Positions 1-64,000 of a stretch of 64,000 nt of DNA are shown piece by piece. The notes below the pieces were generated by a model that saw only the letters and a list, made by a program, of their open reading frames with translations, was not told where the DNA came from and searched no databases. The stretch comes from Bacteroidota bacterium (GTDB lineage: Bacteria > Bacteroidota > Rhodothermia > Rhodothermales > Rubricoccaceae), in assembly GCA_022561755.1 (NCBI GenBank), contig JADFQN010000001.1:747-64746 (forward strand). Reading direction: 5' to 3'. The first letter of the stretch is position 1; each line of letters opens with the position of its first letter. The translations under genes and the position numbers were made by a program.

Positions 1-1395
1 AAGCGCCGCAGCAACACCTGGCTCACTAGCCGCAAGCGGGCGGATGGCGCGCGAACCGTAACGAACCGTCCGTGCCGCATAGCGCGTGCTGTTGCGGGCC
101 GTGGCCGGGGCGAACCGGGCCAGGTCGTCGGCATGCATGTTCTGGTAACCCGATGGAATCCGTAGCATCCAGGGGTCGCGCTGGGTAGGTACGCGGCTGC
201 GGCGGATGGATGGATTCAGTGCGCGGATCGCCTCGGTGTCGATATCGAGCACACGGGCAATGGCACTCAAAGAGGTGCCGCCTTCTACTGGAATCTGGTC
301 GAAAACGTACCGCGACCCTTGCTCGCCGACGGGCAGGCCATAGGCCGTTGGGTTCGACACCACGAGCGACGTAGCAATGAACATCGGCACGTAGTTCCGG
401 GTCTCGCGCGGAATGTTATTGTAGATGTCCCAGAACGTCGCGCGGCGGCCGGTACGGTCCTGTGCGCGGCGAACGGCTCGGGCGATGACGGCCGGGTTGC
501 AATTGTAACCCGCCAGGGCGAGGTGCCAATCACCGAAACGTTCGTAGAGGTCGCGAAGGTGCCGGGCCGCAGCACGCGTGGCCTTTTCCGGGTTCAGGCG
601 GTCGTCTACCTCGCGCGTAACGCGCAGGCCATAAGCGCGGCCCGTGGCCGGGATAAACTGCCACATGCCTGCGGCGCCGGCGTGGCTGCGCGCCCTCGGA
701 TTCAGCGCGCTTTCTACCATCGCGAGGTACTTCAACTCATCGGGCACGCCCTCCTCCGCTAGAATCTGCTCCACCATCGGGAAGTACGTGTCGGCGCGGG
801 TTTGGAGGCGCGAGACATGGCTCGGAGAGCGCTTCAGGTAGTTCACGCTGCGCTCCACCAGGCGATTGAGATCCATCGGGATGGTGGCCGCAAAGTTGCC
901 AACTGGGACATCCGGAAGATCCACGTCTTCGATCAGCGGCCCATCAACGGCGTGCATTTCTGCGAACGCGCGTTCGAGGAACGGAAAAATCTCGCCTCGA
1001 TCGAGAACCGATTCGTCATAGAACTGCTCGTGCTCCGTCAGAATAGAACTGTACACCTCCCGGAAACGAGGGTTCTGGATCACATCGGACTGTTCCGACA
1101 ACAACTGGACGTCTCGGACGAGATCGTCCAGAATGGCCTCGTATTGTGAGATGTCTCCGGAGGCTTCTGCTTCAAGAAGCTCAGCCTGGCGGGCATAAAG
1201 GTGGGCAATACGGCGGGCCAGTTGTTCGCTTGTCGGCGAGTCGGTCGCGACGGCATCGAGGGCGGGAGCATTTGCCTGCGAAGGGAGTGTTTCCGCTGGG
1301 CGGCTCTCGAGCGCGGCGTCTGTCGAGGCGGACTGGGCCAGTACTGGGGTGACGACGAACAAGGAGGCCAGCGCCGCGGTCAGGGCGCGTGGCAT
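1..1395 (-). CDS. Lytic murein transglycosylase, MltD-like (SLT domain plus LysM-like C-terminal segment); 3' end runs off the window
   Basis: Absent from the ORF track because there is no stop inside the window. My translation from the ATG at complement 1395-1393 stays open to position 1. It gives a signal peptide MPRALTAALASLFVVTPVLAQ, the SLT motif LAMVESALNPRARSHAGAAGMWQFIP and a LysM-like segment GGTSLSAIARVLDIDTEAIRALNP. Confidence 0.8.
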   Translation of the reverse strand, partial: MPRALTAALASLFVVTPVLAQSASTDAALESRPAETLPSQANAPALDAVATDSPTSEQLARRIAHLYARQAELLEAEASGDISQYEAILDDLVRDVQLLSEQSDVIQNPRFREVYSSILTEHEQFYDESVLDRGEIFPFLERAFAEMHAVDGPLIEDVDLPDVPVGNFAATIPMDLNRLVERSVNYLKRSPSHVSRLQTRADTYFPMVEQILAEEGVPDELKYLAMVESALNPRARSHAGAAGMWQFIPATGRAYGLRVTREVDDRLNPEKATRAAARHLRDLYERFGDWHLALAGYNCNPAVIARAVRRAQDRTGRRATFWDIYNNIPRETRNYVPMFIATSLVVSNPTAYGLPVGEQGSRYVFDQIPVEGGTSLSAIARVLDIDTEAIRALNPSIRRSRVPTQRDPWMLRIPSGYQNMHADDLARFAPATARNSTRYAARTVRYGSRAIRPLAASEPGVAAAL

Positions 1396-1548
1396 CGGGT
1401 AAGCAGTGGGTTGGTGAGGGATAAAGAACGGGGCCTAAACTATTACTTGAGGCCAGCGTGTCCAAACGCAAGACAAGGTTTTTGTAAAGCGGGCCGGCAG
1501 CTACGGCAAAATCGTCCCCATTGCGCCCTCATCTCCACTTTTAGTGGG

Positions 1549-3126
1549 CTAAAGCGGAATATTTCCGTGCTTTTTCCGGGGGTTTGTAGCGACTTTGTTC
1601 TGGAGCATCTCTAGCCCGCGAATCAAAACACGGCGCGTTTCGGAAGGCTTGATCACGTCGTCGATGTAGCCTAGTTCGGCCGCGACGTACGGATTGGCGA
1701 AGCGCTCGCGGTACTGTTCGATGAAGCCCCGCTTGGCGGCTTCCGGGTCGTCGGCCTCGGCGATCTGGCGTTTGTAGATGATCTCCACCGCCCCCTTCGG
1801 CCCCATCACGGCAATCTCGGCCGTCGGCCAGGCCAGGTTCAAATCGCCGCGGATGTGCTTCGAGCTCATCACGTCGTAGGCGCCGCCGTACGCCTTCCGG
1901 GTGATGACCGTCATCTTGGGCACGGTGGCCTCGCAGAAGGCATAGAGGAGCTTCGCGCCGTGCCGAATAATGCCGCGCCACTCCTGGTCGGTGCCGGGGA
2001 GGAAGCCAGGAACGTCCTCAAAAACAATCACTGGAATGTTGAATGCGTCGCAGAAACGAACAAAGCGCGCGCCTTTAACGCTCGCGTCGATATCGAGCAC
2101 ACCCGCGAGCACGGAGGGTTGATTGGCCACAATGCCCACGCTCCTCCCCCCGAGTCGGGCAAACCCCACCACGATGTTCGCGGCGAAATCCGGGTGGATC
2201 TTGAAGAACGCGCCGCCGTCCACCACCCGCTCGATCACGTCGTGCATGTCGTACGGCTTGTTCGGGTTTTCGGGGACGATCGTATCGAGCTCGGCGTCGG
2301 CACGATCCGCGGGGTCGTCGGTAGGAACGATGGGTACGGGATCCTCACAGTTGGACGGGAGGTAGCTGAGGAGCTCGCGGATCTTCAGGAGGCAGTCGGC
2401 TTCGTTGGCCGTGGCGAGGTGCGCCACGCCCGATTGGGAGGCGTGCGTGTCGGCGCCGCCGAGTTCTTCTTGCGTAACCACCTCGTTCGTGACCGTCTTC
2501 ACCACGTTCGGCCCGGTCACAAACATGTAGCTCGTGTTCTTGACCATGAACACGAAGTCGGTGATGGCGGGAGAATAAACGGCCCCGCCCGCGCACGGCC
2601 CCATGATGGCCGATATCTGAGGCACCACGCCGCTGGCTAGCGTGTTCTGCAAGAAGATGTCGGCATAGCCCCCGAGGCTCGCGACACCCTCCTGAATGCG
2701 CGCCCCGCCGGAGTCGTTCAAACCGATGATGGGCGCGCCGTTCTCCAACGACAGCTTCATCACCTTGACAATCTTTTCGGCGTGAGCAAGGCCCAGCGAA
2801 CCCCCAAACACGGTGAAGTCCTGCGAGAAGACATAGACGAGCCTCCCACCGATCGTCCCGAAACCCGTCACCACGCCATCGCCGTAAGGGCGGTTGCTTT
2901 CGAGGCCAAAGTCCTTCACCTGGTGGCGTACGAACGTGCCTAGCTCCTGAAACGAGCCCCTGTCGAGCAGCAGATCGAGCCGCTCGCGAGCCGTCAGTTT
3001 CCCCTTCTCGTGCTGCCTTGCAATGCGGGCCTCGCCACCGCCCAGTTGCGCTTCGGCGCGGCGATGGTTTAAAACTTCGATGGGACTGGATGCGGACGTG
3101 TCGTTCTCTGTAGCCGATGTGCTCAT
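1549..3126 (-). CDS. Acyl-CoA carboxylase carboxyltransferase (beta) subunit, propionyl-CoA / methylmalonyl-CoA carboxyltransferase family
   Basis: 525-aa ORF with carboxyltransferase family segments [24 protein letters not shown] and [15 protein letters not shown]. The antisense ORFs here are GC-rich shadows. Confidence 0.9.
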
Positions 3127-3329
3127 TGGAGGCGGTGATAACGAGTCGTTTCTATTCAGGGGGGTTCTTTTCTTGCCTGGAGAACTCCCCGGAAACTACC
3201 CATCACGACATGCGAACGACGAGCTACGCCCCCTTCAAGAGCCGGTCATATTCGTGGTGCGGGCCAATCCAAAAACACAGATACCCACCCTCTTCTACTG
3301 TTGCCAAGGCTTTCCGTCGAGGCCAAGCA

Positions 3330-4724
3330 CTACCCCGAGAACCGCTCCTCCACCGCGTCCGTAAAGGCTACGATGGCGTCGCTGTAGATTTCGACCTTGT
3401 TGGCCTGGTAGGCTTCTTTCAAAATGGGCCAGGCTTCGTCCCAGTTTCCGGCGCGGTCGAGGTCTAGCAGGATGGCCCGGTAGGCGGCCTCCGAACCTCC
3501 GGTTAACTGCCTGGCATACCAATCTCTGCGTTCCGTTGCGGAGGGGCCGAGAACGCGTGTTTCGAGATTGCGGAGGGATTCTGGATAAACCTCCGGTTTG
3601 CGTTTGGCCCTATCGCGGTTGTCGGAAGAGGTATCCGTGGCCTTTGTGCCCTTTTGTTTTTTCGAGTCGGCAAGGCGTTGCCAGAGCTGTTCTTCACCCG
3701 CTGTCTCTTCGACGCCACCCTCGTCATCCTCAACCGGTTCCGGTTCTTCGTCTTGCGTCACTTCAACATCTGTCTCTTCAATGATATTGGCTTCATCTAC
3801 GTCGTTCCCGGTTGCATCAGGAAGAGGCGCCGTCAGAGGAGCTTTTGCTTCCTTCCCACGAGCGAGGCGCTGCCAGAGTGGCTCGGCGCCATCGTCCTCC
3901 ATGATCTCAGGGGCGGATTCTTCCCCGTCCGCCAGCTCTGATCTGGAGTCTTTCCCAGCTTCTTCCATGGCCTCCTCTTCGGCAGGATGAGCGGATTCTG
4001 CTGCGCGGGTCAACACCCCACGCAATCCCTCCCGATCGTAGGCCTTGGAACTGTCCACTCCGGAAGCAACTTCATTGAGGCCTTTGGCCTCGAAAAACTG
4101 CTTGAGAAGCCCCGACGGAACACCGGTTTCGTAATTCGGGATCGCGCCGATCAATTCAAAAAGTGGTTCCAGTAGCGTCATCCAGTCGGACGCACCGAAG
4201 CCGGCCACCATACGCCTGTCGATGCGGCGCAGGAGTTTCTCGAGATCACTCCGGCCGATGCCGTCGAGCGCCTTGCGCTGTACGTAGCCTTCGGCGACCT
4301 CGCGGAAGTACGGGTAAGACGAAAAAGCCGCCATCCGTTCCTGCAAAGCATCCAATTCCAGCACCGCCGAGGCATCGGTGTATGCAAACGAAACGATGGT
4401 TTCCACGGGCTCGACGAGGTAGTTCAGCACCTGCCTCGAGGCCGTCCGCACCGCCTTTGTCCACGCCCCGGCCGGGAACTGAGCGGCTTCTCGGGCTGCC
4501 GTTTTCCAAACCTTGCCTGCCGTCTGAACCAGTTCGTGGTTTGCGTCGAGCCAGGGGGATTGCGGAGCGGCTACTTTCTGGTCGACCCGTCGGTCGAGCA
4601 CGCTGCCGAGGTAGTGCGCCACAGTCCGCGGCAACACGTCCAGATCGCCCCGAGGATGAGGGCGGCCCGCAGGCAGGAGAGTCAACAGATGGGTGGAGAG
4701 AGCCTCGGCGGTGGCGTCTAGCAT
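3330..4724 (-). CDS. Hypothetical protein with a central acidic low-complexity region and a duplicated LWQRLA-x-K-x-K motif
   Basis: The ORF-track frame 3330..5243 is trimmed to the in-frame ATG at 4724 (MLDATAEALSTHLL...). The sequence upstream of that in this frame is Arg/Ser/Thr-rich and overlaps the ArsR-like frame. No family recognised. Confidence 0.55.
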   Translation of the reverse strand: MLDATAEALSTHLLTLLPAGRPHPRGDLDVLPRTVAHYLGSVLDRRVDQKVAAPQSPWLDANHELVQTAGKVWKTAAREAAQFPAGAWTKAVRTASRQVLNYLVEPVETIVSFAYTDASAVLELDALQERMAAFSSYPYFREVAEGYVQRKALDGIGRSDLEKLLRRIDRRMVAGFGASDWMTLLEPLFELIGAIPNYETGVPSGLLKQFFEAKGLNEVASGVDSSKAYDREGLRGVLTRAAESAHPAEEEAMEEAGKDSRSELADGEESAPEIMEDDGAEPLWQRLARGKEAKAPLTAPLPDATGNDVDEANIIEETDVEVTQDEEPEPVEDDEGGVEETAGEEQLWQRLADSKKQKGTKATDTSSDNRDRAKRKPEVYPESLRNLETRVLGPSATERRDWYARQLTGGSEAAYRAILLDLDRAGNWDEAWPILKEAYQANKVEIYSDAIVAFTDAVEERFSG

Positions 4725-4842
4725 GGCACGCGGGGACGGTCGCGAATGATTCGGCAAAGTAACGACGTGCGAAGCTTTGCAGTGTTTCTTGCTTCCTGTG
4801 TGGGACTCACTTCGAGCTATCGACCCAAGGCCTGCTATCAGT

Positions 4843-5106
4843 TCAGTTCGGCCCACTCTCGTCGTTTTGGCAGAGCCGGCCGCAAGCCAGCAGGCCCAGG
4901 CTGGGCACGCTGGGGTCCGTGACTCGGTAGTACGCGAACGCCCCTTCGTGACGGCAACCGACGAGGCCACCGTGGGCCAGAGTGCGGAGGTGCTTGGAGG
5001 TGTTCTGGTGGCTCTGGGCCGCGGCCTCTGCGAGTTATTGTACGGTCGCTTCGCCACGCCCGAGCAGCGTGTTGAGGATGTGAAGCCGCAATGAATCCCC
5101 AAGCAA
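4843..5106 (-). pseudogene. ArsR/SmtB-family HTH regulator (BigR-like context) interrupted by an in-frame TAA
   Basis: My translation of the third minus frame gives (L)LGDSLRLHILNTLLGRGEATVQ*LAEAAAQSHQNTSKHLRTLAHGGLVGCRHEGAFAYYRVTDP...GPN*. The TAA at complement 5037-5035 sits where the family usually has Glu (..ELAE..). No ATG is available; a possible TTG start lies at 5106. The gene is divergent from the YeeE genes. Confidence 0.6.
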
Positions 5107-5133
5107 GTTGTATTCTTCCCATCACAACCTGAC

Positions 5134-5715
5134 ATGACAATCACTATGGACCCTGTTCTACCATGGCCCTGGTATATCGCCGGACCCCTCATCGGCCTGA
5201 TCGTTCTTGCCCTTCTCTTGTTCGGAGGTAAGGTGTTTGGCATTTCTGCGAACCTTCGCCATGCCTGCGCAGCCCTCCCCGTACCTGAATCAATGAAACC
5301 CGGTTTTCTGCGTTACGACTGGCGCAGGACCAGCCTCTGGAACCTCGCATTCGATGCCGGTATCGCTGCCGGAGGATTCATCTGTATTCGCCTCCTCTCG
5401 AATCCGGCAGCCCCCCTGTCTTTGACCCAAGACACCGTCGCCACCCTCCAGCCCCTCGGTTTAACCAACCTTACAAGCTTCCTCCCGTCGCAACTCATCT
5501 CGTGGAGCGCGCTCGCTACGCCCGCCGGTGCGCTGATCATCATTGGCGACGGCTTCCTCGTCGGCTTCGGCGCACGGTGGGCAGGCGGCTGCACGAGTGG
5601 TCACGTGATCTCCGGCCTTGCCAACCTCCAATTCTCCTCGCTCGTTGCCGTGGTTGGCTTCTTCATCGGCGGTCTTTTCATGACGCATTTCATCCTTCCA
5701 CTCGTGCTCGGATAG
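5134..5715 (+). CDS. YeeE/YedE family sulfur-compound transporter subunit
   Basis: 193-aa multi-TM ORF with the characteristic GARWAGGCTSGHVISGLANLQ motif. Confidence 0.85.
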   Translation: MTITMDPVLPWPWYIAGPLIGLIVLALLLFGGKVFGISANLRHACAALPVPESMKPGFLRYDWRRTSLWNLAFDAGIAAGGFICIRLLSNPAAPLSLTQDTVATLQPLGLTNLTSFLPSQLISWSALATPAGALIIIGDGFLVGFGARWAGGCTSGHVISGLANLQFSSLVAVVGFFIGGLFMTHFILPLVLG

Positions 5716-5724
5716 CCAGGAATC

Positions 5725-6135
5725 ATGCACTATGATACTCTTTCCCTGTCCGACCATGGCGGCGGCGCGCCCGCCGAATGCCTCGATACCGAGCAGGTCG
5801 TTCCCGGGTTCGGTGGGAAGGCACTAGCCGAGGGCAACGTTCCGCTCGCCCTCCTCACCTACGCCCTCATTGGCGTCTACGTCGGCGTCGTCTTCACCAA
5901 GAGCCAGGTGATCTCGTGATTCAGGATCTACAAGATGTTTCGGTTCGATTCCTTCCATATGTACGGCATCATTGGAAGCGCCGTGGCGGTAGCCGCTCTC
6001 TGGATCTGGATCATCAAGAAGCTAAACCTGACCACCGTCCGCGGCGAGCCCATCCGCTTGAGTCCGAAAGTGTGGGGCGATTCCCGCATCCTCGGCGCTT
6101 GCCCCGGCCCGCTCTTCGCCCTCATCGGCGGAGGA
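5725..6135 (+). pseudogene. Second YeeE/YedE-like (DUF6691-type) transporter subunit with an in-frame TGA and a truncated 3' end
   Basis: ORFs 5725..5919 and 5935..6255 share one frame. The read-through is ...[38 protein letters not shown]...GACPGPLFALIGGGI. The TGA at 5917-5919 replaces the Trp of the remembered family motif ISW(F/Y)RI.EMF.FQSFHMYG. Homology stops after GGGI (about 6135), roughly 30 aa short of the usual C-terminus. Confidence 0.65.
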
Positions 6136-6172
6136 ATTCGGAAACAAGGCTTCCGACGGCGAGGCGCTTCTC

Positions 6173-6766
6173 GTGGCTACCCGGCTCGACCGCTCCGCCT
6201 TCATGGCCAGGCACGTCCCTGGTGCGCTCTACGCCCCGATGAACAAGACTTTTAACACGGTTGTCGGCTCTCTCGTCACCGATGAGACCATGCCGTTTGT
6301 ACTGATCATCGACGAGGAACATGTAGAAGAAGCTCTGCTCGACCTCGTCCGCATCGGCTACGACAACATCGTTGGGTTTGTCACACCGGAAGGTCTCGAG
6401 CACTACTTCGAGGCCGGTGGTGCATGCGCCACCATCGAGGAAATCACGTTCGAGGACGTGGCGCGGATGAAGGACGACGAAAACGTGAAAGTTCTGGATG
6501 CGCGCTTTGCCCGCGAATATGCAGAGGCGCACGTGCCGGGCGCCGTCAACGCCTCGTACACCCGCCTCCCGGACTACTTCGAGGAACGTGTTCCGAAGGA
6601 CAAGACGCTGCTGGTGCACTGCGCTTCGGGCGCACGCGCGGCAGCGGCTAGTGCCTTCCTTGCCCGCAACGGTTACGAGGTTAAGTACGTCAACGACGCG
6701 TTTGCTGCCTATGCCGAGAAGTACGAGGTCGAAATGGATAAGTCCGCCCTTGCTGAGGTCGCCTGA
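6173..6766 (+). CDS. Tandem rhodanese-domain sulfurtransferase, probably the 3' remnant of an MBL-fold persulfide dioxygenase-rhodanese fusion
   Basis: The second domain has the active-site loop LLVHCASGARAAAAS. The same frame is open from 6062 and reads ..SAEEFGNKASDGEALLVATRLDRSAFMARHVPGAL, the start of a rhodanese domain. The first start codon is a GTG at 6173, inside that domain. No MBL domain is present. Confidence 0.7.
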   Translation: MATRLDRSAFMARHVPGALYAPMNKTFNTVVGSLVTDETMPFVLIIDEEHVEEALLDLVRIGYDNIVGFVTPEGLEHYFEAGGACATIEEITFEDVARMKDDENVKVLDARFAREYAEAHVPGAVNASYTRLPDYFEERVPKDKTLLVHCASGARAAAASAFLARNGYEVKYVNDAFAAYAEKYEVEMDKSALAEVA

Positions 6767-6794
6767 TTCAACGGGAAGCCTGGTCCCTGGTCTC

Positions 6795-7298
6795 GTGCTC
6801 CTAGCCCGTTTGCTCGGGCTGCTTGAACACCTCTCTGACGATGGTATGATGGACAGCCTGGAGGCTGCCCTCGACATGGCCCAGCAGGCGCCTGGTATGG
6901 CCTCGATGATTGTCGACATGGTGGACGAGCAGGCGCAGCACCTCCAGGACGAAGAGATCGACATTGAGGCTGGGCTCACACACGGCCTGCGTGCAGCGCT
7001 TCGGCTCGGCGCCCTCATCGGGCCACGCGAGCTCGATACGCTGCATACGCTGCTCACCTACGAAGCACTCGACCCTGAGGCGATTGCGGTTGTGAGTGAG
7101 GCCGCCTCTGCCCTCCACGCCGCCCACATGGAGTCGCCGCAGAAGATTGGCCTCTGCAGCCTGACACGTTACGCCAGCAATCAACGCATGGCGCCCTCAA
7201 AATCGGGCAGCGGACCTTGGGCCGAAAGCGCTACGCCGCCTCCGCCGTTTCCTCCTCGCGCACCACTTCGTCAAACTTCACCCCCACCAACCGGCTGA
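6795..7298 (+). CDS. DUF1641-like protein (tentative), C-terminus possibly frameshifted
   Basis: The frame of ORF 6498..7298, from a GTG at 6795, reads LLARLLGLLEHLSDDGMMDSLEAALDM...ESPQKIGLCSL. This resembles the KKIGLF.LLKAL.DPD core of DUF1641 as I remember it. The expected continuation (DTLRQQSTHGALKIGQRTLGRK) lies in another frame from about 7160. The ORF overlaps the smc 3' end convergently. Confidence 0.35.
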   Translation: MLLARLLGLLEHLSDDGMMDSLEAALDMAQQAPGMASMIVDMVDEQAQHLQDEEIDIEAGLTHGLRAALRLGALIGPRELDTLHTLLTYEALDPEAIAVVSEAASALHAAHMESPQKIGLCSLTRYASNQRMAPSKSGSGPWAESATPPPPFPPRAPLRQTSPPPTG

Positions 7299-10200
7299 TG
7301 CCGGGTTCGGGCATGGTGATACCGTACATCCGGTCGGCGGCTTCCATCGTCAGCTTGTTGTGGGTGACGAGGATAAACTGCGTGGACGTTGCGAACGAAC
7401 GGATCAGGTTCATAAACCGGTCGATGTTTGCATCATCCAGCGGTGCATCCACCTCATCGAGGATGCAGAACGGCGAGGGTTTGACGAGATAGATGGCGAA
7501 GAGCAGCGCGATGGCCGTGAGCGTTTTCTCGCCGCCGGATAGCTGGTTGATGGTGCTCGGCTTCTTGCCCTTCGGGCGGGCCTTCACCTCGATGGGCGCT
7601 TCAAGCGGATCGTCGCCGTCGAGGATGAGCGTGGCGGTAGCGTTTTCTCCGAACAGGTCGACGAAGAGGCGTTCGAAGGCCTCGCGAACCTGCTCGAACG
7701 TCGCGACGAAGCGCGCTGCCGCCGTCGCGTTTATTTCCTCGATGGTGTCGAGGAGCGTCTGTTCGGCTTCCTGCAAATCGGCGTGCTGCGCGCTAAGGAA
7801 CTCCAGCCGCTGCTGCTCTTCCTCGAAGCTCTCAAGCGCCAGCGCGTTCACCGCACCCAGGCTTCGGATACGGTCGCGGAGCGTGGGAATCTCGGCCCTG
7901 GCCGCGTCCGGATCGAACGGTGTTTCTTCTTCACCTGCTGCCTCAATCTGTGCGGCGGCCTCTTTGATGGTCGCGCCGTGTTCTCCCTCAAGCCGCTCGG
8001 CGATGGCCTCTTGCCGCGTGGCGATCTCCGTAAGGCGGAGGTCGACCGTGGTTTGGCGTTGGAGGGCCGCATCGCGGTTATGGCGAATATCGCGGAGCGT
8101 TTTCTCGGTGTCGGCGATGAGTGCGCGGCCCTCCAGGAGAGCCTGCTCGGCAGCCGTCACGTTTTGTTGGAGGGCGTCCGTGCCGGCACGCTCCTCGTCG
8201 AGGCGCGACGAAAGCGCCACCTTGGCGTGCTCGCCCTCGTCTATGGACTCCCGGAGGCGCTCGGATTCCTCCGAGCGCTGCTCGGCGCGCTGATCGAGGT
8301 CTGCAAACCCGTGCACGATGCGTTCCAGATCGCGCTGGAGGCCCTCGGCTTTGTTCTTCGCCTGAACGAGACCAAGCCGCGCCTCACCCCAGTTTTCGTT
8401 GGCTTCCCGGCTCTTCACATCCGCCTCGTCGAACATGGCTTCTGCTCGGGAGAGCACGTCTGCCGCCTCCCGAGACGTGGCCAGTTCCCCATCGGCGGCA
8501 GCTTCGAGGTCGTTAAGACTCGGTTCCTGCTCCCAAGTAGTCACCAGAGAATCCTGCCGTGCCACCAGCCGCTCCTGCAGCTCGGTGAGCCCTTGCTGCT
8601 CTACCGCAACGCGCGTGGCGGCAGCGCGGATTTCATCCCGAGCAGAGCGGGCCTGCTCCAGAGCATCTTCTGCCGCCGCTATTTCTACAGCCTCCAGAAC
8701 CGTCTTTGCTTGTGCAAGCGCGTTTTGCAACGTGCCGAGTTGTTGTTCGGCCTCTGCATGTGCCGCCCTCGCTCGTTCCAGACGTTCCTTTCTGCCAAGG
8801 CGCCCGGCCGTGGACCTCGCGTTTCCCTTTCCGCCCGAAACAAACCCTCGTGCTGTGGTCCACTCGCCGTCGCGCGTGACCAGCGTGGCCTCGGGGTATT
8901 CGTCGCGGAGGCGGCGGGCGTCGTCCAGCGTATTGAGGATGAACACGTTCTGCAGGAGTAGGCGCAGAAGCGGCTCGTACTTCGCGTCCGGCACGCGGGC
9001 GGCGCGAATCGCGGGCGTAGAGTCCGGCGGGATGCCGGAACGAACGCGGTGCGACTGCGCGGGCAACCGATCCAGGACGATAAACGTGGCGTGGCCTTGC
9101 TCCGCCACACGGAGGCGTGCAATGGCTTCGTTGGCTTCGTCTTCCGTGTCTACAACCAGGCAGTCGGTCCATTCGCCAAGGGCCGCGTCGAAGGCCAGGC
9201 GATCTTCCTCGTCACACCCAATGAGGTCGGCAACCGTAACGGCCTCCGTGGTCCACTCATCATGCTCGGCAAGGAACGCCAGGGCCGACCCGAGGCCATC
9301 ACCCTCGGCAACGAGGCTCTGCAGGAGGTCTATTTCGGCGGAAGCCGTATCGCGAGTGACGAGCACCCGCCGCGCGGCTTCCTCGGCAGCTTCCACGGCT
9401 CTGCGGCGAGTCTCGGCTTCGGCGCGCGTTTGGCTCAGCGCCTGCTCCGAGTCCGAAAGGGCTTCCTCGGCGGCGCTGAGACGCTCGGCAGCGGCGTGGT
9501 TGGCTTCCTGGCCTTCCCGGTCGCGTTCAGCCAAAGTGGCCAGTTCATCCGAGATTCGTTCCTGCTCCTGCTCTCCCATGGCCCGCCGATCACGGAACCG
9601 GTCCAGCGCGGCACGTGCGTCGGCGTAGGCTTTTGTCACCTCCACAGCATCCCGTCGAGCGTTCGCAAGAACCACGCGCGTGGCCTCCGCTTCTTCCGCA
9701 GCAGCGACGCGGGCGACGCGGGCTTCTGCCTCGGTGGACTCGGCGATTCCGAGAGCTTGCTGGGCCTCTTCAAGATGCCCCTGAATGGCCTCCTGCTCAC
9801 GCTTGAGTTCTGAACGGCGCGTGGCGTCCGCCTCGGCTTCGCGGCCGAGGCGCTCCAGCGCGCGCTGATCGGCGGCGCGGCGCTCCTCGCCGACGCGGAC
9901 TTCCGCTTCCAGGCGGCGCACAGTATCCACGTGGTCGTTCAGGGCCGTTTGGCAGGAGCTCAGTTCCTTCTCACGCGTCACCAGGGCCGCTCGTTGGGAT
10001 TCCAGCTCGGCCTCTCCGGCACTCACCTGTGCTGCAAGCCCCTCTGCCCGCACGCGGATGTGGCGCGTTTCGTGGTCGAGCGTTCGGTGCTCCTCGCCGA
10101 GCTGCTCGAAGTCCCACACTGCCAGCGCCAGTTCCAGTGTCTGGAGACGTTCTGAGATGTGCTGGTACCGCGACGCCTTCTGCGCCTGCCGCTGCAGCGA

Positions 10201-10809
10201 CCGCACGTTCCGCTCGATCTCCTCGACCAGGTCGGTCAGGCGCGTGAGGTCCGACTGCGTGGAACCCAGCTTGTTGAGGGCCTGCTTGCGGCGCAGCTTG
10301 TACTTGGTGACACCGGCGGCTTCCTCGAACAATCTCCGCCGGTCGTCCGCATTGTCGCTCAGGATGTCCTCGATCATCTTCAGCTCGATGACCGAATAGG
10401 CGCCCGCGCCCATCCCCGTGTCCATGAAGAGGTCGAGGATGTCTTTCAGGCGGCAGGTGGTTCCGTTGAGCATGTACTCGCTCTCGCCGGAGCGGTACAG
10501 CCGCCGCCCGATCGTGACTTCGCTGTACTCCGTGGGCAGAACGCCGCGCGTGTTCTCGATGGTGAGAAAGACCTCCGCCATCCCCAGCGCCCGCTTCTGG
10601 GCGGTACCGTTGAAGATGATGTTCTCCATCCGGTCGGAGCGCAGCAGCCTCGCCCGCTGCTCGCCGAGCACCCACCGCACGGCGTCGATCACGTTGCTCT
10701 TCCCGCACCCGTTGGGGCCGACAATGGCCGTCACACCAGGGTCGAAGTCGATAACCGTTTTCTGAGCGAAGCTCTTGAAGCCGTGGAGCTCGAGCTTGCT
10801 GAGATACAT
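7231..10809 (-). CDS. smc: Chromosome partition protein Smc
   Basis: 1192-aa ORF. It has the N-terminal Walker A (GPNGCGKSNVIDA), long coiled coils, a hinge, and the C-terminal signature LSGGEKTLTAIALLFA plus Walker B FCILDEVDAPLD. Confidence 0.95.
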   Translation of the reverse strand: MYLSKLELHGFKSFAQKTVIDFDPGVTAIVGPNGCGKSNVIDAVRWVLGEQRARLLRSDRMENIIFNGTAQKRALGMAEVFLTIENTRGVLPTEYSEVTIGRRLYRSGESEYMLNGTTCRLKDILDLFMDTGMGAGAYSVIELKMIEDILSDNADDRRRLFEEAAGVTKYKLRRKQALNKLGSTQSDLTRLTDLVEEIERNVRSLQRQAQKASRYQHISERLQTLELALAVWDFEQLGEEHRTLDHETRHIRVRAEGLAAQVSAGEAELESQRAALVTREKELSSCQTALNDHVDTVRRLEAEVRVGEERRAADQRALERLGREAEADATRRSELKREQEAIQGHLEEAQQALGIAESTEAEARVARVAAAEEAEATRVVLANARRDAVEVTKAYADARAALDRFRDRRAMGEQEQERISDELATLAERDREGQEANHAAAERLSAAEEALSDSEQALSQTRAEAETRRRAVEAAEEAARRVLVTRDTASAEIDLLQSLVAEGDGLGSALAFLAEHDEWTTEAVTVADLIGCDEEDRLAFDAALGEWTDCLVVDTEDEANEAIARLRVAEQGHATFIVLDRLPAQSHRVRSGIPPDSTPAIRAARVPDAKYEPLLRLLLQNVFILNTLDDARRLRDEYPEATLVTRDGEWTTARGFVSGGKGNARSTAGRLGRKERLERARAAHAEAEQQLGTLQNALAQAKTVLEAVEIAAAEDALEQARSARDEIRAAATRVAVEQQGLTELQERLVARQDSLVTTWEQEPSLNDLEAAADGELATSREAADVLSRAEAMFDEADVKSREANENWGEARLGLVQAKNKAEGLQRDLERIVHGFADLDQRAEQRSEESERLRESIDEGEHAKVALSSRLDEERAGTDALQQNVTAAEQALLEGRALIADTEKTLRDIRHNRDAALQRQTTVDLRLTEIATRQEAIAERLEGEHGATIKEAAAQIEAAGEEETPFDPDAARAEIPTLRDRIRSLGAVNALALESFEEEQQRLEFLSAQHADLQEAEQTLLDTIEEINATAAARFVATFEQVREAFERLFVDLFGENATATLILDGDDPLEAPIEVKARPKGKKPSTINQLSGGEKTLTAIALLFAIYLVKPSPFCILDEVDAPLDDANIDRFMNLIRSFATSTQFILVTHNKLTMEAADRMYGITMPEPGISRLVGVKFDEVVREEETAEAA

Positions 10810-10894
10810 GGAACGCGGACGTGCGGGGGAACAACACCAAAAAGATACGTTCTGCTGACGGCCAAAAGATGTTTCGCGAGACCACTATCACATA

Positions 10895-10933
10895 AACGAG
10901 CCACCCGATGGATGCCCCCGGGTGGCTCGTTTT
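10895..10933 (-). terminator. Hairpin downstream of the OmpA-family gene
   Basis: GAGCCACCCG...CGGGTGGCTC forms a 10-bp stem at 10898-10928. It has T-rich flanks on both strands (GTTTT on plus, GTTTATG on minus). Confidence 0.4.
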
Positions 10934-10958
10934 CATAGCAGCTACCCTCTCACAGGAA

Positions 10959-12293
10959 CTACCACAAAGGTGCGAAGGAGAAGTTGCTAGATCCGAACCA
11001 GTTCCACGCGCCGGTTCTGCTGGCGGCCTTCCGGCGTTGCGTTGTCTGCGGAAGGCTGCGTCTGGCCGAATCCTGCGGTTTCGAGCGGCTCGAATCGATA
11101 CCCTGCTGGACCAGATAGTTGCGAATGGCTCCGGCACGCAGCTCTGAAAGTGTCCGGTTCGTTTCCGCGGAGCCCGTGTTATCGGTATGCCCCTCAATAC
11201 GTAGGCGTAGATCCGGGTGTTGCTGCAGCAAGTCGATGATCTCCTGAAGGGTTGGGGTCGACTCCGGACGTATCGCGGCCGAGGCCGTCGCGAAATATAT
11301 TCCATGCGTAGCCACGCGCCCGTTTGCCTCAAGGTCGGCGTAGAGATCCCGCCCGCCCGCTGCTATCCGGATCGGGCCGAGATACATCGGGTTTTCCTCG
11401 TCAGCAAAGTTGATGTTGATCAGTTGAAGAGCCTCGGAACGTGGAAGAACAGCGTTCGGAATGTTTGAGGTGCGGTTTTCGCCGACATACGTTTTCGCGT
11501 ACTCACCATCCACCATAATCCGAATAGGCACGAGGCTCTCATTGATCCGAGCGTCGTTCTCAAAACTCTCCGACAAGCCCTGATTTCGGTTGGCGGCGAC
11601 GCCAGTTCCATGGATGCCGGCTATACGGAAATAGTTGTAGTCAACGCTGTTGTAGAAGCCCTGCGTAGGCTGGGTTAGCAAGACGAATTGTTGGCCTACA
11701 TGCGGGAAATAGACCTCCGTCTCGATAGTGAAGCGCTCCGGCATCTCCTCCTGAAGGGGTATCAGGATGGCTGCGTGCCGTGGGCCCGTGTTGCGGAGCA
11801 GCCTGCGGCCCTGCCATTCGGCGATCTCCCAGTTACCGTTCAAAAACTCGAGCCGGCGGGGGAAGTCGCCGACACGATCTTGGGTGTAGTCCTCGTAAAA
11901 GAGAACGCGGTTTCCGGGAATGAAATCATAGTTCACCCAGACACCGGTTCCCGGTGCGGGTGGGAGGACGGCGTCGTTCGGGTTCTCGACGGGATGGCCG
12001 CCCGCGTCGACGGGGTTGCCTTCTGCATCTGTGAGCACCACGTGATCGCCACGTTGGCGCGCTTCCTCAATGCAGGCCTCATCCGTAAACGTGCATACGA
12101 TGGCGTCGGAAGCTGCGCCGATCAGGCCGGTCACAGCCCGATCCGACCTGTTTCGCACTTCGCGTGAGACGGCGTTCTCGGCGCCTCGTTCGGCCGCGTC
12201 GCGGATGCGCCCGAAAATGCCCTGGGAGGATGCGGCGTCCACCACAAAAAGGCTCAGCAGCACTAGGATCGTAAGTCGGGAAAGGGGTTTCAT
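10959..12293 (-). CDS. OmpA-family protein with an N-terminal lectin-like domain; 3' end frameshifted
   Basis: Trimmed to the ATG at 12293 (MKPLSRLTILVLLSLFVVDAASSQ signal peptide). The OmpA-like domain reads RLRIEGHTDNTGSAETNRTLSELRAGAIRNYLVQQGIDSSR. The canonical tail LETAGFGQTQPSADNATPEGRQQNRRVELVRI* lies in another frame and ends at 10987. Confidence 0.85.
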   Translation of the reverse strand: MKPLSRLTILVLLSLFVVDAASSQGIFGRIRDAAERGAENAVSREVRNRSDRAVTGLIGAASDAIVCTFTDEACIEEARQRGDHVVLTDAEGNPVDAGGHPVENPNDAVLPPAPGTGVWVNYDFIPGNRVLFYEDYTQDRVGDFPRRLEFLNGNWEIAEWQGRRLLRNTGPRHAAILIPLQEEMPERFTIETEVYFPHVGQQFVLLTQPTQGFYNSVDYNYFRIAGIHGTGVAANRNQGLSESFENDARINESLVPIRIMVDGEYAKTYVGENRTSNIPNAVLPRSEALQLININFADEENPMYLGPIRIAAGGRDLYADLEANGRVATHGIYFATASAAIRPESTPTLQEIIDLLQQHPDLRLRIEGHTDNTGSAETNRTLSELRAGAIRNYLVQQGIDSSRSKPQDSARRSLPQTTQRRKAASRTGAWNWFGSSNFSFAPLW

Positions 12294-12423
12294 GACGGTT
12301 CTCGTTGTTTGAGAGGGGTTCTCCTGGACATACCGGAATGGCGGTGTGCAGGGGACACGCCGTGGAAGAAGTCTCAATTCAGCGTCGGCCAGCCGAAGGC
12401 CGGGCTTTTGGGCAGGAGTCGGG

Positions 12424-15132
12424 CTAGGGGTAGAAGGCGTCGAAGCGGCTCTTGATCTCGTTATGGAGGTTGGTCGCGTCGGAGCCAACGCCGGTCATGA
12501 GAAGAATGAGGCCGATGTTGCGCTGGGGCCAGCCGTAGATGTAGGCCCGGAAGCCGTTGTGCGTGCCGCGGTGCCAGAACCTCTCGTTGTTAGCGCCGCT
12601 ATTGCGCACCCGCATCGTCAGCCCAAACGTGCCCGGCGAGGTGCATTGCTGCTCGACCAGCGACGAACCACTCGTGCCGTCGCGCTTGAGCATCCGGTTC
12701 ACGGTCTCATCTCGGAGCACCCGGCGCCCGGCGTACTCGCCGCCCTGGTTCAGCATGATTACAAACCGAGCGAGGTCCATCACCGTCGACGTGAGTGAAG
12801 CGGCGGCCTGGTTGGGGTAGGCTTTGACTGGGCAGGTGCCAGCGGAGCCGCAACTGGCGGCGTGGCCGTAAGCGTAGGTAGACCGGTCGGGGCGGGGCGT
12901 GTCGAACGTGCTGTGGATCATCTCGAGGTCGCTGAGGAGCCGGCGCATGTGCGCATTGAAGCCGCTATCGGCGTGCGCCTCGATGAGGGCCTGGACCAGG
13001 AGGAGGTTGGCGCCTGAGTAGTCGTTGGAATCGCCGGGCGTACCGTTCCGCACCACCTTTTTGTCCTCGCTTGCCGGGTCGAGTCCGAATATCATCTGGT
13101 TCAGCGACGGGTGCTCTTCGCCGAGCCCGAACGGCTGGACGCCGGAACCCCCGTCCTTGTGGTCCAAGCCGGCACAGTGGCTGAGTAGGCGCGCGAGCGT
13201 GACCTCGGCGCCGGGGTCGAGCGCCGTGAGGCCAGGGAAGTTGTGCAGCGGCACGACCGATCCGGCGAGGTCGAAAAGTACGCCGCCCCGCGTGAGTTCA
13301 AGCTTCCCATCGTCGACTAGCTGAAGGACGCCCGCGGCCGCCACCGGCTTGCCCACTGACGCGGCATCGAAGATGGTGGTGGGGTAGACGTAGCGCTCGT
13401 GATCGGTACCCCCGCGGAAGCCGTACCCTCGGGCCCACGCGATCTGGTTGTTTTCGACGACGGCGATGGCGAGACCGCGGATGTCGTGCGCATCCATGCG
13501 CGCCCAGATGCTGCCACTGCTCGGTCCCATGAAGCGTTCCATGTTATCGGCGTTCGTCATCGGCGCGGGTTCGGGCTGGTTCGATACGATGCCCCAGCGG
13601 CTGCCGCCGGGGCGGGAGTCGAGCACGACGTGGTCAATCCGTCGGTCCTCGTCGGTTCGGTAGCGGTGGAGATCCTGGAACAGGCTCAGAGGCACACCGT
13701 CGGTGGCGAACCAATCGCCGGCGACGACCGCCCATGCGCCGCCTCCGTTGAATGCCACGTCATGGATGGGACGCTGACCCGTTCGTGCCGCCGCTACGGC
13801 GGAGACGAAGCCATCGGGGATGATGAGGCCGAACGTGAAGACCTCTCCGTCGGAGGCCATCGCGACGCCTTCGGCGTCGGGGGCGAAGGCGAAGGCAGCA
13901 ATGCGGCGGCCGTCGTCCTGGAGGCGGCGTACCCAGTCGGCTGCGGCCTCCGGGACGCCCGAGCGGCGCATCCAATCCTCCGCGATGACGACCCAGCGCC
14001 TGCCGGAACCGAATGCCACTACGTCTATCTCGCGGCCGGAGGCGATGTAGCCGTCAATGTGCTCGCGGATGCTAGCGGAGAAGCCGGCGCTGTAGCAAGG
14101 GATATTATCCGCCACGACCACCCACTCGTCGTCCGGTGTAATGGCGAGCGTCTGGATCGTTACGTCCGCCCGCTTCACGGCGCGCAGCGCGTCGAGGAAT
14201 TCGGGCGGCATCGAAGTGGAGGCCGTCGTCCAGACGTCTGCAGCGGGCACCGTACCCGGCGTGTTCCACGTGCAGGCGATGGTGGCCGCGGGCTCTCCCG
14301 CGCGCTCCCATGTTTGGTCGTTGCCCACTCCGTTGTAGAGGACGTCCATTTCCAGCCGAGTTGAGCCGTCAGGCGTCAGGCGGGCGTCGTAGTAGCGGTC
14401 GTTGCTGCCCAATACATCGAGGGATCCATCACTCGAGATCCCCTGCCAGATAAGGTCGCCCTCTCTCCAGGCCCCTCGATCGGCCGTCTCGGGAACGTAG
14501 GTGAGCGTCGCCTGGTCCCCACTGACCTGGATGCGCATTCCGTTATGGGGATCGTAGTTGTTTCCGATCCGAACCCACTCGCCTTCGAGCGAAGTGCCGT
14601 TGATTTCGACGGGCGCCCCAGCCACCGGACCAGCACCGGGTTCGATCCACTCGAAGAACCGGCTTACATCGCCAAGGTCAACAAGCGTCTGCTGGGTGAA
14701 CTCATCTTCAGAAGGATAGGTGAAGGTGTGCTCGTTGCCATCCGCCGTAATGTGGAAGCGGTAGCGGCGGCGCGCGTTACACCCGAACGTGAGCGAGTAG
14801 TCGCGCTCAAACGTGTCCCCGGGACGCAGCGTAACCGTTCCCGGATCAGGGCCGTCCCCTCCCCATTCTCCGCGCCCTCGGGCGATTGCCGCCCACCACC
14901 CGACCCGCGTCCGCACCTGGCTTTCGCGAAAATCGATGGTGATCTCATCAGTTGCTCCGCCATGGCGGCCGCGGAAGGTGATATCGCACAGAAGGTTGGA
15001 CTCGACAGTCTCCAATTCGAGTCGGTGTTCGCCTGACGCATCAAGAGGGGCATTCTCTGGGTTAAACCCAGCAATGCCGACGACTACAAGAAGAAGGACT
15101 CCAAGAACGGAAGGGCGGATGGGGAGGTACAT
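12424..15132 (-). CDS. Serine hydrolase (beta-lactamase / class C family domain) with a long N-terminal domain of unknown function
   Basis: Trimmed to MYLPIRPSVLGVLLLVVVGIAG at 15132. The S-x-x-K motif FDAASVGKPVAAAG lies in the C-terminal half. The N-terminal ~480 aa show loosely repeated W-V-V-(A/I)-x-D segments. Confidence 0.8.
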   Translation of the reverse strand: MYLPIRPSVLGVLLLVVVGIAGFNPENAPLDASGEHRLELETVESNLLCDITFRGRHGGATDEITIDFRESQVRTRVGWWAAIARGRGEWGGDGPDPGTVTLRPGDTFERDYSLTFGCNARRRYRFHITADGNEHTFTYPSEDEFTQQTLVDLGDVSRFFEWIEPGAGPVAGAPVEINGTSLEGEWVRIGNNYDPHNGMRIQVSGDQATLTYVPETADRGAWREGDLIWQGISSDGSLDVLGSNDRYYDARLTPDGSTRLEMDVLYNGVGNDQTWERAGEPAATIACTWNTPGTVPAADVWTTASTSMPPEFLDALRAVKRADVTIQTLAITPDDEWVVVADNIPCYSAGFSASIREHIDGYIASGREIDVVAFGSGRRWVVIAEDWMRRSGVPEAAADWVRRLQDDGRRIAAFAFAPDAEGVAMASDGEVFTFGLIIPDGFVSAVAAARTGQRPIHDVAFNGGGAWAVVAGDWFATDGVPLSLFQDLHRYRTDEDRRIDHVVLDSRPGGSRWGIVSNQPEPAPMTNADNMERFMGPSSGSIWARMDAHDIRGLAIAVVENNQIAWARGYGFRGGTDHERYVYPTTIFDAASVGKPVAAAGVLQLVDDGKLELTRGGVLFDLAGSVVPLHNFPGLTALDPGAEVTLARLLSHCAGLDHKDGGSGVQPFGLGEEHPSLNQMIFGLDPASEDKKVVRNGTPGDSNDYSGANLLLVQALIEAHADSGFNAHMRRLLSDLEMIHSTFDTPRPDRSTYAYGHAASCGSAGTCPVKAYPNQAAASLTSTVMDLARFVIMLNQGGEYAGRRVLRDETVNRMLKRDGTSGSSLVEQQCTSPGTFGLTMRVRNSGANNERFWHRGTHNGFRAYIYGWPQRNIGLILLMTGVGSDATNLHNEIKSRFDAFYP

Positions 15133-15273
15133 GAATCTGGAGGAAAAGAGAGGGAAGTACTTGCCTTCGTTACGGGGATACGCACGCCTGGAGGACATCC
15201 CGTTTGTTATTTTGCACCTCGCTTCGTTGATTGGGCTTCAAGCCAATCGGTTCCCACTAGCAATACGCTCGAA

Positions 15274-15885
15274 ATGCCCATTGCCGATCCTGCTTCCGGT
15301 ACGGACGGTGAAGTAACGCGCCTCCTGAGCGACCTTCAGCGTGGCGAGCCGGTTTCGGATGCATTGTTTCGGCGGGTCTATGACGAGCTGCATCAACTCG
15401 CACGGCATCACCGGCGGCGCTGGAAGGGCAACGAGACGCTGAATACGACGGCAATTGTCCACGAAGCCTACCTGAAGCTGGTTGGTGGAAGCGGCGACTT
15501 CGCGAGTCGAAGGCACTTTATGGCCGTGGCTTCCAAGGCCATGCGGCATCTGCTGATCACGTATGCCGAACGACAGTCCGCAGGGAAGCGTGGTGGAGGC
15601 GAAGCAGCTCTTCCCCTCGATGAAGCCCTCATCATACCTGAACAGCAATCAGACGAACTGCTTGCCCTCGAAGAGGCGCTAAAACGACTAGAGCACTTTG
15701 ACCCGCGTGCCGCAGAGGTGGTGGAGTGTCGCTTCTTTGGTGGGCTAGACGCCGAAGAGACGGCGGAGGCGCTTGGCGTGAGCCGCCGAACCGTTACCCG
15801 AGATTGGGCAGTGGCGCGAGCGTGGCTATTCGCCGAGCTTTCTGAAGGCCCAGGCGCCCGCCTTCTGCACGATGCCGACGGCTAG
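15274..15885 (+). CDS. ECF-type sigma-70 family factor (kinase-associated, ECF43/TIGR02999-like)
   Basis: 203 aa. Region 2 reads TTAIVHEAYLKL. The region 4 HTH reads AEETAEALGVSRRTVTRDWAVARAWL. A Ser/Thr kinase is encoded downstream on the same strand. Confidence 0.85.
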   Translation: MPIADPASGTDGEVTRLLSDLQRGEPVSDALFRRVYDELHQLARHHRRRWKGNETLNTTAIVHEAYLKLVGGSGDFASRRHFMAVASKAMRHLLITYAERQSAGKRGGGEAALPLDEALIIPEQQSDELLALEEALKRLEHFDPRAAEVVECRFFGGLDAEETAEALGVSRRTVTRDWAVARAWLFAELSEGPGARLLHDADG

Positions 15886-15942
15886 GAGGCTGTTGAAATA
15901 CGTGCTCTGTCACCGGATTGGATCACGTGCTTCAACAGCCTC
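15885..15942. repeat. TIR-bounded hairpin element, copy E1 (58 bp)
   Basis: The left end is GGAGGCTGTTGAAATACGTGC and the right end is CACGTGCTTCAACAGCCTC. There are 12 perfect plus about 8 further complementary positions. The left end overlaps the TAG stop of the sigma gene (TA|GGAGG). Confidence 0.7.
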
Positions 15943-15944
15943 GC

Positions 15945-16023
15945 AAGTACCAAATTCCAAGTATCAAATTCCAAGCGGCCTGATGAAGCACCCTTTGTGA
16001 TTTGGAGTTTGGAGCTTGGTACT
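15945..16023. repeat. AT-rich hairpin module B, copy 1 (79 nt)
   Basis: The arms AAGTACCAAATTCCAAG... and ...TTTGGAGCTTGGTACT are imperfectly complementary. By my alignment, 72/79 positions match the copy at 40480-40558. Confidence 0.7.
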
Positions 16024-16043
16024 TCAGACCCACAATTCCCTAC

Positions 16044-16100
16044 GAGTCTGTTGAATTTCGTGCTCTGTCGTAGACCGCCCTACTTGTTTCAACAGCCTCC
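16044..16100. repeat. TIR-bounded hairpin element, copy E2 (57 bp)
   Basis: GAGTCTGTTGAATTTCGTGCTCTGTC...TTGTTTCAACAGCCTCC followed by TA. The left half resembles E1 (CGTGCTCTGTC is shared). Confidence 0.65.
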
Positions 16101-16155
16101 TAGTATGGCCTCTCCTCGAAGCAATTACGGTACGGGGGAGTAGTTCCACCACACC

Positions 16156-18605
16156 ATGGCCGTGCCACCCGACAGATGGATGCGAGTAAAGGCCCTCTTT
16201 GCCGAGGTCGTGGCATTGCCGCACGCCGAACGAGCCCCCTGGTTCGATGAGCATCTTGACGGAGACGCTGAACTCCGTGTGGAGATTGAACGGCTCCTGG
16301 CTGCCGAGGCAGACGCAAACCGCTATTTCGATACGCTCGGAAACAAGATTCAGGGCACAGACGATTTTGAAGCTGAGCCGCCGGAGACGATCGGAATATG
16401 GCGCATAGTCCAAGAAGCCGGCCACGGCGGCATGGGTCGAGTGTACGAGGCCGTTCGCGAGGATGGTCTGTTCGACCAGCGCGTCGCGATCAAAGTCGTT
16501 GAGTCTCATGCTCCTCGCCTAGTCAGGCGATTTCAGCAGGAGCGGCGGATTCTGGCGGGATTGGAGCATCCGAACATCTGCCGCCTTCTCGATGGGGGTA
16601 CACTGGATGACGGCCGCCCCTATCTCGTCATGGAGTATGTGGACGGCGAACCCATTACGGCCTACGCAGACCGAAACCAGTTGTCTGTCGACGAGCGCTT
16701 GATCCTTTTTGCGCAGGTGTGCGAGGCCGTCGCCTACGCCCACCGCCATCTGATCATCCACCGCGACCTGAAGCCATCTAATGTGCTCGTTACCGACGAC
16801 GGCACGGCGAAGCTGCTGGATTTTGGGATCGCCACGCTCATGGATGAGGATGGAGCGCCGAATCACGGCCTTACCCAAACGGGACGTCGGCTGCTAACCC
16901 CGCATTACGCCGCGCCCGAGCAAATTCTCAACCAGCCCATCACCACAGCCACCGATGTCTACGCTCTGGGCATCCTGCTCTATGTTCTACTCACCGGACA
17001 TCGGCCGTTCGGAGCGACAGGCGGCTCTCAGCATGAGATTGAGCAGGAGGTCCTGAAGAAAGAACCGACCGCGCCCAGCACGGCGGTCTCCAAATCGGCA
17101 GGCAAGGCAACAGATTCGGGAGGCCAGGTTCTCGATTTGACGAAACGGGGCCGCAGGCTTCGTGGGGATCTGGACCGTATCGTATTGAAAGCGCTCAGAA
17201 AGGAACCGGAAAGGCGGTACGCCTCCGTTGAGGCCTTCGCGCGAGATCTTCAGCGCCATCAGGAAGGGCTACCCGTCGAGGCGCGTCCAGCCACGATGGG
17301 CTACCGACTCAATTCCTTTGTCAAGCGCCACCGAACCGGCGTCCTCATCACCATTACCGGCCTGATCCTGACTTCAACTCTTGTAACATTCTTCGCCGTT
17401 CAGATCACCGCCGAGCGCGATAGGGCCGAGGCATACGCCGACCGCGCCGATCAGGTCAATGCCTTCCTCACCGACATCCTCGATGCCGCTGACGACCCGA
17501 CGGTTGACCGATCGGTGCTTCTCAAAATACTCGAACCGGCTACGGAACGAGCCGAAACGGAACTTGCGGATGATCCCGATGCAAGGGCGGCCGTCTTTCA
17601 TGCATTGGGGAACCTGTACGCCCGATTCGGCCGGTGGGATTTGGCCGACTCCCTCCTGCACAATGCGCTTCTAATCCGCCGGGAACTGCACACCCCGCCG
17701 CATCCGGACATCGCCGAGAGTCTCTACGACATCGGATACATGTACACCGAAAGCACGCCGGATTCCGCGTTGCAGTACTTCCGTGCTGCCGCAGAGATGC
17801 ACCGTGAGCTTCATCGTGGGGACCACCCGGAACTGGCGAATAGCCTCGTTCAATGGTCCAGGATGATGCCGCAAGACGACCCCGAAAAACGGCAGCGCTT
17901 CGAGCAAGGAATCGAAATGATCAAGCGCATGTTTGGCGAGCGAAGCCCCGAGCTTGCTGAGGCTATCCACGAGTACTACGTGCTCGGATTCAGCGGCGGA
18001 ACACCCGAAGAGCTTGCCGCAGCTTTCGAGGAAGCGCTGGATATTTACCGCGAGACGGTTGGAGAGCAACACCCGTATGCGCTTCACGCCATGAACAATC
18101 TGGGCATGGTGCTGCACGATGCGCTCGGCAGGCACAAAGAAGGCCTTGCTTTTCTTGCACGAAGCGTTGAACTGGGGAGAGAGGTGCTCCCGCCGGCGGA
18201 CCCCGATTATGCAACGATGGCCGTCAACTATGGGGCAACCCTTCACGAGCGCGGTCAACTTCAGGACGCTGACGAGGTGCTATCCGATATTGCTGAAACC
18301 ACCGCACGCCTGCTCCCCGAGAACACAGCGGGCATCGGACAAAGCCATTACTGGTACGGACGGAATCTGCTCTCGCTCGGCCGAGCCGAAGAGGCAGAAG
18401 CTGCCCTCCGGACAGCCTGGGAGATCCTCCGCTATACCGCCGCCATCGCGAAGCCGAGAGGCAAATCGCAACCGCGTTGGACGGCTTGCACGATCATCCG
18501 TATGAGAACCGGGCGCTGGAACATGCCATCAGCATCCTTGTGGAAGCTGGAAAAGCGGAGGAAGCGGCCATCCATCGAGAGCGTCTGAGGGAGATTATCG
18601 AATGA
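16156..18605 (+). CDS. Ser/Thr protein kinase with one TM segment and C-terminal TPR repeats; frameshift near the 3' end
   Basis: Kinase motifs are HRDLKPSNVLV and DFGIATL. The ORF-track frame ends at 18588 with a low-complexity tail. A more protein-like tail (HREAERQIATALDGLHDHPYENRALEHAISILVEAGKAEEAAIHRERLREIIE*) is in another frame, and its stop at 18603-18605 forms an ATGA overlap with the next gene. Confidence 0.85.
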
Positions 18606-19618
18606 GCATTCCCTCCACCATGCGTGCCGCCGTATTGGAGCGACCCGGCGAGCCGCTCCAACTCCGCAAGCTTCCCCTCGCTACGCCGGGCGCCGGGCAG
18701 GTGCTCCTCCGCGTTCGCGCCTGCGGCGTTTGCCGCACCGACCTCCACATTGCCGACGGAGAGCTTACCGAGCCGAAGCTCCCGCTCGTACTCGGCCACG
18801 AGATCGTGGGTGAGGTCGTAGGGGTAGGGGAGGGCGTGAATACCCTCGCCGAGGGCGACCGGGTGGGGGTGCCGTGGCTGGGATGGACCTGCGGCGCGTG
18901 CCGCTACTGTAAGCGTGGCCAGGAAAACCTCTGCGCTCGTGCCCGCTTCACCGGCTACACGCTCGACGGCGGCTTCGCCGAGTACACCGTCGCCGACGCA
19001 CGGTATGTGTTCCCGCTCCCCGACGCGTACGGTGACGTGGCGGCGGCCCCGTTGCTGTGCGCCGGGCTCATCGGCTACCGCACCTACCGCCTGGCGCAGG
19101 AGGCCGTCGGCTACCCGCTGCGGCGGATCGGGCTCTACGGCTTCGGCGCGGCGGCGCACCTGCTCTGCCAACTCGCTGTGGCCGACGGCCTGGAGGTCTA
19201 CGCATTCACACGCGAGGGCGACACGGCCGGCCAGGCGTTTGCGCTTCGGCTTGGCGCCGTCTGGGCCGGGGGCTCGACCGAGCGGCCGCCGGAGACGCTG
19301 GATGCGGCGCTCCTTTTTGCGCCCGTTGGTCCACTTATCGTCGAGGCGCTGAAATCGGTAGACAAGGGTGGGGCTGTCGTCTCGGGCGGGATCCACATGA
19401 GCGATGTTCCGGCGTTCCCGTACCGGTTGCTCTGGGAGGAACGGATGATTTGTTCCGTCGCCAATCTTGAGCGGCGCGACGGGGACGAATTCCTCGCCCG
19501 CGCGTCGGATGTGCCTATCGAGACGGTGACAACGGCCTATGCGTTGGAAGAGGCGAATAAGGCCCTTTCTGATCTGCGCGAGGGCCGTATCGAAGGAGCG
19601 GCTGTGCTCGTACCGTAA
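18602..19618 (+). CDS. Zinc-dependent alcohol dehydrogenase family protein
   Basis: 338 aa with the catalytic and structural zinc motifs GVCRTDLH, GHEIVGEV and CGACRYCKRGQENLC. Confidence 0.9.
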   Translation: MSIPSTMRAAVLERPGEPLQLRKLPLATPGAGQVLLRVRACGVCRTDLHIADGELTEPKLPLVLGHEIVGEVVGVGEGVNTLAEGDRVGVPWLGWTCGACRYCKRGQENLCARARFTGYTLDGGFAEYTVADARYVFPLPDAYGDVAAAPLLCAGLIGYRTYRLAQEAVGYPLRRIGLYGFGAAAHLLCQLAVADGLEVYAFTREGDTAGQAFALRLGAVWAGGSTERPPETLDAALLFAPVGPLIVEALKSVDKGGAVVSGGIHMSDVPAFPYRLLWEERMICSVANLERRDGDEFLARASDVPIETVTTAYALEEANKALSDLREGRIEGAAVLVP

Positions 19619-19635
19619 GAAGGTGTGGGATGCGG

Positions 19636-19843
19636 CTACTCGTCGTAGGGCAGGGAGTCGATGTCTACATCCACGTAGTCTGGTTCAGGGTCCTCCGGGA
19701 ACTGCACGGCCAGAATGGACTCTCTGCCTTGCAGAAGCGGTACTCGCCCAGTGGGATGTCCAATTTCTTGACAAAGCCGAGATTCTCGGTATAGAAGGCA
19801 AGGGCATTGTTAGGTCTACGTTGCCGCGCAGCAACGAACCCAT
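19636..19843 (-). pseudogene. VOC (glyoxalase/bleomycin-resistance) family gene remnant, copy 1
   Basis: The pieces lie in three minus-strand frames: MGSLLRGNVDL, then NNALAFYTENLGFVKKLDIPLGEYRF, then ILAVQFPEDPEPDYVDVDIDSLPYDE*. It is far shorter than a normal VOC protein. Confidence 0.5.
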
Positions 19844-20062
19844 TCTGTGCAGAGCCTCGTCCGATATACACGCCTGTGCCAAAGGAGCAATGCCCACCAC
19901 CGCCCACACAGAATAGCGCAAGCGCTTGTTATTACCGGGCGGATCTTTTATGTTTTACAAAGATCACAAAACCATCAGAATCACAAGGGGTCCTGGCGCG
20001 GCCTCGGCGTCGGCATGGTTTAGCAGATTGGCCCTCCATCCTTACTCATCGGGAAGTACACA

Positions 20063-21517
20063 ATGAACACCTTTCACTTGCCTGAATTGCGTCGGGCATG
20101 CATCCTTCTCTTCTCTTTCGCCCTCTTGGTCACCCCGATGGGATGTGACAGCGATGAGGAATTCGCAGGACTGGATCTCGACGCGCAGCTGATGGCCGCG
20201 CTACAGGCCGCCGCCGACAACGGCGAGGCTTCGTTCTTTATGCTTCCGGACGGCGACGATCTCGCCTCTATCCCGCAAGACCCCCTCAACCCGCTCACGC
20301 AGGCGAAGGTGGATTTGGGACGGTTGCTGATGCACGAGACGGCCCTCGCCCTCAACCCGATGCATGCCGAGTCGATGGGGACGTACTCGTGCTCCTCGTG
20401 TCACCATGCCGCAGCGGGCTTCCGCGCGGGTATCCCACAGGGACTGGCTGACGGCGGTGTCGGGTTTGGCCGCTTCGGCGAGCGTCGGGTGCCCAATCCG
20501 AGCTATGGTGATGACGAGCTCGACAGACAGCCGATTCGTGCGCCGTCCATGATGAACGCGGCGTACCAGGAAGCCAACCTCTGGAACGGCCAGTTCGGTG
20601 CTACTGGCATCAACGCTGGAACCGAGTCGGAGTGGACGGTGGATACGCCGATTGAGGTCAACACCCTTGGGTACGAAGGGATCGAGACGCAGGCAGTCGC
20701 TGCACTGGCGGTGCACCGCATGGCAGATGGCGCGGCTCAGCTACTGCAGGACTACCCCGAGTATCAGACGATGTTCGATGCAGCCTTTCCTGGGTTTCAG
20801 GCTACCAACGCGGCTCTTGTACCAGCTGAAAGAGAGATGGCCGGTCTCGCGATCGGCGCCTGGGAGCGGACCGTCCTCGCCGACGAGGCTCCGTTTCAGC
20901 GTTGGCTTCGGGGTGAAACGGGAGCAATGAGCGAAGCACAGAAGCGTGGCGCCGTTCTTTTCTTCGGACGTGCCAACTGCTCATCCTGCCACAACGGCCC
21001 GTCCCTTGCCGATATGTCGTTCCGCGCCCTCGGCATGGGCGAGCTGCTCGGCCCCGGCGTCTTCAGCCCATTCAATCCGAAGGATCCGGTCCACCTTGGA
21101 CGCGCGAGCTTCACGCAGGTTGATGCGGACCGCTACAGGTTTAAGGTTCCTCAACTCTATAACCTCGCCGACGGCGCTTTCCTTGGCCACGGTTCGACGT
21201 TCTCCTCAATTCGCGAAGTCGTTGAGTATAAAAATGTAGCGGTTCGGCAAACAACGAACGTACCGGTGGATCGTCTCGATCCGCTCTTCGTCCCGCTGAA
21301 TCTCACCGAGGATGAGATCGACGACATCACGATGTTCCTGGAGAGAGGGCTCTACGACCCGAACCTCGCGCGACACAGCCCGACATCGTTGCCTTCCGGA
21401 AACTGCTTCCCAAACAACGACACGCAGAGCCGGATCGATCTCGGCTGCGAGGGCGCCCTGGCACATCCGGCACCACAGCAGGGTCGCGGCTTCGCTCTGC
21501 TAGGCGGATCTAGGTAA
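20063..21517 (+). CDS. Di-haem cytochrome c peroxidase family protein (CCP/MauG-like), probable lipoprotein
   Basis: 484 aa with two CxxCH haem motifs (CSSCHH and CSSCHN) and an N-terminal lipobox-like LLVTPMGC. Confidence 0.9.
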   Translation: MNTFHLPELRRACILLFSFALLVTPMGCDSDEEFAGLDLDAQLMAALQAAADNGEASFFMLPDGDDLASIPQDPLNPLTQAKVDLGRLLMHETALALNPMHAESMGTYSCSSCHHAAAGFRAGIPQGLADGGVGFGRFGERRVPNPSYGDDELDRQPIRAPSMMNAAYQEANLWNGQFGATGINAGTESEWTVDTPIEVNTLGYEGIETQAVAALAVHRMADGAAQLLQDYPEYQTMFDAAFPGFQATNAALVPAEREMAGLAIGAWERTVLADEAPFQRWLRGETGAMSEAQKRGAVLFFGRANCSSCHNGPSLADMSFRALGMGELLGPGVFSPFNPKDPVHLGRASFTQVDADRYRFKVPQLYNLADGAFLGHGSTFSSIREVVEYKNVAVRQTTNVPVDRLDPLFVPLNLTEDEIDDITMFLERGLYDPNLARHSPTSLPSGNCFPNNDTQSRIDLGCEGALAHPAPQQGRGFALLGGSR

Positions 21518-21607
21518 CGCCAGATCTTAGCGTCGTGTGACGCAGCGTATCCGATGCGGCTGCCTCTCCATGAAGGAGGGGTGGTCGCGGTCTTTTTGTA
21601 TCGGCGG

Positions 21608-21774
21608 CTACCCGGACTCGTCGTAGGGCAGCGAGTCGATGTCTACATCGACGTAGTCCGGCTCGGGGTCTTCCACGAACTGCACGGCCGGAATGGATTC
21701 CTAGTCTTCTCAGTGTAGAACGCGAGGGCTTTGGCCTGATCGTCAACAAATATGCCGGAGACGCGGACGTGCAT
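21608..21774 (-). pseudogene. VOC family gene remnant, copy 2 (internally deleted)
   Basis: MHVRVSGIFVDDQAKALAFYTEK is joined out of frame to IPAVQFVEDPEPDYVDVDIDSLPYDESG*. The tail is 75/85 nt identical to 19638-19722. Confidence 0.5.
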
Positions 21775-21866
21775 CGTACATAATTGCTAGTCCAGAACGA
21801 GAAATGCCGGATGATCGTAAGCGAGGCTCCAAAAGAAGAGGGCGCTGAAGCCCACGAAGAACGGAG

Positions 21867-22340
21867 CTAGCGCGTGGTGAAATTCAATTCGTTTACGGTC
21901 TCCTCGCCGTTCTCCATTCCGTAGAGCGTACGCGTGAATGCTCCGTCCCCATCGAACCGATAGACAATCCGCGACGGATTCGCGTTGTTCGGATTCTCGA
22001 AGGTCATACCGGTCGGGGAAGCGTCTGTCTGCTCCCAGACCATCACGCCGCCCGTAGACGGATGCGCAATCAGGTAGGTCGTCTCGCCAAGCTCGCCGAT
22101 GGCAACGGTTTCAGAATAGGACGTGTCGCCGGCGGCGATGAAGTAGCCTTCCGATTTCATCATCGAGCCATCTGGGCCCGGTTCCCATCTTTCATGGATT
22201 TCGCCACCGAATGCTTCTGCTACCCAGGTACCGACAAGGGGTGAAGGAGAGTCCACGTCCGCTGGCGCGGCAGCGTGATCGGGCTCGGAGGCGCAGCCTA
22301 TCAATAGAACAGCAAGAACGAAGGAGAGACGGAGCGGCAT
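21867..22340 (-). CDS. Lipoprotein of unknown function
   Basis: 157 aa with signal peptide and lipobox MPLRLSFVLAVLLIGCAS. Composition is protein-like. No family assigned. Confidence 0.6.
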   Translation of the reverse strand: MPLRLSFVLAVLLIGCASEPDHAAAPADVDSPSPLVGTWVAEAFGGEIHERWEPGPDGSMMKSEGYFIAAGDTSYSETVAIGELGETTYLIAHPSTGGVMVWEQTDASPTGMTFENPNNANPSRIVYRFDGDGAFTRTLYGMENGEETVNELNFTTR

Positions 22341-22380
22341 GGCGGCGCGGACTAGATGTGCTAAGAATATAGCATGTGTG

Positions 22381-22884
22381 CTAGTCCTCGGAAGGCAGCG
22401 AGTTCCACATGTCGTGCGCGATGCGCCAGACGCCGTCCGGATCCCGCTGCCAGACGACGAGGTATTTGCCCCGAAAGGGCGGACGGGATTCGCCGTCCTG
22501 CGTGACCGCGCCCTCGTAATAGCCCCAATCGTAGGCGAAGTCTCCGTGGACCTTTAGTTCGACTGGCGTTGCCTGGTGATGCGTAACCACCCGGCCTTCC
22601 GGCAGCGACCACAACTCAAATAAAGCATCATGCCCCCGGACGAATTCGCTCCCACCCGGAGCGGCTATCCCGTCCTCCGCATACACAGCTACCAGCGCCT
22701 CTATGTCTCCCGCCATGTAGGCCTCCGACAAGGCTCTCGATTGGGCGAGGATGGCGGTGATGTCTTCGGAGGGGCCTTCGAACTCAGATCCTCGTTGTGC
22801 CGCGGCGGGATCTCCGATAGCGATCAGTAATATAATGGGCAGGTAACATTTCGACTTTAAGTTGATTCTCATTCGTTTGACCAT
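22381..22884 (-). CDS. SnoaL/DUF4440-like (NTF2 fold) protein with signal peptide
   Basis: The C-terminal segment RGKYLVVWQRDPDGVWRIAHDMWN is typical of DUF4440/YybH-like proteins. The start is uncertain (22899, 22884 or 22872). The first ~25 codons are AT-rich, unlike the rest of the gene. Confidence 0.7.
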   Translation of the reverse strand: MVKRMRINLKSKCYLPIILLIAIGDPAAAQRGSEFEGPSEDITAILAQSRALSEAYMAGDIEALVAVYAEDGIAAPGGSEFVRGHDALFELWSLPEGRVVTHHQATPVELKVHGDFAYDWGYYEGAVTQDGESRPPFRGKYLVVWQRDPDGVWRIAHDMWNSLPSED

Positions 22885-22922
22885 ATGAACGACTTGCACG
22901 ACAATTGTATCAGACCACCCTA

Positions 22923-24356
22923 CTATAGTTTACTCGCAGAGGGTTTGGGAATAGCGTTCACAATCTCAATATCGGAAAGTGGATCTCCTGCTGCAGAGGC
23001 CTCGTTCCTCAACTTGTACAATTCTTGATCCTTCCTGCCCATACGCCCAACATCCAAGACTAAATAAATAGCGCGGCTCGATTGCTCAGCAGCCTTGTAT
23101 GCTTCTAATTGCTTCGAGTAGCCTGAAACAAGTTTTGTGTTGGTTGACAGCTTGACCTCGACTAAGACTTTACTGTCTCCACCTCTGGATACCTTGAAAT
23201 CTACAGGCCCACGGCCAGAATCCGCTTCAGGAGAGATATCAAGGTTGTTCGCCTGACAGTAGGCGTATGCCACAGCAAAAAACAGTCGTTGTGCATACTG
23301 TTCTGGGAGGTGCTTAGAGTCGCGCCAAAGACTCTTTGCCAACCCATTGTTTTCAACCAGTTGACGAAACTGGTCAACAATCTGTCTAACCAAATCGTAG
23401 ACACCTCCCAAATCAAGATCCGTTGGTGCCGTTAGTGAAAGCGGGTTAGCCTCGGCAATTGCCTTGGCCTCCTCTGCCCAACGGCGTAGTCCTGAAGGAT
23501 CGGAGATCGGATCGTAAGGTTGATTCTTCGCTCCCTGTAGTACATCAAGTAGTGTCTTGAAGCCAGCCGCACTAGACATCGCTTGATCACGCAGCAACCG
23601 TTTGTTGCGCTTCGCCCTGGTCGCCCACAGATGTCCAATATGTTGGTTGACTCGGTCTCGCAATATCGAATTGTGGGAGGCAGCGTCAGCGACATCATCC
23701 CAGTCCGTGGCGAGAGGAAGTTCTTTCAACACGTCCGTTGGCACAAGAATGACAGGCGTAGGTTTCGACTCAAATGGATTTTCTGCCAGCCGAATACTTC
23801 GGCCAAGGATGTTGAATCGCTTGGTTGGAACGCCCAGCGACGTGAGTACACGAGTGTTGAATTGAGCCAACGCGTCGATAATCACGTTGGTTGTCATGTC
23901 ACTGATTCGATCAGGTCCGACGCCTTCTTCAAACAAGGCCAGGGCGACAAATAGATTGGGGTCGCGGACGCCGAGATCTACTATCTCCTTGGCTGTTCTC
24001 ATCACGTCAGCCGTCAGTTTCTCGCCAAACGCACTGCCTTTGATTGACGAACCGTAGCCCAAGCACGTACCACTCACCTCATGGAATTGAAAAAGCTTGA
24101 TAGCTCCCCTCCATGCAACGTCTCCCTTCATCGAGGAAGCCTGCAGAAGAGAAATTATGGTTTGAAAATGGTTGGTATACTGAGCGACAGCAACGGAGTT
24201 CATTTCAGAGTGTTTGCTGTGCGCTAGTAACAATGGATCAATGAAGAGCTTGGTGTCTATCGCCAAAGTTGGATTGAGGACACCAAGTTTTACCATTTCT
24301 TTTGGACTTACTCCGTAGTGAGCTGAAAAAGTAGCAGGATTTTTGAGGCGTGCCAT
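22923..24356 (-). CDS. Orphan 477-aa protein with an N-terminal domain of unknown family and a C-terminal PD-(D/E)xK-like nuclease core
   Basis: Single long ORF in a low-GC islet. The C-terminal motif order is PEQYAQRLFFAVAYAY, then GRGPVDF, then KVLVEVKLS, then KQLEAY. Confidence 0.7.
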   Translation of the reverse strand: MARLKNPATFSAHYGVSPKEMVKLGVLNPTLAIDTKLFIDPLLLAHSKHSEMNSVAVAQYTNHFQTIISLLQASSMKGDVAWRGAIKLFQFHEVSGTCLGYGSSIKGSAFGEKLTADVMRTAKEIVDLGVRDPNLFVALALFEEGVGPDRISDMTTNVIIDALAQFNTRVLTSLGVPTKRFNILGRSIRLAENPFESKPTPVILVPTDVLKELPLATDWDDVADAASHNSILRDRVNQHIGHLWATRAKRNKRLLRDQAMSSAAGFKTLLDVLQGAKNQPYDPISDPSGLRRWAEEAKAIAEANPLSLTAPTDLDLGGVYDLVRQIVDQFRQLVENNGLAKSLWRDSKHLPEQYAQRLFFAVAYAYCQANNLDISPEADSGRGPVDFKVSRGGDSKVLVEVKLSTNTKLVSGYSKQLEAYKAAEQSSRAIYLVLDVGRMGRKDQELYKLRNEASAAGDPLSDIEIVNAIPKPSASKL

Positions 24357-24446
24357 ATTTACTTGTGAAGAATTACGATTTGTAGTGTTTTATACGGGTA
24401 TCGTGCTCATATGTTTCAGTTCATGAATCTGGCATAATCGACGAAA

Positions 24447-27143
24447 TCATGCCTCCCCACCCTCGGCCATCAACGCCTGCCCCGCGCCTGATGCGGGGTG
24501 CCCGTTCGTCGCGGCAGCCTCTTCCCCTGAAGCCTCCGTCGTCAGCGTAACCCCTTCGCCGCCGGGGGCGGCGTCGATCACGACCGTGTCGCCGTCGCGG
24601 ACGAAGCCGGCGAGGATCTGCTCGGCCAGGCCGTTGGCGATCTGGCGCTGGAGGACGCGCTTGAGGGGCCGGGCGCCGAAGACGGGGTCGAAGCCCTCCG
24701 CGGCCAGGCGGTCCTTGGCCTCGTCGGTGAGGACGAGCTTGAGGCCGTGGTTCTTCTCGGCCCTCGCACGGATGTGCTCGAACTGGATCTCCACGATGCG
24801 GCGGATCTCCTCGCGCCCCAGCGACCGGAACACGATGATTTCGTCGATCCGGTTGATGAACTCGGGCCGGAGTTGCTCCTTGAGCCGGTTGTTCAGGTCG
24901 AGGCGTAGCCCTTCCATCTCGGTGTCGGATAGCTGCCCGTCCTCGGCCATTTCCATCCGGCGCCGGATGAGATCCGACCCCAGGTTGCTCGTCATGATGA
25001 TGAGCGTGTTCGTAAAGTCGACGGTGCGGCCCTTCGCGTCGGTCAGGCGGCCGTCGTCCAGCACCTGCAGGAGAACGTTGAACACCTCCGGATGGGCTTT
25101 TTCAAACTCGTCCAGCAAAACGACAGAGTACGGGCGCCGCCGGACGGCCTCGGTAAGCTGACCGCCTTCGTCGTAGCCGATGTATCCCGGAGGCGCACCG
25201 ATGAGGCGCGACACGGTGTGGCGCTCCTGGTACTCGCTCATGTCGATGCGGACGACCGCGTGCTCGTCGTCGAAGAGCTGCTCGGCGAGGGCTTTGGCCA
25301 GCTCAGTTTTCCCCACGCCCGTCGAGCCGAGGAAGATGAACGATCCCAGCGGGCGGCTCGCTTCCTGCAGGCCCGCGCGCCCACGCCGGACGGCGTTCGA
25401 TACGGCCTCGAGGGCCTCGCTTTGGCCCACCACGCGCTCTTCGAGCGCAGCTTCCATATCCAGCAGCTTCTCCTTCTCGGTCTCCAGCATCTTGGTCACG
25501 GGGATGCCCGTAGCGCGCGAAACCACACCCGCGATGTCCTCGGCGTCCACTTCTTCCTTGAGCATCGCGCCGTTCTTCTGGGCTTCCACCAGTTTCGCCG
25601 TTGCTTCCTCGATTTCGGTTTCCAGGGTCGGAATCTGCCCGTAGCGGATCTCCGCAACCTTGCCATAATCGCCCTGCCGTTCGAGATCGGCGGCCTTCGT
25701 CTTGAACGCGTCGATGGCCACCTTGCGGTCCTTGATGGTCTGCACGAGGTCGCGTTCCTGCTCCCAGCGGGCATGCAGCCGGCCGCGCTCCTCTTCGAGG
25801 TCGGCCAACTGCTTCGTGATTTCCTCCTCCTGCTTTGTATCGCCCTCGCGCTTGACGGCTTCCCGGGCGATCTCCTGCTGCGTGATCTCGCGCGTTACCG
25901 CGTCCAACTCCTCCGGCATGGAGTCGATTTCCATGCGCAGTCTCGACGCAGTCTCGTCGATCAGGTCGATGGCCTTGTCGGGCAGGAAGCGGTTGGTGAC
26001 GTAGCGATCCGATAGCTCGGCGGCAGCCACGATGGCGCCGTCCGTGATGCGGACGCCGTGGTGGACCTCGTAGCGGTCCTTGATGCCGCGCAGGATGGCC
26101 ACCGTTTCTTCCACGGAGGGCTCGGCGACGAGCACCATCTGGAAACGCCGCTCCAGCGCCTTGTCCTTCTCGAAGTACTTCTGGTACTCGTCCAACGTCG
26201 TCGCGCCGATGGCGCGCAGTTCTCCGCGAGCGAGTGCCGGCTTGAGGATGTTGGCGGCGTCCATCGCGCCCTCAGCGGCGCCCGCGCCTACGAGAGTGTG
26301 GATTTCGTCAATGAACAGAATGATCTCGCCCTCGGCATCCGTCACTTCCTTGACCACGGCTTTGAGACGGTCCTCGAACTCGCCCCGGTACTTCGCGCCC
26401 GCGATGAGTGCGCCCATGTCGAGCGCGAGGACACGCTTGCTTTTGATGCCCTCGGGCACGTCGCCCTGCACGATGCGGATGGCGAGGCCTTCGGCTATTG
26501 CCGTCTTCCCCACGCCCGGTTCGCCAACGAGGATCGGGTTGTTCTTGGTGCGCCGCGAGAGGATCTGGAGCACGCGGCGGATCTCCTCATCGCGCCCGAT
26601 GACGGGGTCGATTTTGCCTTTCCGCGCGAGGTCGTTGAGGTCGCGCGCGTAGCGGTTGAGGGCGTCGTACTTGCTTTCGGCGTACGGGTCCATCACGCTC
26701 TGGCCGCCGCGCACATCTTTCAGAATCTCCAGGATGCGCTCTCGCGTGACTTCCTGATTGGCGAGGGCCTCCGCAATGGCGTCTTTGGCCTCTGCCATCG
26801 CGATCAACAGGTGCTCGGTAGCTACGTAGGCGTCGCCGAGCTTGTCCGCTTCTTTCAGCGCCCGGTCGAAGACCTTATTCAGCTCGTTGCCCACGTACTG
26901 CCCGGTCACGGACGCGCCGCTGACCTTGGGCAGCTTCTCCAGCGCCTCGTCGGTCTTCGTGCTGATGTAGTCGATGTTGGCGTTGAGGCGCTGCAGGATC
27001 GTGGTGACGAGCCCACCCTCTTCCTGGAGGAAGGCCTTCATCAGATGCGGCGTCTCGATGCCCTGATGCGTGTGGCTCTGGGCGATCTCCATCGCGGCCT
27101 GCACGGCCTCTTGCGCCTTGACGGTAAACTTCTGGAGGTTCAT
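24447..27143 (-). CDS. clpB: ATP-dependent chaperone ClpB
   Basis: 898 aa with two AAA+ modules ([10 protein letters not shown] and [12 protein letters not shown]), a middle coiled-coil domain and an N-terminal Clp repeat domain. Confidence 0.97.
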
Positions 27144-27343
27144 AAGTGATGCGTGAGTGTCGCGATTACGCCATTCTCAAACTCCAATTTCGTACCAGTC
27201 TACGAAGACTGTCAAGGTGGCAGGCGGGAGGATTGGAGTCCAAATTACTTGTAGAGTGTAACCTTCCGGCGCGCTATTCCGTTTGCACACGGGTCGGGCG
27301 CTGCTTACGTCCGGTTTCCCCCTTTTTACCTACCCAAACGGTC

Positions 27344-28072
27344 ATGCGCCTTTCCCTCTACTCCCTGCTCGCACTCTTGCTCCTCGGTAGCTATGCGACA
27401 CCCTCCATTGCCCAGCGCTCGCAAACAATCGACGGCTCGGGTTCGCCTGGTAGCCGCAGCGAGGAAGCGCAAGGTGTTCACCAGATTTCCCTATCGGTCC
27501 CGGGCACCCTCGTCATCGAAGTCGGGCGCGAAGCGCCGCTCCGCATAGAAGGTGACGACAACATCGTGGACGCGCTCATCGTGGAGCGCGACGGCGATGA
27601 ACTCAAAATTCGTGCGCCGCGCCGGACCAGCCTTCGTCCGAACCGGCCGCTGCGCCTCTATGTTGGCGTGGTCTCGCTGGAAGGCGTGAGCGTTGCTGGC
27701 AGTGGGCAGATTGAAGCCGAGGGCATTCACGCCGGCTCGTTTGAAGCGAGCGTCGCGGGCTCTGGTTCCATTGTGCTCGGCGGTCTTGACGCAAACTCTG
27801 TTGAGGTAAGCATCGCAGGCTCGGGTGACGTGGTGATAGACGGACAGGCCGACGAACTAGAGATTAGCATCGCAGGCAGTGGCAACGCCCATCTCGATGA
27901 ACTAGCCGTCAACGAGGCCGATGTCAGCATTGCCGGGAGTGGCAATGTGTTCGTGAACGTGAACGAGAGCCTCTCGGCCAGCATCGTAGGGTCCGGCGAT
28001 GTGCGCTACATCGGTGAGCCACACATCAACCGCTCCATCATGGGTTCGGGTGATGTGGAACCCGCCCGCTGA
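27344..28072 (+). CDS. DUF2807 / head GIN domain protein (putative adhesin-like beta-helix)
   Basis: Trimmed to MRLSLYSLLALLLLGSYATPSIAQ at 27344. It has repeated (I/V)AGSG(D/N)(V/A) units and ends in GSGDVRYIGEP. Confidence 0.8.
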   Translation: MRLSLYSLLALLLLGSYATPSIAQRSQTIDGSGSPGSRSEEAQGVHQISLSVPGTLVIEVGREAPLRIEGDDNIVDALIVERDGDELKIRAPRRTSLRPNRPLRLYVGVVSLEGVSVAGSGQIEAEGIHAGSFEASVAGSGSIVLGGLDANSVEVSIAGSGDVVIDGQADELEISIAGSGNAHLDELAVNEADVSIAGSGNVFVNVNESLSASIVGSGDVRYIGEPHINRSIMGSGDVEPAR

Positions 28073-28115
28073 CGTTGGAAGTACGATTCGTTTAGCGCTC
28101 GGCTAGCCACGTAGC

Positions 28116-28706
28116 TTGTTGAGTAGCCGGTTCATAGCTATGAAAGGATTGATGCTCTCGCATGCGCGGCTTCTCGTCCTGCCGATTGTGATGGCGCTGG
28201 CCCTCGTCGGGCCCGGCTGCGTCCAGAAAATTGATGATGTTTCGGAAGTCTGCCCCACTGGGCTCAGGACTGTAGAAGATCCTTTGAGCGAAGCCCCTGA
28301 CTTGTCCTGTACCGACCTGAGAGGGGCTGACCTGAAAGGGGCCGACCTGGGTGAGGCCGACCTGACCGGGGCCGACCTGACCGGGGCCGACCTAAGTTGG
28401 GCCAACCTGGGTGAGGCCAAAATGATCAAGGCCAACCTGAGCGGGGCCGACCTGAGTGGGGCCAACCTGAGCGGGGCCAACCTGACCTTGGTCGGCCTGG
28501 GTGAGGCTGACCTGAGCGGGGCCAACCTGAGCGGGGCCGACCTGAGAGGGGCCAACCTGGGTGAGATCAACATTATCAAGGCCATCCTGACCGGGTCCGG
28601 GAATCTGGATTGGCCCAATCTAGACGACGCCACTTATGATTCCACTACTCAGCTTCCGCCGGGTATTGATCCAACAGCAATCGGTATGACATTGATCTCA
28701 GAGTAG
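28116..28706 (+). CDS. Pentapeptide-repeat lipoprotein
   Basis: Runs of A(D/N)L-x-G pentads (GADLKGADLGEADLTGADLTGADLSWANL...). The N-terminal signal and lipobox is LALVGPGC. An alternative start is the ATG at 28140. Confidence 0.85.
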   Translation: MLSSRFIAMKGLMLSHARLLVLPIVMALALVGPGCVQKIDDVSEVCPTGLRTVEDPLSEAPDLSCTDLRGADLKGADLGEADLTGADLTGADLSWANLGEAKMIKANLSGADLSGANLSGANLTLVGLGEADLSGANLSGADLRGANLGEINIIKAILTGSGNLDWPNLDDATYDSTTQLPPGIDPTAIGMTLISE

Positions 28707-28806
28707 TAGTCAATCACTGGCTAGCGCGGGGACAGAGGGCCGAGGGCTTCGAGCCGGTCGTGGAAGCTGCACGAGATGGGGTGGTATGAGTTATCTGATA
28801 CCGGCA

Positions 28807-31680
28807 TCACTCCGCCCACATTTCGTCAACAAAAACCCAAGCCGGGTTACCCGCGCCGAGGTGCCACTCCGGCAGTGGACCATAAGTAACAGCGCGCATC
28901 CGGATATAGCGGGCCAAGACAAGTACATCACCAATGCCACCTCCGAACTCTGCCGTGACGGCCTCCATGTGGTCGGGTGGCAGCGGCGCATCCACACGCA
29001 GAAGTTCCGTGAACACCTCGCCATCGACGGATGCCTCGAAGATCACCTCACGAGGGAAAATGATCCACGGACGCGTGTCTTGCAGAAAACTGGCATACAC
29101 ATTTGTGATGGACCGGGCTTCGCCGAAGTCGATGGTGGCTACGACATCCTGATCATAGAAACCCTGCCAGTCGCCTTTGCGCCACTCTTCGTCGCCCCGG
29201 ATGCCGTCGATGAGGGCTTCGGAGCCTCCGGCCGCGTATTGGGGTGCGTATTCGGAATCGAGTGTGATCGTCCAGTCATTGGGCCGCTGGATGAACTCGG
29301 CGCGGGTTTCGGCGCTCCAGTTGCCGTTCGCGTCCACCGCGATGGCACGGAGCGTTGTGGTATTGAGGATCGGAAACGGCCCTTGGTAACGTGGCGAAAG
29401 AGCCGTTGGGGTTGAGCCATCCAGCGTGAAGTGAATGCCGGAATCGGGATCGAGGCTTTCTATTGCCACCATCTGCTCGCCACGGAACGACCGCTCGCCC
29501 TGTGTGACGACCGGCGCGAGAACGAAACCGTCGTCTTCCACTTCCTGAATCGAGTCCATCAGGCCCCACTCGGCCGGTTGGGTCGATAGCTCAAAACTCA
29601 GCTCTCCACCGTTTGTCAGATCCGAATGCTCCAACGTGAGGAGCTCGTACTCACTGCCATTCATCCGTGCATCGGCGATGTAGGCGCCGAGTCCTCTGGT
29701 TGAGATTGAGAACGTACCGCTCTCCAGGCGCAACGTCGTGCGCTGGAAAAGCGGGGTCGTAAGCGCGTAGCTCGTCGTGCCTGGCGTGACCGGATACAGG
29801 CCCATCGCACTCATCACAAACCATGCGCTCATCTGACCGCAGTCCTCGTTACCCGGGAGGCCATCGGGCGCCGGATGAAAGAGCGTCGTTAGAATCTGCC
29901 GAACGCGTTGCTGCGTCTTGTGCGGCGCGCCTACGTAATTGTAGAGGTAGGCAAAATGGTGGCTGGGCTCATTGCCCTGTGCGTACTGGCCGATGAGGCC
30001 CGTGATGTCGGCCTGGTTGCGGCCGGTCGTGTTCATCGGAGCGGAAAACAGGGCGTCTAGATGGCTTTCGAGCGCTTCCGACCCGCCGAGCAACTCCATC
30101 CAGCCCCCGATGTCGTGCGGGACGAAGAACGAGTACTGCCAACTGTTGGCCTCCGTGTAGTGGCTGTTGACCTCGCGTGGATCGAAGGGAGCGAGCCATC
30201 CCCCATTGCGGCGGGGCCGCATGAACCCGTCGGGGTCAATCAGGTTGCGGTAGCCGAGTGAGAGCCTACGGTGCTGTTCGGCCACCGCGTCTTGCCCCAG
30301 CCAGTTCGCCATTTGCGCGATGACCCAGTGGTCGTAGGCGTACTCCAGCGTCTTCGAAACGGACTCCGATTCGTCCTCTATCGAGAGGAAGCCGCGCTCG
30401 TTGAACTCCGGCTGGCCGAACTCATCGTGCTGGGAGGCGGCGATCATGGCCTCCAACGCCAACTCCGCATCGAATCCGTCAACCCCCTTGATGTACGCAT
30501 CGGCAATGACGGGTGCCGAGTGGAAGCCAATCATGGTGTCTGTTTCGTTGGCGGCCAGCTCCCAGACCGGCAGCCTCCCGCTCTGCTCGTAGATGAGGAG
30601 CATCGTCCGGACGAAGTCGCGCGTGCGGTCGGGGGCGATGAGCGTCAGCAGCGGATGGAGCGTTCGGAAGGTGTCCCAGAGCGAGAACACCGTGTATACG
30701 TCGTGGTCGGCGCGGTGTATTTCGCCGTCGTGGCCCCGGTACTGGCCATCCACATCGCTCCAGATGTTCGGCGCGATCATCGTGTGGTAAAGCGCCGTGT
30801 AGAAGTTGGTCCGCTCCTCAACCGAGCCTCCCTTGATCTCAATCTTGCCGAGTTCGCGGTTCCAGTTGGCCTCCGCGGCCTCCCGGAAGGCCTCGAAATC
30901 CCATCCCGGCATCTCGGCGATCAGGTTGCGCAGCGCGCCTGTCAAGTCCGTGCTGGAGAGCGCCGTCTTTATAAGTAGCTTTTCGCCCGCCTCCACCCGA
31001 AAGCGGAAGACCATCTGCCTCGTGCCCTCCGGGCCGTCGTATTCGATGGCCTCGTCGTAGGGTCTGGAAAACTCCGAGCGATAGAAGAGGAGTTGGTCCT
31101 CCGCCCAGCCCGACGACCGGCGAAGCCCCTGAACCACGTCGAAAGTGTTCTCGACGAGGGCGCGGCCTTCCGTGAGGCGGTCGCGGTGCGCGAGGTCGAG
31201 GATGACATTGATCCACCCTGTACGTGGGAAGGTGTATTCCTGAAGTCCTACCCGCGTGGTAGATGTGAGACGCACGCGAATGTCTTCGTCATCCAACGTG
31301 ACGGCGTAGTAGCTGGGCGAGGCTTCCTCCGTCTCGTGCCGAAAGGTGGAGCGGTAGTGTTCAGGATCGACTGACGCCTCACCGTAGAACGGCATGAACA
31401 TCACGTCGCCGTAGTCGGAGATGCCGGTGCCGCTGAGGTGCGTGTGCGAGAAGCCGTAGATATGCGGGTCGGTGTAGTAGTAGCCCGCGCAACCCTCCCA
31501 TGACGAATCCACTCGGGTGTCGGGGCTCAGCTGAACCATCCCGAAGGGCGTCGTCGCGCCGGGGAACGTGTGCCCCGTGCCGCCCGTGCCGATGAACGGA
31601 TCGACGAGGCCGGTCCATTGGGCGTGGGCAGTTGGGAAAACCAGAGAAGCCAGAGCGACCAGTTGCAGAACGTGTCTCAT
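28807..31680 (-). CDS. GH92 family alpha-mannosidase with C-terminal carbohydrate-binding-like domains
   Basis: 957 aa. The N-terminal hallmark is FIGTGGTGHTFPGATTPFGMVQLSPDT, and later GNEPSHHFAYLYNYVG. Confidence 0.9.
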   Translation of the reverse strand: MRHVLQLVALASLVFPTAHAQWTGLVDPFIGTGGTGHTFPGATTPFGMVQLSPDTRVDSSWEGCAGYYYTDPHIYGFSHTHLSGTGISDYGDVMFMPFYGEASVDPEHYRSTFRHETEEASPSYYAVTLDDEDIRVRLTSTTRVGLQEYTFPRTGWINVILDLAHRDRLTEGRALVENTFDVVQGLRRSSGWAEDQLLFYRSEFSRPYDEAIEYDGPEGTRQMVFRFRVEAGEKLLIKTALSSTDLTGALRNLIAEMPGWDFEAFREAAEANWNRELGKIEIKGGSVEERTNFYTALYHTMIAPNIWSDVDGQYRGHDGEIHRADHDVYTVFSLWDTFRTLHPLLTLIAPDRTRDFVRTMLLIYEQSGRLPVWELAANETDTMIGFHSAPVIADAYIKGVDGFDAELALEAMIAASQHDEFGQPEFNERGFLSIEDESESVSKTLEYAYDHWVIAQMANWLGQDAVAEQHRRLSLGYRNLIDPDGFMRPRRNGGWLAPFDPREVNSHYTEANSWQYSFFVPHDIGGWMELLGGSEALESHLDALFSAPMNTTGRNQADITGLIGQYAQGNEPSHHFAYLYNYVGAPHKTQQRVRQILTTLFHPAPDGLPGNEDCGQMSAWFVMSAMGLYPVTPGTTSYALTTPLFQRTTLRLESGTFSISTRGLGAYIADARMNGSEYELLTLEHSDLTNGGELSFELSTQPAEWGLMDSIQEVEDDGFVLAPVVTQGERSFRGEQMVAIESLDPDSGIHFTLDGSTPTALSPRYQGPFPILNTTTLRAIAVDANGNWSAETRAEFIQRPNDWTITLDSEYAPQYAAGGSEALIDGIRGDEEWRKGDWQGFYDQDVVATIDFGEARSITNVYASFLQDTRPWIIFPREVIFEASVDGEVFTELLRVDAPLPPDHMEAVTAEFGGGIGDVLVLARYIRMRAVTYGPLPEWHLGAGNPAWVFVDEMWAE

Positions 31681-31719
31681 ATGCTAGTGGGGTCTTGTGC
31701 ATCTCCCCTCCTGGACAGG

Positions 31720-31731
31720 GCAACGCGTTGC
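31720..31731. promoter_or_regulatory. Perfect 12-bp palindrome GCAACGCGTTGC about 40 nt upstream of the GH92 start; possible operator
   Basis: Seen directly in the sequence. It is followed by a partial direct repeat GTTGC. No regulator gene is adjacent, so any function is speculative. Confidence 0.2.
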
Positions 31732-31837
31732 GTTGCGGCGGCGAGAAGCGCGAGGGAAAACGGGTTGGGGGTGGTCGAAAAAACGTGCATAACGAACGAA
31801 AATGCTATGCAAAGGGACTCCTGGAAGACCCATCTCT

Positions 31838-32285
31838 TCAAGCCTCGCGGCTCTTCGCTGAATTGCGGAATGGGTCCCCGCCTTCGAGGGGAAGACTGCT
31901 GGTTGGAAGTGCATGCTCAGCAATGAGAAACTCCTCCACGACCACCCCGCTAATCAAGTGCTCCAGGATGATTTGTTCGAGGACATTGGGTGTGCAGGAA
32001 TGGTACCACGCGCCTTCGGGATATACCACCGCGATGAGGCCGCGAATGCATATCTGGAGGCAGTTCGCCTATGTTCGATAGATACCGCCTGAGCCGATCA
32101 AATCGAGTTCGATGAGCCTTTCTTTCATGTAGTGCCAGGATGCGAGGCCTTCTTCCTTTGCACAGCACTTTGGTTTGGTCTGCGCAGAGGAAGATGTGGC
32201 GCTGGGTCTCAGCGATGGCCAGCTTCTCGGCCTGCTTCAGGAGTGCGTCGTCTGCGCGGGGGGGTTTGGTCCGCGGTTTGGTCAC
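31838..32285 (-). pseudogene. Thioredoxin-like (2Fe-2S) ferredoxin-domain gene with a frameshift and an in-frame TAG
   Basis: Starting from a GTG, the frame reads MTKPRTKPP...QRHIFLCADQTK. The frame then shifts near 32160-32172 to [69 protein letters not shown]. The TAG is at complement 32071-32069. The start overlaps the GH2 stop as GTGA. Confidence 0.6.
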
Positions 32286-34787
32286 GGCCGCTGGAGATCG
32301 TAGATGGAGCGCAAAGTGAGGGCCTCGACATCAACTGCTTCCGGCAGATCAATTTCCACCGCGTCGCCGGGGAAAAGATCGAGGTAGTTGAGGGGGAGAT
32401 TCACACCGTGCTCGGTGTCCTCTATCCAGACGCCGAGAGCGGGGCGAGCCGCCGCCACCCGTAGTTGATGGTTCTCGACACGCATCTGCAAATCCGGGTC
32501 GGGAAGGCTCAGATCCCACCGCGGCGACAGTGAACTGGTTGCACGAAGAATACGGCGCTCGCCATCGAAGACCACGATGCGGAAGACGAGTCGCTCGTCG
32601 GGTATCGCGATCACATCGCGGCGATCCAGCACCACATCTACCCCACCATTGGCCGGAATGGAGACAGCCATCGAATCCGCCCATACGAGGCCTGAGTGCG
32701 TATCGAACGCTTCCACATGTATTCGACCGGAAACCGGAAGGAGGCTATCGCTCACCACCCGAAGGCGAAGGCTGTCGCCGTCCTGGTAGACCTCCGCAAA
32801 CAGCGTCTGGTACAGATCACGAACGCGGTAATGGAGCGGCTTCCAGCGCCCGAACATATCCATGCTCGACCATGAAATCACCGGCCAGACATCATTCAAC
32901 TGCCAGTAGAGCGTGCCCATCGTGCGGGGTTTGTTCGCGCGGTGGCCAGCTATCGCCATCCCGACGCCCTCGGCCTGCATCACCTGCGTCATGTATCGCC
33001 AGAGGCCGGGGTCCTCCGGCACGTAGCTGAACGTCATCAAAGCGTACTCGCGCAGCCACTCCTCGCCGTTCGGATGCTTCTGGTGGTTGCGGAAGGCGTC
33101 TGAGTCCTCGCCGAGATCGTTAGCGAAGGTGCGGACTGTCGCCTCAATGGGGTAGGCTTGAAACCCGTACTCGCTGTTGAAGCGCCCGATTTTCTCACGG
33201 TACGTCTCGAACGGCGCGCGGCCCCACCAGACGCCCCAGTAGTGGACGTCTCCTTCCTCGTAGGCAATGTCGCGGCCCCATCCGTTCGACGGTGATGAAG
33301 GCAAGTAAGGAGCACCCTCGTGGTGCTCGCTGACAATATCTGGAAGTAGCTCGGCGAAGAGTTGTTGGTAATCCTGCCAAACGGCGTGGGAAACGGCCTC
33401 GGAATAACCGAGCGCTTCCTGCCATCCCCAGTTGTGCCAGCCCTCACTGATCTCGTTGTTGCCGCACCAGAGAACGACGGAAGGATGCCTCCGGAGCCTC
33501 GAAACCTGCTGCGTGGCCTCTTCCCGAACGTTGGCGAGAAACTCGTCGGTATCCGGATAGAGCGCGTTCGCGAACATGAAATCCTGCCAGACCATGATGC
33601 CCAGCGAATCGGCCAAATCGTAGAAGAGGTCGTCTTCGTACACGCCACCGCCCCAAACGCGGAGCATGTTCATATTGGCATCGGCGGCGGCTTGAAGTAC
33701 AGTTCGGTAGCGCTCCTCGGAAGCTGGGAAAAAAACTCGTCATCGGTGCCGAGTTAGATCCCTTTACGAAGGTTATCTCGCCATTTATGACGAACGCAAA
33801 CGCTCCATCGGACTGGTTGATCTCGACGGTTCGGATGCCGATGCGTTGGCGCTCGCGAATGGTATGGCCGTGGACTGTCACCTCGATTTCCATATCGTAA
33901 AGAGTCGATTCCCCAGAGCCCCGCGGCCACCAGAGTTGCGGATCATCTAGCACAAACGGGATGAAGATTTCTGTGTCCGAGGCATCGAGATCCACCGTGG
34001 TGCGAACGGACTCATTACCATTCAACTCGACGACCACCTGTACCTGGCCGTCCTCCACATTCAGCAGCTCCATTACGATCTCAACGTAGGCCCTGGCTGG
34101 ATCAATCCGCAGGGTGCGAAGGTAGACATTTTCGAGTCGCGGGAGGGCGGCATCCTCCAGGTAAACTCCTCGCCACGGCCCGGCGGTTACGAAGCGCGGC
34201 CCCCAGTCCCAGCCAAAGTGGTAGGCGGCTTTTCGGACAAACATTCGCGGACTCTCGGGGAGAGGATAGGGATACTCCGAGGCGAGCCGCTCGGCTTCCA
34301 GCGCCGCAGGATGAAAGACGATGCGCACGTCGAACGCTTCTATCGCGGGGTCGAGCGGCACCCTCCATTGCCGAAACATGTTGTTTGCCGAGAGAACGAG
34401 TTCGTCGTCTATGTAGATGTCGGCGAGTGTATCGAGCCCGTCGAAAACGAGCATGGGCTCTTGCATCAGCGGAGGGATGCCAATGATGGTCTCGTAAACC
34501 CACGTCGTCGAATCGACCCACGCCAGGCGCTGCTCGTTGTCGCCGAAGTAGGGATCAGGAATCACATCAGCCTCGTGGAGCGCCGTATGAACGACGCCCG
34601 GAACCGGCGCATCGATCGGCCCGATCTCTCCCTCTTCAGAGCGGAGTGTCCAGTACTCGACGGGAAGGCGATGTTGCTGTGCGCCAGCGGTAGTTGCGGC
34701 CAGCAGGAGGACCAAGACACCACACACGCCGGCCGGCCGCAGGATATGCGACCAGCCAATACCTCGACTCTTGTATGCAGGCTGCAC
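32282..34787 (-). pseudogene. GH2 beta-mannosidase split by a +1 frameshift in an A7/T7 homopolymer
   Basis: ORFs 33444..35297 (N-terminal part, GTG start at 34787, signal peptide (M)QPAYKSRGIGWSHILRPAGVCGVLVLLLAATTAGAQQ) and 32282..33673 (MNMLRVWGGGVYEDD...) join across 33729-33735. With one base fewer the protein reads GSNSAPMTSFFPASEERYRTVLQAAADANMNMLRVWGGG. Confidence 0.8.
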
Positions 34788-34789
34788 AA

Positions 34790-35839
34790 TCACCCCAGCA
34801 GGTACGGCGCTTCGACGACGTAGATTGTTCCGCCTCGAACAGCAACGCGGCCGGTGATCTCGCCCTTTACAGAAGGCTCCCGTTCTGAATCGGGTAGTGC
34901 AACGACGTAGGTGAAGCCGCGCTGGAGAGCAAAACCACCGAAATCGCCTTTCTCGTCTAGCGCTAGTAGGCCCGCTTGAATCGTGGCCGGATCCGTGGGA
35001 GTGACGCGCCGCAGATGCTCCACCGCCTGTTGACAGGCCTCTTGCGGGGCCAACCCGCCCCGCATCCGCTCGACAATCGTGTGTGCTGCTGCCGTGCGGA
35101 TCATCTCCTCTCCGTGTCCGGTCGCCGTGGCCGCGCCGATCTCGCCATCCACGAACAGACCGGCGCCGATGATGGGACTGTCGCCCACGCGCCCGCGCAG
35201 TTTGTACGCCCATCCGCTGGTAGTACACGCGCCCGAGAGACGGCCCTCCGAATCGATAGCTATCATGCCGCACGTATCGTGGTTGTCGTCCGGCCAATCA
35301 CGCCGTTCGTTGTTGATGGCCGGGAGGTAATCATTGGTTTCGATCCACTCGCGCCATTCCTGCTCGGATTGCTCGGTAAGCAGATTCGTGCGCTCGAATC
35401 CCTGTTCGAGGGCGAACTGTCGCGCACCATCGCCGACGAGCATGACGTGCGGCGTTTCTTCCATCACCTTGCGGGCAACGGACACGGGGTGGAGGATGTC
35501 TTCGATGGCCGCCACCGAGCCACACCGATGGCGCTCGTCCATAATGCAGGAATCGAGCGTCACCCGGCCGTCGCGATCCGGCCGTCCGCCGAGGCCCACT
35601 GAATGGTCGTTGGGGTCGGCCTCGGGGATGTGGAGGCCGGCCTCTACGGCATCCAGCGCGTAGCCGCCACTGACGAGCACATTCCAGGCCGCCTCAAGGG
35701 CTCCGCGATTTTTCCACGTGGCGATGGCAACGGGGCGGCTTCTGCGCTTTGTTGCCGCCCGCGCCGACCCAGGCAGGGCGGCCAGCGCACCGACGGCTGC
35801 TGTTCGTTTGAGGAAGTCGCGGCGGGAGGGGTTGGGCAT
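34790..35839 (-). CDS. Glycosylasparaginase / isoaspartyl peptidase family Ntn-hydrolase (N4-(beta-GlcNAc)-L-asparaginase-like) with Tat-type signal
   Basis: Trimmed to MPNPSRRDFLKRTAAVGALAALPGSARA at 35839. The autoprocessing and active-site region is HDTCGMIAID...GRVGDSPIIGAGLFVD. Confidence 0.85.
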   Translation of the reverse strand: MPNPSRRDFLKRTAAVGALAALPGSARAATKRRSRPVAIATWKNRGALEAAWNVLVSGGYALDAVEAGLHIPEADPNDHSVGLGGRPDRDGRVTLDSCIMDERHRCGSVAAIEDILHPVSVARKVMEETPHVMLVGDGARQFALEQGFERTNLLTEQSEQEWREWIETNDYLPAINNERRDWPDDNHDTCGMIAIDSEGRLSGACTTSGWAYKLRGRVGDSPIIGAGLFVDGEIGAATATGHGEEMIRTAAAHTIVERMRGGLAPQEACQQAVEHLRRVTPTDPATIQAGLLALDEKGDFGGFALQRGFTYVVALPDSEREPSVKGEITGRVAVRGGTIYVVEAPYLLG

Positions 35840-35949
35840 TTTAGGTGGGTCTGGCGGTTCAGTAATATCCCGAATCGTCGTCGATGCCACAACAGGAGGT
35901 TGTAGGTGCGAGATATATCTCGCCCTTGAACCGACTCCCCGCATATAGT

Positions 35950-36078
35950 CCCCCTTTCAAGGGGGTGCCGGAGCGAAGCGGAGGCGGGGGATGTCGGAAT
36001 GGTAGGGAAGCGTGTATATAGATTGTGGCAACACCCCTCCCCCCCGCCATTCGGTGGGGGTACTCCCCTCCAGGGGAG
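35950..36078. repeat. Cluster of GC-rich hairpins between the ROK and asparaginase genes
   Basis: The hairpins are CCCCCTTTCAAGGGGG (35950-35965), CCCCCGCCATTCGGTGGGGG (36041-36060) and CTCCCCTCCAGGGGAG (36063-36078). A GAGCGAAGCGGAGGCGGGGGATGT segment resembles 58055-58080. Confidence 0.4.
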
Positions 36079-36093
36079 ACTTTCTTCGTGCCT

Positions 36094-37077
36094 CTACGAT
36101 TCGTTTTGCCAGATCAAACTCGCCGCCCCAAGGATCGCCGCATCGCTTTCGGAGAGGCCGGAAGGAAGGATGACCGTCTTGCCCTGGTAGATATTCAGGA
36201 GGTTGGCCTCAAAGTGTGTTCTGACAGGTTCAAAGAGCAAATCGCCGGCGGCTGCAAGTCCACCAAACAGAAAGATGGCCTCCGGCTGGGTGTACGCGAC
36301 GCTGTTGGCGAGGGTGAGCCCGAGGATCCGGGCCGTTTGCTCGAACGCCTCCAACGCAGCCTGTTCTCTTGCTTGGGCACGCTCGGAAACCTCACGAGAG
36401 GTGATATCAGGCGCTGCATCCGGGTTGAGTTCGCGGTACGTCAGCACGAAGCCCGTTGCCGAGGCGTATTGCTCCAGACAGCCACGTCGCCCACATCCGC
36501 AGGGACGACCTTCGGGCTCAACGATCACGTGGCCAATCTCCCCGGCCGTTCCATCGTGGCCGTAAACAAGTTCGCCACCGACCACAATGCCGCTGCCGAG
36601 TCCGGTACCCAGCGTGATGAAAAGGAAATCCGACATCCCCTTTGCCGCGCCGAAGAGCATCTCGCCGAGCGCCGCCGCGTTGGCGTCGTTGGTGAGGAGG
36701 CACGGCACGCCCGTCGCTTCGGCCATCCACGAAGCGAACGGCGTCACCCCCTTCCACGCGAGGTTCGGCGGGTGCTCAATGGAGCCCCGGTAGAAGTTGC
36801 CGTTCGGCGCGCCGATGCCGATGCCGAGCAGTTCGCTTCTATCAGAATTGCTGAAGATCCGGTCCGCCAATTCGTCTACCAGCGATCGAGGATTATCGAA
36901 GTCGGCCGTTTTCAGAGTGAAACGATTCGAGACCGTTCCTTCGCGATCCACCAATCCCCCCTTCACTGAGGTCCCGCCGATGTCGATGCCGACGGCGAGG
37001 TCGATTCCAACTTCGCTCTTATCATTCATTCGCTGCTCGTATTCAACTATTCGCTGCCGTGTGGAATGGGTCCCCAT
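36094..37077 (-). CDS. ROK family sugar kinase (glucokinase / N-acetylglucosamine kinase-like)
   Basis: 327 aa with the ATP-binding motif GIDIGGTSVKGGLV and the ROK zinc motif CGCGRRGCLEQYAS. The start could instead be the MNDKSEV ATG about 48 nt downstream. Confidence 0.85.
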   Translation of the reverse strand: MGTHSTRQRIVEYEQRMNDKSEVGIDLAVGIDIGGTSVKGGLVDREGTVSNRFTLKTADFDNPRSLVDELADRIFSNSDRSELLGIGIGAPNGNFYRGSIEHPPNLAWKGVTPFASWMAEATGVPCLLTNDANAAALGEMLFGAAKGMSDFLFITLGTGLGSGIVVGGELVYGHDGTAGEIGHVIVEPEGRPCGCGRRGCLEQYASATGFVLTYRELNPDAAPDITSREVSERAQAREQAALEAFEQTARILGLTLANSVAYTQPEAIFLFGGLAAAGDLLFEPVRTHFEANLLNIYQGKTVILPSGLSESDAAILGAASLIWQNES

Positions 37078-37132
37078 ACCCGCCTACGCGGGCACAGGCT
37101 CTTCACGGGGATGACGTAAGTGGGAAGAATAT

Positions 37133-38527
37133 CTACCCGCCATACTCGACCTCCTGCTTCATGAGCGCACGGCCGACGAGCACGCCGTATACGCTGAGAT
37201 ACACGAAGCCGACGAGCGGCACGATATACGACGTGTGGATGCTGATGCTGTCTGCCAAGAGCCCCTGGAGCGGTGGGATGAGTGCGCCGCCGAGGATCAT
37301 CATCACCAGCAGCGACGACCCCTGATTGGTGTACTTACCGAGTCCGGCAATGCTGAGCGCAAAGATGCACGGCCACATGATGGAGCAGAAAAGTCCGCCC
37401 GCGACAAAGCTGTAGAGGGCAACACGACCGTCTGTCATCAAGCCGAACAGCATAAGCGCGGCGCCCGCTCCGCCGAAGAGAATCATCGTGCGCGCGGGCT
37501 TTTCCTGCGCGAGGAAGAACCCGACGATCAGCAGCAGCACAGCCGGGGCGTACAGAATCAGGTCGCCCATGGGGCTGCCTTTTATGGCGTTGACGACAAG
37601 CACGACGCCGTACGCGAGGAGCGGCACAATCACCGTTGCAACGTTTCTCGTCGTACCCTTCAAGTTGAACACAGTAACCGCCGCTGCCCAGCGGCCAATC
37701 ATCAGTCCGCCCCAATAGAGCGAAATGAAGTGCGACGTGCGCTCGGCGGGCAGGCCGAGAATCTCCGGCTGGCGCATCAGTTCGGGGAGGTTGCTCTGGA
37801 TCGCAACTTCCGTGCCTACGTACACGAAAATCGCCAACATGCCGAGCAGCAATTGCGGGTAGCGAAGCGCGCCGAGGCTCCGCTCTTTCAGCGCATCCAC
37901 GGTGATGGGAGGCAACTTTGAGACGCCCATCAGCAGCGCGAACAGGAGGAACGCCACAGCCAGCCCGATGTACGGCGCCCGGACGGCGTCGAGCGGTGCG
38001 TCCACGCCGCCTGTGTCGATGGTGCCGAAAATGGCGAAGCCGAGGACGAGCGGACCGATGGTGGTGCCGAACGAGTTGACGCCCTGCGCGAAGCTCGCCC
38101 GGTACGCGCCCGTCGCCGGATCTCCCAGAGCGATGACGTACGGGTTGGCGACGATCTGCTGCAACGCGAAACCCAGCCCAATGACGAACAGGGCGGTCAG
38201 CATTAGCGCGAAGGATTGTTGCGTGGCCGCCGGCACCATCCCGGCTGCTCCGACTGCCGAGATCAGCAATCCGAGTACGAGCCCCTTCTTATATCCAATC
38301 TTGTTTAGGGGATCCCCCGCGCTCAGGGAGATCACGAAATACAGCAGCGATCCCACGAAGTAAGCGGCGTAGAACGCGAAATCCACCAGTTGCGACTGCG
38401 CCTGCGTCAGTTCGAAATACCGCTTGAACAGTGGGATGAGAATCGTATTCGAAGCCGCTACAAATCCCCAGAAAAAGAAAACGGAGATGAGCGTGTAGAG
38501 CGCGGAGCGGCGGTACGATTGAGGCAT
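37133..38527 (-). CDS. MFS sugar transporter (glucose/galactose-FucP family)
   Basis: 12-TM profile with N-terminus MPQSYRRSALYTLISVFFFWGFVAASN. The ORF track extends to 38611, but that extension is not membrane-like. Confidence 0.85.
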   Translation of the reverse strand: MPQSYRRSALYTLISVFFFWGFVAASNTILIPLFKRYFELTQAQSQLVDFAFYAAYFVGSLLYFVISLSAGDPLNKIGYKKGLVLGLLISAVGAAGMVPAATQQSFALMLTALFVIGLGFALQQIVANPYVIALGDPATGAYRASFAQGVNSFGTTIGPLVLGFAIFGTIDTGGVDAPLDAVRAPYIGLAVAFLLFALLMGVSKLPPITVDALKERSLGALRYPQLLLGMLAIFVYVGTEVAIQSNLPELMRQPEILGLPAERTSHFISLYWGGLMIGRWAAAVTVFNLKGTTRNVATVIVPLLAYGVVLVVNAIKGSPMGDLILYAPAVLLLIVGFFLAQEKPARTMILFGGAGAALMLFGLMTDGRVALYSFVAGGLFCSIMWPCIFALSIAGLGKYTNQGSSLLVMMILGGALIPPLQGLLADSISIHTSYIVPLVGFVYLSVYGVLVGRALMKQEVEYGG

Positions 38528-38630
38528 GCGGGTGAGGTGGGCTCGGCCGAAACTAGCACCCGCCATCCGTTGTGCCCCTGCCGTAACCAACCACCCCTCG
38601 CCGCGTTTCACGCGACTCTGCCCCTCCTCA

Positions 38631-38790
38631 GGAGGCTGTTGAAATACTACGCCGTAAGCGAGGCGGGCGAATCTTGGCCGAGATCAAGGCGCGAAATCGC
38701 AGGCGAATCGGTGATTCGTTGAGTATTTCGCAACGCAGAGATCGGGCAGGAGGCGCCGCCGCAGGTAGGTGGAGTTTTTCAACAGCCTCT
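38631..38790. repeat. TIR-bounded hairpin element, copy E3 (160 bp)
   Basis: GGAGGCTGTTGAAATAC...GTTTTTCAACAGCCTCT followed by TA. Its last 109 nt (38684-38792) match 59490-59598 at 107 positions. Confidence 0.8.
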
Positions 38791-38988
38791 TAGGCGAGAA
38801 GGCGAAGAGGGCGGTTGATTGGAGGCAGCACACCACATTCATGTGCTATGAGGCAACTGCATAACCGGAAGGCGCTGGAGGCACGTCACGAGAGGCTCCA
38901 CAACAACCCAGCCCCCGCGGAGAAGGCGCTAAGAAATTGCTTGACGGGAATATCAGTTCAGCGCTCGGATCTTTACACGTCGCCTTGA

Positions 38989-40293
38989 TTGCATTACCCT
39001 TTCGGTGTGGCCTACCAAGACGTTTTAGATCTCCTCTACACCCTGCCGCGGTTCGGGCATGCGGGAGCGGCGGCGTACCAGCCGGGGCAGGAGCGGGTGC
39101 GGGCCTTGTTGGGGGCGATGGGCAATCCGCACGAGCAGATAGAGAGCATCCACGTTGCCGGGACGAACGGGAAGGGATCGACGGCATCGATGGTAGCGGC
39201 CATCGGGACGGCATTCAGGAAGCGAATCGGGCTTCATACATCCCCGCACTTGTTTGATTTCGCCGAGCGCATGCGAATCGATGGCAGCCCTGCGCCACAC
39301 GAGTGGATTGTGGATGCCGTATTGCGATTCATGCGCGATATCAAGCGCATTGAACCGAGTTTCTTCGAGGCCTCCGTAGCTCTGAGTTTCCTTTATTTCG
39401 CTGAAGAGGATGTCGATCTGGCCGTTGTTGAAGTAGGCCTAGGCGGCCGGCTAGATGCGACCAATGTGCTGACGCCACGAGCCTGCGCCGTTACACACAT
39501 CGGCCTGGACCACACGGAGTTTCTCGGCGATTCGTTGGAGGCGATAGCCCGCGAGAAAGGCGGCATCGCCAAGTCAACCGTTCCATTGCTTTCCGCAGTT
39601 GAGGATGGGGCAGCATCTGCGGCACTTGGAGAAACAGCGCAGAAATCCGGAGCGAAGTTCGAAGACGTGCGCGAATCGACGTCAATGGAGGTCATTAACA
39701 GCGCCCCGCCTGGTCTCGTAATTAACCTGCAGACGCCGGTTCGTGCGTACAGAGGACTCAGCGTTGAGCTTTCAGGCGTCCACCAGGCATGGAATGCCGC
39801 ACTGGCCGTCAGGCTTGCGGAGACCGTGTGGCCGGACATCCAACAGGAAGCCGTGCGAGCCGGCCTAGCGGATGTCGTCGCACGAAGCGGCCTCCGAGGC
39901 CGGTGCGAGGTGATGTCCGGGCACCCTCGCATCATTGCCGACGTGGCGCATAACCCGGATGGATGGCTAGCGGCATTGTCGTTTGCGAAGCCGAAGCAAG
40001 AAGGTCAGTTGTACGCGCTCGTCGGCGTTATGGAGGATAAAGATGTGGCTGCCCTGGCCACCTTGCTGGTGGAACGCGAGGCGATCACCCTTCCGGTTGG
40101 CCTTCCGTCGCCGCGTGCGTTGTCAAAATCGGTATTGTCTGAGATCCTCCAAACCACAGGGGTTTCTGTCGTGGACGTAGCAGACATAGAAGACGGTATC
40201 GGGTGGTATTGCCAGTGTGCCCAGGAAAGTGATATACTACTAATTACAGGCTCGCATTTAGCAGTATCCGAGCTACGTAACTACGTATCTTAA
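38989..40293 (+). CDS. folC: Bifunctional folylpolyglutamate synthase / dihydrofolate synthase
   Basis: 434 aa with the P-loop HVAGTNGKGST and Mur-ligase-like domains. The track start is TTG; an alternative GTG lies at 39007. Confidence 0.9.
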   Translation: MHYPFGVAYQDVLDLLYTLPRFGHAGAAAYQPGQERVRALLGAMGNPHEQIESIHVAGTNGKGSTASMVAAIGTAFRKRIGLHTSPHLFDFAERMRIDGSPAPHEWIVDAVLRFMRDIKRIEPSFFEASVALSFLYFAEEDVDLAVVEVGLGGRLDATNVLTPRACAVTHIGLDHTEFLGDSLEAIAREKGGIAKSTVPLLSAVEDGAASAALGETAQKSGAKFEDVRESTSMEVINSAPPGLVINLQTPVRAYRGLSVELSGVHQAWNAALAVRLAETVWPDIQQEAVRAGLADVVARSGLRGRCEVMSGHPRIIADVAHNPDGWLAALSFAKPKQEGQLYALVGVMEDKDVAALATLLVEREAITLPVGLPSPRALSKSVLSEILQTTGVSVVDVADIEDGIGWYCQCAQESDILLITGSHLAVSELRNYVS

Positions 40294-40378
40294 GCTAACT
40301 GAACTCAGCTCGGTGGGGTGCGTAGTTCTTATCCTCGTCGACCGCTTGAAGGCAACGCGCAGCAATGCAGACCTTTTC

Positions 40379-40477
40379 GGAGGCTGTTGAAATACTGCTC
40401 CCCGCAGTCCCGCAGTCAGTGCGGGACAGGATGGGGAGGGCTTGTCGCCGGATCGGATGACGTAGTTCAACAGCCCC
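40379..40477. repeat. TIR-bounded hairpin element, copy E4 (99 bp)
   Basis: GGAGGCTGTTGAAATACTG...GTAGTTCAACAGCCCC. It contains an internal hairpin GTCCCGCAGTCAGTGCGGGAC. Confidence 0.65.
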
Positions 40478-40479
40478 CC

Positions 40480-40558
40480 AAGTACCAAAATTCAAGTATA
40501 AAATTCAAAGCGGTCTCATGAAGCACCCTTTGTGATTTGGAGTTTGGAACTTGGTACT
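40480..40558. repeat. AT-rich hairpin module B, copy 2 (79 nt)
   Basis: 72/79 identical to 15945-16023. It again lies immediately 3' of a TIR element, here between the convergent folC and MFS genes. Confidence 0.7.
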
Positions 40559-40589
40559 CTGGACTCCTGCCGTCGCTTTCCGCCGCCGA

Positions 40590-41804
40590 CTAAGCAGCAA
40601 CCGGTTCGGGCTGCTGTACGGCATCTTCGGTGGGTTCGGGTAGGAACCTCCAGACCAGCAGCACGAGCAAGAGCACCGTGGCGGCAGAAGCGAACGTGGT
40701 AGTGCGGTAGCCCCCGCCGGCGTAGAGGATACCGGCCACGAACGCGCCCAGCGCCGTCCCCATCTGCCCGATGGCGATGGTGAGCGAAAGAAAACTACCG
40801 CGCTGTTTTGCGGGGACGAGCGCAGTAAGCAGCGCCTGCAGCGGCGACATCCGCATCGAAAAGAAAATCATAATGCCGATGTAGGCCGGGTACGCCACCC
40901 AACGATCCGTAACCACGTAGGTGAGGGCAAGCGTGACGATGATAAGGCCAATGCACGCAACGATGATTAGCGGCTTCCGCCCGACTCTGTCGGAGAAAGA
41001 GCCCGCCATCGGTCCCGCAACGACGCCCGCCAATCCACCGACGAGAAACAGTGTCGCGATAAAATCGACGTCGAGGCCGGCCAGTGTGAGCGGCTTCCCA
41101 AATACAGTGACATCCAGCGGTGAAAAATGTACGGTAAGCCACTCCGGCAGGTAGACCACTAGCAGCGACAGCCCCAGGTACATCAGGAAATACGTGAGCG
41201 CTGCCGCAAGGACCTCCGGCTTCGACAAGAGCCGGCCGTAGTTCGTCACAGTTCCAACAATGGTCATCCGGGACTGCTCCGTGTCAACCTCGGGTTGTGG
41301 AACGACGAGAAGGATGAGCACGAAGGCACCAACCATTAACGCTGAGAACGCGACAAACGGGGTCAGGAAGCCAAGCCCCGCCGCCAATACACGCCCGATA
41401 GGAACACCCAGTACGATACCGAAGGGGATGCCGCTCATCACCCACCCCGTTGCCCACCCACGCCGCTCGTAAGGGAAGTAGTCGCCAACGTACGAGACGG
41501 CCGCACCACTCAGAATGCCTCCGCAGGCCCCGGCCACGGCGCGGGCGCCGAGCATGGTGCCAAATGAAGTCACCAGCCCATGCAACGCCAGTGCAACGGC
41601 CAGGGCGCCGGACCCCAGCAACAGTATCCGCCGCCGGCCGATGCGGTCGGAGACAGGGCCCATGATCAGCGCCGCCAGAGCCAGGGAGATCGAATAGACC
41701 GTTATGAGCAGACCCCACCTGGCTTCCGGCACGTTCAGTGCATCGCCGATGAGCGGCAGGATGGGTGTTACGATAATCGTCTGGCTCGCGGCGGTGAACA
41801 CCAT
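40590..41804 (-). CDS. MFS transporter (DHA1-like); N-terminus unresolved
   Basis: 404-aa multi-TM ORF containing GPVSDRIGRRRILL. The first TM helix seems to begin upstream of the first ATG. Confidence 0.8.
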   Translation of the reverse strand: MVFTAASQTIIVTPILPLIGDALNVPEARWGLLITVYSISLALAALIMGPVSDRIGRRRILLLGSGALAVALALHGLVTSFGTMLGARAVAGACGGILSGAAVSYVGDYFPYERRGWATGWVMSGIPFGIVLGVPIGRVLAAGLGFLTPFVAFSALMVGAFVLILLVVPQPEVDTEQSRMTIVGTVTNYGRLLSKPEVLAAALTYFLMYLGLSLLVVYLPEWLTVHFSPLDVTVFGKPLTLAGLDVDFIATLFLVGGLAGVVAGPMAGSFSDRVGRKPLIIVACIGLIIVTLALTYVVTDRWVAYPAYIGIMIFFSMRMSPLQALLTALVPAKQRGSFLSLTIAIGQMGTALGAFVAGILYAGGGYRTTTFASAATVLLLVLLVWRFLPEPTEDAVQQPEPVAA

Positions 41805-42211
41805 GAGCCAGAGGGAGAGTATGATCCCGAGAGTGCGGAGGGGGGAGTGCGTCAGGGGTGGTACTTGTTAGAGCAATGAACGCGATGATACGGCGAGATC
41901 GGCCAGTCCGAGTATCACTCAGTTCGTGGCAGGTGCGCTCGGGTTTCGCAGGGCACTCGTAATTGCCTTTCCCATCCTGCCAATGATTCTGAACAGAGCC
42001 GCACATCGTTGGACGGCACTCCGGGCTCTTTGTCCTTCCCCTTATTCTGCGTCGCGCTCGTCGCGCCCGTAGCCGGCGCGTCTTCTCGTCGGGTGGTACG
42101 TGTAGGTTTCCAGGCCCCAGCCTTTGTTGTGAGTGATCTGTGAGGGGAGCACCCCTGATGGGTTGTATGTTAGGCCAAGATCAACCCCTTCTCCATCCAA
42201 AGAGGTTCACC

Positions 42212-42925
42212 ATGAAGTTTCGCCAGATCATCGTTGTTGCCGCAACGCTCTTGATGGGGTCGACCCTGATGGCCCAGACGACGTTTCAGGTTTTTGTTGT
42301 CGCGAATACAGACCACCCCGATCCGGACGCATACTTCGAGGTCTTTGAAGTAGACGGCGTGCAAGGAGCTGAATTGACTCTCATTCGCGGCGAGACGTAC
42401 ATCTTCCAGATGAACAACGTCTCCGCGCTCCACGCTTTCTTTATCTCGACCAGTTCGACAGGCGGAGATGGCGGCGCAAGCGAATGGATGGACGGTGTAA
42501 CAGGGAACCATGCTAACGGCAACGCTGCGGTGACGTTCGTCGTGCCGAACGGAGCACCGGATCTTCTGTACTACCAATGCTCTACCATTCTTCATGAAAT
42601 TATGGGTTGGAAGCTCAACATCATTAACCCGGTTTCTGTGGACGACGAAACGCCGGGCGCTGGTTTCGATCTCTCCGTTGCCTACCCCAACCCGAGCAAC
42701 AACGCCGTTACAATCGGGCTGACGCTGGAGCAGGCTCGCGACGTATCCGTTGAAGTGTTCGATGTGACGGGGCGGCGCGTGGCCGTGCTGTACGAGGGCA
42801 CGTTGGCTGCCGGCGCCGATCACCGCTTTGTGTTCGGCGGCGGCGATCTCCCCGGAGGCATCTACCTCATTCGCGCCACGGCAGGCGAGGCGTCGATCGA
42901 GCGCCGCGTGACGCTCATTCGTTGA
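42212..42925 (+). CDS. Secreted protein with a T9SS C-terminal sorting domain and a cupredoxin-like N-terminal domain (tentative)
   Basis: Trimmed to MKFRQIIVVAATLLMGSTLMAQ. The C-terminal 70 aa (VSVEVFDVTGRRVAVLYEG...GGIYLIRATAGEASIERRVTLIR) fit the Por secretion tail. YYQCSTILHEIMG together with LHAFFI resembles type-1 copper ligand spacing. Confidence 0.8.
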   Translation: MKFRQIIVVAATLLMGSTLMAQTTFQVFVVANTDHPDPDAYFEVFEVDGVQGAELTLIRGETYIFQMNNVSALHAFFISTSSTGGDGGASEWMDGVTGNHANGNAAVTFVVPNGAPDLLYYQCSTILHEIMGWKLNIINPVSVDDETPGAGFDLSVAYPNPSNNAVTIGLTLEQARDVSVEVFDVTGRRVAVLYEGTLAAGADHRFVFGGGDLPGGIYLIRATAGEASIERRVTLIR

Positions 42926-42980
42926 TTCACGGTTGAGGATTCCTGAGGGCCGTAGTTTTGCCCTCCCGTCCGCTCTTCAA

Positions 42981-43016
42981 GGGATGGCCCGGTAGGCGGG
43001 TCGTCCCTTTCTTTTG
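42981..43016 (+). terminator. Rho-independent terminator after the T9SS-cargo gene
   Basis: GGGATGGCCCGG / GCGGGTCGTCCC forms a stem of about 11 bp including two G-U pairs. It is followed by TTTCTTTTG. Confidence 0.55.
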
Positions 43017-43034
43017 TGCTAGTCGCAGCGTGCT

Positions 43035-45344
43035 ATGCCCGTCTCCCTCCCCAACAGCCGGCCCCGCTCGCTTAGCGGGGAGCCCGCAGTCAACCTCGAA
43101 CTAGCTCTCGACCACGGCCTCACCGAGGAGGAATACGGTTGGATTCTGGACAAACTCGGCCGCACGCCTACATTCACCGAGCTGGGGATTTACTCGGTGA
43201 TGTGGAGCGAGCACTGCTCGTACAAGAACTCGATTGCCATTCTCAAAACCCTCCCGCGCGACGGCGAGGCGCTGCTCGTGGGCGCGGGGGAGGAGAACGC
43301 AGGGCTCGTGGATATTGGGGGCGGCCTGGCCGTGGCGTTCAAGATTGAGAGCCACAATCACCCAAGCACCGTAGAGCCCTATCAGGGCGCGGCAACCGGC
43401 GTGGGCGGCATCCAGCGAGACATTTTCACGATGGGCGCCCGACCGATTGCTTCGCTTAACAGCCTCCGCTTCGGCTCGCTCGATAATCCACGCGTGCGCT
43501 ATTTGTTTGACGGCGTGGTGCGTGGCATCGGCGACTACGGCAACTCCTTCGGCGTTCCTACTGTAGGTGGTGAGGTCTATTTCGACCCGAGCTACGAAGG
43601 CAACCCGCTCGTAAACGCCATGAGCGTAGGCGTGGTGAAAGTGGGCGAAACGGCCAGCGCCATCGCCGAAGGCGTCGGGAATCCCGTATTCATCGTGGGC
43701 TCGGCCACCGGCCGCGACGGCATACACGGGGCCACCTTTGCCAGCGAGGAAATCAGCGAGGCCCGCGAGGCCAGGCGGCCGAGCGTCCAGGTGGGCGATC
43801 CTTTCACGGAGAAGCTCCTTCTCGAAGCTACGCTGGAGGCCATCCGCAGCGGCGCAGTGGTAGGCATTCAGGATATGGGAGCGGCCGGGATCACGTGCTC
43901 GTCGTGTGAGATGAGTGAGAAGGGCGGGTGCGGGATGGTCATTCACGCCGACCGCGTGCCCGTCCGCGAGGAGGGCATGACGCCCTACGAAATCCTCCTC
44001 TCCGAAAGCCAGGAGCGAATGCTCGTGGTGGTTGAAAAGGGCCAGGAAGCAGTGATCGAGGGCATTTTTGACAAGTGGGATCTGCATGTGCAGGAGATTG
44101 GCGAGGTCACCGCCGACGGCCGCGTGCGTGTTCTTTGGCACGGTAAGGAAGTGGTCAACGTGCCTGCCGAGCACCTTGTGCTGGGAGGCGGCGCGCCCGT
44201 CTACATCCGCGAGACCCAACGCCCCGCTTACCTCGATGCCGTGCAGGCGTTCTCCACCGATTCGGTTCCTGACGTGGACGATGCAGGAGATGCGCTCAAG
44301 CGGCTCCTCGGCAGCCCCAACATCGCCTCGAAGCGCTGGGTATTCGAACAGTACGACACGATGGTGCGCACGAACACGATTGCCGGCCCCGGCCCAACGG
44401 ATGCGGCCGTTGTTCGCGTAAAAGGCACGGACAAGGGCCTCGCCCTCAAGACCGATTGCAACGGACGCTACGTCTACCTCAACCCGCGCAAGGGTGGACA
44501 GATCGCGGTGGCGGAGGCTGCGCGAAATGTGGTCTGCGCCGGTGGCCGGCCCATCGCCATCACCAACTGCCTCAACTTCGGCAACCCGTACAAGCCCGAG
44601 GTCTACTGGGTGTTCAAGGAGGCTGTTGCCGGTATGGGCGACGCGTGCCGAGCCTTCAACACACCGGTAACGGGCGGCAACGTGTCTTTCTACAACGAGA
44701 GCCCCGAAGGCGCGGTCTTCCCCACACCCACCATCGGTATGCTGGGCCTGGTGGACAATGTGGAAGCCCACACCACGACCTCCGGCTTCAAATCCGAAGG
44801 CGACGCCATCTTCCTGCTTTCGCCTGCAACATGGACGACCAAGGGTGGGATAGAGGGCTCCGAATACCTCGCGGCGGTGCTTGGGCAAACCACGGGCAAC
44901 GCCCCGCACCTCGATCTCGACGAAGAGGCGGCTGTACACACGGCCATGTTGGCACTGATTCACAACGGCTACGTCGAGAGCGCACACGATGTCTCGGACG
45001 GCGGGCTCGCCGTGTGCCTCGCGGAAAGCTGCATCCACAGCGGCCTGGGCGCCGATGTGCAACTCAGCAATGCGGCGCCCGCCAGGCTGGACGCCCTACT
45101 GTTCGGGGAGACGCAATCGCGCATCGTTTTCTCTGCCCGGCCGGATACCACGCTCCACGAGGAGCTCGGTGATCTCGTCGTAGGCCACGGTGCACAAGCT
45201 ACTCGGATCGGTACTGTCGGCGAAAGCACACTACACGTTTCCGTAGAGGGCTCTACGGTACTCGACGAGTCTGTGGAGGCTCTTGCGGAGCCTTTTCACT
45301 CCACCATTCCCGAGGCCATGGGTGAGGCCGTTGCCTCCGTCTGA
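43035..45344 (+). CDS. purL: Phosphoribosylformylglycinamidine synthase subunit PurL
   Basis: 769 aa with conserved segments [18 protein letters not shown] and [11 protein letters not shown]. Confidence 0.95.
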
Positions 45345-47302
45345 GCAGTTGCCCCGTCCCCGCCCAATGGTGGAATTGGGGTGCGTGGAAGTGTTACGGT
45401 AAGTACGCTGCCGGCACCCTTGCGGCTCAGCACGCTTATCCGCCCGCCCATGAGATCCACCAGGCGCTTGGCGATGGCGACGCCGAGGCCGTTGCCCTCG
45501 TGGCTGCGGGCAAAGCCCGACGATTCCTGCTTGAACTCCGTGAACAAGTGCGGCAGAAAATCCTCGTCCATGCCTTCCCCGGTATCGGCTACGTGCAGGT
45601 GAATCAGGTTGGATTTTGCCTCTATCGTCACCCGAACAGAGCCTTCCGTAGTGAATTTGATGGCGTTGTCGACGAGATTTCCGAGAACCTTTCGGATCGC
45701 ATCCCGATCCAGCAGAACAGGGAGTACCTCCATGTCTGTTTCCAGGTAGATGGGCAGGTTCTTTGTGTCGGCCTCGGCTCTGAGTTCAGCGATCACGGCC
45801 TCGACTTCCTTCACCAGGTCAAGCGGTGCAGGCCGCAAGGTTACTTCGCTGGCATCGAGTTGGGCGAAGTCGAGGACAGCGTTCAGGGTGTTGAGCAGCC
45901 GCTTTCCTCCGTGTTCGATCAGATCGGTGAACTCCTGCTGCTCTGCATCTACTTCATCGTGCAGCAATTCTGCAGCGCCGATAATGGCCGTCAGCGGCGT
46001 GCGGATTTCGTGGCTCATGTTGATGAGGAAGGCGCTCTTTAGCTGTTCCATCTCCTCGGCGCGGTGCTTGGCTTCAATGAGGCCTTGCTCGTAGGCCCGG
46101 CGTGCCGAAACGTCGCGGGCAATGGACAGGAATGCATCCTTCTCATCAAGATTCAGGCGGTGCGTCCGCATTTCGAACGGAATGGTTTTCCCTGTCTTCG
46201 TGTTTAGCTCGATGGTATGAAGTGCTCCGCCGTGTTTTCTTGCGTCAAGGAGGTGCTGCTCAAGCTCCGGCAGCGCGCCGTCTGCGGCCATCTTTCGCAG
46301 CGTCAGTTTATTGAACTCCTGAGTAGTATACCCCAGTAGATGCTGCGCCATAATGTTGGCATCAATGATCCATCCCGCCGCGTGGTCATCTGCATGTACG
46401 AGAACGCTGTCGCCGGCGGCATTGAACAGATGGCTGTATCGAGTCTCGGAAACCTGAAGTTGCGACAGACGGCTACGCACTTGTTTCCGCAATGCAAAGG
46501 CCCATCCTGCGGCTATCAGGAGCAGGAGAGCAACGACGACAGCCGCGTTGCGGTACCAGCTTGGTGGAAGGCCCGCTCGCGTTACGTCTTCCGCGGTACG
46601 GGGGAAAATCTGGTAGGAGCTGTTGAACGGAGCCTCCCGGTCGAACTGCCCGGCTATGCCACGAATACGGACATACTCACCCACCTGATAGCCCTCGAAG
46701 GAGATGGGCTGCGGCCGGTTGGCGTACGCAAATACGTTAATGAATTGGCCCTGCACAAGAATAATCAGGTTGTCCCCAGCCTCGTTGGGTACGCGCGCCG
46801 CCACGGTGCCTTTGACTTCGATAAGGCTGCCTTCGTAGCGTTCCAGGCCGTCCGCATTGATTTCGGATACCACTACTGGCGAAAGCTGGCGAGGTAGTGC
46901 GTCAACTATTCGGAAGACAGGATCGGTGAGTTGCGCCATACCGAGTTCGTGCTCTACGCGGCCACGGGCAATCACGCTGTCACCACTCACGATGGTGGGG
47001 GCCCCCGATGATGCAACCAGTTTAATACCTCCGCTTCCATCCTGAATGAATACCTCCGTCCAGTTGCGGTGGAGTTGGCCCGACGAAACGGTGGCGCGCC
47101 CGGCAATCAGCACCGTGTCGCCTACCGCATCAGGAACGAGATCTCCGTTCCGGTCTAAGAGAAGCCTCGCAATCGGTATTGGCTGCCCGTTCAAATCTAA
47201 GGATTGCGCCATGCTCCCACCTGCGGCCAACACAGCAAGGAGTAGGGCAGACGACCGCCGGAAGCGGCGCCAAATCGTATGGGACGCGGATATTGGTGCC
47301 AT
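45296..47302 (-). CDS. Sensor histidine kinase (periplasmic domain, TM, PAS, HisKA, HATPase)
   Basis: 668 aa with the H-box [11 protein letters not shown] and the ATPase segments [16 protein letters not shown] and GNGLGVAIA. It overlaps the purL 3' end convergently by 49 nt. Confidence 0.85.
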
Positions 47303-47390
47303 GTAGGCCTTCGACGGATATCGTTGATATCGGCTGGGGCAGGCCGGTCTTTAGCCTTCGAACCTTGTGTAGCAGTCCGGCGGGAACCCA

Positions 47391-47548
47391 GGAGTCTGGC
47401 GAACTTGGGGGCGTTGCGAGGTGAGGGGAAAATCGAGATCAGTGTCCCGATCTTATGAGGCGCATAGTGGGACTTCGTAACGAATAAGATTGAGGAAATG
47501 AGCCGATTTGCCGCCACCGCAGTAGGTACCCTAAGTCCGCCAGACTCC
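47391..47548. other. 158-nt rod-like imperfect hairpin: either a diverged TIR-element copy (E5) or a structured ncRNA
   Basis: GGAGTCTGGCG (47391-47401) is the exact complement of CGCCAGACTCC (47538-47548). Pairing continues inward (ACTTGGGG/CCCTAAGT, TTGCG/CGCAG, GGTG/CACC, AAATCG/CGATTT). An internal loop of about 12x11 nt follows, then a 9-bp apical stem CGATCTTAT/ATAAGATTG. Confidence 0.4.
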
Positions 47549-47651
47549 CGAAAGCGTATATCACACAGAACCTCAACAGACGGTAGAGAACCCCACGCCA
47601 AGCGTCCCGTTCAACCGCCGCAAATCCCCTCTTTCGCCTTCCACAACCAGC

Positions 47652-47996
47652 ATGGCCGACAACGCCAAGTACATCACCGTCACCGACGACAACTTCGAGC
47701 AGGAAGTGCTCAACAGCGATTTGCCTGTTCTGGTCGATTTTTGGGCTGCCTGGTGCGGCCCGTGCCGCGTCATCGCGCCTACTATTGAGGAAATCGCCGC
47801 CGAGTACGAAGGGAAGGCGCGGGTTGCAAAGCTCGATACCGACAGCAACCCAGAGGTTGCCATGAAGTACGGCATCCGGTCGATCCCGTCGCTGATTTTC
47901 TTTAAGGATGGCCACCCGGTCGATCAGATGATTGGCGTGGTGCCGAAGAATGTGCTGGCGGAGAAACTCGACGCCCTTGTCAGCCAGGAAGTCTGA
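47652..47996 (+). CDS. trxA: Thioredoxin
   Basis: 114 aa with the active site WAAWCGPCR. Confidence 0.95.
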
Positions 47997-48070
47997 GAGC
48001 CCAGCTTTGCTACGAGATGAGGGATGGCCATGCGGCCATCCTTCTTTCGTATCAGTACACCTCCTTTTTC

Positions 48071-49093
48071 ATGCACAAAGAGATGAACAACGGGATGCCC
48101 GACCTGTCTGCTTTCGAGGTCCTCGATTTTGATGGAGCCGAGCGCCGCAGCGTCGTCATTATCGGAACCGGCCCGGCCGGCCTCACGGCTGCCTTGTACT
48201 CGGCACGCGCCAACCTGGAGCCGCTCGTCGTCCTGGGGGTCGAGCCGGGCGGGCAGTTGATCACGACGACGGATGTAGAGAACTATCCTGGCTTCCCGGA
48301 TGGAATCATGGGCCCAGAGCTTATGCAGAAGTTCGAGGCTCAAGCGGCCCACTTTGGTGCGGATCTGCGCCATGGTACGGTCACGGCGGTCGATTTTTCG
48401 GAGCGGCCCTTCCGATTGGTTGTGGATGCGACGACGCCGGTGCTCGCAGACACCGTAATCATTTCCACCGGGGCGTCGGCGAAGTACCTCGGCCTCGAAA
48501 ACGAGGCGCGGCTGCTGGGCCACGGCGTATCTGCGTGCGCTACGTGCGACGGCGCGTTCTTCCGGGGCGAAGATGTGGCCGTCGCGGGCGGCGGCGATAC
48601 TGCCATGGAGGAAGCACTCTTCCTCACGCGGTTTGTCACGAAGGTCTACCTCATCCACCGGCGCGACACCCTGCGCGCCTCCAAGATCATGCAGGAGCGG
48701 GCCTTCGCGAACGACAAGATCGAGTTCATCTGGGACACCGTGGTCAACGACGTGCTCGGCGACAAGGAGGTTGACGGTCTGGTCATCCAGAACCTGAAGA
48801 CCGGTGAGGAGCGCATACTGCCGGTGAAGGGCTTTTTCGTGGCCATCGGGCATAAGCCGAACACGGATATCTTCGGTGGCTGGCTGGATATGGACGAGAC
48901 CGGCTACATCCAAACCAGGCCGGACTCGACGCACACCAACGTACCCGGCGTGTTTGCCTCCGGCGACGCCCAGGACCATGTGTACCGGCAAGCCGTAACC
49001 GCAGCAGGTACGGGCTGCATGGCTGCCATCGACGCCGAGCGCTGGATGGCGGAGCAGGAAACAGGGAAGCAGGTGGAGCCGGAGAGGGTGTAA
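48071..49093 (+). CDS. trxB: Thioredoxin-disulfide reductase
   Basis: FAD motif [14 protein letters not shown], redox-active CATCDG and NADPH motif [12 protein letters not shown]. The start is chosen at the ATG at 48071; the track ORF begins at 48017. Confidence 0.92.
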
Positions 49094-49128
49094 ATTGGTT
49101 TGCCTGGCGTGCAAGCCTTTTCTCTCCG

Positions 49129-49695
49129 ATGACATTGCGGTTCGCCTCCCTTTCGCTTTTCGTTCTGCTCTGTGCTGTGTCGGTATGTGGTGCGCCGGTG
49201 TGCGCGCAGATCTCATTGGCCGATCGTCTTGAGGATCTACGGCGCGGAACCGCCGTGCGCCTTGCGCTGGCCGCACACGCCGAGATGCGCGCCTACGACG
49301 TAACGGTGGAGGCCGCCGACGGCGTGGTGGTTCTTTCGGGCCTCGTACCCACGCTCGGCGCCCGCGACCGCGTGGTTAGTTACGTCAGCAGCCTGCCGGA
49401 TGTACGCATTGTGCGCAGTACGTTGCGGCTGGAAGGACAGCCCAATAATCCTCTCGAAGTTCCCGTCGTGCTTCTCCAGGAAGAGGGAGCGGAGGTCGCC
49501 GAGGAACAGCGAGAGGAGTTGGAAGCGCCGGATCAGGAGCCTGCCGAAGCAGGGCCGCGCTACCACACCGTACGCCGGGGCGACACGCTCTACGGCATCG
49601 CGCGGCGCCATGAGACCACGATTAGCGCTATCAGCCGACTGAACAACCTGCGTTCAACTACTTTGCGTGTTGGGCAGAGATTGCGGGTAAAATGA
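49129..49695 (+). CDS. BON domain plus LysM domain protein
   Basis: Has a signal peptide, a BON-like segment YDVTVEAADGVVVLSGLVPTLGARDRVVSYV and a C-terminal LysM YHTVRRGDTLYGIARRHETTISAISRLNNL. Confidence 0.8.
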   Translation: MTLRFASLSLFVLLCAVSVCGAPVCAQISLADRLEDLRRGTAVRLALAAHAEMRAYDVTVEAADGVVVLSGLVPTLGARDRVVSYVSSLPDVRIVRSTLRLEGQPNNPLEVPVVLLQEEGAEVAEEQREELEAPDQEPAEAGPRYHTVRRGDTLYGIARRHETTISAISRLNNLRSTTLRVGQRLRVK

Positions 49696-49702
49696 TGTCC
49701 AC

Positions 49703-50449
49703 CTATCCTCGCGCAAGTCCTGTTCGTGTACGGTAGATATTGCTATTCCGAAATAGCCGGTACGGATTGAGCTTGCGGCCACGGTAGAGCTGCCCCGGCC
49801 GGCCGCCACCGGTCTCGATCACCTGGAAGTGCAAGTGGGCCACGGTGTAGCGCGCATTGCCGGAATTGCCCACGTAACCCAACGTGTCCCCCTGAAAGAT
49901 GGTTCGTCCCACTTCGATGCCCGGGGCGTAGTCGTCGAGGTGGGCATAGTAGAAGGCGTACCGGCCGTCCGGGCTCTGGGCGTAGAGCACGTTGCCTCCG
50001 AGGCGGTTTGTGTGCTTCCTGATGATCGAACCATCTGAGACTGCGACGACGGGCGTTCCCCGATCCGCCGCAATATCGATGGCCTGGTGTGCCCGCCCGC
50101 CTGATCTGCGGGCGTAGAACGAATCATCCAGATCATCAGGGTTGAAACCGGCAACAGGCACCATCAACCGGTTCAGCGAGAACACCAGTTCAACAGGCTC
50201 AATGGGGATATCTACCGGTACGCCCGCTGCTTCCATCGCCTCGGCGGATATGCCGCCGATCTTAGGGTCGAGCACGCCAACCCTGGGAATGGTGTCGGTC
50301 TGGGCCACGAGGTATACGGGAAGCTCGAATCGTGGCTCGGAAGCGGCAGGCTCGGCGCTCGACAGCGCAGCCACGCCCACGAATGCGGGTAGGCATACAG
50401 CCAGTGTTAGAGCCACGCGAATACGGTTCGACGTCATGAAGCAGGTCAT
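49703..50449 (-). CDS. M23 family metallopeptidase
   Basis: Motifs HQAIDIAADRGTPV and GNSGNARYTVAHLHFQV. The start is set at 50449, which forms an ATGA overlap with the upstream proline dehydrogenase stop. The track's longer ORF is antisense-like Arg/Pro-rich. Confidence 0.85.
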   Translation of the reverse strand: MTCFMTSNRIRVALTLAVCLPAFVGVAALSSAEPAASEPRFELPVYLVAQTDTIPRVGVLDPKIGGISAEAMEAAGVPVDIPIEPVELVFSLNRLMVPVAGFNPDDLDDSFYARRSGGRAHQAIDIAADRGTPVVAVSDGSIIRKHTNRLGGNVLYAQSPDGRYAFYYAHLDDYAPGIEVGRTIFQGDTLGYVGNSGNARYTVAHLHFQVIETGGGRPGQLYRGRKLNPYRLFRNSNIYRTRTGLARG

Positions 50450-51309
50450 TTGCGGAGGAGGTTCTTCACGAGGAAGCCCACGTTCTCCTTGCGCTCGCGG
50501 AGGCGGCGAGAGAAGTAGGGAAGCCACTGGGTACCGTAGGGAACGTAGACACGCATGTTGTAGCCCTCGGCTACGAGGTTCCGTTGGGTTTCGGCGCGGA
50601 TGCCGTACAGCATCTGGAACTCGAAGTCGTTGGGGTCGATGGCCGCTTCGGTGGCAAAGGCTTTGGTGGCATTGATCAGTTCGTCGTCGTGGGTTGCAAT
50701 GCCGGGATAGCGCGCGTGGAGCAGCAGCATCCGCATGTATTGGCGGAATTGTTCGCGAATCGTAACCATGTCCTGATGCGCCAATTCGGGCGGTTCGCGG
50801 TAAGCCCCTTTGCAAAGGCGGACGCGCGCTTTTAGCTCGCACATCCGTTCCACGTCGCGCTCGGTTCGCTTGAGGTAGGCCTGAAGGACGACACCCACAT
50901 AATTACCAAAGTCGGGGTGAACTTCCTCAAGAATGTTGATGGTTGATTGCGTGAGGTCACCGTCCTCCATGTCGAGCCGTACAAACGTATGCGTTTGCCG
51001 CGCGACGGTGAGGAGCCGCTTGAGGTTGGCAACGCAAAAGTCGTGATCGATCACCTGACCGATCATGGAGAGCTTGATCGAGATATTTGCGTCGCCGCCA
51101 CCGCGGCGGTGGGCGAGGCGCTGTACGAGATCAACGTAGTCGTGCGTGTAGGCCTCGGCCGCCTGTCGGTCGTCCACGTGCTCGCCCAGAAGGTCGAGCG
51201 TAACGAACAGGCCATCGGCGAGGAGACGATCGACGACAGGGAGGGTTTTGTCGAGCGTCTCGCCGGCTACAAACCGACGGGCAAGAACGAAGGGCAGCTT
51301 CATACACAA
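50446..51309 (-). CDS. Proline dehydrogenase family protein
   Basis: 287 aa with PRODH barrel segments ISIKLSMIG, VRLDMED, RLCKGAY and FQMLYGI. Confidence 0.85.
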   Translation of the reverse strand: MCMKLPFVLARRFVAGETLDKTLPVVDRLLADGLFVTLDLLGEHVDDRQAAEAYTHDYVDLVQRLAHRRGGGDANISIKLSMIGQVIDHDFCVANLKRLLTVARQTHTFVRLDMEDGDLTQSTINILEEVHPDFGNYVGVVLQAYLKRTERDVERMCELKARVRLCKGAYREPPELAHQDMVTIREQFRQYMRMLLLHARYPGIATHDDELINATKAFATEAAIDPNDFEFQMLYGIRAETQRNLVAEGYNMRVYVPYGTQWLPYFSRRLRERKENVGFLVKNLLRK

Positions 51310-51601
51310 AGTGGCAGAGGCCGCGCGCTACTCCGCGAAGCCGTCCAAAACTACGGTTTAGCCGGTTTCGCTTCAATCGAAGCCCTATTGAATACGCTTG
51401 GATCTCACAGCCGAAGCCTTACGGCCAAAGCTCAACAGTCATCGTAAATGGAACGGCATATGCACACAATGGGGCAGGTGGTGGAATAGGGCGTCAGAAC
51501 CCTGAAGCCACATCCGCCACCAACCGCGCATTACGAATTCGCCCTCCCTGGGGCAGAATTGTGCGCCTCCGACATTTGCTCCCATCAGCTATCCGTTCGG
51601 T

Positions 51602-54379
51602 TTGTCCGAGAAATCACTTCTTGAGCCTGAGCTTCTGGAAGCGGCGGAGTCCGGTCGTCTGCTTGATGACGCAGCGTTGCTGGCCGCCATCCAACCCGAA
51701 GATGACGTAACCGGAAATCGCTCGGTGCATTTCTTCCGGCGTTTCGTCGATGGGTTCCTCCCTAGGCATCTTCTGCGCGGCGACTTGGACGTTCGCCGTC
51801 GAGCGCGGTTTGTGGTAATACTTGGCCTGCTACTGATCCCCTCATACGGTCTGCTCGTCCAGCAATTGTGGTCATACGGGCTCATTGGTCAGTCAATCAT
51901 CGCGCTCATAGGTGGGATTATTTCCGCGGGTTGCGTCGGAGTGCTCAAGATATCCCGCTCTTACGTCTGGCCGGGAATGGTGATTTGTTTGGTGTTCGGT
52001 TTCGTGATTTTCTTCCAAGCGTTTACCGACGCTGGAATGCGTGATCCGATCCTTTACTGGTTAGGGTTTGTTCCCCTCGCGGCAGCACTGACCATCGGAG
52101 CACGGTTTTCTGTCTTCGTCACGATTCTCAACCTGCTGGGCATCAGCACGTTGTACATACTAACCGTCTCAGGCCACCAATTTCCCCACCTCACGCCCCC
52201 CACCACACTCGATTTCGGCGCATTGCTTGTGGTTTCAGTTGGTTCCCTGTTCGCTCTGTTGTGGGGGTGGTTTTACGAGGGGCATACCCTACGCGAGTTG
52301 AGGGCCCTGAACGCGCGTATAACGAGTTTTAAATTGGCGCTGGCGAGTAGCGAAGAGCGGTACCAGACACTGTTCGATAACGTCCCGGAGGGCGTGTATC
52401 GGAGCACGCCGGAAGGAAAGATTCTCATGGCCAACCGGGCGCTGGTTTCGCTCTTGGGGCTCGAGACGGAAGAGGAAGTAAAGGCGCTGTCTCCCGAGAG
52501 AGACATTTACGCCTACCCCGAGCAACGCAAGCACTTCCAGGAGCGCATTGAATCTGAGGGTGAGGCCCGCCAGTTTTCCACGGTATGGAAGCGAAAAGAT
52601 GGCCGGCATCTGCACGTACGGGAGAACGCACGTGTGGTATTGGACAAGGAAGGAAAGCCGCTTTTCTACGAGGGCATCGTAGAGGACGTAACGGCCCAGC
52701 GTCGCGTGCAGCAGGCCCTGGAGAAGAGCGAAGAACGCTTCCGTTCATTGGTGCAGCATTCGTCCGATATCATCACCGTGCTCGACGGATTTGGGACCAT
52801 TACGTACCTCAGTCCCTCAGTCGAAAGCCTTCTGGGCTATTCGCCGGACGAGATGATGGGGCAAAATCCCTTCGAGCGCATCCACCCTGAGGATCGCCGG
52901 AGAATGGGCGTGTTGCTGAAAAAGATTGTCAGGAAAAGCGGCGTGTATGGGAGCGTAGAGTTCCGAATGCGCCACGCGAAAGGCCACTATGTGTACATCG
53001 AATCGGTCGGCGCCAACCTGCTACACGATGTCAACGTGGGCGGTATTGTGCTCAATTCACGCGACATCACGGAGCGTAAGCGCGCCGAGGCCGTGCTCGT
53101 GGCTGCCAAGGAACAGGCCGAGGAGGCCGCGCGCCTGAAGAGCAACTTCCTGGCAAACATGAGCCACGAAATCCGTACGCCGCTAACGGGTATTCTCGGC
53201 TTTTCCAGCATCCTCGCTGAGGAAATAACCGATCCCGAGCATCGGGAGTTCGTGACGCTCATCGAGAAGAGCGGCCGCCGCCTCATGGAAACGCTGAACT
53301 CCGTTCTCGACCTGGCTCGTCTCGAATCGGGACGCATGGAGTTGACCATGGAGCCCGTACTGGTTGCCGAGGCCGTCCACCAGGTCGTCAATCTCATGCA
53401 GCCCATGGCGGAGGATCGAAACATCCTGCTTCAGGAAGCCATATCGCACCCCGAGGCCGAAGCTAACCTCGATGTAGGCGCCCTGAACCGTGTGCTGACC
53501 AACCTCGTCGGCAATGCCATCAAATTCACTGAGGAGGGCAGTGTAACGGTCGAAATGGACGCGAGCCCATCGACGATTGTACTTCGTGTCCGCGATACCG
53601 GCGTAGGTATCGATGTAGAGTTTTTGCCACGCCTGTTTAACGAATTCGAGCAAGAATCCACAGGGATGGGGCGCAGCCACGAGGGGTCCGGGCTCGGCCT
53701 CACGATCACCCATCAACTGGTGAAACGGATGAAGGGCGCCATCTCCGTAGAAAGCACAAAGGGCGTCGGCTCTGTGTTTGAAGTTCGCTTTCCCCGCACC
53801 GTGCAGCCCTCATCACGCCCTGATATCGCACCAGACCAACACGAGGCTATACCAGATCCTGAGGAGGGCAAAGGCCGTAGCGTCCTGGTCGTAGATGATA
53901 ATGAAACCACGCGATTCCTAATGGAGCGTATGCTGGAAGCCGAGTACGAGACGCATGCGGCCGGAACGGCGGAGGATGCTTTGGCAGCCGCTCAGAACGT
54001 TCGCTACGATGCCGTCCTGATGGACATCAACCTCGGCGCCAAGACATCTGGAGAGGACGTAATGCACCGTCTACGCGGCCTTGAGAACTATGCACAGGTT
54101 CCCATCGTCGCGTTCACCGCGTATGCGTTGCCGGGCGATCACGAGCGGTTCCTGAGCGCAGGGTTCGACGGCTATCTGTCGAAGCCGTTCACCAAACCAC
54201 AGGTGTTGGCTCTCTTGGGTGAACTGATCGAGGGTGAGAACAGCAGGCACGAACTGCCCCCTGCGGAGGATGGCATGCACATGATCATACCGGGTTCGGG
54301 CACCAGGTTGGCCGATCGGTCGGCTCTTGAAGAGCGAGAAACAGACGAGCGCTCGATCCCACCTGAATCGGTAGCGTAG
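51602..54379 (+). CDS. Hybrid sensor histidine kinase / response regulator with multi-TM N-terminus and PAS domains
   Basis: H-box [11 protein letters not shown], HATPase segments (NLVGNAIKFT, DTGVGI, GSGLGLTI) and a receiver domain (VLVVDDNE...DINLG). TTG start in the track, so the true start is uncertain. Confidence 0.85.
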   Translation: MSEKSLLEPELLEAAESGRLLDDAALLAAIQPEDDVTGNRSVHFFRRFVDGFLPRHLLRGDLDVRRRARFVVILGLLLIPSYGLLVQQLWSYGLIGQSIIALIGGIISAGCVGVLKISRSYVWPGMVICLVFGFVIFFQAFTDAGMRDPILYWLGFVPLAAALTIGARFSVFVTILNLLGISTLYILTVSGHQFPHLTPPTTLDFGALLVVSVGSLFALLWGWFYEGHTLRELRALNARITSFKLALASSEERYQTLFDNVPEGVYRSTPEGKILMANRALVSLLGLETEEEVKALSPERDIYAYPEQRKHFQERIESEGEARQFSTVWKRKDGRHLHVRENARVVLDKEGKPLFYEGIVEDVTAQRRVQQALEKSEERFRSLVQHSSDIITVLDGFGTITYLSPSVESLLGYSPDEMMGQNPFERIHPEDRRRMGVLLKKIVRKSGVYGSVEFRMRHAKGHYVYIESVGANLLHDVNVGGIVLNSRDITERKRAEAVLVAAKEQAEEAARLKSNFLANMSHEIRTPLTGILGFSSILAEEITDPEHREFVTLIEKSGRRLMETLNSVLDLARLESGRMELTMEPVLVAEAVHQVVNLMQPMAEDRNILLQEAISHPEAEANLDVGALNRVLTNLVGNAIKFTEEGSVTVEMDASPSTIVLRVRDTGVGIDVEFLPRLFNEFEQESTGMGRSHEGSGLGLTITHQLVKRMKGAISVESTKGVGSVFEVRFPRTVQPSSRPDIAPDQHEAIPDPEEGKGRSVLVVDDNETTRFLMERMLEAEYETHAAGTAEDALAAAQNVRYDAVLMDINLGAKTSGEDVMHRLRGLENYAQVPIVAFTAYALPGDHERFLSAGFDGYLSKPFTKPQVLALLGELIEGENSRHELPPAEDGMHMIIPGSGTRLADRSALEERETDERSIPPESVA

Positions 54380-54441
54380 GTGATCCGGGCTGAACCGGCC
54401 CACTGTTGAAGCGTCTCAGGCGAGGATCGAAACCCACCGCC

Positions 54442-55092
54442 ATGCACGAGGCCCGTTCCATTGCAGACATGCGTGAGGAGTACTCCCAGGCTTTGCTTAC
54501 CAAGGCCAGCGTTGCGGAAGAACCCATCGCCCAGTTACGTGTGTGGCTCGATGCAGCACGCGCCGTGGAGGAACGGGAACCTACGGCAATGGCGCTCGCC
54601 ACCGTGTCCGGTGATGGTCGCCCGTCCGTGCGCATGGTGTTGCTGAATGGTCTTGATGAGGGCGGGTTGGCCTTCTACACCAACCTGGAAAGCCGCAAAG
54701 GCCGCCAGTTGAAGGCCAATCCGAACGCTGCGCTCACGTTCTGGTGGCCTGCGCTGGAACGGCAGGTGAGGGTAGAAGGACGTGTAGAGCGGATTGCTGA
54801 GGCAGTGGCCGAGGCCTATTTCAGCAGCCGCCCGCTGGAGAGCAGGCTTGGGGCGTGGGCTTCACCTCAAAGCCGGCCGTTGGAGAGCCGTGAAGAGTTG
54901 GATGCACGCCTGGAGGCGATCCGCTCCGAGTTTGACGACGACGACATCCCCCTTCCACCTCACTGGGGCGGCTTCCGTGTCGTACCGGATCGGTTCGAGT
55001 TCTGGCAGGGCCGCGCAAGCCGCCTCCACGACTGTATCGAGTACTTGCTGGACACTCAGGGCGACTGGGCGATCACGCGGCTCGCGCCGTGA
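54442..55092 (+). CDS. pdxH: Pyridoxamine 5'-phosphate oxidase
   Basis: RMVLLNGLDEGGLAFYTNLESRKGRQL and the C-terminal HWGGFRVVPDRFEFWQGRASRLHD. Trimmed to the ATG at 54442. Confidence 0.9.
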   Translation: MHEARSIADMREEYSQALLTKASVAEEPIAQLRVWLDAARAVEEREPTAMALATVSGDGRPSVRMVLLNGLDEGGLAFYTNLESRKGRQLKANPNAALTFWWPALERQVRVEGRVERIAEAVAEAYFSSRPLESRLGAWASPQSRPLESREELDARLEAIRSEFDDDDIPLPPHWGGFRVVPDRFEFWQGRASRLHDCIEYLLDTQGDWAITRLAP

Positions 55093-55112
55093 GCAACCTC
55101 CCATGAGGCTGC

Positions 55113-55640
55113 TCAGCGATACGCTTCAAACACCCGCGCAAAGAAACCGTGGCTCCTGGCTCCCTGAACGATCTCCTGGAGGACACCATTCCGGTCGATT
55201 ACGAAGGTCATGGGGCGTCGCAATCGAGCCATGCTATAGGGGTCCACGATCTCATCCGGGACGAAGCGCCCGTACGTCCCTTTGAACTCGCGTCCGGCCA
55301 GGTACGAGCGAATCAGATCTGCCGGTTCTTCGGATAGGAAGACTACGGTAAGATCATCCGGATGCTCCTCCTGAAGAGCCTCCAGCGCAGGCATTTCCGT
55401 TCGGCATGGCCCACACCACGTGGCCCAGAAGTTGACCAGTACCACCTTGCCGCGAAAGGCATCGACATCCATCATGACCTGATCGGAAACGTGCCGGAAC
55501 GACAGCGGCGGCGCATCGGTCGGAGAGGGACGCAGGCCCGAGCATCCGCCGAAAAAAAAGAACACGACCGGAGCCATCCACAATGGCCAATGACGCTGAT
55601 TCCGCTTGGTAGATTTGGGGCGCACGACGTTCTTCGGCAT
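55113..55640 (-). CDS. TlpA-family thiol:disulfide oxidoreductase (thioredoxin fold)
   Basis: 175 aa with a signal/anchor segment and the motif VLVNFWATWCGPCRTEMP. Confidence 0.85.
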   Translation of the reverse strand: MPKNVVRPKSTKRNQRHWPLWMAPVVFFFFGGCSGLRPSPTDAPPLSFRHVSDQVMMDVDAFRGKVVLVNFWATWCGPCRTEMPALEALQEEHPDDLTVVFLSEEPADLIRSYLAGREFKGTYGRFVPDEIVDPYSMARLRRPMTFVIDRNGVLQEIVQGARSHGFFARVFEAYR

Positions 55641-55674
55641 TACTGCGCGAAGATAGGGCCCGCCACGGGTGTGC

Positions 55675-57813
55675 TCAGGACGTTGTCTGGGCTGACTGAA
55701 CTGCTATGCCGTCACCGCCGACGGGCGCCGAGACAGGAGGCGGCGCCGCGCGAAGAAAGACGCGGAAGACACTGCCCTGCCCCTTCCGGCTGGTAACCGT
55801 AATCCGGCCGCCCATCAGATCCACGATGCGTTCGGCAAGAGCCAGCCGAAGGCCTGAGCCGGCGTCCGCGTGCGATGGTTCGCCATTTTCGCGCTTGAAC
55901 TCATCGAACAAGTGGGGGAGGAAGTCTTCGTCGATCCCCGAACCGGTATCCTGAACATCGAGGCAAACCCACTCGTTCTCCGCAGAAACGCGCAGCCGGA
56001 TTCCCCCTTTCTCGGTGAACTTCAGGGCGTTGGAAACCAGGTTGTCCAGCACACGGGTTAGCCCCCCTTTGTCGGCCCAGGCAAAGATCGGTTGTTCGGC
56101 GCCTTCGCAAACAAAAGCGAGTTCGCGCTTGGCGGCCTGCCCCTCAAACACGCGCGCCGTGTCCAGAACGAGTTCTCCGATCGATACGGGCTCAAGGGGC
56201 GGCGCGTCGCCTCCGGATTCCAGGCGCTCCATGTCCATCACCGAGTTCAGCGTTTGAATCAGCCGTTCGCTGCTTCCGAGAATGGTCTGCGCCATCTCGA
56301 GCTGGTCGTCATCGAGCTCGTCGACCAGGAACTCGGCATAGCCGAGAATGGACGTGAGTGCAGTGCGGATCTCGTGGCTCATTCTTGCAAGGAGAGCACT
56401 CTTTGCCCGCGTTGTCTGTTTGGCCTGATCTCGCTCGGCGACCAGCGTGGCCTCTCGTTGCCGCTCGGCGCTGATATCCACCAACGCCAACTGCGCGGCG
56501 GCCCGCTCCTCGTAAGCAATGGGCGAGGCCGTGATGCGTACGAGGCGTTCGTCGCCGGCATTGTTTTGCAGATAAACTTCGGTGGGCGCTGGCTTCGCGT
56601 GTGGCGCCTGCGCGAGGAAGGAGGCCAACTGATCGCGGCCGGCCTCCGATGCACACGCGAGGAGCGTTCGTCTTTCAACGGCGCCGGCGCTAAAACCGAG
56701 CATCTCTCTTGCTGCCTCGTTTGCCAGCAGAAGATTGCCTTCAAGTCCGTCTACGATGGTAATCGGGATCGGGCCAGCCTCGATGATCTCGGCCGGTAAT
56801 TCTCCCTGTGATTCTCCGTCCGGCTTGCCGAGGGAAGCGGCGAGCGGGGCAAACGCGAGTTGAAGCGCAGTTAGTTCGGCGTCCCCCCACGGCGATCCCC
56901 GATCCAGCAGAACGAAGCCGGGGTGGGCATCTTCCACCGCAAGGGGGATGGCCGCAACGAACTGTGCCTGGCCGGCGGTGAGGAAGGGCCCGGTTGCCTC
57001 TTCCGAAACCGGTGTCCGCGCCATGAGGGCCTGGGGCCATGACCCAAGGCCTTCAGAATCGAAATCAAGTGCATCGCCGGGCCTGGCGATCGGTTCAGCG
57101 CCTGTTGCCTGCCATGCAGCGTCGCATGTAGCTGCCAGTCGGCCGTCTGCACCGGTCGTGTGGACAAAGAGCGCAGCCCGCGTGCAGGAGGCGGCAGGTC
57201 CGATGTGCCCAAGGGCATCAGAAAAATTGTTGGCTCCAGCCGTAAGCGCATCGCTTGCGGCCAGGGCGGCGGTAGATAGTGCGTGGCAATGACCTAGCGA
57301 GGATGCCGAAGCTTCCTGCTCGCGACGCGCCTGGACCAACTGCAACACGGGCTCCACCAGCGCGCCTATATTCGCAAGCATGGCCATGCCCGCACCGTTG
57401 AGTTCCTGTGCGGTCGTGTCCATGATGGCCAGCGTACCCAGTCTGAAGCCCTGTGCGCTCCTTAGTGGTACACCGGCGTACAGCCGGGCTGGGTTCTCTT
57501 CGTGGATTAGCGGATTTTTTTCGAACCGGCTATCAAGCGATGCGTCGGCAACCGCGACAGGTATCGACGGGCCGTCTTCTCGTCGAAACAGAACGGCATC
57601 GTCTGGAAGCGTGTCCACGTCGAAACCGAATGCCGCCGCCACCTTTTCCTGGCCGTCCTCCCGGCGCAGCGTAAGGAAGGAGTACGTCACGTTAAAGAAC
57701 TGCCCAGTGAACCGGACAATCCGCTCCAACTCGTCCTCTGAAGGCGCGTCGTCGAGCACGAAGAACCGTTTTAGTGCGTCGAGCCGTTGTTGATCTTCGG
57801 GCGCAAGGGTCAT
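55675..57813 (-). CDS. Sensor histidine kinase with GAF and PAS-like domains
   Basis: 712 aa with the H-box SHEIRTALTSI and HATPase segments NLVSNALKFT, DTGSGI and GSGLRLALA. Confidence 0.85.
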   Translation of the reverse strand: MTLAPEDQQRLDALKRFFVLDDAPSEDELERIVRFTGQFFNVTYSFLTLRREDGQEKVAAAFGFDVDTLPDDAVLFRREDGPSIPVAVADASLDSRFEKNPLIHEENPARLYAGVPLRSAQGFRLGTLAIMDTTAQELNGAGMAMLANIGALVEPVLQLVQARREQEASASSLGHCHALSTAALAASDALTAGANNFSDALGHIGPAASCTRAALFVHTTGADGRLAATCDAAWQATGAEPIARPGDALDFDSEGLGSWPQALMARTPVSEEATGPFLTAGQAQFVAAIPLAVEDAHPGFVLLDRGSPWGDAELTALQLAFAPLAASLGKPDGESQGELPAEIIEAGPIPITIVDGLEGNLLLANEAAREMLGFSAGAVERRTLLACASEAGRDQLASFLAQAPHAKPAPTEVYLQNNAGDERLVRITASPIAYEERAAAQLALVDISAERQREATLVAERDQAKQTTRAKSALLARMSHEIRTALTSILGYAEFLVDELDDDQLEMAQTILGSSERLIQTLNSVMDMERLESGGDAPPLEPVSIGELVLDTARVFEGQAAKRELAFVCEGAEQPIFAWADKGGLTRVLDNLVSNALKFTEKGGIRLRVSAENEWVCLDVQDTGSGIDEDFLPHLFDEFKRENGEPSHADAGSGLRLALAERIVDLMGGRITVTSRKGQGSVFRVFLRAAPPPVSAPVGGDGIAVQSAQTTS

Positions 57814-57969
57814 GGCGGAGACATGTGCGAGTGGGTTGTATCGGCATTCTCAGCGCACTTTTTAAGCCATTTGGGGCCTACTCACAGTAAATCATGAAGG
57901 ACCGTTTCGGGCCATTCTGGAACGCTTCGGCATTGCACTCCCTGCATTCCCGCAACTAGTGCTGGACGG

Positions 57970-58198
57970 GGCAGGCTGTCGTCCGGGAAACCCCTCCCTC
58001 CAGGGGCGGCGTACTGCGCTGCCGTATAGGCAAGTGGGGGGCAATCCGTGGATTCCGCGAAGCGGGAGACGGAGGGTGTGGCCCCGACCTCCTCGCGCGC
58101 CTTGAATCGGCCTCTCCGCAGTACTGCGGGGTGCCTCGAACTCAACCGAGATGCACTCGCCTCGCTACGAACCCCTAAATCCAACAGACTCCTAGCCG
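57970..58198. repeat. Degenerate repeat region: GC-rich hairpins plus a TIR-like right end
   Basis: CCCCTCCCTCCAGGGG and CCGCAGTACTGCGG hairpins are present. CGCGAAGCGGGAGACGGAGGGTGT resembles 35971-35994. CAACAGACTCC|TA at 58182-58194 resembles the element right end and supplies the TAG stop of the SixA-like gene. A weak left end AGGCTGTCG lies near 57972. Confidence 0.3.
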
Positions 58199-58695
58199 TT
58201 TTTTTCCTTTACTGCTTTCGGAATGACGAGCCAAATCAGGTTGCCATACCCCCACGACACGTCGGCCCACCGCTGCACCATCACGTCTATGCGTGCCATC
58301 GCGGCCGTGGGCATGCGAATGGTGCCGCCCCCAACCAGTTGCTCGACCGTAGACGACCAGGTGGGCTCGTGCCCCGCCAGGATGATGGAGGAAGCGTTGT
58401 CGCTCGTGGCACGGATGACACTCAGGACGTTGCGCGGGGTGGCGTGATAGAGGGTCTCTGAAGCGCGAATGGGCTCCAGCCATCCGCCTGCTTCGTGGGC
58501 GAGTTCCATTGTGGTGCGCGCACGGATGGCCGTGGACGTAAGGCACACATCCGGGAGGAGCCCCGAAGCGGCAAGAAAGCGCCCCATCCGCTTGGCATCT
58601 CGCACGCCCCGTTTTGCCAGAGGCCGCTCGTGGTCGTGGCCAAAGGGCGCGTCCCAATCGGACTTGCCGTGGCGAAACAGGATGATGGTTTTCAT
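58192..58695 (-). CDS. SixA-type histidine phosphatase family protein
   Basis: 167 aa with the N-terminal RHG motif ILFRHGKSDW and a second catalytic His in LAGHEPT. Confidence 0.8.
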   Translation of the reverse strand: MKTIILFRHGKSDWDAPFGHDHERPLAKRGVRDAKRMGRFLAASGLLPDVCLTSTAIRARTTMELAHEAGGWLEPIRASETLYHATPRNVLSVIRATSDNASSIILAGHEPTWSSTVEQLVGGGTIRMPTAAMARIDVMVQRWADVSWGYGNLIWLVIPKAVKEKNG

Positions 58696-58729
58696 AGCTC
58701 CGCGGCGGCGGTCATGCTAAGGCGTCATG

Positions 58730-59404
58730 TTACGGGGTCAGCCCAGGTATGGGCGTCGATATTTCAGGGATCTGTCCGGATTGCGCTGCGAAATAGAAAG
58801 CGATGATGAAGGCGACAACGCCAATGACCAGGCCAACCATAAACACCGTGTACGAAACGCGGAGGAGGCGGTACTTCTTTCTGAGAACGAGACCAAGCCC
58901 GTAGATGTCCAGAATCATGGTGTGATACAGATTATCGGGGTTCCTCATCAGCTCCTCCATGCCAGTCACGAAATCATCCCGCGCCATATTGGAGAAGTTC
59001 CCGAAGAAGAGAATGTTGGCCAGACCGCCTCGTACGTGTTCGAGGGTAACCGGCTCGCTCCGCACGCGCGGTATTGCCGACAGCACGGCAAAGACGAGGG
59101 AGATCACGCAAGCCACAAGGAGCAGGCTGGTTGGCACAAGCAATATCGGGTTCGAGTCGATCTTGGGCGAGATGGCCGCAAGTAGGATCGACACGATCAG
59201 GCCATTGATCGAAATCATGATATTGGCCTTCGCGTCTGCAAGCCCACTGAGATCCATGTTCACACGGTATAATGTGCGGAACATGGTCTCGATGCCTCGA
59301 CCGAGCTTTTGGGGTTTGCTTGTTACATTTTCGGCGTCAGGTTTCTGGGTGAATCCGGCCTGCGTGGAAGGGCCTTCGTGAGAAGTTGGCATGGTCTTGT
59401 GCAA
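58730..59404 (-). CDS. DUF5706 / Pycsar-effector-like transmembrane protein (stand-alone, no HD domain)
   Basis: 224 aa. Segments match my memory of the family: FRTLYRVNMDLSGLADAKANIMISINGLIVSILL, NILFFGNFSNM and LYHTMILDIYGLGLVLRKKYRLLRVSYTVFMVGLVIGVVAFIIA. There are about 3-4 TM helices. Confidence 0.75.
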   Translation of the reverse strand: MHKTMPTSHEGPSTQAGFTQKPDAENVTSKPQKLGRGIETMFRTLYRVNMDLSGLADAKANIMISINGLIVSILLAAISPKIDSNPILLVPTSLLLVACVISLVFAVLSAIPRVRSEPVTLEHVRGGLANILFFGNFSNMARDDFVTGMEELMRNPDNLYHTMILDIYGLGLVLRKKYRLLRVSYTVFMVGLVIGVVAFIIAFYFAAQSGQIPEISTPIPGLTP

Positions 59405-59412
59405 TCTGCTTA

Positions 59413-59596
59413 GGAGGCTGTTGAAATACGTTTTCCCGGCAACGAGCGCGGGGCGGGATGTCGCCGAGACGAGCGCATCTCGGTTGAGGTCAAGGCGCGA
59501 AATCGCAGGCGAATCGGTGATTCGTTGAGTATTTCGGAACGCAGAGATCGGGCAGGAGGCGCCGCCGCAGGTAGGTGGAGTTTTTCGACAGCCTCT
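59413..59596. repeat. TIR-bounded hairpin element, copy E6 (184 bp)
   Basis: TA|GGAGGCTGTTGAAATAC...GTTTTTCGACAGCCTCT|TA. The right-flank TA is part of the TAA stop of the upstream 1240-aa gene. It is homologous to E3 along its whole length, with a 20-nt indel. Confidence 0.8.
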
Positions 59597-62500
59597 TAAA
59601 AGAAGAAGCCGAGGCCAAAGTTAAACTGAAGGCCGTCGTCGCCCTGGGCGAGGGTGGCCGACATCACAAACAGATCCAGCGCGCTGAACCAGAGCCCGCC
59701 GCCATAGCCTTGGTGCCAGGTGGCGGAACTTTCCCCGTCGGCCCAAACGCGGCCGTTGTCCAGGAACCCCAGCACGCCGATGCCAAGCGGGAGAACCTGC
59801 GAAATCGACTCAACGACGCGTGCGCGTGCCTCTACGTTCTGGAAAGCGACCGTGCGGCCGCTGTAGCGTTGGCGGCGCAGGCCGCGGAGGTTGTTTGTGC
59901 CACCCAGCGACTGGGCCTCGTAGAACGGGAACGTGCCGATGTTGTGGCCCACGCCGGCACGCGCAGCAAAGGTCACTTGTGGATGGAAGCTGGGGGAGAA
60001 GTAGGCCGTAAGGTCGCTGCCGAGGGCCAGGAATGTCGAAGCCGGTTCGTTCAAGCCGCCGAATACATCCGACCGCCCTGTCCACCGGAATCCCTGGCGG
60101 GGGTTCACCGGGTTGTCCACGGCGTTTAGCGTGAGCGAGGCAAAGCCGTTTACGAAGTATGCACCCCCGAAGGCATCAGGCGAAAGGCCTGCCGCTGGGG
60201 TGCCCACAAAGCGCGTAGAGTCGTCCTCCACCATGCGGTACACGCCGCCGCCGCCAAGGCGAAGTTCAAGCGATTGCTCAACGCGGCGGATCACCGACGC
60301 CTCCGCCATAAGTTCCGCAAGGCCTACATGGTAGAAAGAGCGCGTGGTGCTGGTGGAGAGTGTCTCGTTGCCGAAGCCGTAAAAGTTGTTGACGAAGCTC
60401 GCCGTGGAGCCTCCCAGCCCGATTGTGGCGTCCCACTCGTCGCCGAAGGCATCGTGATAGCGACTCTCGACGCGCCCTTGAAAACCGCCGGTCCCCGTAG
60501 AAAATGCAGCCGACATGAAGTGGGTGTAGGCCCACGGAATTCGCCGGAAACCAGGGCGGTGTGTGGTAAAGCTGGCCCCGATGATGAAGCCGTCCGTACT
60601 GCTGTATCCAGGTATGATGACCGGTATGTTTCGGGGATGGCGGTGCTCATCCGGAGAGTAACGGTTGTTGGCCGGGTCATCGGAAAGGGTGAGATCGGTG
60701 CGCCCGGCCTGGCTCACGTCGTTGCCGTTCACGGTGTCGTAATAGTTCGTATTGCCGCGCCCGTTGTTCTCGACGCGGTCCTCGCCGCTTCCTCCAATCA
60801 TGCGCACTCTAATGGCCGAGTTATCAGCACCGCTGATGACGAACTGGTCTCGTCCGCCAAGACCATAAAGCCGGACTTCTTTGGTTTCATTCGGATAGAA
60901 ACGACGCCTGAAGAGTTCCCGCCGCACGATGCCCTCGCGGCTCGTTTTCAGGATAACGACCTCTAGGGAACCATCTTCAAAGCCTGTTACTTCGAACCTC
61001 TCGTGTTTGTCGGAGCCTGCAACGTCCACGGCACGAGAGTTAAGCCGATACACTCTGGCGGCCATTTCCGGGAGTCGATCACGGCGGGATATCAGAATTT
61101 CGGCAATCTCCACCCCGAACAGCGCGTAGATCTCGGGCGGCCACACGGAGAAGGCCTCGTAGATATCCTGATCGGTCAGGCTGTCGCGCAAGTCCTCGGC
61201 AATGGCGATCCAGTCGCCGCGTGTCAACTCGGTAGTAAAGCGCCGGTCGAGCCCGATGCCTCTCGTGGTAAGGCCCGCCAGATTGCCGTACTTCCTGCGG
61301 AATGGTTGGCGTGTGGGTTCAACCTGGCGAATGATAAAGGGTAGGATGCCGCCAAACCGGTAGAACGCAAAGTCGCGGTCGCGGGGGATGGGCCGGTAGA
61401 TCTTGCCTTCTGTGCGCGCGTCGCCTTCAAGCGAAGGGTCGAGCTCGAAGGGCTCGAACGTTGCCCAGCGCCACTGATCGGCGTGGCGATCCCAGTCTCC
61501 GATAAGCATATCAAACAGGCGAGAACGCAGGAAGAATCGCTGATCGACGCGGTGGTCGTTGTCGCCTTCCACTTTACGGAACATCTTCGCCGATGAAATC
61601 ACGTTCTCCGAATACCCCATGCTAACGTTGTCGGACATGTCGTCGTTGGGGCGTTCCTCGAAGAGCGCCAGGCTGTTGCCGAACTCCTCTCGGTACACGC
61701 CAAGACGGGGATCGTCGGGAATGAGCACCAGTTGAGGGTTCGTGTGGTAAATGCCGGCGTCATCGGCCAACTCGGCAACCGCGAGTGCTGCCCACGGTAT
61801 GGTCGCTGACGCCAGATCGTCGAGAACGTTGGCGACGACGCTCCCCTGAAGAGGGCCGGGAAGAAGGCGTCCTGTCACCTTGTTCAGGAGCCGGAGCACG
61901 TACTGGTGCCCGTCTCCAGCCTGCATCCGCAGTGACAGCGTTTGAAAGCCGCCACCTTTTCGGATGGGGGTGAGCCCGCCGTGAACGCCGAGGTCGAGAA
62001 CCGGGAACTCTACCGGCGTAGCCCACGCCGTGCGATATCCACTTCCCAGCAGGACACGTCGCCCAGGCCCCGCTCCGTACTCCTGGCTCACAGCCCGAAC
62101 AACGGTCGAATCCGCATAAGACGGAAGCGAGGAAGGATCGATGTCGGGCACGTCCGGCTCGATGCGGTCGAGCGCTCGGTCGAACAGCCGACTGTGATAG
62201 ATGATGGTTGACTCGCCGGTCGCGCGATCCACGGAAAAGGTGTCGAGCCACACCGATCCGTCCTTCATGTATCGGATTCGCATAAAACCGCGATCGGAGG
62301 AGGCCAGGCCTGCACCACGGCCGGAGGCCACCGGTTCACTCCGCGCCGCCGAACCACTAATTAAGTAGTGCTGTGTCAACCTTACGGAGGTGTTGAGGGG
62401 GAAAGCTTGCAGGCTGCGTTCGTGCGAGGAGGCGTAGATCAAACGATCCCGAAAGAGGAATAGATCGTGGAGCGCCGTTCGGTGTGCTCGGTACCGTGGG

Positions 62501-63318
62501 TGGGCCAAATCTTGCCGCGTGCCCGCAAACTGGCGGTAGAGCGGATACGCCGATCCTACAACCGGCAGCGGAAGCATGTGGCGGCCCAAGCTGAACTGGC
62601 CGCCGTGGGGCCCATTGCTGCGGAGCGGGTGGTGGCCGACTACGAGGACGTTCTCGTCGTCGTACTCCTTGAGAACGTCCTCTACCGCAAAGATGATGTC
62701 GCCGGGATTGGTGATTTCGTAGTCGCCTTCGTCGTCCTCAACGTCGCCCGCGTCGCCGATGGGCTTGGGTTCGTCCTCCAGCCACCACGCCGTATCCAGG
62801 CCCACAAGCACGATGTTCTCGTTCAGTTCCAGTACCACGGGGCCGGAGCGCGCATCGCCGGGGATGAACACGTCGTCGCGGCCGAGTAGGCGCTCCAACT
62901 CTTCCTCTTGCCGCCGCACGGACTCGGGGCCGTCCCAGTCGTGATCGCCCGGCACCACAAATACACGCCCGTCAAACGAACTGACGCTCTCGGCAATCAT
63001 TGCCAGCCGCCGATTCGCTCCGGCGCGGCTTACTGCAGCAGAATCCGGCATGCCCGCATCCAACTGATCCCCGAGGAACACGACGGCGCTTTCCTCCGAG
63101 GCATTCCGAAGCTCCCGCGCCAGCGCCAGCAGTACCGGGGCCGCATCATCCACCTCGCCGAATCCTGTGTTCCCAAGGAGGAATACCTCGTACTCCACAT
63201 CGTCGGCTGAAACCGCGATGTCCGGCGTGTGCCGCCCCGGTGCTACGTAGGTCCGCATGGCAGCGCATCCCGAAAGCGCGAGAACGGAAACCAGAAGAAG
63301 GGCACGCGGGCCTGTCAT
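59596..63318 (-). CDS. Metallophosphoesterase-domain protein fused to a C-terminal Omp85/surface-antigen (D15)-like beta-barrel
   Basis: 1240 aa with lipoprotein-like signal LLVSVLALSGCA. Calcineurin-like motifs are VVFLGDQLD, VVPGDHDW and VVGHHP. The C-terminal ~350 aa have alternating beta-strand character and end in the aromatic FNFGLGFFF. Confidence 0.85.
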   Translation of the reverse strand: MTGPRALLLVSVLALSGCAAMRTYVAPGRHTPDIAVSADDVEYEVFLLGNTGFGEVDDAAPVLLALARELRNASEESAVVFLGDQLDAGMPDSAAVSRAGANRRLAMIAESVSSFDGRVFVVPGDHDWDGPESVRRQEEELERLLGRDDVFIPGDARSGPVVLELNENIVLVGLDTAWWLEDEPKPIGDAGDVEDDEGDYEITNPGDIIFAVEDVLKEYDDENVLVVGHHPLRSNGPHGGQFSLGRHMLPLPVVGSAYPLYRQFAGTRQDLAHPRYRAHRTALHDLFLFRDRLIYASSHERSLQAFPLNTSVRLTQHYLISGSAARSEPVASGRGAGLASSDRGFMRIRYMKDGSVWLDTFSVDRATGESTIIYHSRLFDRALDRIEPDVPDIDPSSLPSYADSTVVRAVSQEYGAGPGRRVLLGSGYRTAWATPVEFPVLDLGVHGGLTPIRKGGGFQTLSLRMQAGDGHQYVLRLLNKVTGRLLPGPLQGSVVANVLDDLASATIPWAALAVAELADDAGIYHTNPQLVLIPDDPRLGVYREEFGNSLALFEERPNDDMSDNVSMGYSENVISSAKMFRKVEGDNDHRVDQRFFLRSRLFDMLIGDWDRHADQWRWATFEPFELDPSLEGDARTEGKIYRPIPRDRDFAFYRFGGILPFIIRQVEPTRQPFRRKYGNLAGLTTRGIGLDRRFTTELTRGDWIAIAEDLRDSLTDQDIYEAFSVWPPEIYALFGVEIAEILISRRDRLPEMAARVYRLNSRAVDVAGSDKHERFEVTGFEDGSLEVVILKTSREGIVRRELFRRRFYPNETKEVRLYGLGGRDQFVISGADNSAIRVRMIGGSGEDRVENNGRGNTNYYDTVNGNDVSQAGRTDLTLSDDPANNRYSPDEHRHPRNIPVIIPGYSSTDGFIIGASFTTHRPGFRRIPWAYTHFMSAAFSTGTGGFQGRVESRYHDAFGDEWDATIGLGGSTASFVNNFYGFGNETLSTSTTRSFYHVGLAELMAEASVIRRVEQSLELRLGGGGVYRMVEDDSTRFVGTPAAGLSPDAFGGAYFVNGFASLTLNAVDNPVNPRQGFRWTGRSDVFGGLNEPASTFLALGSDLTAYFSPSFHPQVTFAARAGVGHNIGTFPFYEAQSLGGTNNLRGLRRQRYSGRTVAFQNVEARARVVESISQVLPLGIGVLGFLDNGRVWADGESSATWHQGYGGGLWFSALDLFVMSATLAQGDDGLQFNFGLGFFF

Positions 63319-63329
63319 TGGGTGGCGGA

Positions 63330-64000
63330 TTACTCGTCGAGGCGCTCGTCGAAGCGGAGGAGCGTGGCTGGGCCGTTCACTCCTTCGTTGGCTATGAAGA
63401 GTGTGCCGTCCGGGAAGAAAGCTAGGCCCTCGGGCTGCGGGAAAAGATGTTCGGGGAGGGTGTGCGCTTCGAGAATGTGGCCCGAATCGGCCGGGTCGAG
63501 AAGCACGAGCACCTTGCGCACCGACGAAAGAACGTAGAGGTAGCCGCTCGAAGGATGAATGGCCAGCGCGGAGGGCTTGAAGGGCTGCCCTGGGGCGTCG
63601 AGCCCGGCACGGTCAATAAGATAGACAGCGGCTTCGATTCGGCGCTCAGTTGCGAGGTCGAAGGCGTAAATCGCCCGGCGCCCTCGCAGACCGCGCCCGG
63701 GATGCTCCTTGCACACGATGAGCAGCCGGTTTGCAGGTGCGTCGAACGCGAGGCCTTCCGCGTCGCAGTTTGCATGGAGGTCCATGTCGTGCCGTGTTGC
63801 ATCCATATTGTGAGAAACAGCTGTGCTCGTTGAATAGAGGGTGCCGTCGCTTCGGAGCATCCAGGCAAGGCCGTCCACCACTTCAATCCCCTCATAGTCG
63901 CCGCTGCCTTTGAAACGTCCTTGGGCGGTGATCAGAGCCGTTTCTCTGTCGAGGATGTAGATGATGCCCTCCTCGTCCTGCACGGCAGCCAGATGCGTCG
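63330..64000 (-). CDS. SdiA-regulated / YjiK-like beta-propeller protein; 5' end probably beyond the window
   Basis: The ORF is open to the window edge. Segments DYEGIEVVDG, AEGLAFD and PQPEGLAFFPDGTLFIANEG are typical of the SdiA-regulated family. Confidence 0.7.
   Translation of the reverse strand, partial: THLAAVQDEEGIIYILDRETALITAQGRFKGSGDYEGIEVVDGLAWMLRSDGTLYSTSTAVSHNMDATRHDMDLHANCDAEGLAFDAPANRLLIVCKEHPGRGLRGRRAIYAFDLATERRIEAAVYLIDRAGLDAPGQPFKPSALAIHPSSGYLYVLSSVRKVLVLLDPADSGHILEAHTLPEHLFPQPEGLAFFPDGTLFIANEGVNGPATLLRFDERLDE

Follow-up and report, generated by a model that had tools for sequence, protein, structure and literature searches.

The window (the whole stretch of DNA analysed here, 64,000 nucleotides) contains a low-GC islet at positions 22820-24446, delimited by its GC content (z = -6.1), its sharp edges and breaks in homology, which lies between two resident genes of the minus strand, namely clpB (24447-27143, coding for 898 aa) and the gene of a DUF4440/SnoaL-like secreted protein (22381-22899). 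The islet carries an ORF on the same strand (22923-24356, stop codon at 22923-22925) coding for a 477-aa protein, which was deposited in GenBank as a "hypothetical protein" (MCH7637859.1) and consists of the domains DUF8370 and DUF8371, and there is no gene either between clpB and this ORF or between the ORF and the DUF4440 gene. The ORF is preceded by a 90-nt intergenic region with 34% GC (24357-24446, minus strand), presumed to be a promoter and 5' UTR that arrived together with the gene. The ORF is present as the original prediction described it, and the motif strings quoted there are found in the translation.

Positions 22825-24446 contain 47.9% G+C against 60.9 ± 2.1% in the other 1.6-kb windows of the stretch (z = -6.1), making the islet the minimum-GC stretch of all 64 kb, and the GC3 value of the 477-aa ORF is 49.6% compared to 86% for clpB. 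The hand counts on which the islet was first proposed were reproduced for three samples inside the ORF (43% at 23101-23200, 48% at 24101-24200 and 56% at 23401-23500) and differed by one percentage point for the clpB sample at 25001-25100 (64% noted, 63% computed), and the flanks are indeed more AT-rich, with 39.6% G+C at 22830-22920 and 34.4% at 24357-24446. At the clpB-side edge of the islet, at 24445, the GC fraction climbs over some 60 nt from 0.37 to 0.68, and this edge follows the clpB stop codon exactly. The other edge at about 22820 (0.37 to 0.60) lies inside the signal-peptide codons of the DUF4440 gene and is uncertain within approximately 22765-22922.

The absence of methyltransferase, integrase, transposase, tRNA and direct repeats, claimed from reading the sequence, was upheld by scans of the window: there is no tRNA gene in the whole 64 kb, no integrase, transposase or methyltransferase ORF near the islet, and the flanking repeats are restricted to matches of chance size. 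No terminator-like site was found in the scanned region 22300-24700, the promoter scan upstream of the 477-aa ORF returned weak consensus matches only, and Rfam searches and RNA folding of the islet and the 5' region found nothing.

The comparison with relatives shows that the clpB-DUF4440 interval is a real insertion at a variable hotspot, with clpB as its upstream flank. The slot is empty in one relative (L085/L086), where a clpB gene with 80% nucleotide identity directly adjoins the DUF4440 gene, and in the near-conspecific L087, the clpB of which is 96.8% identical at the nucleotide level, it is filled instead by an orphan of 372 aa for which a homologue was searched and none at all was found. 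In two other relatives (L100/L101) the slot contains a 193-aa protein. The cargos of L087 and L100/L101 are both low in GC and different, while the flanking clpB and DUF4440 genes are conserved in each case, and homology of the window to L087 and L085 stops at the clpB stop codon and restarts at about 22765. The slot content changes quickly among relatives, and the 477-aa gene is not an old resident of the whole lineage, since the slot is empty or differently filled in its relatives. Together, the GC and GC3 anomaly and the slot comparison bear out the proposed horizontal acquisition of a single nuclease-domain gene, which would have been inserted between the core genes clpB and DUF4440 of a Rhodothermales-like Bacteroidota MAG as a one-gene cargo without its own recombinase.

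It was also suggested that AT-rich DNA extends over the signal-peptide codons of the DUF4440 gene, which agrees with the sequence and the GC profile, and that the acquired segment had replaced the 5' end of this gene. The latter is plausible, as the first 25 or so codons (about 22815-22887) are AT-rich and have lost homology to the near relative. However, the signal peptide is hypervariable across all orthologues and its conserved A-x-A-Q end is kept.

The quick turnover of the slot, the solitary position of the gene and a promoter signal limited to weak consensus matches would also suit an inert remnant, left behind by an earlier transfer, now decaying and without a current function in this genome. 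Such a fate is extremely unlikely, as the ORF is intact and full-length, starts with ATG, keeps every residue invariant in its family and possesses its own 90-nt AT-rich upstream region.

The 477-aa protein had been described as an orphan, which proved wrong given a family of about 2,000 clusters. This family is already catalogued in Pfam, as DUF8370 (PF28123) plus DUF8371 (PF28130), and in PHROG, as phrog_30194, which the 477-aa protein matches over the full length (1-476 of 478, E = 2.8e-151), and it is functionally uncharacterised. In the precomputed Pfam annotation both domains are found on the identical protein P0001 and on all 120 listed homologues. Full-length homologues form at least 1,907 clusters at 90% identity and 1,969 at 50% identity; the length is always about 475 aa, the two-domain architecture is fixed over approximately 2,000 clusters, and alignments with 35 and with 69 homologues span the full length. 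Members are scattered through almost every bacterial phylum and also occur in at least one archaeon; the distribution is sporadic, and the genes are AT-rich relative to their hosts. It is present in 161 of 185,579 species genomes and in 13 of 5,426 E. coli genomes, a rarity typical of accessory defence genes. Despite the PHROG membership, no family member was detected by tblastn in 50,697 sequenced phage genomes. The newest RefSeq name for the E. coli copies is "DUF8370 family protein", and elsewhere the members are named hypothetical or DUF proteins; a literature search on DUF8370/DUF8371, PF28123/PF28130, PDC-M36 and EruA/HyoA yielded nothing relevant.

Residues 337-477 (DUF8371; 22926-23348, minus strand) form a confidently modelled domain (pLDDT 88.7) with predicted α-β-β-β-α-β-α-β topology, in which DSSP assigns helices to residues 352-369 and 409-422 and strands to residues 374-379, 385-389, 396-403 and 427-435. 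The putative catalytic core, D...ExK on adjacent β-strands, was read from the sequence at 23151-23201 on the minus strand, with the codons of D386 at 23199-23201, E400 at 23157-23159 and K402 at 23151-23153; in the model D386 is located on strand 385-389, E400-V-K402 on strand 396-403 and E352 on the first helix. Among 69 homologues with 33-50% identity, D386 and K402 never vary, and at least 90% of the sequences keep E352, E400 and Q416; D386, E400 and K402 are all invariant in 35 closer homologues and also in a set of eight sequences including relatives with 27% identity, in which Q416 is kept as well. The family C-terminus is a near-invariant S473-A474-S475 tail.

The search of the PDB with residues 337-477 using Foldseek retrieved almost exclusively entries with the restriction-endonuclease fold (TMq up to 0.53). 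The best match was E. coli SfsA (PDB 4dap; E = 2.6e-4, prob 1.0, TMq 0.48, 17% identity), followed by Can2, Cdn1, DdmD, PaqCI, EcoO109I, EcoT38I, PspGI, CdiA-CT, Mus81/Hef and NucS. SfsA itself is the product of a conserved chromosomal gene and has an N-terminal OB-fold, and no relationship to it was detected at the sequence level in phmmer and profile searches of PDB sequences. Can2 superposes best on the nuclease domain (TMq 0.50-0.53), with a lower value for Cdn1 (0.40). No Pfam-A match was found in this domain of the 477-aa protein, and the matches among the 69 members are all below threshold, including PDDEXK_9 in seven of them (best 6.2e-4), DpnII-MboI in two, and Mrr_cat, NucS_C, SduA_C and NOV_C in one each, together with a weak profile match to LmuA. 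The original prediction of a PD-(D/E)xK core therefore stands with respect to both the fold and the conservation of the D, E and K residues, and the model and the alignments show the C-terminal 140 aa as a predicted PD-(D/E)xK nuclease domain with the complete conserved set E352, D386, E400-x-K402 and Q416.

The presence of PaqCI and Nt.BspD6I among the matches brought up a type IIS-like enzyme, which was discarded, there being no methyltransferase and the N-terminal domain being acidic and highly conserved rather than variable. A type II restriction-modification (R-M) system was rejected as well: no cognate methyltransferase is present in the islet and none recurs outside type I/III operons.

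The preceding 336 aa (DUF8370; 23349-24356, minus strand), presumed to be a sensor/regulatory or a second catalytic domain, are predicted to be mostly helical with one small β-meander at residues 179-203. This region is net acidic (family median -4) and contains the invariant residues D34, G100, G107, G147, D149 and D153, a conserved acidic pocket formed by D34, D40, E93, D149, S152 and D153, and a flexible Gly-rich loop at residues 100-111. Neither Pfam nor Foldseek revealed a match, fold or sequence relative for residues 1-336, and the whole-chain Foldseek search of the PDB and BFVD gave nothing at E ≤ 1e-3, with long, high-rmsd alignments in the top rows. As the N-terminal domain has no detectable relative, its sensor role is purely something we infer. 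A Pfam match of the 477-aa protein to ABATE (E = 0.018) was dismissed as noise.

Residues 229-262 (23571-23672, minus strand) constitute a basic segment with a net charge of +6 in the 477-aa protein and a family median of +4, which on the basis of its charge may be a linker contacting nucleic acid; it is partly modelled with low confidence (pLDDT < 50 at residues 244-249). This segment weakly resembles ribosomal protein bL35. The bL35 match to the linker and a match to DOT1L, both from phmmer and profile searches of PDB sequences, were considered noise.

The genomic neighbourhoods of the family are diverse. Clustering of all ORFs within 5 kb at 84 loci revealed no partner gene present in more than 10 loci; the family has no conserved partner gene, as expected for a stand-alone protein. 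In about six loci the family gene abuts hsdS, hsdR or hsdM on the same strand, and one locus has the order SNF2-OLD-[family gene]-Mod-Res-PIN-DUF499 with an overlap of 4 nt with Mod. One member was found in a SIR2/DUF3427/GIY-YIG island, and the closest relative with a known context is accompanied by Abi_C, a type I R-M system and an integrase fragment. Tyrosine integrases occur in 10 loci, with Fic, HNH plus MazG, PIN and resolvases also nearby; one member is located on a conjugative plasmid beside toxin-antitoxin (TA) modules, and other mobile settings include Tn3 cargo and an IME in E. coli. The pooled Pfam and PADLOC scan of the 150 nearest neighbours revealed a mix of defence and housekeeping genes, and methyltransferases adjoin family genes only where a separate type I or type III system is present. 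In many loci, including the window and L096, the family gene stands alone among housekeeping genes, so an association with defence islands is not seen everywhere.

In the P4-like satellite of E. coli KMi029, which has the order ssrA - integrase - [family member] - psu - delta-like ... Icd - primase, int and psu are separated by the family member and no other gene. This E. coli protein, WP_089584712, is listed three times as the sole "hypothetical" protein of the psu-int loci (Rousset 2022 Table S1). The hotspot is defined in PMC9122126 and PMC13586616; the former documents the P4 int-psu locus as a reservoir of antiviral systems, and six of eight random unknown loci from this hotspot protected against phage (PMC13586616). 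The six systems named in the latter paper were also considered, and their architecture is unlike that of the DUF8370-DUF8371 protein. At the level of the family, not of the window locus, the gene is thus found as the single cargo of an established anti-phage hotspot.

Family genes are often linked to integrases, resolvases, relaxases, TA modules, Tn3 and plasmids, and the PHROG membership implies that some of them stem from prophages or satellites, which might indicate a nuclease serving the mobile element itself (in addiction, exclusion of competitors or help with recombination or integration) or a non-defence accessory of DNA repair. This is improbable: the window and several other loci have no surrounding mobile element, the gene in P4 is part of a cargo hotspot and not of a core module, the overlapping frames inside R-M operons fit defence better, and a housekeeping role in repair is incompatible with the sporadic distribution.

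Several known or candidate defence systems resemble the 477-aa protein in part. The PADLOC model PDC-M36A matches its residues 29-214 (E = 1.3e-10) and likewise 68 of the 69 family members (best 1.4e-19), although only profile positions 26-214 of 457 are covered by the 477-aa protein. The PDC-M36 candidate is a three-gene cassette, FAM_01399>>FAM_00303>>FAM_00303, according to the preprint supplement, whereas the family has neither partners nor tandem paralogues at the 84 loci; both are met embedded in R-M-type systems, and the PADLOC PDC candidates rest on guilt-by-embedding in type I R-M (Payne et al. 2024, bioRxiv 10.1101/2024.01.29.577857). At the C-terminus, residues 337-435 align with positions 1169-1271 of 1318 of the profile of the NACHT protein EruA (NF058535, E = 3.3e-5), which is matched by 11 of the 69 members, in the C-terminus only. 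The nuclease module is therefore similar to the module at the C-terminal end of a STAND protein already named as antiphage. Unlike EruA, with which HyoA (NF058534) was grouped in the comparison as a second NACHT antiphage protein, the 477-aa protein has no NACHT NTPase and a third of the length, and it scores 22 bits against a cutoff of 1000.

Type IV restriction enzymes of the Mrr/MspJI kind, Shedu SduA and Can2/Card1 share with the family a single polypeptide with a C-terminal PD-(D/E)xK effector, the lack of a methyltransferase, mobility and a sporadic distribution, but the N-terminal domain of the family is unrelated to the winged-helix, SRA, DUF4263 N-terminal and CARF domains, and none of the curated models of these families was matched above threshold. 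The usual layout of type IV enzymes is an N-terminal "reader" followed by a C-terminal Mrr-like cleavage domain. If the 477-aa protein had this layout, its N-terminal domain would read modified bases or otherwise non-self DNA and the C-terminal domain would cut it constitutively, with no need for a methyltransferase or a trigger. The nuclease is solitary, a cognate methyltransferase being absent from the window and from most loci, the family shows the weak matches to Mrr_cat and DpnII-MboI, it co-resides with type I/III R-M operons, as type IV enzymes commonly do, and one neighbour has an AspBHI-like N-terminal domain. Despite that, no SRA, EVE/PUA, YTH, winged-helix or DUF262 reader was found in residues 1-336 by Pfam, NCBIfam, PADLOC or Foldseek, and the N-terminal domain is acidic, with invariant Asp, Glu and Gly where a base-flipping pocket would typically have aromatic or basic residues, which leaves type IV restriction an unlikely explanation.

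The structural proximity of the nuclease domain to Can2, the match to Cdn1, and the conserved pocket-like residues and flexible Gly-rich loop of the N-terminal domain would also be in line with an effector activated by a ligand from trans-encoded signalling, comparable to Can2/Card1 of type III CRISPR or Cap4/NucC of CBASS, the pocket binding a nucleotide messenger. However, the mostly helical N-terminal domain shows no CARF or SAVED signal in fold or sequence (Foldseek, Pfam), no cyclase, CRISPR or TIR neighbour recurs, and the family gene is the only cargo in the P4 hotspot, so that dependence on a messenger made elsewhere seems very unlikely.

Defence, which had been put forward for the solitary nuclease-domain protein, gains support from the R-M operons, defence islands, plasmids and the P4 int-psu hotspot, although the function itself is one that we infer. 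On balance, the family is probably, by a modest preference, a mobile, single-protein sensor-nuclease system directed against phages and other mobile genetic elements. Within such a system the C-terminal nuclease would cleave DNA in a Mg2+-dependent manner, and the acidic N-terminal domain would act as a sensor or regulator through its conserved pocket and Gly-rich loop, holding the nuclease inactive as long as neither an infection cue nor foreign DNA is sensed. The basic linker (residues 229-262) and the basic nuclease domain may bind nucleic acid, and either the invading DNA would be destroyed or the host's own DNA would be cut, giving abortive infection. A nuclease without an immunity partner must in any case be tightly self-regulated. 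It is conceivable, at rather less than even confidence, that DUF8370 represents a new type of domain, sensory or catalytic, which, with the PD-(D/E)xK effector, makes up an unrecognised single-protein pan-bacterial immune system binding a novel trigger. The trigger would then be a phage product, a nucleotide-like ligand or a DNA feature, which the pocket and the Gly-rich loop would bind to switch the nuclease on.

If this is a working defence system, a compact one-gene module would be added to pan-bacterial immunity, with a sensing domain which, if the reading is true, is unlike anything characterised; such domains tend to yield new mechanisms of trigger recognition and new tools. The family is directly testable thanks to its natural E. 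coli copies, which fill the P4 int-psu hotspot as its one cargo gene, a setting where most of the tested unknown loci proved protective (PMC13586616). The window also records a recombinase-free integration hotspot between clpB and DUF4440, at which unrelated AT-rich single-gene cargos are swapped among close relatives, and this makes it a useful case for learning how defence genes are disseminated by routes other than classical mobile elements in the little-studied Bacteroidota/Rhodothermales lineages.

The segment at positions 22825-24446 of the window, lying between clpB (24447-27143, minus strand) and a gene coding for a DUF4440 protein (22381-22899, minus strand), has a G+C content of 47.9% versus 60.9 ± 2.1% in the remaining window (1.6-kb windows; z = -6.1) and is the lowest-GC stretch of the whole 64 kb. 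It harbors an intact ORF on the minus strand (22923-24356) coding for a 477-aa protein, the translation of which contains all the peptide strings quoted in the original prediction; the GC values counted there by hand were reproduced almost exactly (43, 48 and 56% in the gene and 63% in clpB). The third-position GC is 49.6% in the 477-aa gene versus 86% in clpB, and the short flanks of the islet have 39.6% and 34.4% GC. Both transitions at the islet edges are abrupt: at 24445, directly past the clpB stop codon, about 60 nt suffice for the GC fraction to rise from 0.37 to 0.68, and at about 22820 it goes from 0.37 to 0.60 within the codons of the DUF4440 signal peptide. The usual mobile-element features are missing: there is no tRNA in the entire 64-kb window, no integrase, transposase or methyltransferase ORF near the islet, only chance-sized matches among the flanking repeats, and neither a terminator-like site nor an Rfam family was found at the islet. 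A perfect 14-nt inverted repeat, ATCGACGAAATCAT, is located at 24437-24450, where it covers the stop codon of clpB and extends 10 nt into the islet, and at 24835-24848, where its reverse complement, 385 nt distant inside clpB, encodes ..IDEII..; by a rough estimate, chance alone would give about 0.01-0.03 such repeats in 2.7 kb, and the repeat may be coincidental or a trace of microhomology used in the insertion.

The clpB-DUF4440 slot was compared in relatives, which were found via close homologues of the flanking DUF4440 protein and whose contigs were fetched, and the comparison bears out the insertion originally proposed. In L085/L086, a 1.2-Mb contig with clpB 80% identical to that of the window at the nucleotide level, the slot is empty, with about 170 nt between the genes (about 6830-7000 in L085). 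In the near-conspecific locus L087 (clpB identity 96.8% nt, 96.3% aa), the slot is occupied by another gene, oriented the opposite way and coding for 372 aa (1296-2767; 1.47 kb, 49% GC), the product of which matched only itself among 5.8 billion proteins and gave empty Pfam and PADLOC scans. In two further loci, L100 (180-825) and L101 (158-834), in which clpB was compared over its C-terminal tail only (81-83% aa identity), the slot of about 650 nt (47% GC) codes for a 193-aa protein whose N-terminus is hydrophobic. Together with the 477-aa gene of the window, this makes at least four states of the slot within one lineage, and all the cargos are AT-rich (47-49% GC vs about 60-64% in the flanks). 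The islet is thus a foreign single-gene insertion at a variable hotspot, and the slot is a recombinase-free integration hotspot in the lineage of the window.

The nucleotide homology between the window and L087 stops exactly at the clpB stop codon and restarts only at about 22765, past the signal peptide, which makes it plausible, as originally predicted, that the DUF4440 gene had its 5′ end exchanged in the insertion. The suggestion stays at plausible because the DUF4440 signal peptide is hypervariable in all 15 aligned orthologues and the version in the window keeps the conserved A-x-A-Q end. Just ahead of the stop codon, the clpB C-terminal tail shows a 24-nt indel relative to L087 (window 24470-24500), leaving eight codons more in the window (...PASGAGQA...).

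The 477-aa protein is identical to GenBank MCH7637859.1, annotated as a hypothetical protein from a Bacteroidetes MAG. The label "orphan" did not hold, as at least 1,907 90%-identity clusters match the protein, the best 120 of them all being 475-514 aa long and covering 97-100% of the query. When 1.84 billion representatives were searched exhaustively with HMMER, 1,969 50%-identity clusters were found at E≤1e-3 (562 at E≤1e-30); among the best 150, most are about 470-490 aa with full-length matches and the remainder look truncated. Precomputed Pfam assignments place PF28123 (DUF8370) and PF28130 (DUF8371) on the protein, while our Pfam scan was empty because the copy scanned does not contain these models; phrog_30194 is matched over the full length (E=2.8e-151). 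With one genome taken per species, the family is present in 161 of 185,579 species at 40-67% identity, spread over Bacteroidota, all Pseudomonadota classes, Acidobacteriota, Planctomycetota, Verrucomicrobiota, Nitrospirota, Chloroflexota, Patescibacteria, Melainabacteria, Actinomycetota and one archaeon. Twenty plasmids carry a copy, and none was found in 50,697 sequenced phage genomes. Its members are AT-rich compared to their hosts (for instance, an E. coli copy has 35% GC and its locus 50%). Rarity, sporadic and phylogenetically scattered occurrence and AT-richness are together characteristic of an accessory gene that moves horizontally.

AlphaFold2 gave a confident full-length model (pLDDT 83.6, pTM 0.82), which contains an alpha-beta-beta-beta-alpha-beta-alpha-beta unit at residues 352-467. 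With the whole chain, Foldseek found nothing in PDB and BFVD at E≤1e-3, the weak matches being already enriched in nucleases. When residues 337-477, corresponding to DUF8371, were modelled alone (pLDDT 88.7), the top PDB match was E. coli SfsA (E=2.6e-4, probability 1.00, TMq 0.48), and almost all the remaining top matches have the restriction-endonuclease fold, the list including RPB5 N-domain, Cdn1, DdmD, EcoO109I, PaqCI, a CdiA-CT toxin, Can2 (TMq 0.50-0.53), EcoT38I, PspGI, Mus81/Hef and NucS/EndoMS. The catalytic residues proposed in the original prediction proved to be conserved: 35 homologues with 51-71% identity all have E352, Q356, D386, K388, E400, K402 and Q416; in 69 homologues with 33-50% identity, D386 and K402 never vary, and conservation is at least 90% at E352, E400 and Q416; and plasmid-borne relatives with 27% identity keep D386, K388, E400, K402 and Q416. 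No curated sequence model of the PD-(D/E)xK superfamily was matched significantly, the matches being weak family-wide; they are scattered over PDDEXK_9 (seven of the 69 members), DpnII-MboI (two) and Mrr_cat, NucS_C, SduA_C, NOV_C and LmuA (one each), and point the same way as the nuclease assignment. The C-terminal part of EruA, a NACHT antiphage protein with an NCBIfam model, is matched by the 477-aa protein (E=3.3e-5) and 11 of the 69 members. Judging by the modelled fold and the conserved motif, aa 337-477 are a predicted PD-(D/E)xK nuclease domain with an intact active site. The DUF8371 module is also found with another N-terminal region in front of it: a 392-aa hypothetical protein encoded by Bacillus thuringiensis plasmid pKK1 (L089, CDS 4410-5588) matches only residues 308-477 (36% identity). 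The C-terminal tail ...S-A-S-K-x (aa 473-477; 22926-22940) is almost invariant even in the 27%-identity relatives, which is unusual for a terminus; it might have a role in oligomerisation, or in autoinhibition by docking in the active site or the pocket of the N-domain.

Helices predominate in the predicted structure of aa 1-336 (DUF8370), alongside a single small beta-meander (aa 179-203) and a Gly-rich flexible loop (aa 100-111; pLDDT<50 at aa 102-106). In the homologues with 33-50% identity, D34, G100, G107, G147, D149 and D153 are invariant and P41, E93, Y101 and S152 at least 90% conserved, while the 27%-identity relatives keep D34, D40, P41, E93, G100, G107, G147, D149, S152 and D153. 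Segment 1-228 is acidic (median net charge -4), and linker 229-262 (+4 in the family, +6 in the window) and the nuclease domain (+4) are basic. The N-domain, acidic and highly conserved with Asp, Glu and Gly as invariants, resembles a pocket for catalysis or for binding a ligand or metal more than it does a module of variable DNA specificity. The two-domain layout would suit a modification-dependent (type IV) enzyme, a reading that is possible but doubtful, since the N-domain is acidic and no reader fold was found. The linker itself (window 23571-23672) is conserved and partly disordered, bridges the acidic N-domain to the rest, and is the only part drawing PDB-sequence matches, non-significant ones to bL35, an RNA-binding basic ribosomal peptide. 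The sole sequence relative of the N-terminal region is the PADLOC model PDC-M36A (aa 29-214, E=1.3e-10), which is matched by 68 of the 69 family members; PDC-M36 itself is an untested candidate of three genes, put forward by Payne et al. in their "guilt-by-embedding" study (bioRxiv 10.1101/2024.01.29.577857).

When every ORF within 5 kb of the gene was clustered for 84 loci, no universal partner gene was found. Recurrent neighbors include tyrosine integrases (10 loci), serine recombinases (4), PIN toxins (4), Fic proteins (6) and type I R-M subunits HsdS, HsdR and HsdM (5-6 each), the last being usually upstream, on the same strand and abutting. A pair of HNH-motif (about 330 aa) and MazG-like (about 120 aa) proteins recurs in 5-6 unrelated genomes (loci L064, L052, L080, L021 and L081 among them) and may be a small defence module itself. 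The closest relative with context lies behind an integrase fragment and Abi_C and is followed by HsdR, Bro-N and HsdS; another copy comes after an SNF2 helicase and an OLD/TOPRIM ATPase, overlaps an N6/N4 methylase by 4 nt and is followed by Res, PIN and DUF499. On a Rhodobacter megaplasmid the neighbors are SIR2, DUF3427, GIY-YIG, an AAA ATPase and a recombinase, on an 18.9-kb Nitrosospira conjugative plasmid an integrase, XRE regulators and RelE/ParE modules, and a 27%-identity relative in Sinorhizobium is part of a Tn3-family cargo. In Paenarthrobacter ureafaciens plasmid pA (L092, NZ_CP094490.1 1197-8572) such a relative comes fourth and last in a tightly overlapping operon, after a DNA methyltransferase (905 aa), a DEAD/DEAH helicase and a GIY-YIG nuclease, with an Hsp70-family gene cluster following in the opposite orientation; the operon resembles an R-M-like system of several genes, as yet uncharacterised, that recruits the same two-domain protein. 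Other copies are solitary amid housekeeping genes, as in the window, for instance the one adjoining dnaJ in L096.

Among 5,426 complete E. coli genomes, 13 possess a chromosomal copy, annotated as "hypothetical protein" or "DUF8370 family protein"; these are full-length family members with 46% identity and every key residue present. In strain 4012 the gene is located at the end of an integrative mobilisable element with a relaxase and an integrase. In KMi029 the order is ssrA, integrase, the gene, psu, a delta-like regulator, and further on an Icd-like gene and primase, i.e. the locus is a P4-like satellite in which nothing but the gene lies between int and psu. This interval has been described as a defence hotspot of P4 (Rousset et al. 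2022, PMC9122126; PMC13586616). Of eight P4 hotspot loci with unknown function that were picked at random, six conferred phage protection on E. coli (PMC13586616); the systems named there differ in architecture from the DUF8370+DUF8371 protein in every case. The same E. coli protein, WP_089584712, has three entries in Table S1 of Rousset et al. as the sole "hypothetical" gene of its locus, a count under their five-occurrence curation threshold, so it was catalogued there (PMC9122126).

The family-wide association is thus with R-M operons, defence islands, mobile elements and a validated defence hotspot, and the protein itself is conserved and two-domain, with no partner gene. On balance, it is likely to be a self-contained defence nuclease, in which the N-terminal domain would sense a cue and then license cleavage by the C-terminal nuclease. 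Among the other readings, service to the mobile elements or another non-defence role is improbable, an effector activated in trans quite improbable and an inert remnant very improbable.

The gene itself is no discovery, since its family is already catalogued as Pfam DUFs, a PHROG, a distant PADLOC candidate and an entry in a supplementary table, and it will not surprise specialists, as the field lists hundreds of such candidates already. What it offers is a sensor-like domain without a detectable relative in a widespread family. As a putative single-protein sensor-nuclease type of defence, it is a solid candidate open to testing, with a domain still unexplored.
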